NCBI GenBank assembly: GCA_964016885.1
Contig: OZ024740.1
Location: 408,394,001 to 408,458,000, forward strand
Length of the DNA stretch: 64,000 nucleotides
Reading direction: 5' to 3'
From: Eledone cirrhosa
Taxonomy: Eukaryota
In this document: positions 1-64,000 of the stretch, in pieces
Layout: each line of letters begins with the position of its first letter
How positions within the stretch are numbered: position 1 is the stretch's first letter
Notes under the pieces: model-generated
The model's input: only the letters and a program-made list of their open reading frames with translations
What the model was told of the DNA's origin: nothing
Database searches by the model: none
Position numbers and translations under genes: made by a program

Positions 1-2144
1 ATAAAAGCAGCTGCGAAATAACAGAATATATCTGGAGTGGAAAACGCAAGTGACATGTGATATCAGGTAGTGAAAAAAATGGGGAAGTAAAATGTGGAAT
101 GTGAAGATATTAGGTAAGTGAATCAAAAAGTAGGGGGGGGTTCACTGGTGGATGTGAAGTAAAAATAAAAATAAAATTAAAAATGAAAGTAAATCAGAAA
201 GAGAAGTCTGTAAAGAGGATAATTTAAGGAAAGTGAAGAACAAGAGTTTATGGAGGATAAGTATCTGAAAGTGAGTTAAGTTTATATGAGCTGGAAAGCA
301 AGTTAAATTTCGCTAGAAAGTTTATCAATATTTCTGATATTGAAGAGAATGTCATCTTGCATGCTAGAAACACTCTACTTTTTACTAATAATGACACTTG
401 GGTAAAAAAAATCTAACCCAGAGAACCCATTCGATGTCTCAATGGGTTCTTTTGACAGTGCTGATGTTTGTGATTTAGTCGGCTTATTCCTCCTACACAC
501 ACTTAAAGAGAAATTCCCTAACCATATTTTTGGGCTTTACCGCGACGATGGTCTAATACTTTCCCATACCACCATAGGCCATAACTTAGATAGATAAAGG
601 AAAGACTTAATAAAAACCTTCGCTAGTTTTAATCTTAAAATTACTATTGACACTAACCTTTCCAATGTTAATTTTCTAGATATAAACGTAGATCTGCCTA
701 CTGCTTCTTATAAACGATACCATAAACCTAATGAAAATTTAAAATATATAAATAAAGGCTCGTGCCATCCTCCTATAGTTTTTAAAAACCTTATCCCTAA
801 TATTAGCCGTAGGATCTCCACCCTCTCTTCCTCAGAAGCTATTTTCAATAAGGCATCCCCCTACTATAATAAAGCCCTTCAAAATAGCGGATTTAGCGAA
901 CCGATTAAGTACATACCCAACAATACTAACTCCTTTAAACATAATAATAGGAAAAGAAAAATAATCTGATTCACACACTCCTACTCTTTAGCAGTTAAAA
1001 CTAATGTAGGCAAAAAATTCCTAGAGTTCTTAGATAAACATTCCCCTAGAACACATAGATACTATAAGATCTTCAATAGAAACTGTGTCAAAATTAGCTA
1101 CTCCTGCGGTCACCCTATTAAATCTTATATCATCAATAAGAAAACACACGGAGAACATCAAAATTGCTCCTGTAGAGTCAAAAGTGAATGCCCATTACAA
1201 GGTAAATGCAACACCAAAGCCATTGTATATGCGGCTAAAGTGACAACCATCAGCAACAACCTACCAGCCACCAGCGAACGATATGTGGGTAGAACACAGA
1301 CAAATTCAAAACGCGTTATTACTCACATGTCGCATCTTTCCAACATCCAGAAAAAAGATTTACAACAGTTCTGGCTAGCAGAATATGGGATTTGAAAGAC
1401 CAAGGTATCCAATATAAATTGGATTGGTCAATTTTGAACCAATCTAAAGAATATGCAAGACGAATAAGAAGATGCGCACTCTGCATAAGTGAAAAATATT
1501 GGATTTTACAGAACCTTAAATCACCAAAAACCTGCCTAAACGCAAAAACAGAAATTTTCACCAGTTGCCCACACATGAAATCACACTTGCTTTCCAGCTC
1601 ATATAAACTTAACTCACTTTCAGATACTTAACTCACTTTCAGATACTTAACTCACTTTCAGATACTTAACTCACTTTCACTATCCTCCATAAACTCTTGT
1701 TCTTCACTTTCCTTAAATTATCCTCTTTACAGACTTCTCTTTCTGATTTACTTTCATTTTTAATTTTATTTTTATTTTTACTTCACATCCACCAGTGAAC
1801 CTCCCCTCTACTTTTTGATTCACTTACCTAATATCTTCACATTCCACATTTTACTTCCCCATTTTTTTCACTACCTGATACCACTTGTCACTTGCGTTTT
1901 CCACTCCAGATATATTCTGTTGTTTCGCAGCTGCTTTTATATTTGTACTCATTTATTCATACGGCTGGTTTATAATTTGTATCTATGTGTGTTTTTATAT
2001 CTATGTTTTTACATACTTATTTATACGTGTATGTGTGTGTGGGTGAATGTACGTGTATATGTATGTATATATGTGTATGTATGGGTGTGTATTTCATTTC
2101 ATTTTACGTCCGCTTTTTCCTTGCTTGCAAGGGTGGGACGGGAA

Positions 2145-2189
<45 letters not shown>

Positions 2190-3072
2190 GTACGTAAGTG
2201 TGATTAGATATACATGTGGCAATATATGTATATATGTGCCTCGTGTGTATGTATGTACGCATGCATGCACTTTTGTCTGTACGTATTTATATATATATAT
2301 TTTTATATATATATATGTGTGTACGTGCGTACCTATGTTTGTTTTCTTTTTTCTAGTGTTAATTGATAACCCCTCCCTCTTACTTTCTCTTTGATTTAAA
2401 AAATTTTTTTCATTCTCATATATTGTTTCATTTTTATACATATATCGAGAATGACACTTCTTTTTACTATTACACTCCCTTCCCTCTTTATCTTCCGCAT
2501 ATAAGTGATCGCGCGCGCATGTGTGTGTGTTTATACGCGTACTTTCATACTCGTATGTGTATATATTTAATACCTGTATCTGGATGTATGTTAACTATAT
2601 TATCTTACAATTTCTTTTTCAACTCATATTATATACGTATTTGTGGTCACACATACACAAATATACTTGCCCTCATATATGTACTTATGTACACATTTTC
2701 ACCATATACATGCATTTGTACATACACACATATGTACATTTGTGAGTGAATATACATACATATACACATACCCTAACTATATTTCCTTATTTTTTTATAT
2801 ATCTCTTGCATTACTTTTATTTATATATTTTTTTTGCCCATTAAACTCTTGCCTTTCTTGAGGAGATTTTTCAAATATTTCACTATGTTTTAAATTGTCT
2901 TGTCCGATGAACGAATGAGGACGTTTTTCGTATTCGTCTTATTCGGGAAACCTCTGGTAATGAGGTAATTATATTGTATTGTTTATTATACATTAAATTT
3001 AGCTCTGGTACTTAGATAGAGCACTCCTCACTCCTATGACTTTTTCAATTTTCAATGGAAACTTCAATACTT
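1..3072 (+). mobile_element. Penelope-like retroelement, Naiad-type, 5'-truncated with 5' inversion, decayed
   Basis: About 303-1631 encodes, with frameshifts and a stop, FDVSMGSFDSADVCDLVGLFLL..GLYRDDGL (RT), RKRKII*F..VKTNVGKKFL..KIFNRNCVKISYSC, CSCRVKSECPLQGKC and IVYAAKV..YVGRT..CALCISEK..LN (GIY-YIG). 1-302 is an inverted copy of 1587-1940. A hammerhead lies near the 3' end and the element terminates on (TA)n. Confidence 0.88.
2893..2970 (+). ncRNA. Type I hammerhead ribozyme of the Naiad-type PLE (CCGAUGA core variant)
   Basis: Stem I AATTGTCTTGT/ATGAGGTAATT (11 bp with G-U pairs), core CCGATGA, stem II CGAATGAGGACG/CGTCTTATTCG, then GAAA-CC-tct-GG-TA with a GUA cleavage triplet. Confidence 0.72.
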
Positions 3073-3089
3073 ATATATATATATATATA

Positions 3090-3347
3090 TAAACTTAAAC
3101 CTACAGTCAGTAGTACCTCTTAACCCATTTCTGTCCACTGTAAAGTGGTCGTGTAGGAGACACGGTAAAAAGTCTCCCAGTCCACACTGTAAATGTGGTT
3201 GGTGTTAGGAAGGATATTCAGCCATAGAAAACCTGCCAAAAACAGTTCTGTAGAAGCAAGACACGATCTCCCGACCAATCTCGCCTCGAGTGGGACAACC
3301 GACCAACCCATGCTAGCATGGAAGATGGATGTTAAATGATGATGATC
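3090..3347 (+). mobile_element. RTE-clade LINE 3' UTR fragment
   Basis: Same 3' UTR as the long RTE copies (ttggtgttaggaagg..catgctagcatggaagatgga), ending in (ATG)n. Confidence 0.75.
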
Positions 3348-3380
<33 letters not shown>

Positions 3381-4635
3381 CATGCTAGCATGGAAGATAG
3401 ACGTTAAACGATGATGATATATATGATATATATATAAAATATATAAAAAAATATATATATATAGGAGAGTGTAAATATTGATCTTTGGTTAAATATCATA
3501 TCTTTTTGTAGATAGATATTTTTCAATTAAATGATTGTTGAAATGACAAACAGATAAATAGAAAGAACTGCAAAATAACAAACAAACAAACATAAATTAT
3601 CTCTGTATGAAATATGGAAATGTGAGTTGAAAGATAGGAAGATTTCAGATTGATTTAGAGTCCAGTTGAATTAAGATCAAGCAAGATTTAAGCATAGGAA
3701 TAATATAGTCTAGGATTTTGTAAGATTATTGTATCATTTGAGACTGAGCTGCTGATTGATTGTTAGCAAATATCCAGTGACATATATACTTTATATGATC
3801 TATAGAATCATGGATGTAATGCTGAATGCTAGAATGTGTCTCATATTTTATTAAAGCTATTGGTAAAGACAATATTTTAAAGTTCAAATAAGTAATAATT
3901 ACTTAATAATAAATACTATTATCAATACCAGTTTATTGGTCAAGTGATCATGTTGACATTAGCTGTGATGATTGACTAGAATGGACATCGTGGCATTACA
4001 GTAATGTATAGAGTTTATATTCTCTATAGAAGTAAGACAATGATGCCTTGTTAATCATCATCATCATCATCATCGTTATCAATATCAGCATCATCATTAT
4101 CATCATCTTTTCTTGGCTACTGCAACCAAGACAGCATACAGTCCTCAGGCCTTATGTGAAGGTGTAACCCCTGCCTTTGGAGACTAATAGTGTAAATAAA
4201 GATCAGTTTGAATTTCTAGAAGGGAAAATGTGAACAGACAGAGTACTGAAAGGTTACAATTATGGAATAACTGAGTGAAGTATTTAGTACAACTTTTGGG
4301 CCTGAACTGGATGTAAATAGAATTTAGAAACAATAGCATCAAATTCACAGAAAATGAGTATAGTCTATTGAACTGATTCCTCTATATGACAGATAATTTA
4401 TTTTATTAATTCTGGAGGGATAAGAGGTAAAGTTAGCCTGATTGGAGCTTGGATTATATAGGAACAAGACTAATTAAAATCGTAATTTAATATATCACCT
4501 TACCATTTCTGATTTGATAATAATAATAATAATAATGTTTTCTTTATTAACTACAAGGGTTGATACAAAGTATAACATTAAGGACAACACAGAACGGTAT
4601 TATCCTTAATGTTATGCTTTGTGGTTAATAAAAAA

Positions 4636-4689
<54 letters not shown>

Positions 4690-4692
<3 letters not shown>

Positions 4693-5460
4693 AGTGCTAG
4701 TATGGGACATCCTGGTATTATATGGTCAGTGCGTCACATATCCTGCATTTGGGGTCTGCTCCATTTCTGAGAATATTTGCCTGTGAATTCCTAGTATAGA
4801 GGCTTTGGTTCTTGACAACAAAAATAAAGCCTTCTGTTTCAGCCTTTAATCCTGAAGTTCGTAGCCACCAATGGGTTTGTGATTGACCTACATCAGCATT
4901 GTTGGTGTGAAGTGGGAATTGGCAGTGCAGAGGTTTTTGTTGCTATCTTTCTCTAAATTTTTTTAGACCTTCTAGCTTTGACTTGCTTCTGTGGATTTTT
5001 GCTGCCTTAGTTACAATTAAGTCATTATTTAGGTGTATGTTTTCAGCTTTTAGTTCTTTCTTGTACTTTCCAGCCTCTTTCATTACTAAATGGAGTTTCT
5101 TCGAGTTTTTGTATTCTCTTACTAATACCATCATCCAGTTATTGGTGCTCTCTAGGTATGTTTGTAATCCTATTGTAGCCATTTTGTATGACAGTGCCAG
5201 TTGGATTAGTCCTCTACCTCCTTATTGTCATGGCAAATATAGGTGATGTATGTCTGCCTTGGGGTGATGCATTTTGTTGACTGTAAGGAGGTTTCGAGTT
5301 TTGGAGTCCATTCTTTGAAGATCAGATAAGTTCCAATTGATAATGTTATAACTGTATCATACCACTTGTACACCTAAGATGTTTATAGCCTGGAAACGGT
5401 TTTTAGAATTTAGTTCAGTTTTCAGGATCAGCCTTACTCTTCTGTAATAATCTTTTAAGA
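4690..5460 (-). mobile_element. R4/Dong-like (restriction-like endonuclease) non-LTR retrotransposon remnant
   Basis: The minus strand reads ELNSKNRFQAIN..WNLSDLQRMDSKTRNLLT..HHPKADIHHLYLP..GGRGL..LKAETEGFIF..DPKCRIC with stops. It abuts a (TTA)n tract. Confidence 0.75.
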
Positions 5461-5959
5461 CCAATTTTGCAGCTTATATTTTTAGTTGTAGAATATACAA
5501 GGTTGTTAAGAGAGGTGAAATCATTTTCGCTTTTGTCTAAAATCTCCCTCATTGCAGCATTGTAAATTTTGATCTTATGAGTATTCATTATTTTGTTGTC
5601 CTTACGGGGTCGATAAAATAAAGTACCAGTAATGCACTGATAATTGCTGGCCTTCTGCCAAAAGTAGAAACAATTATTTTGTTGTTCTAAAACTTAAGTA
5701 GTTTGTCTCTCTTTCATTTTGATGCATAAGTTTTTACTTAATTCTCTGACAATGTCTTCTTTAGCTTCTGCAATGTCTTGGGCATTGTCTTCTAGAAGCC
5801 TGTGACTGTTTTCATTATCCTCAGCAGCTGGTTCCCTAAGTTGTTATCAATTGTTTCTATCATTGTTCTCATGTCAGGCTGTATTGGTATTTCTGGTTCT
5901 CTGTTATTACATTGTGGTCTTATCTGATCTAATTCAATCAATGTCAATTTGTTTTCTTT

Positions 5960-6650
5960 TACAATGTATCTATATAAAGAAGGCCGAGGGGGTCTTAGCA
6001 TCATTCAGAAAGACCTTTGTCAGCCGCTCTCCAGCTATCTATTTAAAGGTGTATATAGCTATAGTGTGGCCACACTTAGAATTTGCATTACCAGTCTGGA
6101 ACCCCTATGTTGCTCAGAATATTGACCGCCTAGAAACTGTTCAGAGACATGGAACCAAGCAAATACCCTCCATCAGGCATCTACCATACTCTGAATGGAT
6201 ACCTTGAAGCTCCGACGTCTGGCAACTGACTTGGTAAACACCCACAAAATTATTAACCATCTTGCCAACAACAACCCTGAGTACCTTTTTGAATTTCATG
6301 TATCTAACACATGGGGGCCTGCCCACAAAGTCAGAAAACAGCACAGCTCCCATGACTTTCTGAAACATTTTTTTTTATGCTCAGAGTTGCTGAAGCTTGG
6401 AACAAACTACTTGCATCAGTTGTTAGCTGTTGAGACACTGCATCCTTTAAAACCTCCATGTTTCTTGAAATTCACCAACACTACACCTAATATCTCCCCT
6501 TCATACACACGCACACATGTATATCATGACTCATACACTATTCACTTCCCTGATATTTGTATATTATTCTATGTACTATACATGCACCTTTGACGAGTTG
6601 TAGTGCACCTGAGTACTGTACACAATAATTTCATTATTATATTATTATTA
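5960..6650 (+). mobile_element. CR1-clade LINE 3' end
   Basis: Reads YIAIVWPHLEFALPVWNPY..IDRLETVQR..LPYSE..LKLRRLATDL..RVAEAWNKL and ends in an (ATT)n tail. Confidence 0.8.
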
Positions 6651-6959
6651 TATGTGTGTTTATTGACATCTCTGTACAGACAGATGTATTCACCAGCCAG
6701 TTTCCTCTATTCAGTGTATGTTTTTTTTGTAACATTTGATTGGGGGTTGTTTAATGCCAGATAGAATTACATTATAACCTGTTTATATTCCTTCCTGGTC
6801 CATGTTTGTTTTCTTTTTTGTTCCACTTGTCAACTTTCAATCCTAGCCTTTTGCATCACTGGGAAACGCATCCCTTGGAAACCTCCATGATGGATGATAC
6901 AGTACAATTTAGGGGTTTAGGCATTTTGCACTTATGAATTATTATTATTGTTGTTCTTT

Positions 6960-7610
6960 GAATCTCAGTCATGTATGTTATTTAACTGGAAAGTTTGTTG
7001 GAATGAATATCAAGCCGCTACCTGCAGCCTCAGATATTCAGGATGTATCGGAGGGTTCTTGCTGTTCCCAGCATGCCTTTTGAAGTGTTCCAAAAAACGG
7101 GGCTGGACTAATCTTCTTTAACCATCCCTGGAAACCCCTTGAGATAGTACCTAGTGCTCCTATGACAATCGGGACAACCTTGATCTCATGGCAGTTCCAA
7201 ATCCTTTTTAACTCCCACTTTAAATCCTGGTATTGGTTAATTTTCTCCCTCTCCTTCTCTTGCACTCTCATGTCAAATGGGCAGGCTACATCTACAATCA
7301 GGCACAATCTTTTTTCCTTGTCCAAAACCAACTTGTCCGTCTGTATCCTAAAATCCCATAGCACCTGCACCTGATCGTTTTCCATCACCGACTCTGGCTT
7401 ATGCTCATATCACTTCTCAGAGTGTGGTAAATTGTTTAGTTTGCATAGATGCCAGTCAATCACCTTTCCTATCATATCATGTCTCCAGCCTTTATAGTGA
7501 GTCTGGGCTAGGTGTTTACACTCAGATACAATGTGAGCCATGGTCTCCTCTCTCCACAGATCCTACATAGTGAGCTAGCCTCCTCCTTGTCAATATGGTG
7601 TTTCACCTAC
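6960..7610 (-). mobile_element. R4/Dong-like LINE 3' end (zinc knuckle plus restriction-like endonuclease)
   Basis: ORF 7038-7388 reads ENDQVQVLWDFRIQTD..IVDVACPFD..EKINQYQDLKWELKRIW..VVPIVIGALG. Upstream on the minus strand are HIVSECKHLAQTHY and RHD motifs. Confidence 0.82.
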
Positions 7611-7615
7611 TTATT

Positions 7616-7832
7616 GTGGTGGATTGGCAGTGTCAGTAGAGCATTGGACAACATGCTTTGCAGTATGGAGTTGTGACCCTTTATGATCTGAGTTCAAATC
7701 CCGCCGAGGATAACTTTGCCTTTCATCCTTACGGGGTCGATAAAATAAAGTACCAGTCACGCACTGGGGTCGATTTAATCAATTTTTCCCTCCGCAAAAT
7801 TGCTGGCCTTGTGCCTATACAAGAAACCATTA

Positions 7833-7870
<38 letters not shown>

Positions 7871-8086
7871 GGTTGGTGGATTGGCAGTATCGGTAGAGCA
7901 TCAGACACCATGCTTTGCAGCATAGAGTTACCGCTCTTTATGTTCTGAGTTCAAATCCCGCTGAGGTTAACTTTGCCTTTCATCCTTACAGGGTTGATAA
8001 AATAAAGTACCAGTCATGCACTGGGGTCGATTTAATTGACTTCCCCCTCCTCCAAAATTGCTGGCCTTGTGCCTATATAAGAAACC
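7616..8086 (+). mobile_element. Tandem pair of tRNA-derived SINE family 1 (Meta-domain-like core)
   Basis: Two copies of about 215 bp separated by (ATT)n. Each has A/B-box-like ggattggcag..gagttcaaatccc and the core gcctttcatccttacggggtcgataaaataaagtaccagt. Confidence 0.8.
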
Positions 8087-9308
8087 CTTATTTCTCAAAT
8101 TCTAATTTTTCACATAATATATTCTAGCTAAATTTGATGTATCCTAGTTTAAATTTTGATGGAAGAATGTAATCAATTTATAGTATAATATAATATTTAT
8201 ATTATAATAATGACAAAATCTCTTCTTATAAGGTTTGAATATATATGGAAGAAACTAACTGTTACAAGGCATTGGACCTAACATTGAAAACATTTTCAGG
8301 GGTACCTTCTGTATAAAGAACATGAAAAGTTCAGATTAGTATATGGATATAGTGAACTAAAGGTAATTTTGAATTAATTGAAATTACACTCGTAATGAGA
8401 AGAAAAGTCATTAGAATTAATCTCAAGATGAGTAAGGGAAAGAACTCTGAAATATAAATTTAATTAAAAATTAAAAGAAGCTATGCAGTGGGGAGTAAAT
8501 CTGATCTTTGGCACTCTCTATGTCACACCACTATAGTATTCTGATTCAGAAGAACATAAGAAGTTGATAAGTGGCTTAATTGATTTTGAAATGCAATTTA
8601 TGATAGACGTCTACGTTTGTAGCTAGATGGATGGGTAGATTAATTGATTGATTTTGGTGTTAGAAACAAACTTGCCATAGATTCATAGGCTTAAATACAA
8701 TGATTAAAGTAAAAATGAATATCTTCTTAAAAAGATCTCTTCCATTGCACTAAAGATCAGCTTGGAAGAAATCAACCATACCTTCTTCTTGTTTTGCATT
8801 GTTGCTATTTATACCTATGCTGCAGAGTGGTGGTAAGCTCTCAGAAAGCTTATTTGTGATACAGTTTTCATTCCCAAATGTTCCAACTTAATAGGTGTGA
8901 CTGTATGCTTAACCTTTTAGTATTTACATTACTCTATATATACTATTGTATTTTCCTGGAAAAGGCTTTATCTTACATAATATTGAATCTATGAGATTTT
9001 GATATTATTTATTTTAAGAACAATACCTTAACGTCAGTGTGAGCTGCCAGTTACAGCTGGTTTGAACAGAAAGAGGTGAGAGAATGCTGGTTGGATATAT
9101 CCAGTTTAAATGTGGAAGGCTTAAGAAGTTTGCTTGGCAACTACATGGTTCAGGTTTGAATTCATTGTGTGGCACTCTGGTCTTTTGCCATGGTTTTATG
9201 TCAACTAAAGCCATCTGAATGAGATTTGGTAAACAGAAACTATTTTTATTTGATAGACATAATCTGTTGCCTGATACACCACCACTATCTGGCTCTTAGG
9301 TATCTTAA

Positions 9309-9528
9309 CCCTTTAGCATTTAAACTGGCCATATCCGGCCAGAATTCTCTCACCTCTTTCTGTTCAAAGTGGTGTAACTGGCAGCTCATACTGACATTAA
9401 GGTATTGTTCTCAAAATAAATAACATAAAAATCTCATAGATTCGATATTATGTGAGATAATTATGTAAGATAAAGCCTTTACCGCAAAAATGCAATGGTA
9501 TATATAGAATAAGGTAAATGCTAAAGGG
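9309..9528. mobile_element. TTAA-flanked (piggyBac-type) MITE family A, 220 bp
   Basis: TTAA|CCCTTTAGCATTTA..TAAATGCTAAAGGG|TTAA. An inverted partial copy lies at about 8910-9110. Confidence 0.85.
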
Positions 9529-10309
9529 TTAAGCAGAGAGATCTCATCCTGTTGCAAACATTTGGGCCAGATCTCCAATCTGAAGATAATTCTTTTCAGT
9601 TTCTATCACCAATTAAAAATGTTGTTTTCTGCCCTTCCTCCTCCAAGTAAGCCATTAAAAAAACACTCTTTGTAATTGACTACTTGAGACGGTTGACATC
9701 TCTTAGCGGCAATGTCATCTTTAATTCCTTGGATTGTGGCGGAATAAAATCCCGACACTCAGTATGTTTTATTTATTTAATGTTATCATTTACTATTTCA
9801 TCTTGCTTCCTTTTTCAGATGACAATTTTATTATCTTTTCATCAATGTTTGCCCATATAAAATCCACTTTTTTTATATCTAATTTATGATAGATGTAGCT
9901 GAAGAAAGCAATAAGCTGCTACATTACCATCTAAAGGAGTCAATGGTTTGCATCCAATTAATTTTTTATGCTGTATCTATGGCAAATGTACAAACTCTCA
10001 GTTGCTCAATTCACTTTACTAGCAATACATACAATGGATGTACAACTACTTGCTATAAAACAGGTGGAACATGAAATAGTTGAGGAAGAGTATTGTTGAT
10101 TAAAGTGTCTCCAGGACATGGCTTGTATTTATTTTGTTGATTCTTCTGAAATAAAATTAAAGTTGAGCCTGTGAATTTAAGGAACGTTTTACTAGTTTAT
10201 ACTGTTGGATTCAAAAGCTCCTATGTAACCATGACAGAAACAGAGGTTCTTATTAATCGATTCTATAACCATGCCAAAGTGTACTCTAATAATGATTTCT
10301 TGTATAAGC

Positions 10310-10484
10310 ACAAGACCAGTCATTTGGGGGAGAGGAAGTATGTTACTGGTGCTTTATTTTATTGACCCCGTAAGGATGAAAGGTAAAGTTAACCTCGGTG
10401 GGATTTGAACTCAGACCATAAAGGACCGTAACTCTTTGCTGCAAAGCATGGCATCCGACCCTCTACCGATACTGCGAATCCACC
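10310..10484 (-). mobile_element. SINE family 1 copy
   Basis: Reverse complement of the gcctttcatccttacggggtc core and head. Confidence 0.75.
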
Positions 10485-10830
10485 GAGTCTACTCAAATAA
10501 TGTAACTTAGGTTAAGCTTGTGGTACTGAGGGGGAAAAGACATGTTAGTTTTTACATATTTAGTGAAACATAGATAATCATAGATTCATTCTTCAACAAT
10601 GTAGTGGAATGTTCTTACATAATAACTAAGATGAGATCACTAAATATATACGAGTGAGACATGGTCTCCTGACCAATCTCGTCTAAAGTGGGACAAAACC
10701 GTCCAACCCATGCTAGCGTAGAAGATGGCCGTTAAACAATGATGATGATGATGATGATGATATATATATATGTATATATATATATATCATCATCATCATC
10801 ATCATCACAATGTGTATATATCTATGTGTG

Positions 10831-10870
<40 letters not shown>

Positions 10871-12326
10871 TGTATTACATCCATTTTTACATGGTTGTTA
10901 GGTACATGTAGAAACGTTATTTAGTGGAGCAGTTGTTTTTACAGCTGGATGCCCTTTCTATTACTAACAGTGAAGTAGGAGTGAAGTGTGGAAATTTATT
11001 TAGATAGATTCAGATTTAAAGAAAATAACACAAAGACACTATGGAATAAATTCTTGAAATGTTACAGAGAAGAGGATGTAAGAATTGTGTCTAATCTACT
11101 ATGTGTTCTTGAAGGACAGCCATTCCTTGATAGTGACACTTCAAAAACTAATGGTATTTACAAACCTGAAAGTGTTACACACAAACAAAACAGCAGGTAA
11201 ACCCAGAGAGATGACCTTCATAGTTATTTTGTAACTAGCTGATATTCTTATATCACATTTTTCTATTACGTAAAATAGGTTTTTAAAAACAAGTGCTTTA
11301 CCTGCACAATGTAGATAATTATGGATTGCTGCTTTGCACAAGAAACAATTTATAAGTGACATCTGTCTTCTATATTGTGTTGGAGTCTATTAGTAGAGCA
11401 CTATAGTTAGCAACAACCTATCGGGTAAGGAAGTGGATGGCTTTTACTGTAGAGAAAGACATAATTAAAATAATATTTACAGATTTTGAGAATACCAAAT
11501 ACTCTTCAAAGCTATTATAAAACATTAAATATTCTAACATCGTTTGAGGACCACATGCACATTTTAATTAATTTTGAAAATAACCAAATATTTGCAGGAA
11601 TTTAATAAAATAACTAACCCATGCTAGAGTAGAAGATGGACGTTAAATGACGATGAGGATGGTGATGAACTTAGTTATTCATTAGTAAGCTGATATTTCG
11701 AACATTACTTCACAAAAAATTATAAAATAAAATTATGATGAAAGGTTTTAATAAAAAGATAAACATTTTACAATCAGGAGTTTTGTATCATAAAACTAGG
11801 AGCTGTTTGTATCAAAAGGGTTATCAAATTTCTTAACCATTTTAATACCAAACTGCCCCTATTTTATGAAAGAAAACTCCACGTTTTTTTTAAATGTTTA
11901 ATTTGATTTGTCTTGAATCATCTTTAGTAGAGTCCACTCTGTTGCAAGCATTCAGACCATGTCTCAGGCATGAGGATAAATTTCTTTTATCCTCTTACCA
12001 GTCAGCAAAGACAATGAAAAGGTTTATCAAGCCATAAAAAGTGTAAAAATAAATGATAAACAAAAATAGTTAACATAAAAAATGTCAATATTTAGGAAAC
12101 CCTTCTTCTTTGCCCACTTATTCCTGAGAGGGTCGTGGGGGCAGAGTCCTTAAATACTCCTTCGATTGAGTCCTGTCAGAAGCAACTGTCTCCAACTGAT
12201 ACAACTGAATCCCCAAGCGAGGCCAGCCAAGCTCATGGATGTTAACCAACCATCTTACTTGGGGTCTACCCCTGGGTCTCCTGCCAGTTGGTTTTGCACA
12301 TAAAATTTGTCAAAACCTTTTCTAAT

Positions 12327-12508
12327 AATTGTTTCTACTTTTGGCACAAGGCCAGCAATTACCCAGTGCATTACTGGTACTTTATTTTATCGACCCCATA
12401 AGGATGAAAGGCAAAGTTAACCAGGATTTGAACTCAGAATGGCAAGGGCCGTAACTCTATGCATCAAATCATGGCGTCCGACCCTCTACCGATGCTGCCA
12501 ATCCACCA
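12327..12508 (-). mobile_element. SINE family 1 copy
   Basis: Near full-length reverse-complement copy. Confidence 0.78.
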
Positions 12509-14499
12509 AGAAAATGGAATCAATTTTAAAAGAAAGAGTATAGTTGAAGATAATAAACTGTTTCAAGAATAGACCAGATATATATTGGAATTTCAAGCAC
12601 CCTTCTTATATACTGAAATGGCACACTACACTAGGCATTTATAAGCTTTGCTTATCAGCTGTAAAAATGAAACGACAGAGTAGAACATTATGAAGAAATA
12701 GAAAAGTTTAAATGTAAGTTTGCCAAAATTGCTATTAAAAGTGTATTCTCTTTGTTTTTTTTATTATTGCATTGCATCATTCAGCTCTTTTTGAACAGAT
12801 CTATGGCATTGATTTAGCTTAGAGTTTGTTAGGGGAGATTAGACTGATGCATTCGGAAGTCAAGTAACTAGATAGATGCTTTCTCATTATCTAGTTCTCC
12901 CCCCATTTTTATTGCTGTTAATGTTTTATCAAGGTCATTGTGTAACAGTAGTAGTAGTAATAGCAGCATCAGCAGCAACAGTGGTAGTGGTGGTGGTGGT
13001 GGTAGCAGCAGCAGCAGCAGTGTTTTCAGTTGGCTCTTCGTTAGCAAGTCTGTGACAGTCACAACGAATTGAGTAAAGGAAAAATGCTAACAATTAGCAT
13101 TTTTATATATGGTTCCTCCACCTTTATTGTAAGAGTTTGTCTTAGAATTTTCAAGGTAAAACATGTTGTCTCTGGATGTATCATTAATAAGGTTGAGTGA
13201 TCACAGAAGCTCACTCATTGCTTTCTTACTTTCTCAGTTCTTTAGATTTTTGTGTCTGTAAATAACTGCCAAATATACCACCAGGCAATAAAATTTAATA
13301 TATAAATTGATTCAAAGATATGTTATATCTAATTTTTATCTTCATCATCTTTTTTTTTCACAACTATTAAGTGTCTGTATTGAAAATATGTTCTTCACAG
13401 CTGTTTTCCTCAGACTTCATTGTTCCTCATCTCAAAAGTTACTGTCAAAAATCTATTCATACGTCTTTTGAGTCTTACCTAAAGCAGATTAATATAACTG
13501 TTAACTGACTGAATCCTTTCTAAAATTCAGAAAATTATTAAAAATTCAATAAGATGAATATGGCAAGTTTTCTCACACACTGTATTCAATATTTTCTTAA
13601 TTCTTCTTGCTCTTACACGATGAGACTGGGGTTATCCTATGTCAGTGATCCCAGAGGCATCATCGTGCATAGAGCTGACCAGGTCCACCACTGCCCTGCA
13701 TAGCAGGTGGTCCCATGCCAGCCCTTCTGAATCCTCCAAGGTGATATTCAGGCACTGGAAATCTTCCTTGATGACATCCCTCCATCTTGATGACAACGCT
13801 TCCAACCTTTCATATTCAACACAGCAGTTTTTTCTCCATCGTTTTTACAGAAATGTTCTTTCTTCTCTCAAAATGTTTTTCCTAAAGTGTTCAATAAATG
13901 GAGAATATTAAAAGTCAACTTTTGGAGACATGTGTGCATGTATGGATGAAAGAGATGGTCATTGGCTGGTTTGATGAACAAACATATAAGTAAAGCGAAC
14001 ACACACTCATGCGCATGTGCACAAACACACACACACACTTGCACACATACACACACATCAACTAAACCTTTTTGTTTCTTTTCTATTCATTGCTCTTTTC
14101 AACTGTATGATTATCAGAAGGTGTCATATTTTCATATCATATATAACAATCACAATTCCCATGTGTGTCTGTGTGATTGTTAGTGATTGTGTACATATAT
14201 AAATATGTGCAATACATACATATACATGTAGACAGACAATATGTTATCTTTTGAACCACTCATAAATATTTTTATTTTATGCTTTTCAAATCTAACTACT
14301 GCTATAAATAATAAAACACTGAGACATTTTAACATTTTCATATTAGCTATCTTCTACCTTTAAACTATATTCATAAAATAATCTTCAAACCAAAAACCAA
14401 TTGGCAACTGTTGTGATATCAAGCTAGAAGAGAATACTAAAGTAGTTCCCTCATATTTTTCTGTAATCTCTGTAATATATATATATATATATTTGTTTT

Positions 14500-14691
14500 G
14501 CGAGGTTTTTGATATGAAATTGTGTGTCGAAACAAATATTGTTATACTTGGGGAGGGTCATATTGAATTAATAACAGAACACACTCACTGTTTGGTTGGT
14601 TTTCCCTTCTGTAACCAAACAGTGAGTGTGTTCTGTTATTAATTCTGGCAATATTATTACAACAATATGACCCTCCTCGAGTATAACAATA
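14500..14691. repeat. Fold-back (palindromic) insertion in (TA)n
   Basis: Inner arms GAATTAATAACAGAACACACTCACTGTTTGGTT and its exact reverse complement. Outer arms ATATTGTTATACTTGGGAGGGTCATATTG / CAATATGACCCTCCTCGAGTATAACAATAT. Confidence 0.85.
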
Positions 14692-14857
14692 TATATATAT
14701 ATATATATATGTTTATCCCAGGTTCAATCGGGAGTAACCAAAGTAAGTAAGGTACTCAACAGTTCTAGTCCTGTAGAAGCCATTTCTATACTAAATATAA
14801 TATATATATATCATCATCATCATCATTTTACGTCCGCTTTCCCTGCTTGCAAGGGTG

Positions 14858-14900
<43 letters not shown>

Positions 14901-15084
14901 TTCAATGTAGTCTACCCTTTGTGGTAGGGTCTGTACCGTAGATAAAACTCAATGTAATCCGATAGCGAGTAATCAATATTATTAACCTTCCGAAACGATC
15001 ATAAAACAATGATATGAATAGGTAAGACTTTGTTATTGTTTTCATTGTTAAATAATATTTAACATATATATATATATATATGTA

Positions 15085-15340
15085 TGATGTGTTGTTTCCT
15101 TGAGCAAGACACTTTATTTCACATTGCTCCAGTTTACTCAGCTGTAGAAATGAGATGATAGGACTGGGGTCCCTATCATTCCACTGCAAAGTGGATGTGT
15201 AGGCGCCACGGAAAAAAGCACCCAGCACTCACTGTAAATGAGGTTGGTGTTAGGAAGGGCATTTAGCTGTAGAAATCAAGCCAAAATCAGTTTCCGCTCC
15301 ACCCTTGCAAGCAGGGAAAAGCGGACGTAAAATGATGATG
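15085..15340 (+). mobile_element. SINE family 2 with RTE-derived tail, 5'-truncated
   Basis: ccttgagcaagacactttatttcac core, then a hairpin, RTE 3' UTR sequence and (ATG)n. Confidence 0.75.
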
Positions 15341-15417
<77 letters not shown>

Positions 15418-15476
15418 TATATATATATATATGTATATATATATTATATATATATTATATTATATATATAATATAA

Positions 15477-15526
<50 letters not shown>

Positions 15527-15903
15527 GGCAAAAAGCAGCCACCACACACTGTAAATGAGGTTGGTGTTAGGAAGGGCATCCATCTGTAGAAATCTAGCCA
15601 AAATCAGTTCCCGTCCCACCCTTGCAAGCAGGGAAAAGCGGACATAAAATGATGATGATGATATATATATATGTATATATATATTATATATATATATGGC
15701 AAAAAGCACCCAGCACACACTGTCAATGTGGTTGGCGTTAGGAAGGGCATCCAGCCATAGAAAACCAACCAGAAACATTTCATATATGAGTGAGACATGG
15801 TCACTCAACCCAACTTACCTTAAATGGGACAAACCTGTCTAACCCATGCCAGCGTGGAAGATAGACGTTAATCAATGATGATGTTGATGATGATTATTGG
15901 TGA

Positions 15904-16213
15904 AACGGGATCTTCTGAAACTAACAAAGTCAATCTGTGAACGCAGAAGTGAATATTTCAAAAAACGTTGCAACCGGAAGAAGACAGGAAGACGATACTT
16001 TGCAACGTGTTTTGAAATATTCACTTCTGCGTTCACAGATTGACTTTATTAGTTTCAGAAGATCCCGTTAAGGGTGAAAGCAACGATTCTTTGCTTAAAC
16101 TTTAATCTGTTATTTTAATAAATATTTGCTCTTCGGTTCTTATATATTTGACATATATTTATCCTTATCGAGCCCTCTTTGGATTTTAGTCTCCAAATTT
16201 ATTATTATTACTA
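15904..16213 (+). mobile_element. Non-coding PLE-like 3' fragment (CAGAAGA-hammerhead family), copy 1, with 5' inversion
   Basis: 15904-15973 is an inverted copy of 16001-16069. The body is nearly identical to 58530-58723 and to parts of 23425-23590. Confidence 0.75.
16051..16101 (+). ncRNA. Candidate type I hammerhead, non-canonical CAGAAGA core
   Basis: AGTTT-CAGAAGA-t-CCC gttaa GGG-t-GAAA-GCAA cgattct TTGC-TT-AAACT. All three stems close correctly around the core. Confidence 0.58.
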
Positions 16214-16541
16214 TCCACCCGATCCACACCACCCCGTTCTATGTAAAGTTATGTTGGTGCCGCGCCATCGAGGCCGAAACAAATGAGATCGTGTAGGTGT
16301 CACGACAAAAAAACACACAGTCCACGCTGTAATGTGGCCGTGTAGGCAACACGGTAAAAACCTCCCAGACCCACACTGTAAATGTGGTTGGTGTTAGGAA
16401 GGGCATCCAACTGTAGAAAACCTGCCAGACAGTCCTATGCGAGCAAGACAATCACTCTTGCCTCAAGTGGGACTACCCCCGTCCAAACCCATGCAAGCGT
16501 GGAACACGGACGTTAAACGCTGATGATGATGATGATGATGA

Positions 16542-16597
<56 letters not shown>

Positions 16598-16868
16598 TAT
16601 AGGTAATTCTGTGAATTACTGGTGTTGGTACCAATCAACTGTGAAGTGCCTGTAACAGGATGATAATCAATAAAAGCATGTAAATGAAACTTCATCGTTT
16701 TTTTCCCATACATATATATGTATCATTTGATTTTTTTTTTTTTTTAGTATTTTAATATTAATAAAAAGTTATATAAAATTTAAAAAGGGTTTATACTCAT
16801 AAAAGTTGTATGCAAAATGTATAAAAAAAAAAGTTGATTCATTATATTAGATATTACTGATAATGAAC

Positions 16869-17560
16869 AGCAAAGCATAAATGAACTAAATGAGAAATTA
16901 GGTATAAGACAGATCAGATGCTGTTTACTTGAGAGAAGACTACGTTGGTATGGTCACGTGATGCGCATGAAAGACGACAGCTGTATAAAAAAGTGCAGGG
17001 CGATCATAATTGACAGTAGTTACGGAGTAGGTAGACCCAGAAAAACCTGGGACGATTTGATAAATTCCGACCTTACTCTCTTACACCTCTCTAAGACAAT
17101 GTCACTGGACCAAGATCTTTGGCGCTACGCAGTAATACAGAAAACCCGCCTTGCCTAAGTACAAAGCGAAACCTACAGTCAGTAGGCACCTCTTAATCAA
17201 ATATACACACCCCTTCCACTACCCCAACTCCACCAGCCCCACTCCCGCCAACACCACCCTTTCTCTGTAAAGTTATGTTGGTACCACAACATGCAGTCCT
17301 AAACAAATGAGGTCGTGTAGGTGTCATGACAAAAAAAACACGCAGTCCACGCTGTAATGTGGCCGTGTAGGTAACACGGTAAAAACCTTCCAGTCCACAC
17401 TGTAAACGTGGTTGGTGTTAGGAAGGGCATCCAGCCGTAGAAAACCTGCCAGACAGTCCTATACGATCGAGATGACCAATCTTGCCTCAAGTGGAACAAT
17501 TCCCATCTAAACCCATGCTAGCGTAGAAGATAGACATTAAACGACGATGATGATGATGAT
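16869..17560 (+). mobile_element. RTE-clade LINE 3' end
   Basis: Reads ERRLRWYGHVMRMKDDSCIKKC..GRPRKTWDDLI, then the 3' UTR and an (ATG)n tail. Confidence 0.85.
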
Positions 17561-17659
17561 AGTTGTAAGCAAATTTCTAAACAAAAGAAAAGTAATTTGA
17601 ATGCAATAGGTATAGAAAATATAAGGTTTCGGTTTTTATCAGCAGCAATAGAGCAAAGG

Positions 17660-17916
17660 TTAAGCACATGGCTTAATGGTTAGAGCATTGGGCTTGCAAT
17701 CGAAAGGTTGTGAGTTCAATTCTTGGACCGGGTGAGGTGTTGTTTCCTTGAGCAAGACACTTTATTTCACGTTGCTCCAGTTTACTCAGCTATAGAAATG
17801 AGATGATAGGACTGGGGTCCCTATCATTAATAATTACCCAAGACACCTCCAACGAGATATACCTTGGGGGAGGCCAGCTAAACCTGCATAGGTGTGAGCT
17901 GTCACACACACACACA
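17660..17916 (+). mobile_element. tRNA-derived SINE family 2 (CORE-like), (CA)n-tail variant
   Basis: A box tggcttaatggttag, B box gagttcaattc, 14-bp TSD CAATAGAGCAAAGG (17646-17659 / 17917-17930). Confidence 0.85.
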
Positions 17917-17947
17917 CAATAGAGCAAAGGAAATAGCAGATCATTAA

Positions 17948-18165
17948 CCTTTTAGCATTTAAACTGGCCATATCTGGCCATAATTCTCTCACCTCTTTCT
18001 GTTCAAACTGGTCGTAACTGGCCGCTCATACTGACGTTAACGCATTGTTCTCAAAATATATATCAAAATCTAGTGGATTCGATATTATGTGAGATAATCA
18101 TGTGAGATAAAGCCTTTTAGGTGAAAATATAATAGTAAATATAGAGTAATGTCAATGCTAAAGGG
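17948..18165. mobile_element. TTAA MITE family A copy
   Basis: TTAA|CCTTTTAGCATT..AATGCTAAAGGG|TTAA. Confidence 0.85.
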
Positions 18166-18541
18166 TTAAAGTGTTTGACAAACTGTCTCATGGTATTTAG
18201 TTACTGCTTTTTACATCCTGAGTTCAAGCCCCACCAAGATCAACTTTGCTATTCATCTTTGTGGCATCAAATAGGGTTCCAGTGAATTACTGTGGTTGGT
18301 TTAATTAAATAATTCCTCCCACCAAATTTCAATGGCAGAGCTTTCTCATTGATATGTGAATGTACTTGAATGTTGATAATGGTGTTGGTGAGTTTACCAT
18401 CCAGTTACTTAAAGTGGAAAATGGACTTCTTGAAAAGGACTCCAGTGACTAATATTCATTTGGTCATATCATTGAAATAGAACAGGAACTGATTGCCAGT
18501 CTTTTCTAACATTCACATCAGACAATGTGATGCAGCCTTAA

Positions 18542-18724
18542 CCCTTTAGCATTCACATTACTCTATATATACTATTATATTTTCATGGTAAATGCTTTAT
18601 CTCACATAATATCGAATCTATGAGATTTTGAAAGTATTTAAGTTTGAGTGACCAGTTACAGCCAGTTTCAACAGAAAAGGGTAAAGAATTCTGGCTGGTT
18701 TGGGCCAGTTTGAACATTAAAGGG
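18542..18724. mobile_element. TTAA MITE family A copy (opposite orientation, internally deleted)
   Basis: TTAA|CCCTTTAGCATTC..ACATTAAAGGG|TTAA. Confidence 0.82.
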
Positions 18725-20163
18725 TTAAACCAATAGGAAGCCCTCCATACATTCTGATGGTTGGAACATTAATTTTGCTACTTTGTAATCTAGATCTTCC
18801 AAAAGTGTGGAATGGTATAGGACTCAAATTCAACAATAGGCTGTTTCATGTCCTGGAGTTTAAAATTTTCTGGTGATAATTGTTTCACTCCCACTACCTC
18901 TGAAGACTGGTTTACTATTTGAATTTCAAAGGCTTCAATTTCTTGTTAGACTCAGTTTTATTATCAATAAAAGTTGTCGGATTGGATCTGGCAAATACTA
19001 CCTTTTCACATGGTCATATTCCTCATCATTTTATGTCCTCTTTCCACTCTGATATACATTAGACACGTTGTCATGTGTTGAAACCAGTTAGGTGAGAGCG
19101 ACCTAGCTCATTATGTACCATATTTGGCAGGGTTTCTACAGCTGGATACTCTTCTTAACACCAACTACCTTATAGAATGTGCTGGATTTGTTTTTCATGA
19201 CATTAGCCTGAGTGTGTTTTTTGTGACATTGGGACTACCTCTTTACAGAGTGAACTGGGTGCATTTTATTTGGTACCAAGACTAACTCTTTACAGGGTGT
19301 AATGGGTGCATTATATTGAGGCACCACCATTAGAGTGGTTGTCACATGTTAGGCTAGACTGGAGAGCCTCTCCAATCCAATATTTGATTTCAATTGCCAA
19401 ACTCTGTGGCCTCTGATCTCTCACCATGTTTATTTTGTGTGTTCATATTCATGAGATTCAGTTTCTTGAGGTCGTTCTTTACAATTTTATCCCTTATCTT
19501 CCTTGGTCTTGGCTGTCTTTCCAAATTTAAATTTACTGTAATCCTTATTAATACTTGTCAGGTAATTAAAGATGCCAGAGGTATTTTGAGGTGAAATCCA
19601 TACTACATACTTCCCAAATTATGCCCTCTTTAAATTATGTTACAAGTTCACTCAATAAGAGTTGCAGTGAACTATTTATGCGAATGAACACAGCAGACGT
19701 GGATGCAACTAGTGTATATAAAATTAGGACTTGCGATATTTACATATTGTTGTTATTATGGCTAACCTGGATAGGTTTAATCAGCCTCTTATGAGGTTGC
19801 ATCTCATAGGAATTTTGAGGGTTATTTCATAGGAAATAATTGAAAATGTATAAATCTAACTTGGCTTTCTTTGATTTACTGAACCACTCTTGAATTTTTA
19901 TATTTTGCATATATATATATATTAAAAAAGTCTTCAGCATTCAGTATTTTGATCATCCGGAGTTCCGTTTTTGCAGAAAAAATATTTCCTTCACTGACAA
20001 CATATATAGTGCTTCAATGTTTCTATCAGCTATATATAAAGTAGTTAAAAACATTATTGGAATGAAGCTTAAATCATGTTTTTCCTGAACAATTGTTCTT
20101 ACGGTTAGCAATTGTAACCCAAACTTAAGAAGCTGTAAATAATCATCATTCTCCCATCCACCG

Positions 20164-20224
<61 letters not shown>

Positions 20225-20399
20225 CTTCCTTCTCTCTCTCTCCCTCCTTCTCTCTCTCTATATATATATATATAGATATGTATATATCTATCTAAATAGA
20301 TAGATATGTATATATCTATCTAAATCACTCATTGTCTCCATAATCACTTTGCTTCCCTCTCTCCATGTCTTTTTATGCATGTCTCCCATTTTTTATCGT

Positions 20400-20452
<53 letters not shown>

Positions 20453-20868
20453 CTCTCTCCCTCTCTCCGTCTTGTTTAAATTTTTGACACTGATACAAAA
20501 TATATGCAAAAAATAAATTTAAAACCATTGCTATTGAGTTTTCGAAATAAATGCTATTCATATGTATTGACGAGAGATGGGGAAAGTAGGAGAGATGGGG
20601 AGAGCAAGAGAGATGGGGAGAGTAGGAGAGATGGGGAGAGCAAGAGAGATGGGAGAGTAGGAGAGATGGAAGCAGTGACAATGGCAATTTGATTCCATTA
20701 TGTTCATTGACCCTAACTATATAACATCTACGGTATATATTCTGGTTTATAGCTTTGCCCTATAGACATCTATTTATTTCATTTTTTTCATCTCTGTGCC
20801 TACATTGTGTGTGAAATTTGATATATGTAAACTGAGTGGAAACCTGTTGTGCGTCTGTGTGTATATAG

Positions 20869-20901
<33 letters not shown>

Positions 20902-21117
20902 AAGGCACGTGGCTGAGTGGTTAGAGAATTGGATTTGCCATCATAAGGTTTTGATTTTGATTCCCGGACCAAGTGACGCATTATATCCTTGGGCAAGACA
21001 CTTTATTTCACATTGCTCCTTCTACCTAGAGTTGCGACCGATAGATAGTATTAGCAATTGGAAAGACCAATGGAAACATTGTTTCCTCAGTCCTATTTGA
21101 CGAAAGTTGATTGACTG

Positions 21118-21296
21118 TCTTCTTCTTCTTCTTCTTCTTCTTCTTCTTCTTCTTCTTCTTCTTTTTTTTTTTCTCTTCTTCTTCTTCTTCTTCTTCTTCT
21201 TTTTCTTCTTCTTCTTCTTCTTCTTCTTCTTCTTCTCCTCCTCCTCCTCCTCCTCCTCCTCCTCCTCCTCCTCCTCCTCCTCCTTCTCCTCCTCCT
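21118..21296. repeat. (CTT)n(CCT)n polypyrimidine microsatellite
   Basis: About 180 bp of pure pyrimidine tract, read directly. Confidence 0.95.
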
Positions 21297-21326
21297 TATA
21301 TAGCAATCATCGTATTTTATATTACA

Positions 21327-22152
21327 CTATCTGAATGACCCAGCGTTGCCCAGGTTACTGCTGTTCTTATTCAGATTAGTAAATAATAAATATGGAGGCA
21401 TATTTTTTTTTCTCATAATTATTTCAAAATATCTACATTTTATAAAAAAAAAAATGAAAATTGTAATGATAATAGAATTTAGAAATGAAAATCTGTCAAT
21501 CTTGAAGCAGCTGAAGGTAAACAATATTCATTGTGTTATTTTTTGTTGGTGTCCAGATGAATAAATTGTTGCTGCTTCCAACTCATGTACAACCAACATA
21601 GAGTTGACTAGGGGAGAAACAGGTAGCAGAGAGATCAAGTCCAACTACCTTGAGGGATTGACCCTGAGATTTGTTAATTGAAATAACAAAACTTAGTTTG
21701 ACTGGTAATTGAAGCTTCTTAAATTCAACCTCAGATACACTCACACGCATATACTTGTCAGTCATCACATATGTATATGTACGTGTAGATGTGTGTGTTT
21801 AATTCTCTGTGTATCTGATTAAATGTTTACATGAAGATGTATGTGTATGTAACTTCCTAAGGCCTAACATATGTAACTAACACACAAACACACACACACA
21901 CTCCCAGACACATACACACTCATACACAAAATGTGACATCGTCGTCATCATGTTATAAATTGTTGTTTACTTTTAGTCTATAGTAGAATATTTTAGATAA
22001 AATGTTATATTGTTTTAATCCAAATAAAAAAAAATTACATGTTGTTAATCCTGGGGTCTAATACTATTACCTTGTAAAATTTGTTTTGATTTGGTCAAGC
22101 CATTTGAGAATGCATAAAGAAACAGAGAGACAATGAATTTTATAGAGAGAGA
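21327..22152 (-). mobile_element. Non-autonomous Helitron with PIF1-helicase remnant
   Basis: 21583-21768 encodes FKKLQLPVKLSFVISINKSQGQSLKVVGLDL..SQLYVGC (C-terminal helicase motifs). The minus-strand 3' end has a GC hairpin cctgggcaacgctgggt followed by ATAG (degenerate CTAG). The putative 5' end is A|TC at 22152. Confidence 0.75.
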
Positions 22153-22349
22153 TTCACTTAAATCAATTATCCATTTAATTCAATTTCTATAATTTTCTCA
22201 TATTTTAAAAAAAAAATCTTTACCAAACATAATTTCATTTTAAGTATTATCTTTAACTATATATATATATGCACTATATATCACTATATGTATATATATA
22301 TATCCACTAAATGAAATCATACATAAATACACACACACATATGCATATA

Positions 22350-23395
22350 TCATCATCATTGATTAGCATCCATCTTGCACGCTAGCATGGATTAGACAGG
22401 TCCCATTTAGAGGCAAGTTGAGTCAGGTGACCGTGTCTCACTCATATAGGACTGTTTCTGGCCGGTTTTCTATGGCTGGATGCCCTTCCTAACACCAACC
22501 ACATTTACAGTGTATGCTGGGTGCTTGTTGCCATGTCTTTTACACGTCCACTTTAGAGTATGGGCTGGGGGGGTTACTGTACATATGCTTCAGTTTGTGC
22601 TCATGGGAAGTCTGGTCTTCTGTATTATTGCGTATCACCAGAGATCCCAGTCATGTGTCATCACCTTTGAGAGGTGCAATTGGGCAAGGTCGGCTTTTAT
22701 CACCTCATCCCAAGTCTTCCTGGGTCTCCCCACTCCAAGGCTGCCAAAGACTTTGAGCGCTCTGCACTTTTTATGCAGCTGTCATCCTTCATGGAATCTC
22801 CTCTCCTGCACACATCATTTGACTCCTCTTCTGCCTAGTCTCTCTCTCAGTTCATTTATGCTTCGCCATTCTTGCATGTTACCATTACACATCCATCGGA
22901 ACATGCAGGCTTCATTTCTTTCCAATCTATGCAAGTCTTGTGCACACAGTGCCCAAGTCTCACTACCATGCAACATAGCTGTACGTACACACACATCAAA
23001 CAGCCTGCCTTTCATTCTGAGGGAGAAGCCTTTTGTAGCCAGCAGTGATAGTAGCTCCCTGAACTTCCTCCCTTCCGTTCTTACTCTGGTTACTGTACTT
23101 TCAGAACATCCACTACCACTGCTAATTCGGTCACCTAAGTAACAGAAGCTGTCTACTGTTTCTACAGAGCCCTCTGAGAATTTGGTAGCGCTTGTTTTCT
23201 GTGGTTGTTTACTGCTATATGTAAAGCCTACATTCTTAACTAAACTTCCTGAGATCCCACTACATCTCTTGTGTACCCACGTTTTACATATAGAGCAGAG
23301 GATGAAATTTCTACCAATGCCTTTCCTACATACTGAGCAAGGCCATTTCCCTGAAGGAGATCTTAGTTCTGTTTTCTCTTCTACTTACTAGAACC
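22350..23395 (-). mobile_element. RTE-clade LINE, truncated
   Basis: Reads KGRLFDVCVRTAMLHGSETWAL..LERNEACMFRWMC, with a (CAT)n tail at 22350. Confidence 0.85.
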
Positions 23396-23424
23396 AAGAT
23401 CGCCCTCCTATATATATATATATA

Positions 23425-23584
23425 TAGTAATAATAATAAATTTGAAGACTAAAATCCAAAGAGGGCTCGATAAGGATAAATATATATCAAATATATAAGA
23501 ACCGTAGAGCAAATATTTATTTCAGAAGATCCCGTTGAGGGTGAAAGCAACGATTCTTTGCTTAAACTTTAATCTGTTATTTTA

Positions 23585-23590
<6 letters not shown>
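23425..23590 (+). mobile_element. CAGAAGA-hammerhead family, copy 2 (inverted 3' tail plus forward hammerhead)
   Basis: About 23425-23519 is the reverse complement of the family 3' tail. 23520-23568 is the hammerhead-like motif. (TA)n flanks both sides. Confidence 0.72.
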
Positions 23591-23624
<34 letters not shown>

Positions 23625-23628
23625 GCAT

Positions 23629-23709
<81 letters not shown>

Positions 23710-23927
23710 AGAGTATTGAAGTTTGCTTGAAGCATTGTGGAACAATAAGTAAATATCTTTAAGTCGTTTGGAAGCCTCGACAATGCAAATGGGTAAATCT
23801 CCGGGTAACAAGGTTCGGTAGTGGAGAGAGAGATGTAAGTGGGTGTACGTTGAGATGCGTGGTGTGTATAAGATGTGTGAGATGTGTAGAATGAAGGGAA
23901 GAGTATAAAGGATAAAATAGAAATAAC

Positions 23928-23998
23928 AACACAAGAGAGAGTTACCTTGGGAGAGATTTAATAAATAAATCTCTCCCAAGGTAACTCTCTCTTGTGTT
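23928..23998. repeat. Perfect 33-bp inverted repeat with 5-nt loop
   Basis: AACACAAGAGAGAGTTACCTTGGGAGAGATTTA ataaa TAAATCTCTCCCAAGGTAACTCTCTCTTGTGTT. Confidence 0.9.
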
Positions 23999-24356
23999 AT
24001 TCCCTCAGATGTTTGTAAGTGGAGTTGGTTGTATCGAAAGTGTTGTTGCCATAGTAAGAACAGGTTGGAAGAAGTTCAGAGAGCTGTTAGTTCTGCTGGC
24101 AACAAAAGACTTGTTTTTCAAAGTGAATGGCAGATCATATGACCCTTAATGTAGAGGATCTTTGATGGTTGAAAGAAATGAAACATGAATACTTGGTCAG
24201 ATGTTTGATATTAGTGTATGTGAACAAGTAACTACAAATTCATCTTATCTACTGGACACTTTTGAATTGATCTACTATTTGAACATTCTTCGTGTAATAT
24301 GTATTACAATTTGAAGTAACCATATTTTAGTTTTGTGAAGTGAAATTTACTGATAT

Positions 24357-24800
24357 ATCATCTTCATCATCACCATTTAATGTTTATTTTTCCATGCTAG
24401 CATGGGTTAGGCAAGTTGTCCAGTTATGAGATAGGCCAGGTCAGATGACCATGTCTTGCTCATACAGAACTGATTTTGGCTTGGTTTCTATGGCTGGATG
24501 CCCTTCCTAATGTCAAACATATTTACAGTATGTACTGGGTGCTTTTTGTCATGACACCTACACAACCACTTTACAGTGTGGGCTGGGTGCTTTTTGCCGT
24601 GACACCTACATGACCACTTTACAGTGTGGGCTGGGCACTTTTTGTCATGTCGTCATCACAACCATTTTACAATGTGAGCTGGGGACTTTGGTGAGGGAGG
24701 TGTATGAAAGGGGAAATAGAGGTGAAGGTGGTGCATACTAGATGCATGCTTCAGTCTGTGCTCATGGGAAGGCGGGTCTTCTGTATTACTGCATAATGCC
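24357..24800 (-). mobile_element. RTE-clade LINE 3' UTR with four internal ~40-bp repeats
   Basis: (CAT)n tail, ggctggatgcccttcctaa motif and repeated cactttacagtgtgggctgggtgcttttt units. Confidence 0.75.
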
Positions 24801-26016
24801 ATATAAAAGCTGTAATTGTTATACTAGACTGATCTTTATGAAGCTTGGTAGTTGGATGAAATAAAGCCACATGTGGTTTATATATTAAGTACAGTATATG
24901 TACAACAGTATATTATATATTACTGTGTATTTCTGTTACAACTACTATTTACATCGAAGTCAGTCTTGTGGTGTGTATGTGTGTGTGCACATGTGTGTTA
25001 GCATAAATATCAACACCTTATACTATTGCTATCTCAATTATATATGTCTGGATACTGGAAGAACACTCCCTGGCATGTAGAACTCCAGGCACAAGCTGCC
25101 TCATTATATTTGAAATAATACATTTATACAGAATTACTATGATTCTCTTTAAATAAATTAGCTGTTAACTGAGTGCTTTATTTCCTGAGCAATGTTAAGT
25201 ATGCTTCTAGTGTATTTCTGAAACTATGGTAGAGTTCACTCTGTTGCAAATATTTGGGCTGGACTTCTGATCTGAGGATAACTTCCCCCATTCTTCCTCC
25301 CATCAGTTTCAAAGGCTCTGAAAATGACTATGGATGCTACTCTTTCCCTTTTGACTAATTCATAAAAATTTTTTTAGAAATGTCCTTAGCCTTATAATCT
25401 ATAACAACTTTATAGTCCACATGACAATAACAAGAGAATCCTTCTATCTTGAACAGCTGCTAACTCTTTATATGTATGCCAAGACCTGCAACTCCTGATG
25501 GAGTCGTAGGGGTTCTGTAATGACATACATGTTTAAGCATTTTAAACCTGGTTGAGCCCATCTCTCCAGGTCTGAAGTCAACTGATTTCTTCTAGAGATG
25601 GGAAGGAGTGAGAGAAAGAGAGGAAGTGAGGTAAAAGTATAGAAGAATCGGCCCCAGTGCTGGACTAGTATTCTTTTTATCAACTTTGAAAGGATGAAAG
25701 GCAAACTACCTCTTTACAAATCTTCAAATCTCTTTATACTAGATTACAATTCAAATAAGGCATATGCATACACACACACATTCATATACTCACAAGTCAA
25801 TCTGTAAATTATCTGATCCTCCTATGAGTTAAGACATGTCTGCTGGATGACAAAAGATTGTTCCTTGTCATTTTAGTGACAAAGTTAGATTTTACGTTAG
25901 AAATTCAAACAAGGATTTTTATGAAATCCATCCAAAACTTTTAGAAATTTGAAACCCATGACACACTCAACACATGGACATTTACATGTGTGTTGACATT
26001 GCAAGTACTTTGTATC

Positions 26017-26086
<70 letters not shown>

Positions 26087-26154
26087 TGATTATGATGTTA
26101 AAATATGAACATCTAAGAATCACTAATGACTCATCTTACTATGCCTACTTGTAG

Positions 26155-26241
26155 GTTTGAAAGAAACCAAGTGATTGAAGGCCCACCTTATGCTGGACAG
26201 GATCGACATAATGGAGAAATTGCAGCATTTCATTTAAGCAG
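26155..26241 (+). CDS. FAM20B: FAM20B-like glycosaminoglycan xylosylkinase, internal exon A (87 bp, phase 2 to phase 2)
   Basis: cttgtag|G acceptor and AG|gtaatt donor. Translates [28 protein letters not shown](R), matching the FAM20B motif [22 protein letters not shown]. Splices in frame to exon B. Confidence 0.93.
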
Positions 26242-26944
26242 GTAATTATGTTTGTGTGTGGTTACATGTGTTTATACACGTTTGTTTGTTTTTTATTGTT
26301 TGTTTTAATGACATTGTCAGAGAATGAAGGGCAGCTCTCATAACCATCTTCAGAGACTCAGAGACTGGTGAATGGAATAGATGTAGTTATCGTCAGATCA
26401 GAGATCTGGTTTGAATGCTTATATCAAGGTAAACTCCATTCAGTAATAAACTTGATTCTAAGTTCCTACCTTACTACATCCATTTACCCATTCAATACCA
26501 GCCTGCCGAAAGCTGGATATAGTTCTATGAAACAAAACTACCCATTTTAAAGAGTTTCTATATAAACTAAAATTTTCCAACATCGTTTTATATGAGAAGC
26601 ATGTTAAGTTACTATCTTGGTAATTAAATAATTAATAATTGTAGTAATCCTTGAAGATTCTTCATTAATTAATTAAAATAAAGTGTATGTCATTAGAATA
26701 TGGTCACAAAAAGGTTAAGTTGCGTTCCTAGATAAAGCATAGGTCATTGTGTCTAATTGAGTGAGAAGAGGGAGAAATGACATTGCTTGATTGAGTCTTT
26801 AGAGATAGGAAGAGATTAATACGTGAAAGACCTTTCTTTTAACAATATAGAGGTGTCTGAATTATATATAGTTTTTTTTTAAATACCATATTAACTAAGC
26901 TAGCATTGTATACTTCCTATTTATAAAATATCATTGTTGTTGAA

Positions 26945-27188
26945 GGTGCATGGCTTAGTGGTTAGGGCATTGGGCTTGCAATCGAAAGGTTGTGAGTTCA
27001 ATTTTCAGACCAGGTGATGTGTTGTTTCCTTGAGCAAGACACTTTATTTCACATTGCTCCAGTTTACTCAGCTGTAGAAATGAGATGATAGGACTGGGGT
27101 CCCTATCATTAAATTACCCAAGACACCTCCAACGAGATATACCTTGGAGGAGGCCAGCTAAACCTGCATAGGTATGAGCTGTCACACA
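26945..27188 (+). mobile_element. SINE family 2, (CA)n-tail variant
   Basis: Near-identical to 17660-17916, with a 13-bp TSD CATTGTTGTTGAA. Confidence 0.85.
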
Positions 27189-27199
27189 CATTGTTGTTG

Positions 27200-28330
27200 A
27201 AAATATTTTAATATCTGCTTTTGGCATGAGTTGGGCTGGTCTTCTATACAGATTATTGCCAATTATTTAGCCATTTTAACAATTCATCTTTGAGGCTCTG
27301 TAACTCAATGTGTTAACATACTATATGTTCCCATGTCATTTTGGGTTTCTTTTCTTCCCCAAGTACTTTTCTTCAATAGTTCACAGCATTCGTTCAACTA
27401 ATATTTATCATCTATACCATCACACTCATCTATTCTGCATACAACAGCTGATGTCTATAATGTCCAACGATTCTTAGTTCATTTTCTATCTTTCAAACAA
27501 GTTGACATATCACATCCAATGTATTATGACCAATTTATTTCTCTAGCTCCCTCAGAATTTACACATCCAATATAGATTTACACTTCTTACATATGCTTTT
27601 CACATTTCATGGAACCCCTGTCTTACTGTAGCTATAACCATCAACAGTATTTATTAGAGAGTTGAGATAACAGAAACCCTCAATTATGTTGACTAAGCAA
27701 ACTGGGAAATTTGATGGATTTCTTTTCATAGGTTTTTTCTACTAGTAACAATTTCTATACCTCACATTTCAATTCTTTTTCTCTGTCAGCCTGCCAAAAA
27801 TCCCACTAAAAACTTTGTATATTCATTGTTTGCTGGCAGTATAGAGGAACACATTCCTACCTACTCCGTTTCTACATATTAAGCAAAGTCACAATGTCAC
27901 AATGGATTTCATTCTTTTTGTTAAAAGCTAGCACAGATTTTTGCTATATTGATCTTTAGTGCTTCAAACACTAGATCAGGCTTCCAACTCCAGAACCTTT
28001 CCTTTAATTGCTTGTTAAATTGTTCAATGAAAACACCTACAATTTTATGAAGCGCCTTCCAGATTACGGAATGAGAAACGATGTAAAAGCCCTCACCAGA
28101 TCGACAAATGCAAAATAGAATATTTCGTTTCTTGCTAAAGATTTCTCTTGCTGTTATCTAGTTAGAAATATAGCTTCTGTGTGTCTGATCAAAATTGTAT
28201 CCAATCCAAGTTAAATCTATCTTGAATGGATTTTGCTGAAACTCTCTCAGCTTTTTTTAAGATTTCATCTGTATTTTCTTATCATAGCATTTTAACCCTA
28301 TAATGCTCATTGTTAATAATTTATGAAACT
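27200..28330 (-). mobile_element. Old, heavily decayed RTE-like RT remnant
   Basis: The minus strand near 28050-28125 reads FYFAFVDLVRAF..VSHSVIWKALHK across a frameshift, resembling the RT motif AFVDLEKAFDRVP..IW.AL. Boundaries are approximate. Confidence 0.45.
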
Positions 28331-28902
28331 TCAAATATTATGCTCTTGTAGCTAAAACAACTTCAAAATTGAAAGGATTATTTACATTTGAATAATATTA
28401 TTGAATGCAAGCAAATAAAATATCTGATTCCAGCACATGTGTTAGGCCGAGATGTGTGGTTGCTGGCATGTTATGTATGGCTGCATGTGTAGCTGCAGAC
28501 ACATGCATGTGCACAAACGCACACACACAAGCCCACACACACATGCGCACATACATAGGAGTGGTGGGGTGAATTAGTGATGTTAATGGTGTTAGCTGTA
28601 GAATGTACAGGTGTTCTGGCCATATTAGTGGTGGGTTAGTGAGTGTTAGTAGTGTAGGCACTTTGCCCTAGCAGATAGGGTAACCGTGGCTTTTGTGGGA
28701 TTTCTCCATGTGTGACCCTTGGAGTCTCCTCACCTTAGAGGAATTTTTTATGTTTGTTTTTGAAATGTTTATTTCTTTAATCCCTGTTATAAATTATATT
28801 TTACACAAAAAACCCACACTGTATCGTCCTGTACTGTCTTTAATGTTTCCTTAATGTGAGTCCTGTGTGACTAATAAAGAAATTATCATTATTATTATTA
28901 TA

Positions 28903-29320
28903 AGGGCAGTGGATTGGCAGTATCGGTAGAGGGTTGGGCGCCATGGTTTTAAGCATAGAGTTACGCCCCTTTACGGTCTGAGTTCGAATCCGGCTGAGGT
29001 TGACTTTGCCTTTCATCCTTACAGGGTCGATAAAATAAAGTACCAGTAATGCACTGGGGTAATTGCTGGCTTTGTGCCAAAAGTAGAAACAATTATTATT
29101 ATTATAATTATTATCATTAATTATCGGTAGAGGGTTGGACGCCATGCTTTGCAGTATAGAGTTACGGCCCTTTATAACCTGAGTTCAAATCCTGCCGAGG
29201 TTAACTTTGCCTTTCATCCTTACGGGGTCGATAAAATAAAGTACCAGTCACACACTGGGGTCAATTTAATCAACTTTCCCCTCCGCCCAAATTGCTGGCC
29301 TTTTGCCTATATAAGAAACC
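28903..29320 (+). mobile_element. Tandem pair of SINE family 1
   Basis: Two copies of the core, separated by (ATT)n. Confidence 0.78.
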
Positions 29321-29698
29321 ATTATTTTTTTTTTTTTTCTCACTTGTCCTTTCTCTTTCTTTTCTTCTACAAATCCTCCAAGAACCCAGCCTCTGCATCA
29401 CCACCCCTCCAGGACCTCTTTTAATCTTATTTATATCTATATTTTTTCTACAACCTCTAAAAAACAATTTTGTTCTCTTGATACAAGGGGTAAACACACA
29501 CACACACACACTCTCTCTCTCACACACACATACATGCCACAAGACAAAAGATCAATTCTATATCCACACCTAAACTGAACCTTCTCACATGTGATCCAAC
29601 TGCTCACAGAATACATGAAAAAACATTTTTTAAATATTCAATATTTAATATCTAATATTTGATAAGATTGTTATACCAATTGAAACTGGTCGGATTAA

Positions 29699-29918
29699 CC
29701 CTTTAATGTTCAAACCGGCCAAAACCGGCCAGAATTCTCTACCTTTTTCTATTGAAACTGGCTATAACTGGTCACTCAAACTGATGTTAGGGTATTGTTC
29801 CCAAAATATATACTTTCAAAATCTCATAGATTCGATATTATGTGAGATAATTATGTGAGATAAAGCATTTACCATGAAAATACAATAGTATACATAGAGT
29901 AATGTGAATGCTAAAGGG
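29699..29918. mobile_element. TTAA MITE family A copy
   Basis: TTAA|CCCTTTAATGTTC..GAATGCTAAAGGG|TTAA, 220 bp. Confidence 0.85.
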
Positions 29919-30387
29919 TTAAAGAAAAAAATAATCTTTAAATATACTTCTGTACTTTTTAACTATTACCTTTGTTTTGTATACAACTTTACCTTTTTCA
30001 ACCATATACATGTATGTACATATCATCACCATCATCATTTTATGTTCGCTTTTCCCTGCTTACAAGAGCGGGACAGGTCCTATTCAGCATCTCTTCATTT
30101 GTTAGGGTCTTTCATCATCTCTGTGAGCTTCAGTGATCTGATATCAGCTCTCACCACCTCCACCCATGTTTTCTGTGGTCTTCCTCTACTGCATCTTTCT
30201 TCCACTGGGATTACTATATGTTGTTCGAATGTAAATAATCCTTACAGTTCATCCAAGCCTCCATTTATATACGTGCATATAAAGTTTTTAACACTTATCT
30301 GAATCATGTCTCAAACTCGACCGAGCCAATATTTGAATCCATTCTTTCATGTCGCTGTGTTTTAATACACACACATATGTGTGTGTG

Positions 30388-30474
<87 letters not shown>

Positions 30475-32271
30475 CAAATTTCAATCATTTTGCAGCACCT
30501 ATCAGATATTTATTTGCTGTATTCACTAATGATGTTCAAATGTAAATAATTCTTACAACTCATCCAAGCTTCCAATTATATATGTGCAGCTATGGTTGCA
30601 TGGTAAAGGAGTTTGCAGCCACATAGTTCTCTGCCCAGTCTCACTGTGCAGTACCTTTGACAAGTATATAACCTTGGGTTGACCAATGTTTTGTGGCTGG
30701 AATTTGGTAGACAGGAACTGCAAAAGCCTATCGTATGTATATAAATGTATATATAATGTGCTTGATTCTGAGTCTGTGTTAATTATTCATAACTTAGTGG
30801 TATGAGAAAAAAGGAATTGTTAAAATGAATGCCAGACTTGAAAAGAATATGTACTGGAGTTGATATGATCAACTAAATCTCACTGCTTTACACCAATAAC
30901 CCATGATTCCTTATCACTTTCTCTCTTCCTTTCACCATACTTTTCTCTCCTCACTCTGTTTCCTTCTCTTTTCATCACTCTTTTGAACTCTTTATCTTTG
31001 TTTTTTTTTCCTCCCTCTTCTTATTCTCATCCATTTTTCTTTATCTCATTCTGTCTTCTGATGAAGGACTAATATCTGATATGTTATGACACTTTTCCTA
31101 CTATATCAAGCATTAAACTAACATTGTACTGCAGCATTTTCTTGTGCTATTTTTACTTGTTCACTTTTCACACACACACACATACACATACATATATATA
31201 GAGAGAGGTAGAGGGAGAGAGAGAGTGAACAAAGTAACAGGTAAACATGGACAATAAGATGGAAGATGGTGGAAATTGAGAATATTAGTTTATGACTCAG
31301 TTGATGTTAAAAGGTCAGTACATACATTTGGGGCTACAAACTTCTTCAGAAGGTAGAGAGAGGAAAAAAAAACTGATAACATAGAAAATAAAAACACTTT
31401 TGAGCTAGTTTTTAAATCATGGCATTTATAAAGATGAGGAGATTAGAATGAGAGTATAGGCAAAGATATACATGTACAGCTAAGTGTGTGTAGACACAAA
31501 TACATGAAACACAGATACTGTGTATGTATCAGGAGAGGTTGAAAGTTAAAGAAATTAAGGTGATGAGATTGGTCAGAGTGGGTTAGAGGTTTGCATACAA
31601 ATCTATATAATGATTTTACATCAAATATACTTATCACATTTAAATAACCTGGAAAGGACCAATAAATAAATATTATTTTTTATATAATAATAATTTAGAT
31701 GTTATAGTGTTAAAAAACTGTTGCTTATAAATGCATGCAAATTTTATCTTTAATGAAAAATTTGGCAACTTAAATTTGCTCAGTTTTCCCATGTAATTAT
31801 ACGAAGGAAGTGAATACTTTTCTTTAGGCCTATTGCAATTAATATTTAACTTTATTTTCTATTTGTTCCCTATTAATATAGATAGTTTATGGCTTTAGGA
31901 AACAAATTATTTAAGCAACTGATAGCATGTTAATATCGCTGAGGATGGTTCAGTGATAATATTACTAGCATCGTATTAAAGATTATTATTCAATCATATA
32001 GTTTATAATTTTAAGCCTAATTTTGATTTTCAGTTTATCTCTCCTGAGTCACAAACATATCATTGTGGTTATGATGTTTACATTTCAGTTTCTGGGTTTG
32101 ATCCCAGTACATGGAACCTTAGCATCTAGTTGACCAATGCCTTGTTAGTGAAATAGGATAAGTGGAAATTGAGTTCAAGCTTGTCATATGTGTATGTGCA
32201 TATATATATATATACATATATGTATGTGTGTGTGTGTGTATGTGTGTGTATATATGATGATGATGATGATG

Positions 32272-32330
<59 letters not shown>

Positions 32331-33319
32331 GGGCTCTGTAGAAGTAGTAGATAGTTTGTGTTACTTGGGTGACCAAATTTGCAGTGGAGGAGGATGTTCC
32401 AAAAGTACAGTAGCTAGAGTGAGGACGGATTAGAGAAAGTTCAGGGAATTACTACCGCTGCTAACTACAAAAGGTTTTTCGCTCAAAATGAAAGGCAGAC
32501 TGTATGATGCATGTATACAAACAACAATGTTGCATGGGTAGCAAGACCTGGGCAGTATGCAGAGGACCTGCAAAGATTGAAATGAAATGAGGTCTCCATG
32601 CTTCAATGGATGTGCAATAGTAATATACGTAAATGGCAAAGCATAAATGAACTGTGAGAGAAATTAGGCAGAAGAGGGATCAGATGCAATATGCAGGAGG
32701 AGAGATTGTGTTGGTAGGGACATGTGATGTGTATGAAGGATGACAGCCATATAAAAAGGTGCAGGGCACTCAAAGTTGATGGAAGCCATGGAGTATGCAG
32801 GCTTAGGAAGACTTGGGATAAAGTGATAAAAGCTGACCTCGCACAATTGCACCTCTCAAAGGCAATGACACAGGACTGTGATCTCTGGTGCTATGCAGTA
32901 ATACAGAAGACCAACCTTCCCATATGCAGGAGCTGAGGCATACATCTAGTATGCACCACCTTCCATCCCATACACCTCCCTCGCTGTAATCACCCCACCC
33001 CTATATCTACCTCCCAAATTCCCCATGCATCTCCCTTACCCAAGTCCCCACACCATAAAGTGGTCATCTTGAAGCATCGACAAAAAGTGCTCAGTCCACA
33101 CTGTAAAGTGGACATATAGGCGTCACAACAAAAAAGCACCCAGTACACACTGTAAATGCAGTTAGTGTTTGGAAGGACATCCGAGCGTAGAAACCCAGCC
33201 AAAATCAGTTCTGTATCAGTAAAAAACACGGTCCTCCACCCTGGGTGTCTCACTACAGGACAGCATGTCCTCCCAATGCTAACATGGAAAATGGACATCA
33301 AAGGATGATGATGATGATT
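32331..33319 (+). mobile_element. RTE-clade LINE, truncated and decayed
   Basis: Reads VEVVDSLCYLGDQI..GFSLKMKGRLYDAC..MKDDSHIKRC, with an (ATG)n tail. Confidence 0.82.
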
Positions 33320-33530
33320 ATGAATGTGTTGTAGCTAGAGTGAGAACAGGATGAAAAGCTATTACCACTGCTGGCAATAAAAAGCTTTTCTCTCAGAGTG
33401 AAGGGTTGATTATATGATTTTCCAGCCTTTGCTAGTGGCGAGAATGGACATTAAAAGATGATGATAGTGATGATGATATCACTGTCACCACCAGGGAACA
33501 AATGAATCAGTGATTATTTCTATGCCTGGA

Positions 33531-33870
33531 TCATCATCATCATTTCATTTTACGTCCGCTTTTTCCCTGCTTGCAAGGGTGGGACGGGAACTGATTTTTG
33601 GCTTGATTTCTACAGCTGGATGCCCTTCCTAACACCAACCTCATTTACAGTGAGTGCTGGGTGCTTTTTTGCCGTGGCACCTCCACGACCACTTTGCAGT
33701 GGAATGATATGGACCCCAGTCCTTATCATCTCATTTCTACAGCTGAGTAAACTAGAGCAATGTGAAATAAAGTGTCTTGCTCAAGGAAACAACACATCAC
33801 CCGGTCTGAGAATTGAACTCACAACCTTTCGATTGCAAGGCCAATGCTCTAACCACTAAGCCATGTGCCT
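33531..33870 (-). mobile_element. SINE family 2, full length, RTE-tail variant
   Basis: tRNA-like head, CORE-like body, RTE 3' UTR and (ATG)n. Inserted into an older RTE UTR fragment. Confidence 0.82.
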
Positions 33871-33936
33871 CCATGGATGCTCTTCCTAATGCCAACCACT
33901 TTACAGAGTGTACAGATGACATATATAGATATGTAT

Positions 33937-34203
33937 CAGGGGCAGTGGAAGAATTTCTGAATGGGCGGGGGAGGGGGGGGGGCAAATTTGGTCAATTTAG
34001 TTGTAGCGATTAGCTTAGCTGTTATTATCAAATATCAACCAAGATATAAAAAAAAAACTTTGATATGTGATAAACATGTACATAAATTGTAGTGCATATA
34101 CAAATAGATGTGTGTTTTGGTAGTTTGGGGAGAAAAATATAATTATTGTAGGGGGAGCATGCCCCCTCCCCCTCTTGGCCCTCCCCAGTACCACTGCCCC
34201 ATG
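33937..34203. mobile_element. Putative MITE with GC-rich TIRs
   Basis: caGGGGCAGTGG..CCACTGCCCCatg termini with G-rich and C-rich subtermini. The TSD is ambiguous because it sits in (TATG)n. Confidence 0.5.
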
Positions 34204-36932
34204 TATGTATGTGTATGTGTCTTAAAATGGATTCCTAAAGTTGAGCAGTTTGTTATAACGGTAAAATAATTGAATGGAAATGATGTATTTTGATTCTGCC
34301 AACTGGGTATACATTTCTGTAAAGTGTGTGTTTATGTATATGTGTGAGTACATATGCACATGTTTCAATATTTATAACATTATCTCACATAGAGTTTACC
34401 ACAGTACCACTGTTGCCCTCAAATGAATGTGGGGTAAAATACTTTTTTTATAAAACAAGAACTATAAGAAATGTCTTCTTATTGGGTAGAAATAAAGTTA
34501 ATTAATGCCAGCCACATATATGTTGTGGTTTGTTTCAGCTACATGTATTTCTGTGTTTGTTTAGCCTTCAAAAGTGCCAATCAAGTGACATTTTGCTCAG
34601 ATAATCCAGTCCATGGTGTAAATCACAAATGTAACATACTAGATAGAAATTTAATTATTGTTTAATCTTTTGTAGATTTTAGGATTATAAGTCTGTATAG
34701 CTTTCATCGCCATTACCATCTTCCATCATGTCATTCTTTTCATCACCATCATCATGGCCATCACTGCTACTAACATCATCCTCAAGACAGCTACTACCAC
34801 CACCATCATCATTATCATTATCCAGTGATAGTATGTGTTAATCTTCTTGAAAACATACTCGATGAACCTTCTATCCTCCAATTTATCACATTCACTTCTT
34901 GAAGGTGATAGTTATTTGTTAAGAATCCCTTTCTTCATCACCTTCAGTCTGTTTTTTTTCTCCTTACCTGTCTGTACAGCTTTTAAAGAGGCAGTTCTAC
35001 CAGAGACTTGCTGTATTATAATGACTCAATAGTGATCAGTCACTGAAAATTTTGGCAAATCTTTTGATCAAGTCTAGTATAAGAACTTACTAGTTATGTT
35101 TCCCACATATCAGCTGCATCTATCTCTTATTTCTTATATTAGTAGCTTTCTATTAGACTGCATCATTGCACACTGTCAATACTAGTGAACTACAGTCTGC
35201 TGACACTAGTGTACTCCAACGTTAAGTTATGTCTTACTGTTTATTGATTACTTTCTGTCGTGTCTAGCAAAACATTATTTATGGTGTTACTCTTCACTTC
35301 TCCTTTACCTACTTCCCTCAGGCGTCATCCATGTATAAGCTAAACACCTCATGCCAAACATGCACTGACTATCAATAGACACATTAACAACATTCATGAT
35401 AATGTAGTCTCTTTCATCACAAAGATACACCTACTAGTCTAGTAGAGCTTACAACTAGTATCTTGCCGAACCTAAAACCAGTCTAGGGGGCACAATGCTT
35501 CTTCCTCTGATTATCTTGTAAAGAAAATAGTCTCACCTTCCACACAGTTTTGCATTGTTTCTTTTCTGTCAATATAAATGTGGTCTTTCATCTATCCTAG
35601 CTCAGTCCTCAGTCAGGTCAGTTAACTAAAAGTTACGTACAAACCTGTTATAATTCTACTGAATTACCACTAACAGTTAATATTTTCATTGATTTCTTCT
35701 TTTCTATCGATCACCTCCAGTTGATTAATTCATTATCAATTAACTAAGTCTGACAAGTTTGATCATGTATCTAGAAAACTTGTGATGGGTGTGAGAAGTT
35801 TGTTTCCCTGACATGACGTATTGACCATTGTCTCTTGCATTGTTAGGCTTTGTGTGTGTTGAAGTAACACTATGAACTGTCTGTACAGATTTATGTCGTG
35901 AAGAACTTTCTGTCTCATCCATCATGTTACACATTTATATACTACTGTACATAGGATTGTGGTTTAAATACAACTGATAAAACCACCCTTGGTCTCCTCC
36001 TTGATAAAGATGACAGCAATGTACTGAACAAGTTAATGAAGGAACTTTTCCTTTGCCACTCAACCTGCTAGAAATAGAAGCCAAATATTCATGAAATTAC
36101 TTTAAAATGCAAGGACACATTGAACAATGTAGTCCTAGATGTACACTGACTGAAACAATATGCGATAGTCATGACTGGAATGACTTTGATCATAAGTTTG
36201 TTTAATTGAGGCTGATTTGAAGTTAAACAGAAACAGCTGCAATTTACTTTTGTTTCCTGAGATCCTTCTACAACTTGATCCTTAACTTGAAATGTCTTTC
36301 TATATAACATACTCTTAACCCATCTTTCTTGTATTTAAAACCTTTTCTCTGGAGATTTAAAACTGTTATTTTTCTAGGTCAACAAATTTCAAATTATAGT
36401 TTTGTTACTAATTACTTCTCATATAGTTATCACATCTATAGTTCCAAACATAAACTTTCTTATATCTATTGTAGTTTATTCCTAAATCAAACAATTTTAT
36501 CTTTTGACGGGTATTAAATCATGAACTTTTGGCTGATGTCAAGATAAATAGATTTAGTTCTCTGCTTCATTGTTTTCCCCAGAATTATTGATACTATTAT
36601 ATCAGAGACTAAACTTCTCCTTAAGGGATTACTTATCTGAGAACTGTTGATGACTCTAAAACGAATTTCCTCTTTTGAAGTGTATTAAATTATGAAGTTT
36701 GAGCTGATGTGAAGAAAAACAGATTCAGTTCTCTTATTCTTACACGAATATATGATCTAACTCATCAGACTAAGAATTTCTCCATCTCTGATTTGTTGAT
36801 GATTCGTATTAAAGCGTACTGCTCAAATATATAGGATGAAGAAAACTGTTCCACACACAGACATTGAAGTCCTTATCCAAAAGAAGACTGACTGATTGAC
36901 AAAGTGTCACTCAGTAACATGAACCTTGTTAA

Positions 36933-37377
36933 CCCTTTCAGTACCAACCTGCCCAAAACTGCCTCTGGTTCCATGAAAAAAGACATCAATTTTAAAACCC
37001 TTTTTTTACCCATTAGCATTTAAACTGACCATATCCGGCCAGAATTCTCTCACCTTTTTCTGTTCAAACCAATCGTAACTGGCCGCTCATACCAATGTTA
37101 AGGTATTGTTCTCAAAATCTCGTAGATTTGATATTATGTGAGATAATTATGTAAGATAAAACCTTTACCACAAAAATACAATAGCATATATAGAGTAATG
37201 TAAATGCTAACAAGTTAATTTAAATAAAAATCTTCCAGCATAATTTTATATAGGAACTTTTTGTTAAGCTATGTTACAAATAATATCTTAATAATGAAAT
37301 AATTAGTAATCCCTCCAAATTCTTCATGAATTAACTGAAATATAATGTATTTTATTATAAATTTGGTAATGAAAGGG
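36933..37377. mobile_element. TTAA MITE family B containing a nested family A copy (about 37008-37214)
   Basis: Outer ends TTAA|CCCTTTCAGTACCAA..TTGGTAATGAAAGGG|TTGA, inner cccattagcatttaaactg..gtaaatgctaa. A related family B copy lies at about 26485-26718. Confidence 0.65.
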
Positions 37378-38170
37378 TTGACATACTTCATCATTCCTCT
37401 GTTCTCTTCTACTATCATTTATTTGTATTTGTGTTGGCAATCACCTAGAAGAGGTTGAGCAATCTACAGCCAGTAACCCAGTGTCTAGTGAACAGAAGGT
37501 AAGCATGTTTGGCAATCACAAAGGTCTCCATTGGTGAACACCATTTATGCAAGGATCAAATCTCAATTCAAGATCTGGCTTAACTGTACTAAGCGACCTC
37601 TTCAGCTTTGATATTTATACCACCCTGGGAGGAGCAGTGACACAATTGCATTACAAATGAGTTTGCTTTGTAGCAGAGTACATCACCAAATCAAAGGAAG
37701 CAACTTTGATTATGATTTCTTAAAGAAAATCAATCCAACAATGGCAACAAACTTCGGATTTTGACATAAAAAATAGAGGATTCACATTCAGTGATGGCAC
37801 AAGACAAAAACAAAATGTATTACAACTACAATAGTTCTTGCCTCTCTGAACTAGCAAGTGGTGTCTTCTAGCAACCCCATCTTATGCAATAACTTACTCT
37901 AGAAATCCCACACCAAACACCTCATCTCATCATTTTTCCTCTGATCTTCATCCCTATAAAATTCTCTCTTTACTGTCTATATTTTCTCTGTAGGCATCAA
38001 CATATACAAGTTAAAATTAATCATTAACCACACTGACCTCATCAATATGGGTGGATAGTGCTTTCCTTTCTAACTCTGCTATCACACACACAATAATAAT
38101 AAGAAGCTTCCCAAATATATCATTTCCATGCTATACCTACACTATCACATTTGCATTATTGAATACTATC

Positions 38171-38358
38171 AAGGCGGTGGATTGGCAGTATTGGTAGAGG
38201 GTCAGACGCCATGCTTTGAAGCATAGAGTTACCTCCCTTTATGATCTGAGTTCAAATCCCGTCGAGGTTAACTTTGCCTTTCATCCTTATGGGGTCGATA
38301 AAATAAAGTACCAGTAATGCACTGGGTAATTGCTGGCCTTGTGCCTAAAGTAGAAACA
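38171..38358 (+). mobile_element. SINE family 1, full length
   Basis: 16-bp TSD ATTATTGAATACTATC (38155-38170 / 38359-38374). Confidence 0.88.
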
Positions 38359-38693
38359 ATTATTGAATACTATCTGTAATTACCAACTGCTCTCTGTCTA
38401 CCCAAGTTTTGGTGAAATTAATAGTCCCCCACTACCACCATCTTAGATTTCTTAAAACTGTAAAATTATTCTATTGGAAGTGAAAATTTCCAAAACTTCT
38501 ATTTAAAAAAAAAAAATTCTACATGGTGTTAGAACACATTAAAATTCCATCTGAAAGTAAATATAATTGATTTTGTCAAATGAAGTTTGGTTCTCTGCAG
38601 CGGCATCACACCCACATACACTGCAATTTAAAACAACTTAGAGTTAACATACTCAACTAAATTGTATTCATAAATTATATATATATATACACA

Positions 38694-38792
38694 CAGGGTG
38701 TCCCCAAAAAATGTATACACACTTTGATTACTTGTACAGGCAATATTTATTAGAATGCTGTTGAAATATATATACTTTTTTTGGACACCCTA
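38694..38792. mobile_element. Tc1/mariner-type MITE, about 98 bp
   Basis: TIR CAGGGTGTCC..GGACACCCT, near-identical to 43489-43586. Confidence 0.78.
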
Positions 38793-39626
38793 TCATCATC
38801 ATCAACGTTGCACGCTAGCATGGGTTTAGACGGGAACTGTTCTACTTGAGGCAAGATTTGTCGGGTGACCATGTCTTGCTCGTATAGGGCTGTCTGGCAG
38901 GTTTTCTACGGCTGGATGCCCTTCCTAACACCAACCATGTTTACAGTGTGGAACTCGGAGGTTTTACCGTGTTACCTACACGGCCACATTACAGCGTGGA
39001 CTGTGTGTTTTTTTGTTGTGACACCTACATGACCTCATTTATTTTGGACTGGATGTTGTGGTACTAACATAACTTTACAGAGAAAGGGTGGTGTTGGTGG
39101 GAGTGGGGGTGGGGTGGAGTAGGGGTAGTGGGATGGGGTATATATTTGGTTAAGAGGTGCCTTACTGACTAGGTTTCGCTTTGTACATAGGCAAGGTGGG
39201 TCTTCTGTGTAACTGCATAGCGCCAAAGCTCTCGGTCCAGTGACATTGTCTTAGAGAGGTGTAAATGTGTGAGGTCGGAATTTATCAAATCATCTCAGGT
39301 TTTTCTGGGTCTACCTACTCCTTAACTTCCATCAATTTTGCTCGCCCTGCACTTTTTTATACAACTGTCGTCTTTCATGAGCATCACGTAGTCTTCTCTC
39401 GAGTAAACAGCATCTGATGCCTCTTATTCCTAATTTCTCACTTAGTTCCTTTCTGCTTTGCCGTTCACGTATATTACTATTACACATCCAACGGAGCATG
39501 GATGCTTTGTTCCTCTCCAGTCTGCGCAGATCCTCTGCACACAAAGCCCATGTCTCACTGCCATGTAACATTGCTGTTCGTATACAGGCATAATACAATC
39601 TGCCTTTCATTTTTAGAGAGAAACCT
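38793..39626 (-). mobile_element. RTE-clade LINE, truncated
   Basis: Reads GFSLKMKGRLYYACIRTAMLHGSETWAL..LLERRLR, with a (CAT)n tail. Confidence 0.85.
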
Positions 39627-39706
39627 ATATATATATTTATAGGTTTCTCTGCCATGACTGAATTATAGCTATCAACATAGTCAAGGTATGTCAGGCATCA
39701 ACTTAT

Positions 39707-39766
39707 TTTATCTGATGAGGACGAACTGTTGAAATAGCTCAGTATCTCTGAAATATGTATAATAAA
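39707..39766 (+). ncRNA. Minimal type I hammerhead ribozyme
   Basis: TTTAT-CTGATGA-stem II (gga..actg/cagt..tct)-GAAA-tatgta-TA-ATAAA. Stem III ATATGTAT is near-palindromic. Confidence 0.65.
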
Positions 39767-39864
39767 TTATATTTGATCACATGAATGTCTATATTTATTA
39801 ATATTTTGAAGTAATATTATATATATATATATATATATATTAGTCTTCAAATTTATTATTATTA

Positions 39865-39906
<42 letters not shown>

Positions 39907-39911
<5 letters not shown>

Positions 39912-40084
39912 AACGAGTAGGACCCCGACGGCTGAACTCAAGCCGTTTCGACGGCTAGCCGTTGAAACGGCTTGGGCTCAGCCGTCGGGGTCCTACTCGT
40001 TCCTATTACCCACTCTACTACCCTAAGTATTGAGTACTTTGGTGCGTTATGGTCCATCTGGTTCCTTACCATATTTCCTTCGTT
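39907..40084 (+). mobile_element. Palindromic half-hammerhead element, copy 1
   Basis: 50-bp inverted arms (39907-39956 / 39957-40006) plus a 78-bp unique tail, embedded in (TA)n. Homologs at 45726 and 59075. Confidence 0.8.
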
Positions 40085-42157
40085 ATATATATATATATAT
40101 ATATATTAGCCAGAAATAGAAGCAATTACACCCCATCAAAAGGTAGAAATAAAATCCTGGACGAATTCTGTGAACACATCACAAACTTCCCTTACCAACA
40201 CTTGCACAGACAAAAACACAAGCCAAACCTCAACAAGAAAGAATGGGAAGAATTAAATAGATTAAAAACCGACAGAACCATTACAATTAAAGAGGCTGAT
40301 AAAGGGAGTACAGTAGTCCTAATGGAGACAGAATTCTATATCAACTTAGCGCTCTCCACTTTGGAAAACGAAACATACTACGAAAAGGCTGAACACTACA
40401 ATCAACAGAAAATTATGAGAAACCTAAAAACTCTGATCAACCAATACAAAGAAGGACTCACTAACAAGGAATTCAGCTTCATCACAGACTTAACAAGTAA
40501 ATCCAGCCTTTTCTACGGTATCCCTAAAGTACATAAAAGTGAATTAATAAGTAAGGCATGCAAGGAAGCCACAGACATAGTCATCAATGTCCCCTCACCC
40601 AATGATCTCAAATTAAGACCTATAATAGCAGGCCCCACTTGCGAAACCCACTGCCTTAGCAACTTCATTGATACTTTTCTCAACATCAAAAGCTATATAA
40701 GGGACGACCTAGATATGCTCAATCACCTCCCTAATATGCCACTTTCTGAACAAACCCTACTAGTGACGTTCGATGTAGTCAACCTATACGCCAACATCCC
40801 CCACAACCTAGGAATAGAACCTATCCAATTCTGGCTGGATAATTACTACAATGGACTCCCACAATGCATCAAAAAAGAATTTGTGATAGAGGGACTCAAA
40901 TTTATCTTGGAGAACAATTACTTCGTTTTCAATAACAAACCCTACAGGCAGAAATCTGGGACCGCTATGGGAACGAAAACAGCCCCCACTTATGCCAACC
41001 TAGTCATGGGATACCTGGAAATCATCCTCTACACTAAAGTCCTAAACAAATTTGGAAACACTCTCCACTTACACATAGAAAGGAACTGGAAGCGATATCT
41101 AGATGACTGCTTCATCCTTTGGCACAAAAACATCGAGAAACTTAAAGAATTTCACACCCTTATAAATGGGCTCAACACGAATATTAACTTCATGGTGGAA
41201 TACAGCCATCAACAACTCCCCTTCCTCAACATCCTCATTAAGATCCATAAAAACAAAATAGAAATAGATATATACTACAAGTCCACAGACTCCAAGCAAT
41301 ATCTTCCTTTCAACTCTTGCCACCCTAGACACGTTAAAATTAATATTCCCTACAACTTAACCAAGAGAATCTGTACTATAGTCTCCAATAAAAACACCTG
41401 CTACTTACGGCTACAAGAACTAAAGGACACACTCATAGGCAGGGACTACCCTGCATCACTAATTGACAATGGAATCCAACGTGCCCTAAAACTCAGTACC
41501 CAGGACCTTAGACACCCTAAAGTAAATCAACCGAAACTAAAAGCTCTTCCATACATCTCCACACACAACCCCCTCAACAATGAGGCCTTTGACACCATCC
41601 TCCAGAACATCCCTGTGTTGAAAAAGGACCACAGAATGAACCAAATCCTACGAACACACGATATCATAAAGAGCAAAAGACAATCTAAGTCAATGAAAAA
41701 CATCCTAACACATGCCAAAGTACTGCCAACAACAACAACGAAACCCACAGTAAACAAATGCGATAGACCCAACTGTGGCATTTGCATCAACCTAATAGAG
41801 GGTTCGGAATTCTATTTTAAAGAAGGACAACGTTTTATAGTAAAACACAATTTCACATGCGCATCAGGAAATCTAATATATGTATTAACTTGCTCAGGTT
41901 GTCGAGAACAATACATAGGCCAGACCAAAAACAGCCTCCGCCAACGCATGACTGTCCATAGATCCCAAATTAAAATACGGGAATACAGGAAAATACCACT
42001 GAGTGAACACATTGATACCTGTGCTGCCCAAAATCATCCCAACTTCAGAATCTTTCCCCTCTACAAATTTAAAGATAATGCCACCCACACCCAGCGCATC
42101 AGCAAGGAATCTTACTTTATTAACAAATACGGACCCCGTCTAAACACTTCTCCCTAA
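40049..42157 (+). CDS. Penelope-like (Neptune-type) reverse transcriptase plus GIY-YIG endonuclease, N-terminally truncated
   Basis: Open 702-aa frame with KEADKG, FYGIPKVHK, LRPII, TFDVVNLY, QKSGTAMG, WKRYLDDCF, SCHPRH, linker KCDRPNCGIC and NLIYVLTCSGCREQYIGQT..R...H..E..LN. The first ~20 aa come from a neighbouring element and (TA)n. Confidence 0.9.
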   Translation: MVHLVPYHISFVIYIYIYILARNRSNYTPSKGRNKILDEFCEHITNFPYQHLHRQKHKPNLNKKEWEELNRLKTDRTITIKEADKGSTVVLMETEFYINLALSTLENETYYEKAEHYNQQKIMRNLKTLINQYKEGLTNKEFSFITDLTSKSSLFYGIPKVHKSELISKACKEATDIVINVPSPNDLKLRPIIAGPTCETHCLSNFIDTFLNIKSYIRDDLDMLNHLPNMPLSEQTLLVTFDVVNLYANIPHNLGIEPIQFWLDNYYNGLPQCIKKEFVIEGLKFILENNYFVFNNKPYRQKSGTAMGTKTAPTYANLVMGYLEIILYTKVLNKFGNTLHLHIERNWKRYLDDCFILWHKNIEKLKEFHTLINGLNTNINFMVEYSHQQLPFLNILIKIHKNKIEIDIYYKSTDSKQYLPFNSCHPRHVKINIPYNLTKRICTIVSNKNTCYLRLQELKDTLIGRDYPASLIDNGIQRALKLSTQDLRHPKVNQPKLKALPYISTHNPLNNEAFDTILQNIPVLKKDHRMNQILRTHDIIKSKRQSKSMKNILTHAKVLPTTTTKPTVNKCDRPNCGICINLIEGSEFYFKEGQRFIVKHNFTCASGNLIYVLTCSGCREQYIGQTKNSLRQRMTVHRSQIKIREYRKIPLSEHIDTCAAQNHPNFRIFPLYKFKDNATHTQRISKESYFINKYGPRLNTSP

Positions 42158-43455
42158 GACGAACCCACAACATACACACGTCAACATACATACCTACATC
42201 AGCATACATCTCTACCCACATATAAACACAATGACATACGTAAACACACATATTCTATGGTGCAACACAAATATACACAAATTTGCATATCTTTTGATGT
42301 CTATAGATATAAACGTGCCGACACACACACATACATAAACGCACACATGCATTGCACACTGATGGGCAAATACATATTTGTGCACAGGTATTCCAATATG
42401 GCAAGGCCTAATGAATTCCCCTTGCAGTACGTACAATCTGGACACACTCCAGATACATATTTGTGAACAAGTATACAATTTCTGGACACACTCCAGATAC
42501 ATATTTGTGCACAGGTATTCCAATACGGCAAGGCCTAATGGATTACCCTTGCAGTACGTACAATCTGGACACATTCACACACACCTTGGTATTATGCCAA
42601 TACTATATATCATTTCACACCTTTTATTATTAAGGTTTTTGATGTTCTATTGAGAGAATCGATTTTACTGAAAATATCGAATAATGTACACCATTTTACC
42701 AGAAAAAAATACTGGTCCACCCACACACACACACACACACTCTCTCACACACACACATATATACACACACACATACACACGCATACATTAACATACAAAG
42801 ACACACACACACTTCTCCGTATAAGACAAGAGCTGAAAAATATCTTTTAACATGTTAAAATATCCCCCACACACTTACAGACACATTCCTACTGACCATC
42901 CCTCTACCACGAATTACTCTGCTACACACACACACACACACACTTGTCTTAATAGGCATTTGAACTGTCAACAGGCTGCGGTTCGCACACACATCCCTGC
43001 TGACCATTATCACAACAATGAACCTCTTTACTACTACTACACACACACACACACACATATTTGTTGTGAAAGACTTATTTCTCAGTCAGCCGACACAAAC
43101 CTACATTTGGCGCAAAATCAATTTTTTACATTCACATGACCTCTACCGACCAATCAAAATTGTTTTTACCACAAGAATTTTTGCAACACGAATTGGCGCA
43201 AAATTTATTTTAATACCGCTGGAGCCACTTTTTTAACATAAAAACAGGTAGAATTCCCAAAACTAATCAGATCAGAGCAAACATCACAGACGCTCTATCT
43301 CAAAATTATTTTTGAAAAGCATTAGAAATGCGCAACCGGTAAAACTAAAAACCAAAACTGAATACTAACCAATACTATTACTAATTCTCACTTATTCCTA
43401 ATTAAACTATTTTTCACTGTGAACAATTTGTCAGCATTTCTATTCCGTTTACCAA
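40107..43455 (+). mobile_element. Neptune-type Penelope-like retroelement body with long A/C-rich 3' region
   Basis: Bounded by (TA)n on both sides. The strand compositional bias continues from the ORF to about 43455, so the 3' boundary is inferred. Confidence 0.75.
42367..42575. repeat. Minisatellite-like duplication in the PLE 3' region
   Basis: An ~80-bp unit (atacatatttgtgcacaggtattccaata..acaatctggacac) occurs twice, with a ~43-bp internally deleted unit between. Confidence 0.85.
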
Positions 43456-43488
43456 TATATATATATATATAATATATATATATATATA

Positions 43489-43586
43489 CAGGGTGTCCCC
43501 AAAAATGTATACATACTTTGATTACTTGTATAGGCAATATTTATTAGAATGCTGTTGAAATGTGTATACTTTTTTGGGATACCCTG
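43489..43586. mobile_element. Tc1/mariner-type MITE, 98 bp
   Basis: TA|CAGGGTGTCCC..GGGATACCCTG|TA. Confidence 0.82.
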
Positions 43587-43610
43587 TATATATATATATA
43601 TATATATTTA

Positions 43611-43668
<58 letters not shown>

Positions 43669-43679
43669 AAACAAATAAG

Positions 43680-44560
43680 TGTAATGAGGAGTGTAAGAGC
43701 AAGAAAGCCAACAGAAGTTGTAAATGATATGTTAAAAGCAGTGTAAAGTTGAAGTGTGAAGAGAATGATACATTAAATTATTTGAAATTGTAATAATTGA
43801 AAGGGTGTTAGAAAAGATAAGGAAGAAAGTAGTTATTGAAGAAATGCACTTTGGATTTATACTGGGGAGAGAAAGAAGTGATGTAATTTCTATGTGAGGT
43901 AGTTACAGGAGTATGTGGAAAAGAGGAAGAAACTGTTACATGGGTTTGTTGTACTGGAAAAAGCTTTTGATAAAAGTCATCAATGACGATATGAGCATTG
44001 AGTGAGCTAGACATGGAGGAAAGATCTTTTAGAGTTATGATGATAAGAGCTCATACAGTTATAAGGTGATATACAGGAACACTGATGAGTTTCAAGTGAA
44101 GATTGAAGTGCATCAGGATTGGTGTGAAACTCATTTTTATTTGTAAATGTTTATAGAGGGGCTGACGTAAGACAAGGAAGAAGGTTTACCATGGAAACTG
44201 CTTTAGGCAGATGATATAGTGTTAATTAATTGTTTCTTCATTTGGCACAAGGCCAGCAATTATCCCAGTGTATTACTGGTACTTTATTTTATCGACCCCG
44301 TAAGGATGAACGGCAAAGTTAACCTCGGCGGGATTTGAACTCAGACCATAAAGGGCCGTAACTCTTTGCTGCAAAGCATGGCATCCGACCCTCTACCAAT
44401 ACTGCCAATCCACCGCCTATAGTGTTAATTAATGAGAGTATGTATGGATTAAAGGAAAAAATGAATAGGTGGAGAGATTGTAGAGATGAAAAAGGTGTGA
44501 TGGTGATGGTAAATAATGTGGTGAGGTGGAGAGGACAAGGAAGTGGATGTGTGAAGTGTG
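43680..44560 (+). mobile_element. Old RTE-like RT remnant interrupted by a SINE
   Basis: Degenerate FVVLEKAF, VKIEVHQ and PWKLL*ADDIVLI motifs. Boundaries are approximate. Confidence 0.55.
44231..44417 (-). mobile_element. SINE family 1, full length
   Basis: 16-bp TSD TATAGTGTTAATTAAT (44215-44230 / 44418-44433). Confidence 0.88.
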
Positions 44561-45420
44561 ACAGAATGGTGTAGGAATTGTGGATGAGAAGTGTATCACA
44601 GAGAGGAAAACAAACAACGAATTGCTGACTGTTATTCCATAGTTTACACTTAAGATAGATCTTGATCCTTTAGCATTTACATTACTCTATATTTACTATT
44701 GTATTTTCACAGTAAAGGCTTTACGTCACATAATTATCTCACATAATATTGAATCTACAAGGCAATCTTTTTCTATAGTAGGGAAAATTACCTTAAAATG
44801 TTTGCTGTATTGCAACATTAGATATACTATAGAATTGTTACCTACTCTTTTCTGCATAATGAGTATGACTTTCTCATCGAGGGCAGCAGAGTTATGTATT
44901 CTTTCCTGTTTCCGTCATTGCTAGGTTTATTTTTAGATCTCTTGATTCTAGGTTCTGTTTCCAGCTTTGGAATTTTTCTCTCTAATTCTTTGATTGGCCT
45001 ATAAGAACTAGGTTGCTTCATGAGAAAAACATTTTGTGTGAATAGTTTTCTTTTCTTTTTTTGTCAGGCGTATAATCATTTCACATTGTTATTATATAAG
45101 TAAAATAATCAATATTATATACAAAGAAGAAAACAGAAAAGACAGGAAGGAATATCAGAAGAAATCTGAATCCTTCATCATGCATCATTTTCTATTTATG
45201 CATATCTGTATGTGTAACGCAGACATGCATAGATATACACTCATGTGCACATGAAAATATATACACACATGCATGCAAAGACATATATGAATGAGTGCTT
45301 ACATATATGTGTACTCTATATTGTAATTGGTAATGTAGTCTCCCAACAAGGAAGACAGACATCATTTTAGTCTCATTAGTGGCCTGGTTCTCTTTTCTGT
45401 TTCAGATCTTTGCTAATCTC

Positions 45421-45476
<56 letters not shown>

Positions 45477-45725
45477 TTTTATATATATTTTTTTATACAT
45501 ATATATATCTGTGTGTGTATATATATATATATATATCATCATCATCATCATCTTCATTTAACGTCCATTTTCCACGCTAGCATGGGTTAGACGGGAGTTG
45601 TCCCACTTGAGGCAAGGTTGGTCGGGTAACCATGTCTCACTCATATAGGACTATCTGGCAGGTTTTCTACGGCTGGATGCCCTTCCTAACACCAACCACA
45701 TATATGTATATATATATATATACAT

Positions 45726-45899
45726 AGGAAAATATTCAAGACCCCGACGGCAGAGCTCAAACCGTTTCAAAATAGCCGTCGAAACGGCTTGAGCTCTGCC
45801 GTCGGGATCTTGAACATTTTCCTTTTACCCACTCTACTACCCAAGGTATTGAGTATTCTGGTGCATTATGATCCACCTGGTTCCTTACACTTCCTTCAT

Positions 45900-45900
<1 letters not shown>
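45726..45900 (+). mobile_element. Palindromic half-hammerhead element, copy 2 (diverged subfamily)
   Basis: Inverted arms 45726-45823 plus a tail homologous to 40007-40084, with (TA)n flanks. Confidence 0.78.
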
Positions 45901-45942
<42 letters not shown>

Positions 45943-45982
45943 GATATTAAATAAATGGAAACTATATTTATAAAACCATATT

Positions 45983-46048
45983 TATTTCATTATATATATT
46001 TCAGGGATATCACATTAAAAATATGGTATGCCTTCTTCAGACAAAATA
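45983..46048 (-). ncRNA. Minimal type I hammerhead (inverted copy)
   Basis: Reverse complement of 46953-47018. Confidence 0.72.
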
Positions 46049-46664
46049 CAATATAAACAGTCTTATAAATAGATAGATTTGACATACCTTTCAACTTCAT
46101 CTTCCATTTAAAAAGTTGATTTGGTAGTGAAAAATGTTAGGGACAGTTATAAAAAGAAAGAAAGAAAAAAGCGAAGAAAAAGAAGAAATGCATGCAACTA
46201 AATAGAGAGAGATAGATAGAGAGAGATAGATAGAGAGAAGAGATTCATGTAAAGAAACAGAGAAATATATAGAGAGAGGAAAAAACATAGAGGGAGATAG
46301 ATAGAGAGAGAGAGAGAGAAAAAATATAGATAGAGAGAAAGAAAATAGGTAGTTGGGCACCAGTTGAATGACGTATCAATGATATATTTATTTATTTATT
46401 TATTTATTTAGTTCTAGTATTAAGGTAGAGAGAGATATATGTGGTTAGGAGAGAAAACAGCCGTTACATAGAGAGAAAAGAAAATATCCAGACATAAACG
46501 AGGCAGATTTAAAACATTATGTTTCATCAATGTAAAAAACCACATATATCTCTCTCTACCTTAATACTAGAACTAAATAAATAAATAAATAAATAAATAT
46601 ATCATTGATACGTCATTCAACTGGTGCCCAACTACCTATTTTCTTTCTCTCTATCTATATTTTT

Positions 46665-46696
<32 letters not shown>

Positions 46697-46952
46697 ATCT
46701 ATCTCCATCTATGTTTTTTCCTCTCTATATATATTTCTCTCTGTTTCTTTACATGAATCTCTTCTCTCTATCTATCTCTCTATATCTATCTCTCTCTATT
46801 TAGTTGCATGCATTTCTTCTTTTTCTTCGCTTTTTTCTTTCTTTCTTTTTATAACTGTCCCTAACATTTTTCACTACCAAATCAACTTTTTAAATGGAAG
46901 ATGAAGTTGAAAGGTATGTCAAATCTATCTATTTATAAGACTGTTTATATTG

Positions 46953-47018
46953 TATTTTGTCTGAAGAAGGCATACCATATTTTTAATGTGATATCCCTGA
47001 AATATATATAATGAAATA
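46953..47018 (+). ncRNA. Minimal type I hammerhead ribozyme
   Basis: TATTTTGT-CTGAAGA-AGG..CCT-GAAA-tatata-TA-ATGAAATA: 8-bp stem I with 2 G-U pairs and a palindromic stem III ATATATAT. Confidence 0.75.
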
Positions 47019-47144
47019 AATATGGTTTTATAAATATAGTTTCCATTTATTTAATATCGTAAATATACTCCAAATACTTGTTGAGTGCTTTTATATCAGT
47101 TATAAATATTTACTCGTTGTAACCCAACAATTTAAATAAAACTT

Positions 47145-47208
<64 letters not shown>

Positions 47209-47759
47209 TATTCATATATATGGTGGGGGTATTTATGTATATACATAACTGTGTCATATGTATATGCTTATACATACATGTGATGTTTATGGTCCTAATA
47301 TAGCTCTGTGCTACATTTTGTACCCTGATATAGTCATTATTATTGTATACTAGTCTAAGCAGAATCAATAGTATTAGACAGACTACCTTGCTGTATTATA
47401 TGTCCTTTAGCAATATGAATGCAAATCTTACTGAACAATGTCATTTTTCAGCTCTACTGAATGTCAATAAAGTACCAATCAAGTACTGGAGTCAATTACA
47501 TAACTACTCTCCTTACTGCGTACTCTTGTGCTAAAGCTAAAAATTATTATTTTCTTGGTGTTATCAAAAGTAGTAGTGCTGGTTGTGGTGATTTCTTCTA
47601 CTTGTGACGCTAAACTCTGCCATGTGCAGACTGCGCATCAATATGAGATATCTCTCTCCACAAAGTTCGATCACCAGCAGCAGAGTTCAAAGAGCAAAGA
47701 TCAAGTCCAGTCCATAAGTTGACATTATCAAGCCATCATTTTTGCTGTTGAGCTCTGCT

Positions 47760-48465
47760 TCTCTTACCAGCCAACCTTCCTTCCAGGCATAACCTACTTA
47801 CACCTCAAGGTGATCTTTTTATATAGCCGTATAGTTTGAGTATTTTTGACTTGACAATAGGTGTAATTGGTCTAAGTTTGGTAATGCTGAGCATCTCACT
47901 GATACAGATACGGTCACTGAGCCGCTTGCCAGTCATAAGTCTCATGATGTGGTTCTGGGATGTAGAGAGCTTCTGAAGTGACCTTGTCATCCAATTAACA
48001 CAGTCAAGACCATATAACACAACTGGTAGGATGTAAGTATCAAAGATCTTAGCCTTCAAATGATAGGAAACTCGTTTTGATGTTAGTACTTCCTTGTTCT
48101 TGTTGAAAGCTGCACAACCTAGAGCGACGCGATATTAGACAGCAGCCATTCCATTGTTGTTTGATGATAGTTTGTGACCGAGACATACAAACTCCGTAAC
48201 TTGAGCAATGTGCTGGTTGTAGATTGTGAGTTGGAGATTGGCATTGTTTGTATCAGTTGTCATACATTTTGTTTTGGAGATGTTGATGTGTAAGCCAGCC
48301 TCCAGCGAATGTTTGGCCAGTACATTCAGAAAGTTTTGCAGATCTGTTCTAGAGTAACTTGTGATGGCCAGATCGTCTGCATAGCTAAGATTTGATAGGA
48401 TTTTACCTCCTATTTGATAGCCAGAGGTGCATTCTTCTTCAGTTTGGTAGATAAGTCCAGTTATA
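47760..48465 (-). mobile_element. Second RTE-like LINE family, RT C-terminal remnant
   Basis: The minus strand reads NLSYADDLAI..AGLHINISKTKCM..FVCLG..KAKIFDTYILPVVLYGLDC..LKLYGYIKR. Confidence 0.8.
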
Positions 48466-49999
48466 ACTATACAGAAAAGAAGTGCTGTAATACCTTTAAT
48501 AGGACCAAAATATTCTCTATCTTGTGTGAGTATGTATGTATGTCACTCTTGAGTGCTACTGGTAACATGTAACCCAGTACAACCTGTCCCATGGTCGGGT
48601 CGTTGGCGACTAAAGTGGCAACCCCACCAAGTTTATTTGGTGAGGAGGGTGATTTTGGACACCCTGCAGGACAAAAAATAAAACCTGACGAAGGGCAGAA
48701 GAACTCATAAGAGTCAACGGCCATCCAAAAATGTGTAAATATGTATATACATGTGTACATATGTATGTATATGCATGTGTCCATGTGTATGTATATGTAT
48801 ATATGTATATGCATGTGTCCATGTGTATGTATATGCGCGGGGACATAGAAATAGTCGGGCTGGATACTCGATCGCGCGGTTAAACCACTGGGAGTGAAGG
48901 ACCCCTAGCCTTTGTTAGGGCGGCAACTCAGGAAACTGGGATAACTCCAACATAAAACCTGCAGCTCAGTAGTTACCGATGATGTTGATCTTTTCTTCTT
49001 TCGGGCTATAGCTACTGTCACTCATAGAGTGAGTTTGGCTCAGTGTACAGTCTTTCCTCACTTTAAAAAACAATCTTCATGCACAGGCATTGCACAATAG
49101 AATTAATTGATAACTATTAATAATGTTATATCATGCAATGGCCATAATCGATAACGAGGGGGCAGCTATCATATATGTATGTGTGTGTGTTTGCATGTAT
49201 GTCTGTCTGTATGCATGTGTGTGTTAGTATTCACATACATACACACTTCAAGAACACACTCCTTTATAGAATGAAACTTTTTCTATTCTATTGACAGTTA
49301 CGTCTGAGTTCAAATCCCGCCGAGGTTAACTTTGCCTTTCATCCTTACGGGATCGATAAAATAAAGTATGAGTAATGCACTAGGTAATTGCTGGCCTTGT
49401 GCCAAAAGTAGAAACAATTATTTCTTTGTTCTGATGTTTACAATTGAAGCTGTACCAGTGTATGTATGTGTTATATGTTCAGACTAAAAGTATGGATTTC
49501 TTTTAACCAGGAACAAAGTTGTCATTGTGTAGTGGTATAGATGAATGGATGATCTACATAAGTATCTTACTGGTACTTATTTTACTGACATTTGTTATTG
49601 ATTTTACTCTCAGTATCTTACTCCATTGACCCTGGGTAGACTGGATACAATTTTTGGCGCTGGCAGAATTTTAATTTTTGAAATTACGAAGTACTGAATT
49701 TATCACCAACTTCATCATCATCATCTTTTTATATCCACTTTTCCTTGCTGTCAATTTGAGTCTAATAAATGTTCCTACAATATATTGCTGAACTTTTCTC
49801 TTTGCTGTAATTATGTCTTTTATCACATCTGCTGCTAAATTAAAGAAAATTCATGTATTTTTCATATTAAAGAGGAATCCAGCAATTTTTGTATTTCTGC
49901 CAATGAGATATGCTTGAGTATACACATATAGATATTACTAACTATAACTAGTAAATACAAGTTTGAAAATTCAAGGATCTTTTTGATTTGTTATTTCAG

Positions 50000-50109
50000 A
50001 ATTCTTGGCTTTCGCAGGACACCTCTGGCAGTGGGTCGCTTTTTAAATCTACAGACTGAGGTTATTCCCGTGGCAAGCTCAAGGTTATTAGATACATTTT
50101 TTACCAAAG
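50000..50109 (+). CDS. FAM20B: FAM20B-like internal exon B (110 bp, phase 2 to phase 1)
   Basis: ttatttcag|A acceptor and G|gtcagt donor. Translates (R)[36 protein letters not shown](D), matching FAM20B [34 protein letters not shown]. Confidence 0.93.
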
Positions 50110-51718
50110 GTCAGTAAATTTGAACTTCTTTTACCACTTTTCATATTGAAATTTTCTCAATATAAGCCTGGTATAACATACAAACATATCCAACACATAC
50201 CAAATTAGTGTTAACTGTTAACTGAAACCACATTACCAAAACATTCTTGAAAAGTACAAAACAACACTATGACTGCATCACATTAAAAATTGAACTCTTT
50301 ACCCTTATACTGTAAATGATCTGTCTACACTAGTAAAGATACTATAAACGTTTGAATTCCATTCTGTTCCGAGAGATACCCCCATAACTTCATTGAAGCT
50401 TATTTCATTGGCTAGCTTGGTGAACTCAGATTTAGAATTTCTGCATACTTCAACTATGAATTCCAATAATATATTCTGGTTGGTTTAGCAAACAATAATT
50501 TCTTTGTGTATATTGTATTTTCTGCTCAACATATATGTCTGATATACTTGAGGTGTTGTATATGGGTGAAGTTGCATAAGAGGGAAGTCTTGACAATATT
50601 TTGTATTTCTAAGTTAATGTATACAAAATTGTATTCTCCTTCATCATGTTGGACTCTGCTCGAACTCTTAGAATGTTCAGGAGTTCAAATTATTGTCTAG
50701 AATAGGTAACTATTCTCTTTGGTTAAAATTGATTTACGAAAAATGTAATCTTCATCCCCTAGGATGCACAATAAATATACAAGTCTTATTTTAGGGGAAA
50801 GTAGCATCATTGATGCCAGCAAATACATATGTGTTACTGGATATTTTCATTTGATCTCTAATTTTTCCTGCTTTTAAAACAGTTTGGATTTACTAAATTG
50901 GATTGACACACTTGCTAGCATGTTAAATGATGGTGATGATACTGGCACAGAGATACTATGTCAGATTTTCTATTCAAGATTTCTGCTCTTGTTTGTTAAT
51001 GACTTAGTCAAAGTAAGTGGGAGGCAGTACCCAGGGCCATTTTCAGAGCCTCTAACATTGATAAGAGAAAAAGGGGAAGCCATCTTCAGAGCAAAGAAAT
51101 TACTCAAATGCTAGCAAATATGTGAACTTTCTTAAAAATCACTCAAGAGTTAGGTGGTGTTAAACTCATGGATTAAGTCTTTCGCCTTAGAAGGAAAATG
51201 GTTTCTCAAATGGGCTTCCACATGGCTTCCATCTACTAAATTTTACTCACAGGTACAAGCCAAAGCTGAAGCATATAGACAGTATGGCCTCAAACCCCTC
51301 CCACTATAAAGTGGTCATGAAGGTGTCATGACAAAAAAGCACCCAGTCCACTCTGTAAACTGGTCATGTAGGCACCATGGTAAAAAGCACCCAGTACTCA
51401 CTGTAAATGAGGTTGGTGTTAGGAAGGGCATCCAGCTGTAGAAATCAAGCCAAATCTGTATGAGCAAGACATGGTCACCTGACCTGGAATTGACCACAAC
51501 ATGACAACTCGTCTAACCTATGCTAGAATGAAAGAATGGATGTAAAACGGTGATGATGATGATGATGATGATTAAGGCTTTGTTTGAGCTGAGACTATGG
51601 TAGAAGACACTTGCTCAAGGGGCCATGTAGTGGGATCACACTTAAAATTACATAATTGCAAAGTGAACTTCTTAATCATATAGTGATGACTACATCCCTA
51701 TCAAAAAAATTATAATAA

Positions 51719-51903
51719 TTGTTTTTACTTTTGGCACAAGGCCAGCAATTACCCAGTGTATTACTGGTACTTTATTTTATCGACCCCGTAAGGATGAAAG
51801 GCAAAGTTAACCTCGGCGGGATTTGAACTCAGAATGGCAACGGCCGTAACTCTATGCATCAAAGCTTGGTGCCCAACCCTCTACCGATACTGCCAATCCA
51901 CCA
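51719..51903 (-). mobile_element. SINE family 1 copy
   Basis: Full-length reverse-complement copy. Confidence 0.8.
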
Positions 51904-52946
51904 CCCCTGAAAAAGCATAATAATAAGAGCTTGTTTAGTTTCTTTCAGCAAATCAGTCTTGTTTTTGTTTAATCAAAAAGTGCTTAATTCCAATTAATTT
52001 ATATTTAAAAAAGATTATCTTCAAAATAATGAAATGTTATATATTTTTAAAATAAATTGACAAATTCATATTATAATATATTACCCTCCAACTAAACATT
52101 ACATTAATTTGTTATAACTGTCATTAGCAAACATTGATAAGATTGACAAGATGTTAGATGTTGCCGCTAATGTAATTTTAATTATAGCTTTTTAATGAAA
52201 CTATGATATTATAGACTTTAATATCTTTTCATCTTGATATTTATAACCAAAACTTTGTAAAGACTGAAAAATATTGGCAAAACATCCTTTATTCTTGATA
52301 GAGTGTATTTGTTATGTAAAGAAATCTGAAATTTCGTTTTCAAATTTCATTGTTGAGTTTTACTCTTGGAAATTTTGGCTTTTCCCTATAGCTTACTGAA
52401 GTCTTTTCCACGTAAAATCTAGTTAAACTAATTTAATGCCATTAATATTTTCCTATCAGTAAATATAGTAAGAAGAGAATGATGAAGCATTCACTGATTT
52501 AAATTCTTAAAATGAATAAGATTATATTTTTTACAGACCACAAATTTTACATTGACTTTTAGGGATTGTAACATATGAGTAATAATACATTTAGTTGAAT
52601 ATTTATTGACATCTGATGTTATGTATCCATGTGATTGAGTTATGAATCCCATTATTAGAACTCTACTCCTTTTTTAGAGCTATACACAGAGAAGTTAAAC
52701 TCAATACTGCAAGCTAATGAATGACCTGGATTTGCTGATGTAAAAGTTGTTTTTTGTTTAAAACTCAAGTTACGAGAGCCAATGATCAGTATCTGGACTG
52801 CCATAATTTTAAGTTCTCTCTTGAACTCTCTTCAAGCCTTAGAACATAGCTGGGACACCTGTAATTATAGTTCTGCTTGATCAATAATGACTTGCACTAA
52901 ACAACAATGACAACAACAATCAACATTTATTTCTTCTTCATAAATG

Positions 52947-54682
52947 TCATCATCATCATCATCATCACTGTTTTACGTCCGTTCTTCCACGCTAGCATGG
53001 GTTAGACGGGTTGTCCTGTTGTGGGCAGTATCTGGTCGACTGACCATGCCTTGCTCATACAGGAACTGATTTGGCTTGATTTCTACAGCTGGATGCCCTT
53101 CCTAACACCAACCTCATTTACAGTGAGTGCTGGGTCCTTTTTCCGTGGCGCCTACACGTCCACTTTACAGTGTGGGCTGGGTGTTTTTTGCCGTGGCACC
53201 TCCACGACCACCTTGCAGTGGGAGGGTGTGGGGGCATATTGTCTATATGCTTCAGCTTGTACCCATGGGAGGTTGAGTACTCTGTATTACTGTGTGACGC
53301 CAGAGGTCACGGTCGTGTGTCATCGCCTTTGAGAGGTGTAATTAGGTAAGGTTGGCTTTTATCACCTCATCCCAGGTTATCTTGGGTCTCCCCACGCCGT
53401 GGTTTCCATTGACTTCTAGTGCTCTGCACCTTTTTATGCAGCTGTCATCCTTCATACGCATCACATGTCCATACCAACGCAACCGCCTCTCCTGCACACA
53501 GCATTTGATTCCTCTTATGCTCAGTCTCTCTCTCAATTCATTTATGCTTTGTCGTTCGCGTATATTACTATTACACATCCATCGGAGCATGCAGGCTTTG
53601 TTTCTCTCTAATCTATGTAAGTCTTCCACCTTCAGCGCCCAGGTCTCACTACCATGTAACATTGCTGTTCGGATACACGCATCATACAGTCTGCCTTTGA
53701 TTTTGAGGTAAAAGCCTTTTGCAGCTAGCAGTGGCAGTAGTTCCCTGAACTTCTTCCATCCCGTTCTTACCCTAGTTATTGTACTTTCTGAACACCCACC
53801 TCTGCTGCTAATTCGGTCACCTAGGTAGCAGAAGCTGTCTACTGTCTCTACAGATCCCTCCCAGAGATTGGTGGTACTTGTTTCCTGTGGCTGTTTGCTG
53901 CTTGCTGTCCCAGTACAGCTGCTGCATGTGAAGCCTACATTCTTAATTAAGCTTCCTGACATCCCGCTACATCTCTTGTGTACCCATTGTTTGCATTTGG
54001 GGCAGAGAATGGAGTTCCTACCTACACCTTTCCTACATACTGAGCAAGGCCATTTCCCTGAGGGGATCTGGGTTCTGTTTTTCTCGTCTACTTACAAGGA
54101 CCTTAGTTTTTGTCATGTTGACTTTGAGACCCTTTCTTTCTAGTCCTTGCTTCCAACTTTGGAATTTCTTCTCTAGTTCTATCATAGATTCAGCTATAAG
54201 TGCGAGGTGATCAGCATACAGGAGTTCCCATGGGCATCCGGTCTGAAACTCCTCCGTTATTGCCTGCAGGACTAGGATGAACAGGAGAGGGCTAAGAACA
54301 GAACCCTGGTGGACTCCAACCTGTACGCTATACTCATTGCTAATCCTAACTTTGCTGACTGCTCCCCTATACATGGCTTGTACAGCTTTCACAAGCCATT
54401 CATCTACTCCTAGTTTTCTAAGAGCCCACCAGATTACAGCACGTGGAACTCTGTCAAAGGCTTTCTCGAGATCGACGAATGCCAGGTAGAGTGGCTTACT
54501 TTTAGCTAGGTACTTTTCCTGTAACTGCTTCACAAGGAAGAGGGAATCAGTGGTGCCTCTTCCTGGTACAAACCCAAATTGCATCTCATCTAGTTTTACC
54601 CGGTCCCTAATCAACTGTGCTATAACTCTTTCTGTTACTTTCATGACCTGGTCCATCAGCTTTATACCTCTATAGTTTCCTC
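52947..54682 (-). mobile_element. RTE-clade LINE, 5'-truncated (RT plus Cys-rich finger)
   Basis: Reads QFGFVPGRGTTD, AFVDLEKAFDRVP, VGVHQGSVLSPLLF, PWELLYADHL and RRLRWYGHV, with a (CAT)n tail. Confidence 0.9.
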
Positions 54683-56019
54683 ATTGATGTTATTATTAAA
54701 CCAATGGCTTTAAAGTGGCAAAACACTAAAAGGCATGACTAAATTATCCTTATAGCATGAGTTTGAATCTCACACACATTAATATGTACCAGTAATATAT
54801 TGAGGTCAATTTATACCCCCACTTGATCTTCTTCCCCAAAAGACATTTTGTAGTCATGCATCAATGGAAGAAATTATTATTATTGGTCTAAGTTCAATTC
54901 CACTAAGGTTAATATAAGAAACTCCCAGTTATGTAATGGGATTGATTTAATCCATTATAATCCCTCCCCCTCTGCTTCTAACTGTGTGAGCTCCCTTGTG
55001 GCAATGTTAGAAATTATTATAGGGTAAATGAGAATGAGTTGGTTGTAACAATAGAATGCTAGCTCAAACTCTTGTAGTATTTAGTTTCATCCTGCTATGT
55101 TATGAGTTCAATTCTCACTGGGTTTGCTCCTCTTTTTTTTTCACTTTTCATTCCTCTGAGATTGATAAAATAAGTACAGTGTTGTGTAATAGTCAATAAA
55201 ATCCATACATATCTTCATTACAAATTTCTGGCCTTTTGCCAATGTACAAAAAAAAAATGATTATTGTTATTGAAGTTCTCAGATAGTGATTATAATATTT
55301 GGTATCTTCCAGGCACAATGAGAGAAAGGAAAATCAATGTATTATAGTACCATGCAGCATATTGGTGAAAGGGGGGAGGGTCTCAAAGGAAACTGTTATT
55401 TTATATCATATCAAATGAGAATTGATGTTGGTTGTTTGCAACCATTATATTTGTCAAATACATGCCAGCATTGAAAGCCAACATAAAATGATGTTGATAT
55501 TTAATTATTAAATGATTGGGTGGGGAAGTGGCTGAATCATTAGAGCATTGGATTATTTATTCTGTATTGAGGTATTTATTCTGGTTCTCTACACACTGAG
55601 TTCAAGTCTTTCCTAAGTCAGTTTACCTTTCAGGACTTCAAGATACCAGTCAAAGACTAGGCTAAATTTCTACCCCTTTCCCCCTGTCTCAATCTGCTTC
55701 ACTGAGGGAACCAAGAAAGAAGTATTCACATTATGGACCCAGTAATCCTTTCACCAACACTCTGTAGACTATAAAAAAAGAATTAATTCAATCAGTTCAA
55801 TCATTTATGTATGGTTTACAGAAAGTGTTAACTTTTATTTATTTATCCTGAGTTTCATTACTGTGGTTTCTCTTTAATCTATTTCCTGCTCTCTTAGTGT
55901 TCTTTAAACTTCACAGCTCTACTGCAACACTGCTTACCTGTTTCTCTTAGTTTTTAAAATATGGGTATTTTAATGTTGAACTGTATCTTTTAATTAACTA
56001 ATATTTTCAACATAAGACG

Positions 56020-56556
56020 TGTAGGCGCTACGGAAAAAAAGCACCCAGCCCTCACTGTAAATGAGGTTGGTGTTAGGAAGGGCATCAAGCTGTAGAAATC
56101 AAGCCAGAATCAGTTCCTGTCCCACCCTTGCAAGCAGGGAAAAGCGGACATAAAATGAAATGATGAAATGATGATAAGAGCGATGACACACGGCCGTGAC
56201 CTCTGGCGTTACGCAATAATACAGAAGACCCGACTTTCCAGGTACAAGCTGAAGCATTTAGACAATATGCCCCCACATCCTCGCACTACAAAGTTATCGT
56301 GGAGGTGCCATGGCAAAAAAGCACCCAGCCCACACTGTAAAGTGATCGTGTAGGCGCCACGGAAAAAAAGCACCCAGCACTCACTGTAAATGAGGTTGGT
56401 GTTAGGAAGGGCATCCAGCTATAGAAATCAAGCCGGAATCAGTTCCCATATGAGCACGACAAGGTCAGCCGACTGGACACTGCCCACAACAGGACAACCC
56501 GTCTAACCCATGCTAGCGTGGAAGAATGGACATAAAACGGTGATGATGATGATGAT
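56020..56556 (+). mobile_element. SINE family 2 tail followed by an RTE 3' end
   Basis: Two consecutive ttggtgttaggaagggcatc modules, each ending in (ATG)n-like tails. Confidence 0.72.
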
Positions 56557-57404
56557 AAAATGATATGAGTTATTCTAAGGATCAATCTGTGACATTAAAG
56601 ATTAAATTTCATGTCCCTTTTGATTGGGGCTTATATTGTCTAAAATGGTATGTTTATTGTTCTGAAAGTAGTATTTATTCAGCTCGTTATAAACCCTAGT
56701 TTAACTTAAAGCAAAATAGCTTCATCAATTGCCTCATTCAGCTGTAGCAATAACACTTCTTCCTTCTTCCATATTTCATAATTATACTACAAGTGACCCT
56801 CTTATCTTCCTATTCAAACTTTACATTAATAAACGTGAAACTTATTAATATGGCTGTTAAATTCTAGATATTGCTATTGTTAAAGATGTCATATGTACCA
56901 TTATAGAAGTTGTAATGTTGAAGTTATTGCAAATAACCTAAGTATATACCCAAACAAAAACTTCAACATATCATTTATGTATATTTTGATTCCTGTATGT
57001 GTATACTATTAAGAATAATAGAGAGAACATGTTTTCATATCATATAACAAGTTGTTTACACATTTTCTAAATATATTGGCAATACATTCAACTCATACTA
57101 AATAAACTGGGAGCAGTTTTAAGCTATGAAGTGTTGTGATCTTGTAAACATTACACGTTTTTCATATGATCTTAATATTGTTTTATTATGTCAGTGTTCT
57201 TTGCAATCAAGTACTGAACTTTGTCATAACATATTAACATTTGCAACAGTAGTTTGAATATATATATATATTGCAATGAGTTACTCTTGCTGTTTCAAAG
57301 GCGAGTATATATCTACTTGCTGGCTAAATGGCAAGAAGTAACTCATTACAATACCTACACTAAGCTGAACAGTGATCTTAGTTGTCTAAACTGGTAACTC
57401 CCAA

Positions 57405-57436
<32 letters not shown>

Positions 57437-57440
57437 CAAT

Positions 57441-57653
57441 ATATATAAAACCATATTTATTTTATTATACATATTTCAAGGGCAACCAAGGCAAATTATG
57501 GTGTGCTTTCATCAGATAAAATACAGATTTGTTATATAGTTTCCATTTATTAATATATTGTGCATTTACTCCACTAAACTGTTGAGTGCTTTATATCAGT
57601 TATAAAAATGTTTAAGCTTGTTGAATCCCAACAAATTAAATATAACCTCTGCA
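57441..57653 (+). mobile_element. PLE-like 3' fragment related to 45941-47148, with inverted hammerhead segment
   Basis: About 57441-57527 is inverted. 57534-57653 is homologous to the tail at 47035-47148. (TA)n flanks. Confidence 0.75.
57458..57523 (-). ncRNA. Minimal type I hammerhead ribozyme, canonical core
   Basis: Minus strand TATTTTAT-CTGATGA-aagcacacca..tggttgccctt-GAAA-tatgta-TA-ATAAAATA, with a perfect 8-bp stem I. Confidence 0.78.
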
Positions 57654-57661
57654 TATATATA

Positions 57662-58020
57662 TATAAAGAATTCAAAATTTGAAAGCCACCACAGTGTAGG
57701 TTTGGACGGAGAATAATTAAATCGTAAGAAACAGGGCTTCTTTTTCTTTACCTTAATTTATTCATATGTCCTGATATTTCGAGATTAATATCTCGTTTTG
57801 CAAGGTAAATAAAGGAACTATTCCAGTGTCCGATGTGGCTTACTATACCATGCAATCTTGGAATCTTGGAATCTTAGGACATGTGAATAAATTAAGGTAA
57901 AAAAACAAACCCTGTTTCTCACTATTTAATTATTCACCATCCAAACCTACATTGTCGTGGCTTTCAAACCTCGAATTCTTTATACCATATACAATGCTTC
58001 AAGTAAACTACAAAATCCTT
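57662..58020 (+). repeat. Fold-back insertion with diverged ~110-bp arms
   Basis: 57662-57772 pairs with 57876-57984. The tail acaatgcttcaagtaaact resembles the minus-strand element starting at about 23707. (TA)n flanks. Confidence 0.7.
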
Positions 58021-58121
58021 ATATATATATATATGTAAAAGGTAAACAGAAATAACAACACAACCAGTACAGTATATGGAAGGGATATATTAGGTTAATT
58101 TTTGATATACCAGAAAGAGAG

Positions 58122-58157
58122 TCTTTACGTTTCGGATGCTAGTCCTTCATCAGAAGA
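58122..58157 (-). ncRNA. Very compact (36 nt) type I hammerhead ribozyme
   Basis: Minus strand TCTT-CTGATGA-a-GGA ctagca TCC-GAAA-CG-TA-AAGA, with palindromic ACGT stem III and a GUA triplet. Confidence 0.8.
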
Positions 58158-58310
58158 AAGAATGAGAAATAATATAGACAGGCGGGTTGGAATTGGAAAA
58201 AATGTCTTTAGATAAAAATAACAGGTCCATTCATGTTGACATCTCTTGCAAAACTGTTGGTGCTGATATATATACATATACACGCACAATCACAAATATA
58301 TATATATATA

Positions 58311-58723
58311 TATTTATTAAAATAACAGATTAAAGTTTAAGCAAAGAATCGCTCTATGAACCACCTAATAGAATATTAGTCTACGACTTCTTTTATACCA
58401 TGAACGTGGTTTTGTCTTTGTGTGTAATTGTTTTTCAACGCTCCAAATAATGACGTATTATATTTGTTTTTTCCCGTTCTTTGCCAGGGAACGTTTCCAC
58501 GAACCAAAGTATCGTCATCCTGTCTTCCTCCAGTTGCAACGTTTTTTGAAATATTCACTTCTGCGTTCACAGATTGACTCTGTTAGTTTCAGAAGATCCC
58601 GTTAAGGGTGAAAGCAGCGATTCTTTGCTTAAACTTTAATCTGTTATTTTAATAAATATTTGATATATATTTATCCTTATCGAGCCCTCTTTGGATTTTA
58701 GTCTTCAAATTTATTATTATTAC
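58311..58723 (+). mobile_element. CAGAAGA-hammerhead family, copy 3 (longest), with 5' inversion
   Basis: 58311-58352 is an inverted copy of about 58617-58659. The hammerhead-like motif is at 58585-58635. (TA)n flanks. Confidence 0.75.
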
Positions 58724-59074
58724 TATATATATATATACGTGGTTGGTGTTAGGAAGGGCATCCAGCTGTAGAAAACCCGCCAAACAGTCCTATACGAGCA
58801 AGACAACCAATCTTGCCTCAAGTGGGAAAATTCCCGTCCAAACCCATGCTAGCGTGGAAGATGGATGTTAAACGATGATGATGATAATGATATATATATA
58901 TCCAGGTGACGCGATCAATCTGAAATTTCAGTTAATGTTTCAATGTTTTAAATACTACAGTATTCTAAACACTCTCTATTAATCTCTCTCTCTCCCTCCC
59001 TCTCTCTCTCTCTCTCCATCGTTTAAAGTCTATCTTCCACGCTAGCATACATATATATATATATATATATATAT

Positions 59075-59280
59075 AACGAAGGAAATGTGGTAAGGAACCA
59101 GGTGGACCATAACGCACCAAAGTACTCAATACTTAGGGTAGTAGAGTGGGTAATAGGAACGAGTAGGACCCCGACGGCTGAGCTCAAGCTGTTTCAACGG
59201 CTAATTCTGGACTGAATTGCGTCCAGAATTAGCCGTAGAAACGGCTTGAGCTCAGCCGTCGGGGTCCTACTAGTTCCTAT
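59075..59280 (-). mobile_element. Palindromic half-hammerhead element, copy 3
   Basis: 60-bp arms (59153-59212 / 59221-59280), an 8-nt loop and a tail at 59075-59152, with (TA)n flanks. Confidence 0.8.
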
Positions 59281-59295
59281 ATATATATATATATA

Positions 59296-61836
<2,541 letters not shown>

Positions 61837-61837
<1 letters not shown>

Positions 61838-62145
61838 GGAGGCACATGGCTTAGTGGTTAGAACATTGGCCTTGCAATCGAAAGGTTGTGAGTTCAATTC
61901 TCAGGCCGGGTGATGTGTAGTTTTCTTGAGCAAGACACTTTATTTCACATTGTTCCAGCTTACTCAGCTGTAGAAATGAGATGATAGGGACTGGGGTCCC
62001 TATCATTCCACTGCAAAGTGGTCGTGGAGGTGCCATGGCAAAAAAGCACCCAGCACTCACTGTAAATGAGGTTGGTGTTAGGAATCAGTTCCCGTCCCAC
62101 CCTTGCAAGCAGGGAAAAGCGGACATAAAATGATGATGATGATGA
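61837..62145 (+). mobile_element. SINE family 2, RTE-tail variant
   Basis: tRNA-like head tggcttagtggttag..gagttcaattc, CORE-like body, RTE UTR tail and (ATG)n. Confidence 0.82.
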
Positions 62146-63215
62146 TAGAGAGAGATAGAGAGAAAGAAAGAGAGAGAGAGATTAATAGAGAGTGTTTAAA
62201 ATACTGTAGAATATATATATATATACAAGTGGAACCTTAGTAAAATCGAAGCTTTGGCTGCAGCCAAGCAAAGTCGACCTACAATTAGGAATGAGTAGCA
62301 AAGCACTCAATAAGGGTAGGTCCTTAGAGTAACATTACGTTTAGATAGCTTGACAAATTGAAAATTGCGGCAGGCAAAACCCAACCATACAATACCAAAA
62401 CGACGAAAAAACTAATCAGGTTAAACAACTGACCTGGACAAATTGAACGATATTCTGCAATACGTCCGATATGTTTCTATGAATCCTAAATCATCAATCC
62501 AACTTACGTAACACATAAGCTTGCGGTATATGTATGTACACCATGGTTTTGTTACTTGCACCCATTACACCAGTAATTTGTGGCAGTTTTTAAAACTATT
62601 AACTGGTTGTAACCTCATGAATAATAAAGGTAATAAATATTCTACTTTAAATGCTGAATAATGGGAAAATATTTGGAAAATCTTGAAGAACCATATATCA
62701 CTGCTTTAATGTGACAAACCAAAATATCATAATTCCACATTTATAAAACTAGTTTTTGTTGTTAACATTTCATTTTTAGATATTGGATTTCAGTATTTTT
62801 CTCTCATTAATTCCCCAACTGTGAAATAGGGATGAAACTTACTGATCAGCCATATAGAGTGTAGCAAAAAGAATTATATGGTTCCCAGGGGTACAACACT
62901 GTCGCTGCATTTGAACACAAGAATATGCATTCAGTAGTCTAACATATCCAGACCTGGTGTATATGTATATATTTCATGGACACTCAAAAGACTCATTAAT
63001 TAGATGGAACCATTTCATTTATTAATAAGTTGTTTTATATATGATTATTATTCAAATACTACAGATGCAAAATATAAAACCATCAACATGGCATGGGGTG
63101 GTATCATTAAATGGTGTGTGATATAATTCTATATAGGCTTATATTTCCTTCCATGTACACTTTCTAAATTTGCAAGACACTCAATTTTTTCTTTTAAAGT
63201 TGTTTATCCAGTTGA

Positions 63216-63376
63216 GAGGTGGTGAATTGGCAGAGTCATTAGAATGTCAGACAGAATGCTTTGTGGTATTCATTTCAGCTCCTTTCTCTCTCAGTTCAAA
63301 TCTTGCCGAAGTTAACTTTGCCTTTCATCCATTCAAGGTTGATAAAAAAAAAGTACCAGTCTAGTACTGGGGTCCA
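63216..63376 (+). mobile_element. Older SINE family 1 relative
   Basis: ggtggtgaattggcag..gttcaaatcttgccgaagttaactttgcctttcatccattcaaggttgataaa..agtaccagt. Confidence 0.65.
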
Positions 63377-63756
63377 TTCTTCTTTTATATCTCTTTCTCA
63401 TTTCCTTTCTTTCACTCACTATCTTTCTCTGGAAGAAATCTTCTGTATTCAGATCTGGAGAGGGGTGGGCTCTGTCAGGTTTTAAAATGCCCAAGAATGC
63501 TGTATGTCAATACAGTGCCTCTATGGCTCTAAAAGAGTTACTGGTCCATACATACATCTAGTTCAGAACAGATCCACTGTATTCCTATATGCTCTAAGAG
63601 GCAATTAAAAGAACCTCATGGTGAGTATGAAGTCTGTTATAGGGCCCCACAATGCTAACCCCTGATTTAGCAGGAAAATGATCTTAAAACACTTGTACTC
63701 AATTTTCTTTTTTATGTAAACATATTTTTTGACATTTTTTCTTTTTTTTTTTTTAG

Positions 63757-63925
63757 ATAACAACACTTGTTTTTATGGCAAGTGTTACTACTGCAAGGGG
63801 GAGGAAAGTGGGGTGTGTGCCCAAAAGACCATTCTGGAAGGTACAATTGTTCTCTGGATCTCTCATAAAATGCAACTGAACAGACATCCATGGAGCAGGA
63901 CATACATTGAAAACAAACAAGCTCA
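63757..63925 (+). CDS. FAM20B: FAM20B-like internal exon C (169 bp, phase 1 to phase 2)
   Basis: Poly-T tract then ag|AT, donor CA|gtatgt. Translates (D)NNTCFYGKCYYCKGEESGVCAQKTILEGTIVLWISHKMQLNRHPWSRTYIENKQA. NNTCFYGKCYYC and RHPWxRTY are FAM20B hallmarks, and phases are compatible with exon B. Confidence 0.94.
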
Positions 63926-63935
63926 GTATGTTTAA

Positions 63936-64000
63936 CCCTTTAGCATTCGCATTAATTTTCAAACGTCATGCTATCTGTTCGCATTATTTTCAGTTAATCA
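63936..64000. mobile_element. Left end of a TTAA MITE (family A-like TIR) immediately after the exon C donor
   Basis: gtatgt-TTAA|CCCTTTAGCATTCGCATT. The other end lies outside the window. Confidence 0.65.

What the first reader, a model, noticed from the sequence alone, without database searches (positions are those of the whole stretch)
16051..16101. Three-copy family with a non-canonical hammerhead core (CAGAAGA, U4 to A; U.U at 10.1-11.1; CUU triplet)
Seen: the motif (AG)TTT-CAGAAGA-tCCC..GGGt-GAAA-GCAR..TTGC-TT-AAACT occurs at 16051, 23520 and 58585, with stems I, II and III in correct hammerhead topology. All three independent insertions have A where the conserved core has U4, so this is the family consensus and not post-insertion decay. 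Differences between copies fall in loop II or keep pairing (GCAA versus GCAG against TTGC). Inference: this is a natural hammerhead variant that standard CUGANGA searches would miss, in a recently mobile family whose parent is not in the window.
Basis: partly seen in the sequence, partly recalled or inferred. Interest (0 to 1): 0.78.

Follow-up and report, generated by a model that had tools for sequence, protein, structure and literature searches.

The report
Hammerhead ribozyme with rule-breaking core base
These three short repeats are tail pieces of a very abundant jumping gene whose self-cutting-RNA (hammerhead) motif carries A at a core position that is almost always U; the motif's shape has been kept intact across three subfamilies, so it likely still does a job, probably slow self-cutting, though cutting is untested.

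Summary
Confirmed. The three copies are truncated 3' ends (pLTRs) of a Hydra-clade Penelope-like retrotransposon; intact 709-aa RT/GIY-YIG parents exist elsewhere in the genome. A at core position 4 is the family state: 19,819 exact matches against 90 U and 117 C/G. It is also the state of two older subfamilies. Between subfamilies, 0 of 55 stem and core columns change, against 8 of 20 loop and 17 of 79 flank columns; the only core change is at N7, the free position. So the fold is under selection and is not a decaying relic. Relatives keep U4 (46 of 47 motifs), so A4 is derived. U10.1·U11.1 and U17 are ordinary in this clade; only U4A is new to my searches. Cleavage is not shown: U-turn mutants are weak in vitro, no RNA data were found, and copy 5' ends do not pile up at the cut site. 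The window copies themselves are probably inert. Best reading: an attenuated or protein-assisted hammerhead (0.5); main rival: a non-cutting fold kept for binding the element's protein (0.3). New variant of a known kind.

The parts
16000..16214 (+). Copy 1: 5'-truncated pLTR with the whole hammerhead motif and the longer 3' tail
   Evidence: 95% to a parent pLTR
16035..16110 (+). Copy 1 extended hammerhead: distal stem I 16035-43, bulge, proximal stem I 16051-55, core CAGAAGA 16056-62 (A4 = 16057), stem II 16063-75, GAAA 16076-79, stem III to 16095, U17 = 16096 (predicted cut after it), stem I 3' strand 16097-16110
   Evidence: cut site predicted from hammerhead numbering
15904..16002 (-). Inverted partial piece of copy 1, complementary to the 5' half of its motif
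23520..23592 (+). Copy 2: pLTR piece starting inside stem I (C3 = 23523), ending at the short 3' end before (TA)n
23424..23521 (-). Inverted tail piece of copy 2
58352..58730 (+). Copy 3: longer 3' UTR/pLTR piece; motif 58569-58644, C3 = 58590, predicted cut after 58630; 22-base deletion in the tail
58310..58353 (-). Inverted partial piece of copy 3, between (TA)n and the direct piece

Best explanation
The motif is the type I hammerhead in the terminal repeat of a Hydra-clade Penelope-like retrotransposon, in a lineage that fixed A at core position 4 and kept the fold; it likely still cuts its own RNA after CUU, but probably slowly or only with the element's protein bound. Shown: the parent element, the position of the motif about 0.9 kb behind the ORF and 29 and about 112 bases before the two 3' ends, A4 in all three subfamilies, U4 in relatives, and unchanged stems and core while loops and flanks diverged. 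Inferred: that the constraint is on the hammerhead fold; that a bulge in stem I contacts loop II as in full-length hammerheads; that weak cleavage suits an element whose reverse transcriptase must copy through an uncut motif. Untested: cleavage, its rate, protein dependence, expression. The three window copies are probably inert by-products.
For: Selection pattern: 0 of 41 stem and 0 of 14 core columns differ among subfamily majorities, against 8 of 20 loop, 17 of 79 near-flank and 33 of 79 far-flank columns (Fisher p 6e-5 against the near flank; 0 of 36 and p 9e-4 for columns outside the search patterns). The one core change is N7 (A or U). 40 old copies picked by their upstream sequence alone give the same majority at core and stem columns. 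G5, A6, G8, A9, G12, A13, A14, A15.1 and U16.1 are all kept. A model of canonical relatives finds the motif. Predicted folding cost of the hammerhead state (4.2-4.5 kcal/mol) is like that of relatives (median 4.8). Precedent: natural U4C lowers activity in vitro yet suffices in vivo in a viroid (PMC3088659); a Penelope hammerhead cleaves only with its protein (PMC11167929).
Against: In one hammerhead all single mutants of the CUGA turn had low activity (PMC9901934). No covariation: the stems are invariant, not compensated. B and C differ by only 2 of 79 near-flank columns, so the test rests mostly on one long branch. For the core alone, no change is only marginally unlikely under neutrality (about 0.8^13 = 0.05, my estimate). 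No excess of copy 5' ends at the cut site (452 against 638 at a control site). With upstream sequence included, the young subfamily is predicted to prefer a helix that buries the core, and A4 strengthens it (6.8 against 4.4 kcal/mol). CUU was seen in 0 of 47 related motifs.
Confidence: 0.5

Rival explanations
1. The motif no longer cuts. Its fold is kept because the element's RT/endonuclease binds it or uses it to place the two reverse-transcription start sites just downstream.
For: Hammerhead-dead mutants of a Penelope element insert normally in vitro and uncut RNA is the main template (PMC11167929). Naiad elements thrive without canonical hammerheads (PMC8557442). U-turn mutants are weak. 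No junction excess at the cut site. Conserved blocks also lie just outside the motif, around the short 3' end.
Against: All other catalytic-core bases, including G8 and G12, are unchanged and only N7 varies, the pattern expected of a working core, though core-only statistics are weak.
Confidence: 0.3
2. The motif is a fully active hammerhead in which tertiary contacts or a second-site change compensate for the lost uridine.
For: Long bulged stem I and stable stem III would allow a monomeric full-length fold. Perreault et al. suggest tertiary contacts offset core variants. In subfamilies B and C, A4 is predicted to remove a short misfolding hairpin, worth 1.4-1.8 kcal/mol at 37 C.
Against: Pairwise mutagenesis found no rescue of U-turn mutants within two changes in another hammerhead. 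U4 is kept in 46 of 47 related motifs and in all Hydra rows of the published table.
Confidence: 0.1
3. The motif is a dead, unselected relic: one founder mutation carried along by successful master copies, with apparent conservation due to chance, ascertainment or an overlapping DNA-level signal.
For: A founder effect explains A4 in 20,000 young copies. Subfamilies B and C were first found with patterns covering the core and stem II.
Against: Stems I and III, outside those patterns, are also unchanged (0 of 36); the upstream-anchored sample agrees; changes fall in the bulge and loops inside the same 76 bases, which a DNA-level signal would not predict.
Confidence: 0.1

Closest known systems
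Hammerheads of Hydra-clade Penelope-like elements (Craig et al. 2021, PMC8557442; File S2)
   Same: Type I motif near the 3' end behind an RT/GIY-YIG ORF; short stem II closed by U·U; U17 in several families; (TA)n targets; tandem and inverted copies.
   Different: All tabulated Hydra cores read CUGANGA; here CAGANGA. Stem III is longer with a 7-base non-palindromic loop and begins A-G, giving CUU. The published Hydra-1_Obim is a different family, with another ORF and another motif.
Penelope-like-element hammerhead variants (Cervera and de la Pena 2014, PMC4209133)
   Same: Motif in the pLTRs of Penelope-like elements, thousands of truncated genomic copies, core variants exist (U3-A8).
   Different: Those are mostly minimal, dimer-type motifs; this one has a full stem III. 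U3-A8 keeps a base pair; U4A has no known compensation. No A4 core in the text parts read or the one supplement file searched.
Natural core variants incl. viroid U4C and U10.1-U11.1 (Perreault et al. 2011, PMC3088659)
   Same: Position 4 has varied in nature before; U·U at the base of stem II is known and tolerated.
   Different: U4C is a pyrimidine swap in viroid variants; here a purine is fixed in a whole lineage over three subfamilies.
Protein-assisted hammerhead of the anole Poseidon element (Frangieh et al. 2024, PMC11167929)
   Same: Two 3' ends defining a tail downstream of the motif; insertion into AT-rich DNA; copies run through an uncut motif.
   Different: That core is canonical and was assayed; it is a different clade.

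Membership tests
Hammerhead ribozyme (type I) | Three helices around the core in type I order | tested here: met
   Stems of 5+8, 3 and 5 pairs; model of canonical relatives finds it. No covariation within the family.
Hammerhead ribozyme (type I) | C3-G8, G5, A6, A9, G12, A13, A14, A15.1-U16.1, H17 | tested here: met
   All present and unchanged in three subfamilies
Hammerhead ribozyme (type I) | U4 (uridine turn) | tested here: not met
   A in 19,819 of 20,026 matches; so not a canonical member, a variant by descent
Hammerhead ribozyme (type I) | Match to Rfam hammerhead models | tested here: not met
   No hit in the window or a parent pLTR, but none for a natural U4 copy either, so A4 is not the cause
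Hammerhead ribozyme (type I) | Stem I-loop II tertiary contact | tested here: inconclusive
   A bulge is placed suitably, but bulge and loop II sequences vary among subfamilies
Hammerhead ribozyme (type I) | Site-specific self-cleavage | not testable with these tools
   No RNA run listed; needs an assay
Penelope-like element, Hydra clade | Single ORF, RT with C-terminal GIY-YIG endonuclease | tested here: met
   709-aa ORF intact in 5 of 30 loci, YRDD at 346, YIGLT at 598; 857 homologues at E<=1e-20; no Pfam hit
Penelope-like element, Hydra clade | DKT, RWK-like motif, CxCx5C linker, no CCHH, late CxxC and CxH | tested here: met
   SDKT 114, RLRWRA 35 (R for K), CNCRNRADC 564, only CxxC at 662, CKH 690
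Penelope-like element, Hydra clade | pLTRs, tandem and inverted 5'-truncated copies, tail, (TA)n targets | tested here: met
   loose ends at two 3' positions followed by TA repeats
Penelope-like element, Hydra clade | Placement inside the clade in an RT tree with the published reference set | not tested
   Assignment rests on motifs and by-eye comparison with the published alignment

The most novel reading that the evidence does not exclude
A natural hammerhead that has dispensed with the uridine of its uridine turn and is still selected: either a working ribozyme with a new core geometry switched on by the element's own protein, or the first clear case of a hammerhead fold kept by a highly successful retrotransposon for a non-catalytic job. 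The bold version scored here is physiologically useful cleavage with A4.
Probability: 0.3. Interest if true: 0.7.

Novelty: new variant of a known kind. Interest (0 to 1): 0.5.

Why it matters
Hammerheads in Penelope-like elements are known, but what they do is open: they may process the RNA, be dispensable, or merely ride along (PMC8557442, PMC11167929). This lineage is a natural experiment: a core change expected to cripple cutting, fixed in a family that then made about 20,000 pieces, with the fold still conserved. One simple assay separates 'cutting matters, and U4 is not essential' from 'the fold matters, cutting does not'. It also shows that CUGANGA descriptors can miss whole families, which bears on reports that some clades lack hammerheads. 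The gain is for ribozyme and transposon specialists; it is not a new kind of system.

Tried and rejected
Rfam: no hammerhead hit at E<=5 in the window or on a U4 and an A4 copy; uninformative about A4. Plain folding of the short motifs: z-scores -0.06 to 0.74, no support either way. A hidden U4 subfamily: 13 of the first 100 hits of a loose U4 pattern belong to this family, but those fetched are fold-back junctions centred on the near-palindrome around position 4 (669 exact cases); 18 of 30 examined U4 loci lie at or just behind junctions; 10 of 11 old-type U4 loci likewise; 0 of 100 listed upstream-anchored old copies have U. Rejected. More divergent A4 families with changed stem II: none evident in the first 100 of 1,171 hits beyond subfamily C. 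Cut-site junction test: no excess; at least 6 of 30 inspected hits were internal indels, the control also holds small deletions, and the test is weak because active elements use uncut RNA. RNA evidence: no RNA holder listed; contigs of four runs show no alternative base at position 4 at a 3% threshold but cannot show expression or ends. Folding values for this family printed used a mis-registered stem II and were dropped in favour. Literature: 'hammerhead'+'U4A' 0 papers, 'CAGANGA' 0, octopus+Penelope+hammerhead nothing relevant beyond PMC8557442. Lunse et al. 2017 and two structural reviews were not held; the Perreault alignment file was not searchable as text; one supplement of PMC4209133 was not searched. 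These could hold an A4 example.

Full report
Observation. The motif is present at all three places. Copies 1 and 3 are complete; copy 2 begins inside stem I. Each has an inverted partial piece next to it and copies 2 and 3 sit in (TA)n. The window lies in a 3.0-Gb animal genome; its short repeats look octopod to me, which is recall and was not tested.

Family. An exact 29-base pattern gives 19,819 matches with A at position 4, 90 with U and 117 with C or G; reversed controls give 0. These are pieces, not insertions, since many insertions hold two. Of 30 U4 loci examined, 18 lie at or just behind junctions and 12 look like point mutants. The bases around position 4 form a near-palindrome, and fold-back junctions centred on it read U on one strand and A on the other (669 exact cases). 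No U4 subfamily was found.

Parent. Motif pairs about 3.3 kb apart flank an RT plus GIY-YIG ORF (13 regions fetched). Five of 30 ORF loci hold an intact 709-aa frame, all with A4 in the motifs detected, and they differ by 1.2-2.1%. The protein has the motifs that define the Hydra clade in Craig et al. 2021 (section 11 read; motif check). It is not the published octopus family Hydra-1_Obim. Copies end at two places, 29 and about 112 bases after the predicted cut, matching the tail that Frangieh et al. 2024 trace to two reverse-transcription starts (parts 1-2 of 4 read).

Homology and polarity. A covariance model from 24 hand-picked canonical motifs of metagenomic Hydra-like loci (strong covariation) ranks copies 1 and 3 first in the window; natural U4 copies of the family score 27.6 bits against 19.5. 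Of 78 related loci at about 40% protein identity, 52 gave a motif above my threshold and 26 did not; the 47 distinct motifs have U4 in 46, C4 in 1 and A4 in none; 18 have U10.1·U11.1; triplets are GUA 37, GUU 5, GUC 4, AUA 1. A sister family in the same genome (53% protein identity) has a U3-A8 core with U4. An abundant Neptune-like family here combines U4, U·U and CUU. So A4 is derived, and U·U and CUU occur with canonical cores.

Selection. Two older subfamilies differ in loop II: B (62 pattern hits, 53 with A4) and C (57 hits, 52 with A4, and U at N7). Column agreement among copies is 0.97, 0.88 and 0.86 for A, B and C (107, 22 and 36 copies with intact upstream sequence, out of 113, 50 and 55; the A sample favours best hits). 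Among the three majorities, variable columns are 0 of 41 in stems, 0 of 14 in the core, 1 of 1 at N7, 8 of 20 in loops and bulges, 17 of 79 in near flanks and 33 of 79 in far flanks (similar). Leaving out columns covered by the search patterns gives 0 of 36 (p 9e-4). Forty of 136 old copies chosen by upstream sequence only agree, apart from N7 (20 A, 18 U), a C/U tie in stem II that keeps pairing, and one column shifted by an extra U. Limits: no compensatory changes, B and C are close to each other, and conserved blocks also exist just outside the motif.

Activity. Not shown. Roberts et al. 2023 (passages) report low activity for CUGA-turn mutants with no rescue. Perreault et al. 2011 (parts 2-3 of 8 and passages) list natural core variants, note that U4C is weak in vitro but sufficient in vivo, and report U10.1-U11.1; no U4A in what I read. 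Cervera and de la Pena 2014 (parts 1-2 of 4) found low in vitro activity for metazoan Penelope hammerheads. Frangieh et al. found cleavage protein-dependent and not needed for insertion. Copy 5' junctions show no excess at the cut site. Folding models put the hammerhead state 4.2-4.5 kcal/mol above the ensemble, like relatives, and predict that A4 relieves a misfold in B and C but strengthens an inhibitory helix in A; these are predictions. Other papers opened for passages gave nothing on U4A.

The window copies. Copy 1's inverted piece is complementary to the 5' half of its own motif, copy 3's to the 3' half, and copy 2 lacks most of stem I, so read-through transcripts would probably not fold as hammerheads (inference). 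The biology lies in the full-length elements.

Verdict. A real, lineage-wide U4A hammerhead variant in a known setting, with sequence evidence of selection on the fold and no evidence yet of cleavage. Attenuated or protein-assisted ribozyme 0.5; non-cutting structural element 0.3; fully active 0.1; unselected relic 0.1. U4A was not found in my searches, but a key paper and alignment sets could not be seen. New variant of a known kind; interest 0.5.

Noticed in passing
window 406-1574 (+), inverted repeat 1-138 / 1803-1940: Broken ORF of another Hydra-type Penelope-like family, 40-43% identical to the parent protein.
   Followed up: partly
window 58119-58160 (-), 57459-57522 (-), 39705-39768 (+), 46961 (+) / 46040 (-), 2904 (+): Other hammerhead-like motifs, most with canonical CUGANGA cores, probably from other Penelope-like families; the one at 2904 reads CCGAUGA.
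   Followed up: no
L134-L146; 669 exact cases genome-wide: Fold-back inversion junctions cluster on the near-palindrome centred on core position 4 and create U4 look-alikes; a one-base micro-inversion there could also be how U4A arose, though a plain transversion looks the same.
   Followed up: partly
L134:459-2091 and L292-L311: Sister Hydra family (53% protein identity) with a U3-A8 core, GUC triplet and a very long stem II.
   Followed up: partly
L147-L151, L153: Abundant Neptune-like family (775-aa frame, DKG motif, upstream 476-aa frame) with a canonical dimer-type motif, U·U and CUU; about three quarters of the first 100 of 10,787 pattern hits.
   Followed up: partly
L160:2928, L170:1938, L229:1769, L201 (-), L215:2602: Core variants among metagenomic Penelope-like loci: one U4C with strong stems, two U3-A8, two G3-C8.
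   Followed up: no
window 40766-42094: Weak translated match to the parent protein (20%, E 7e-4), perhaps another old reverse transcriptase.
   Followed up: no
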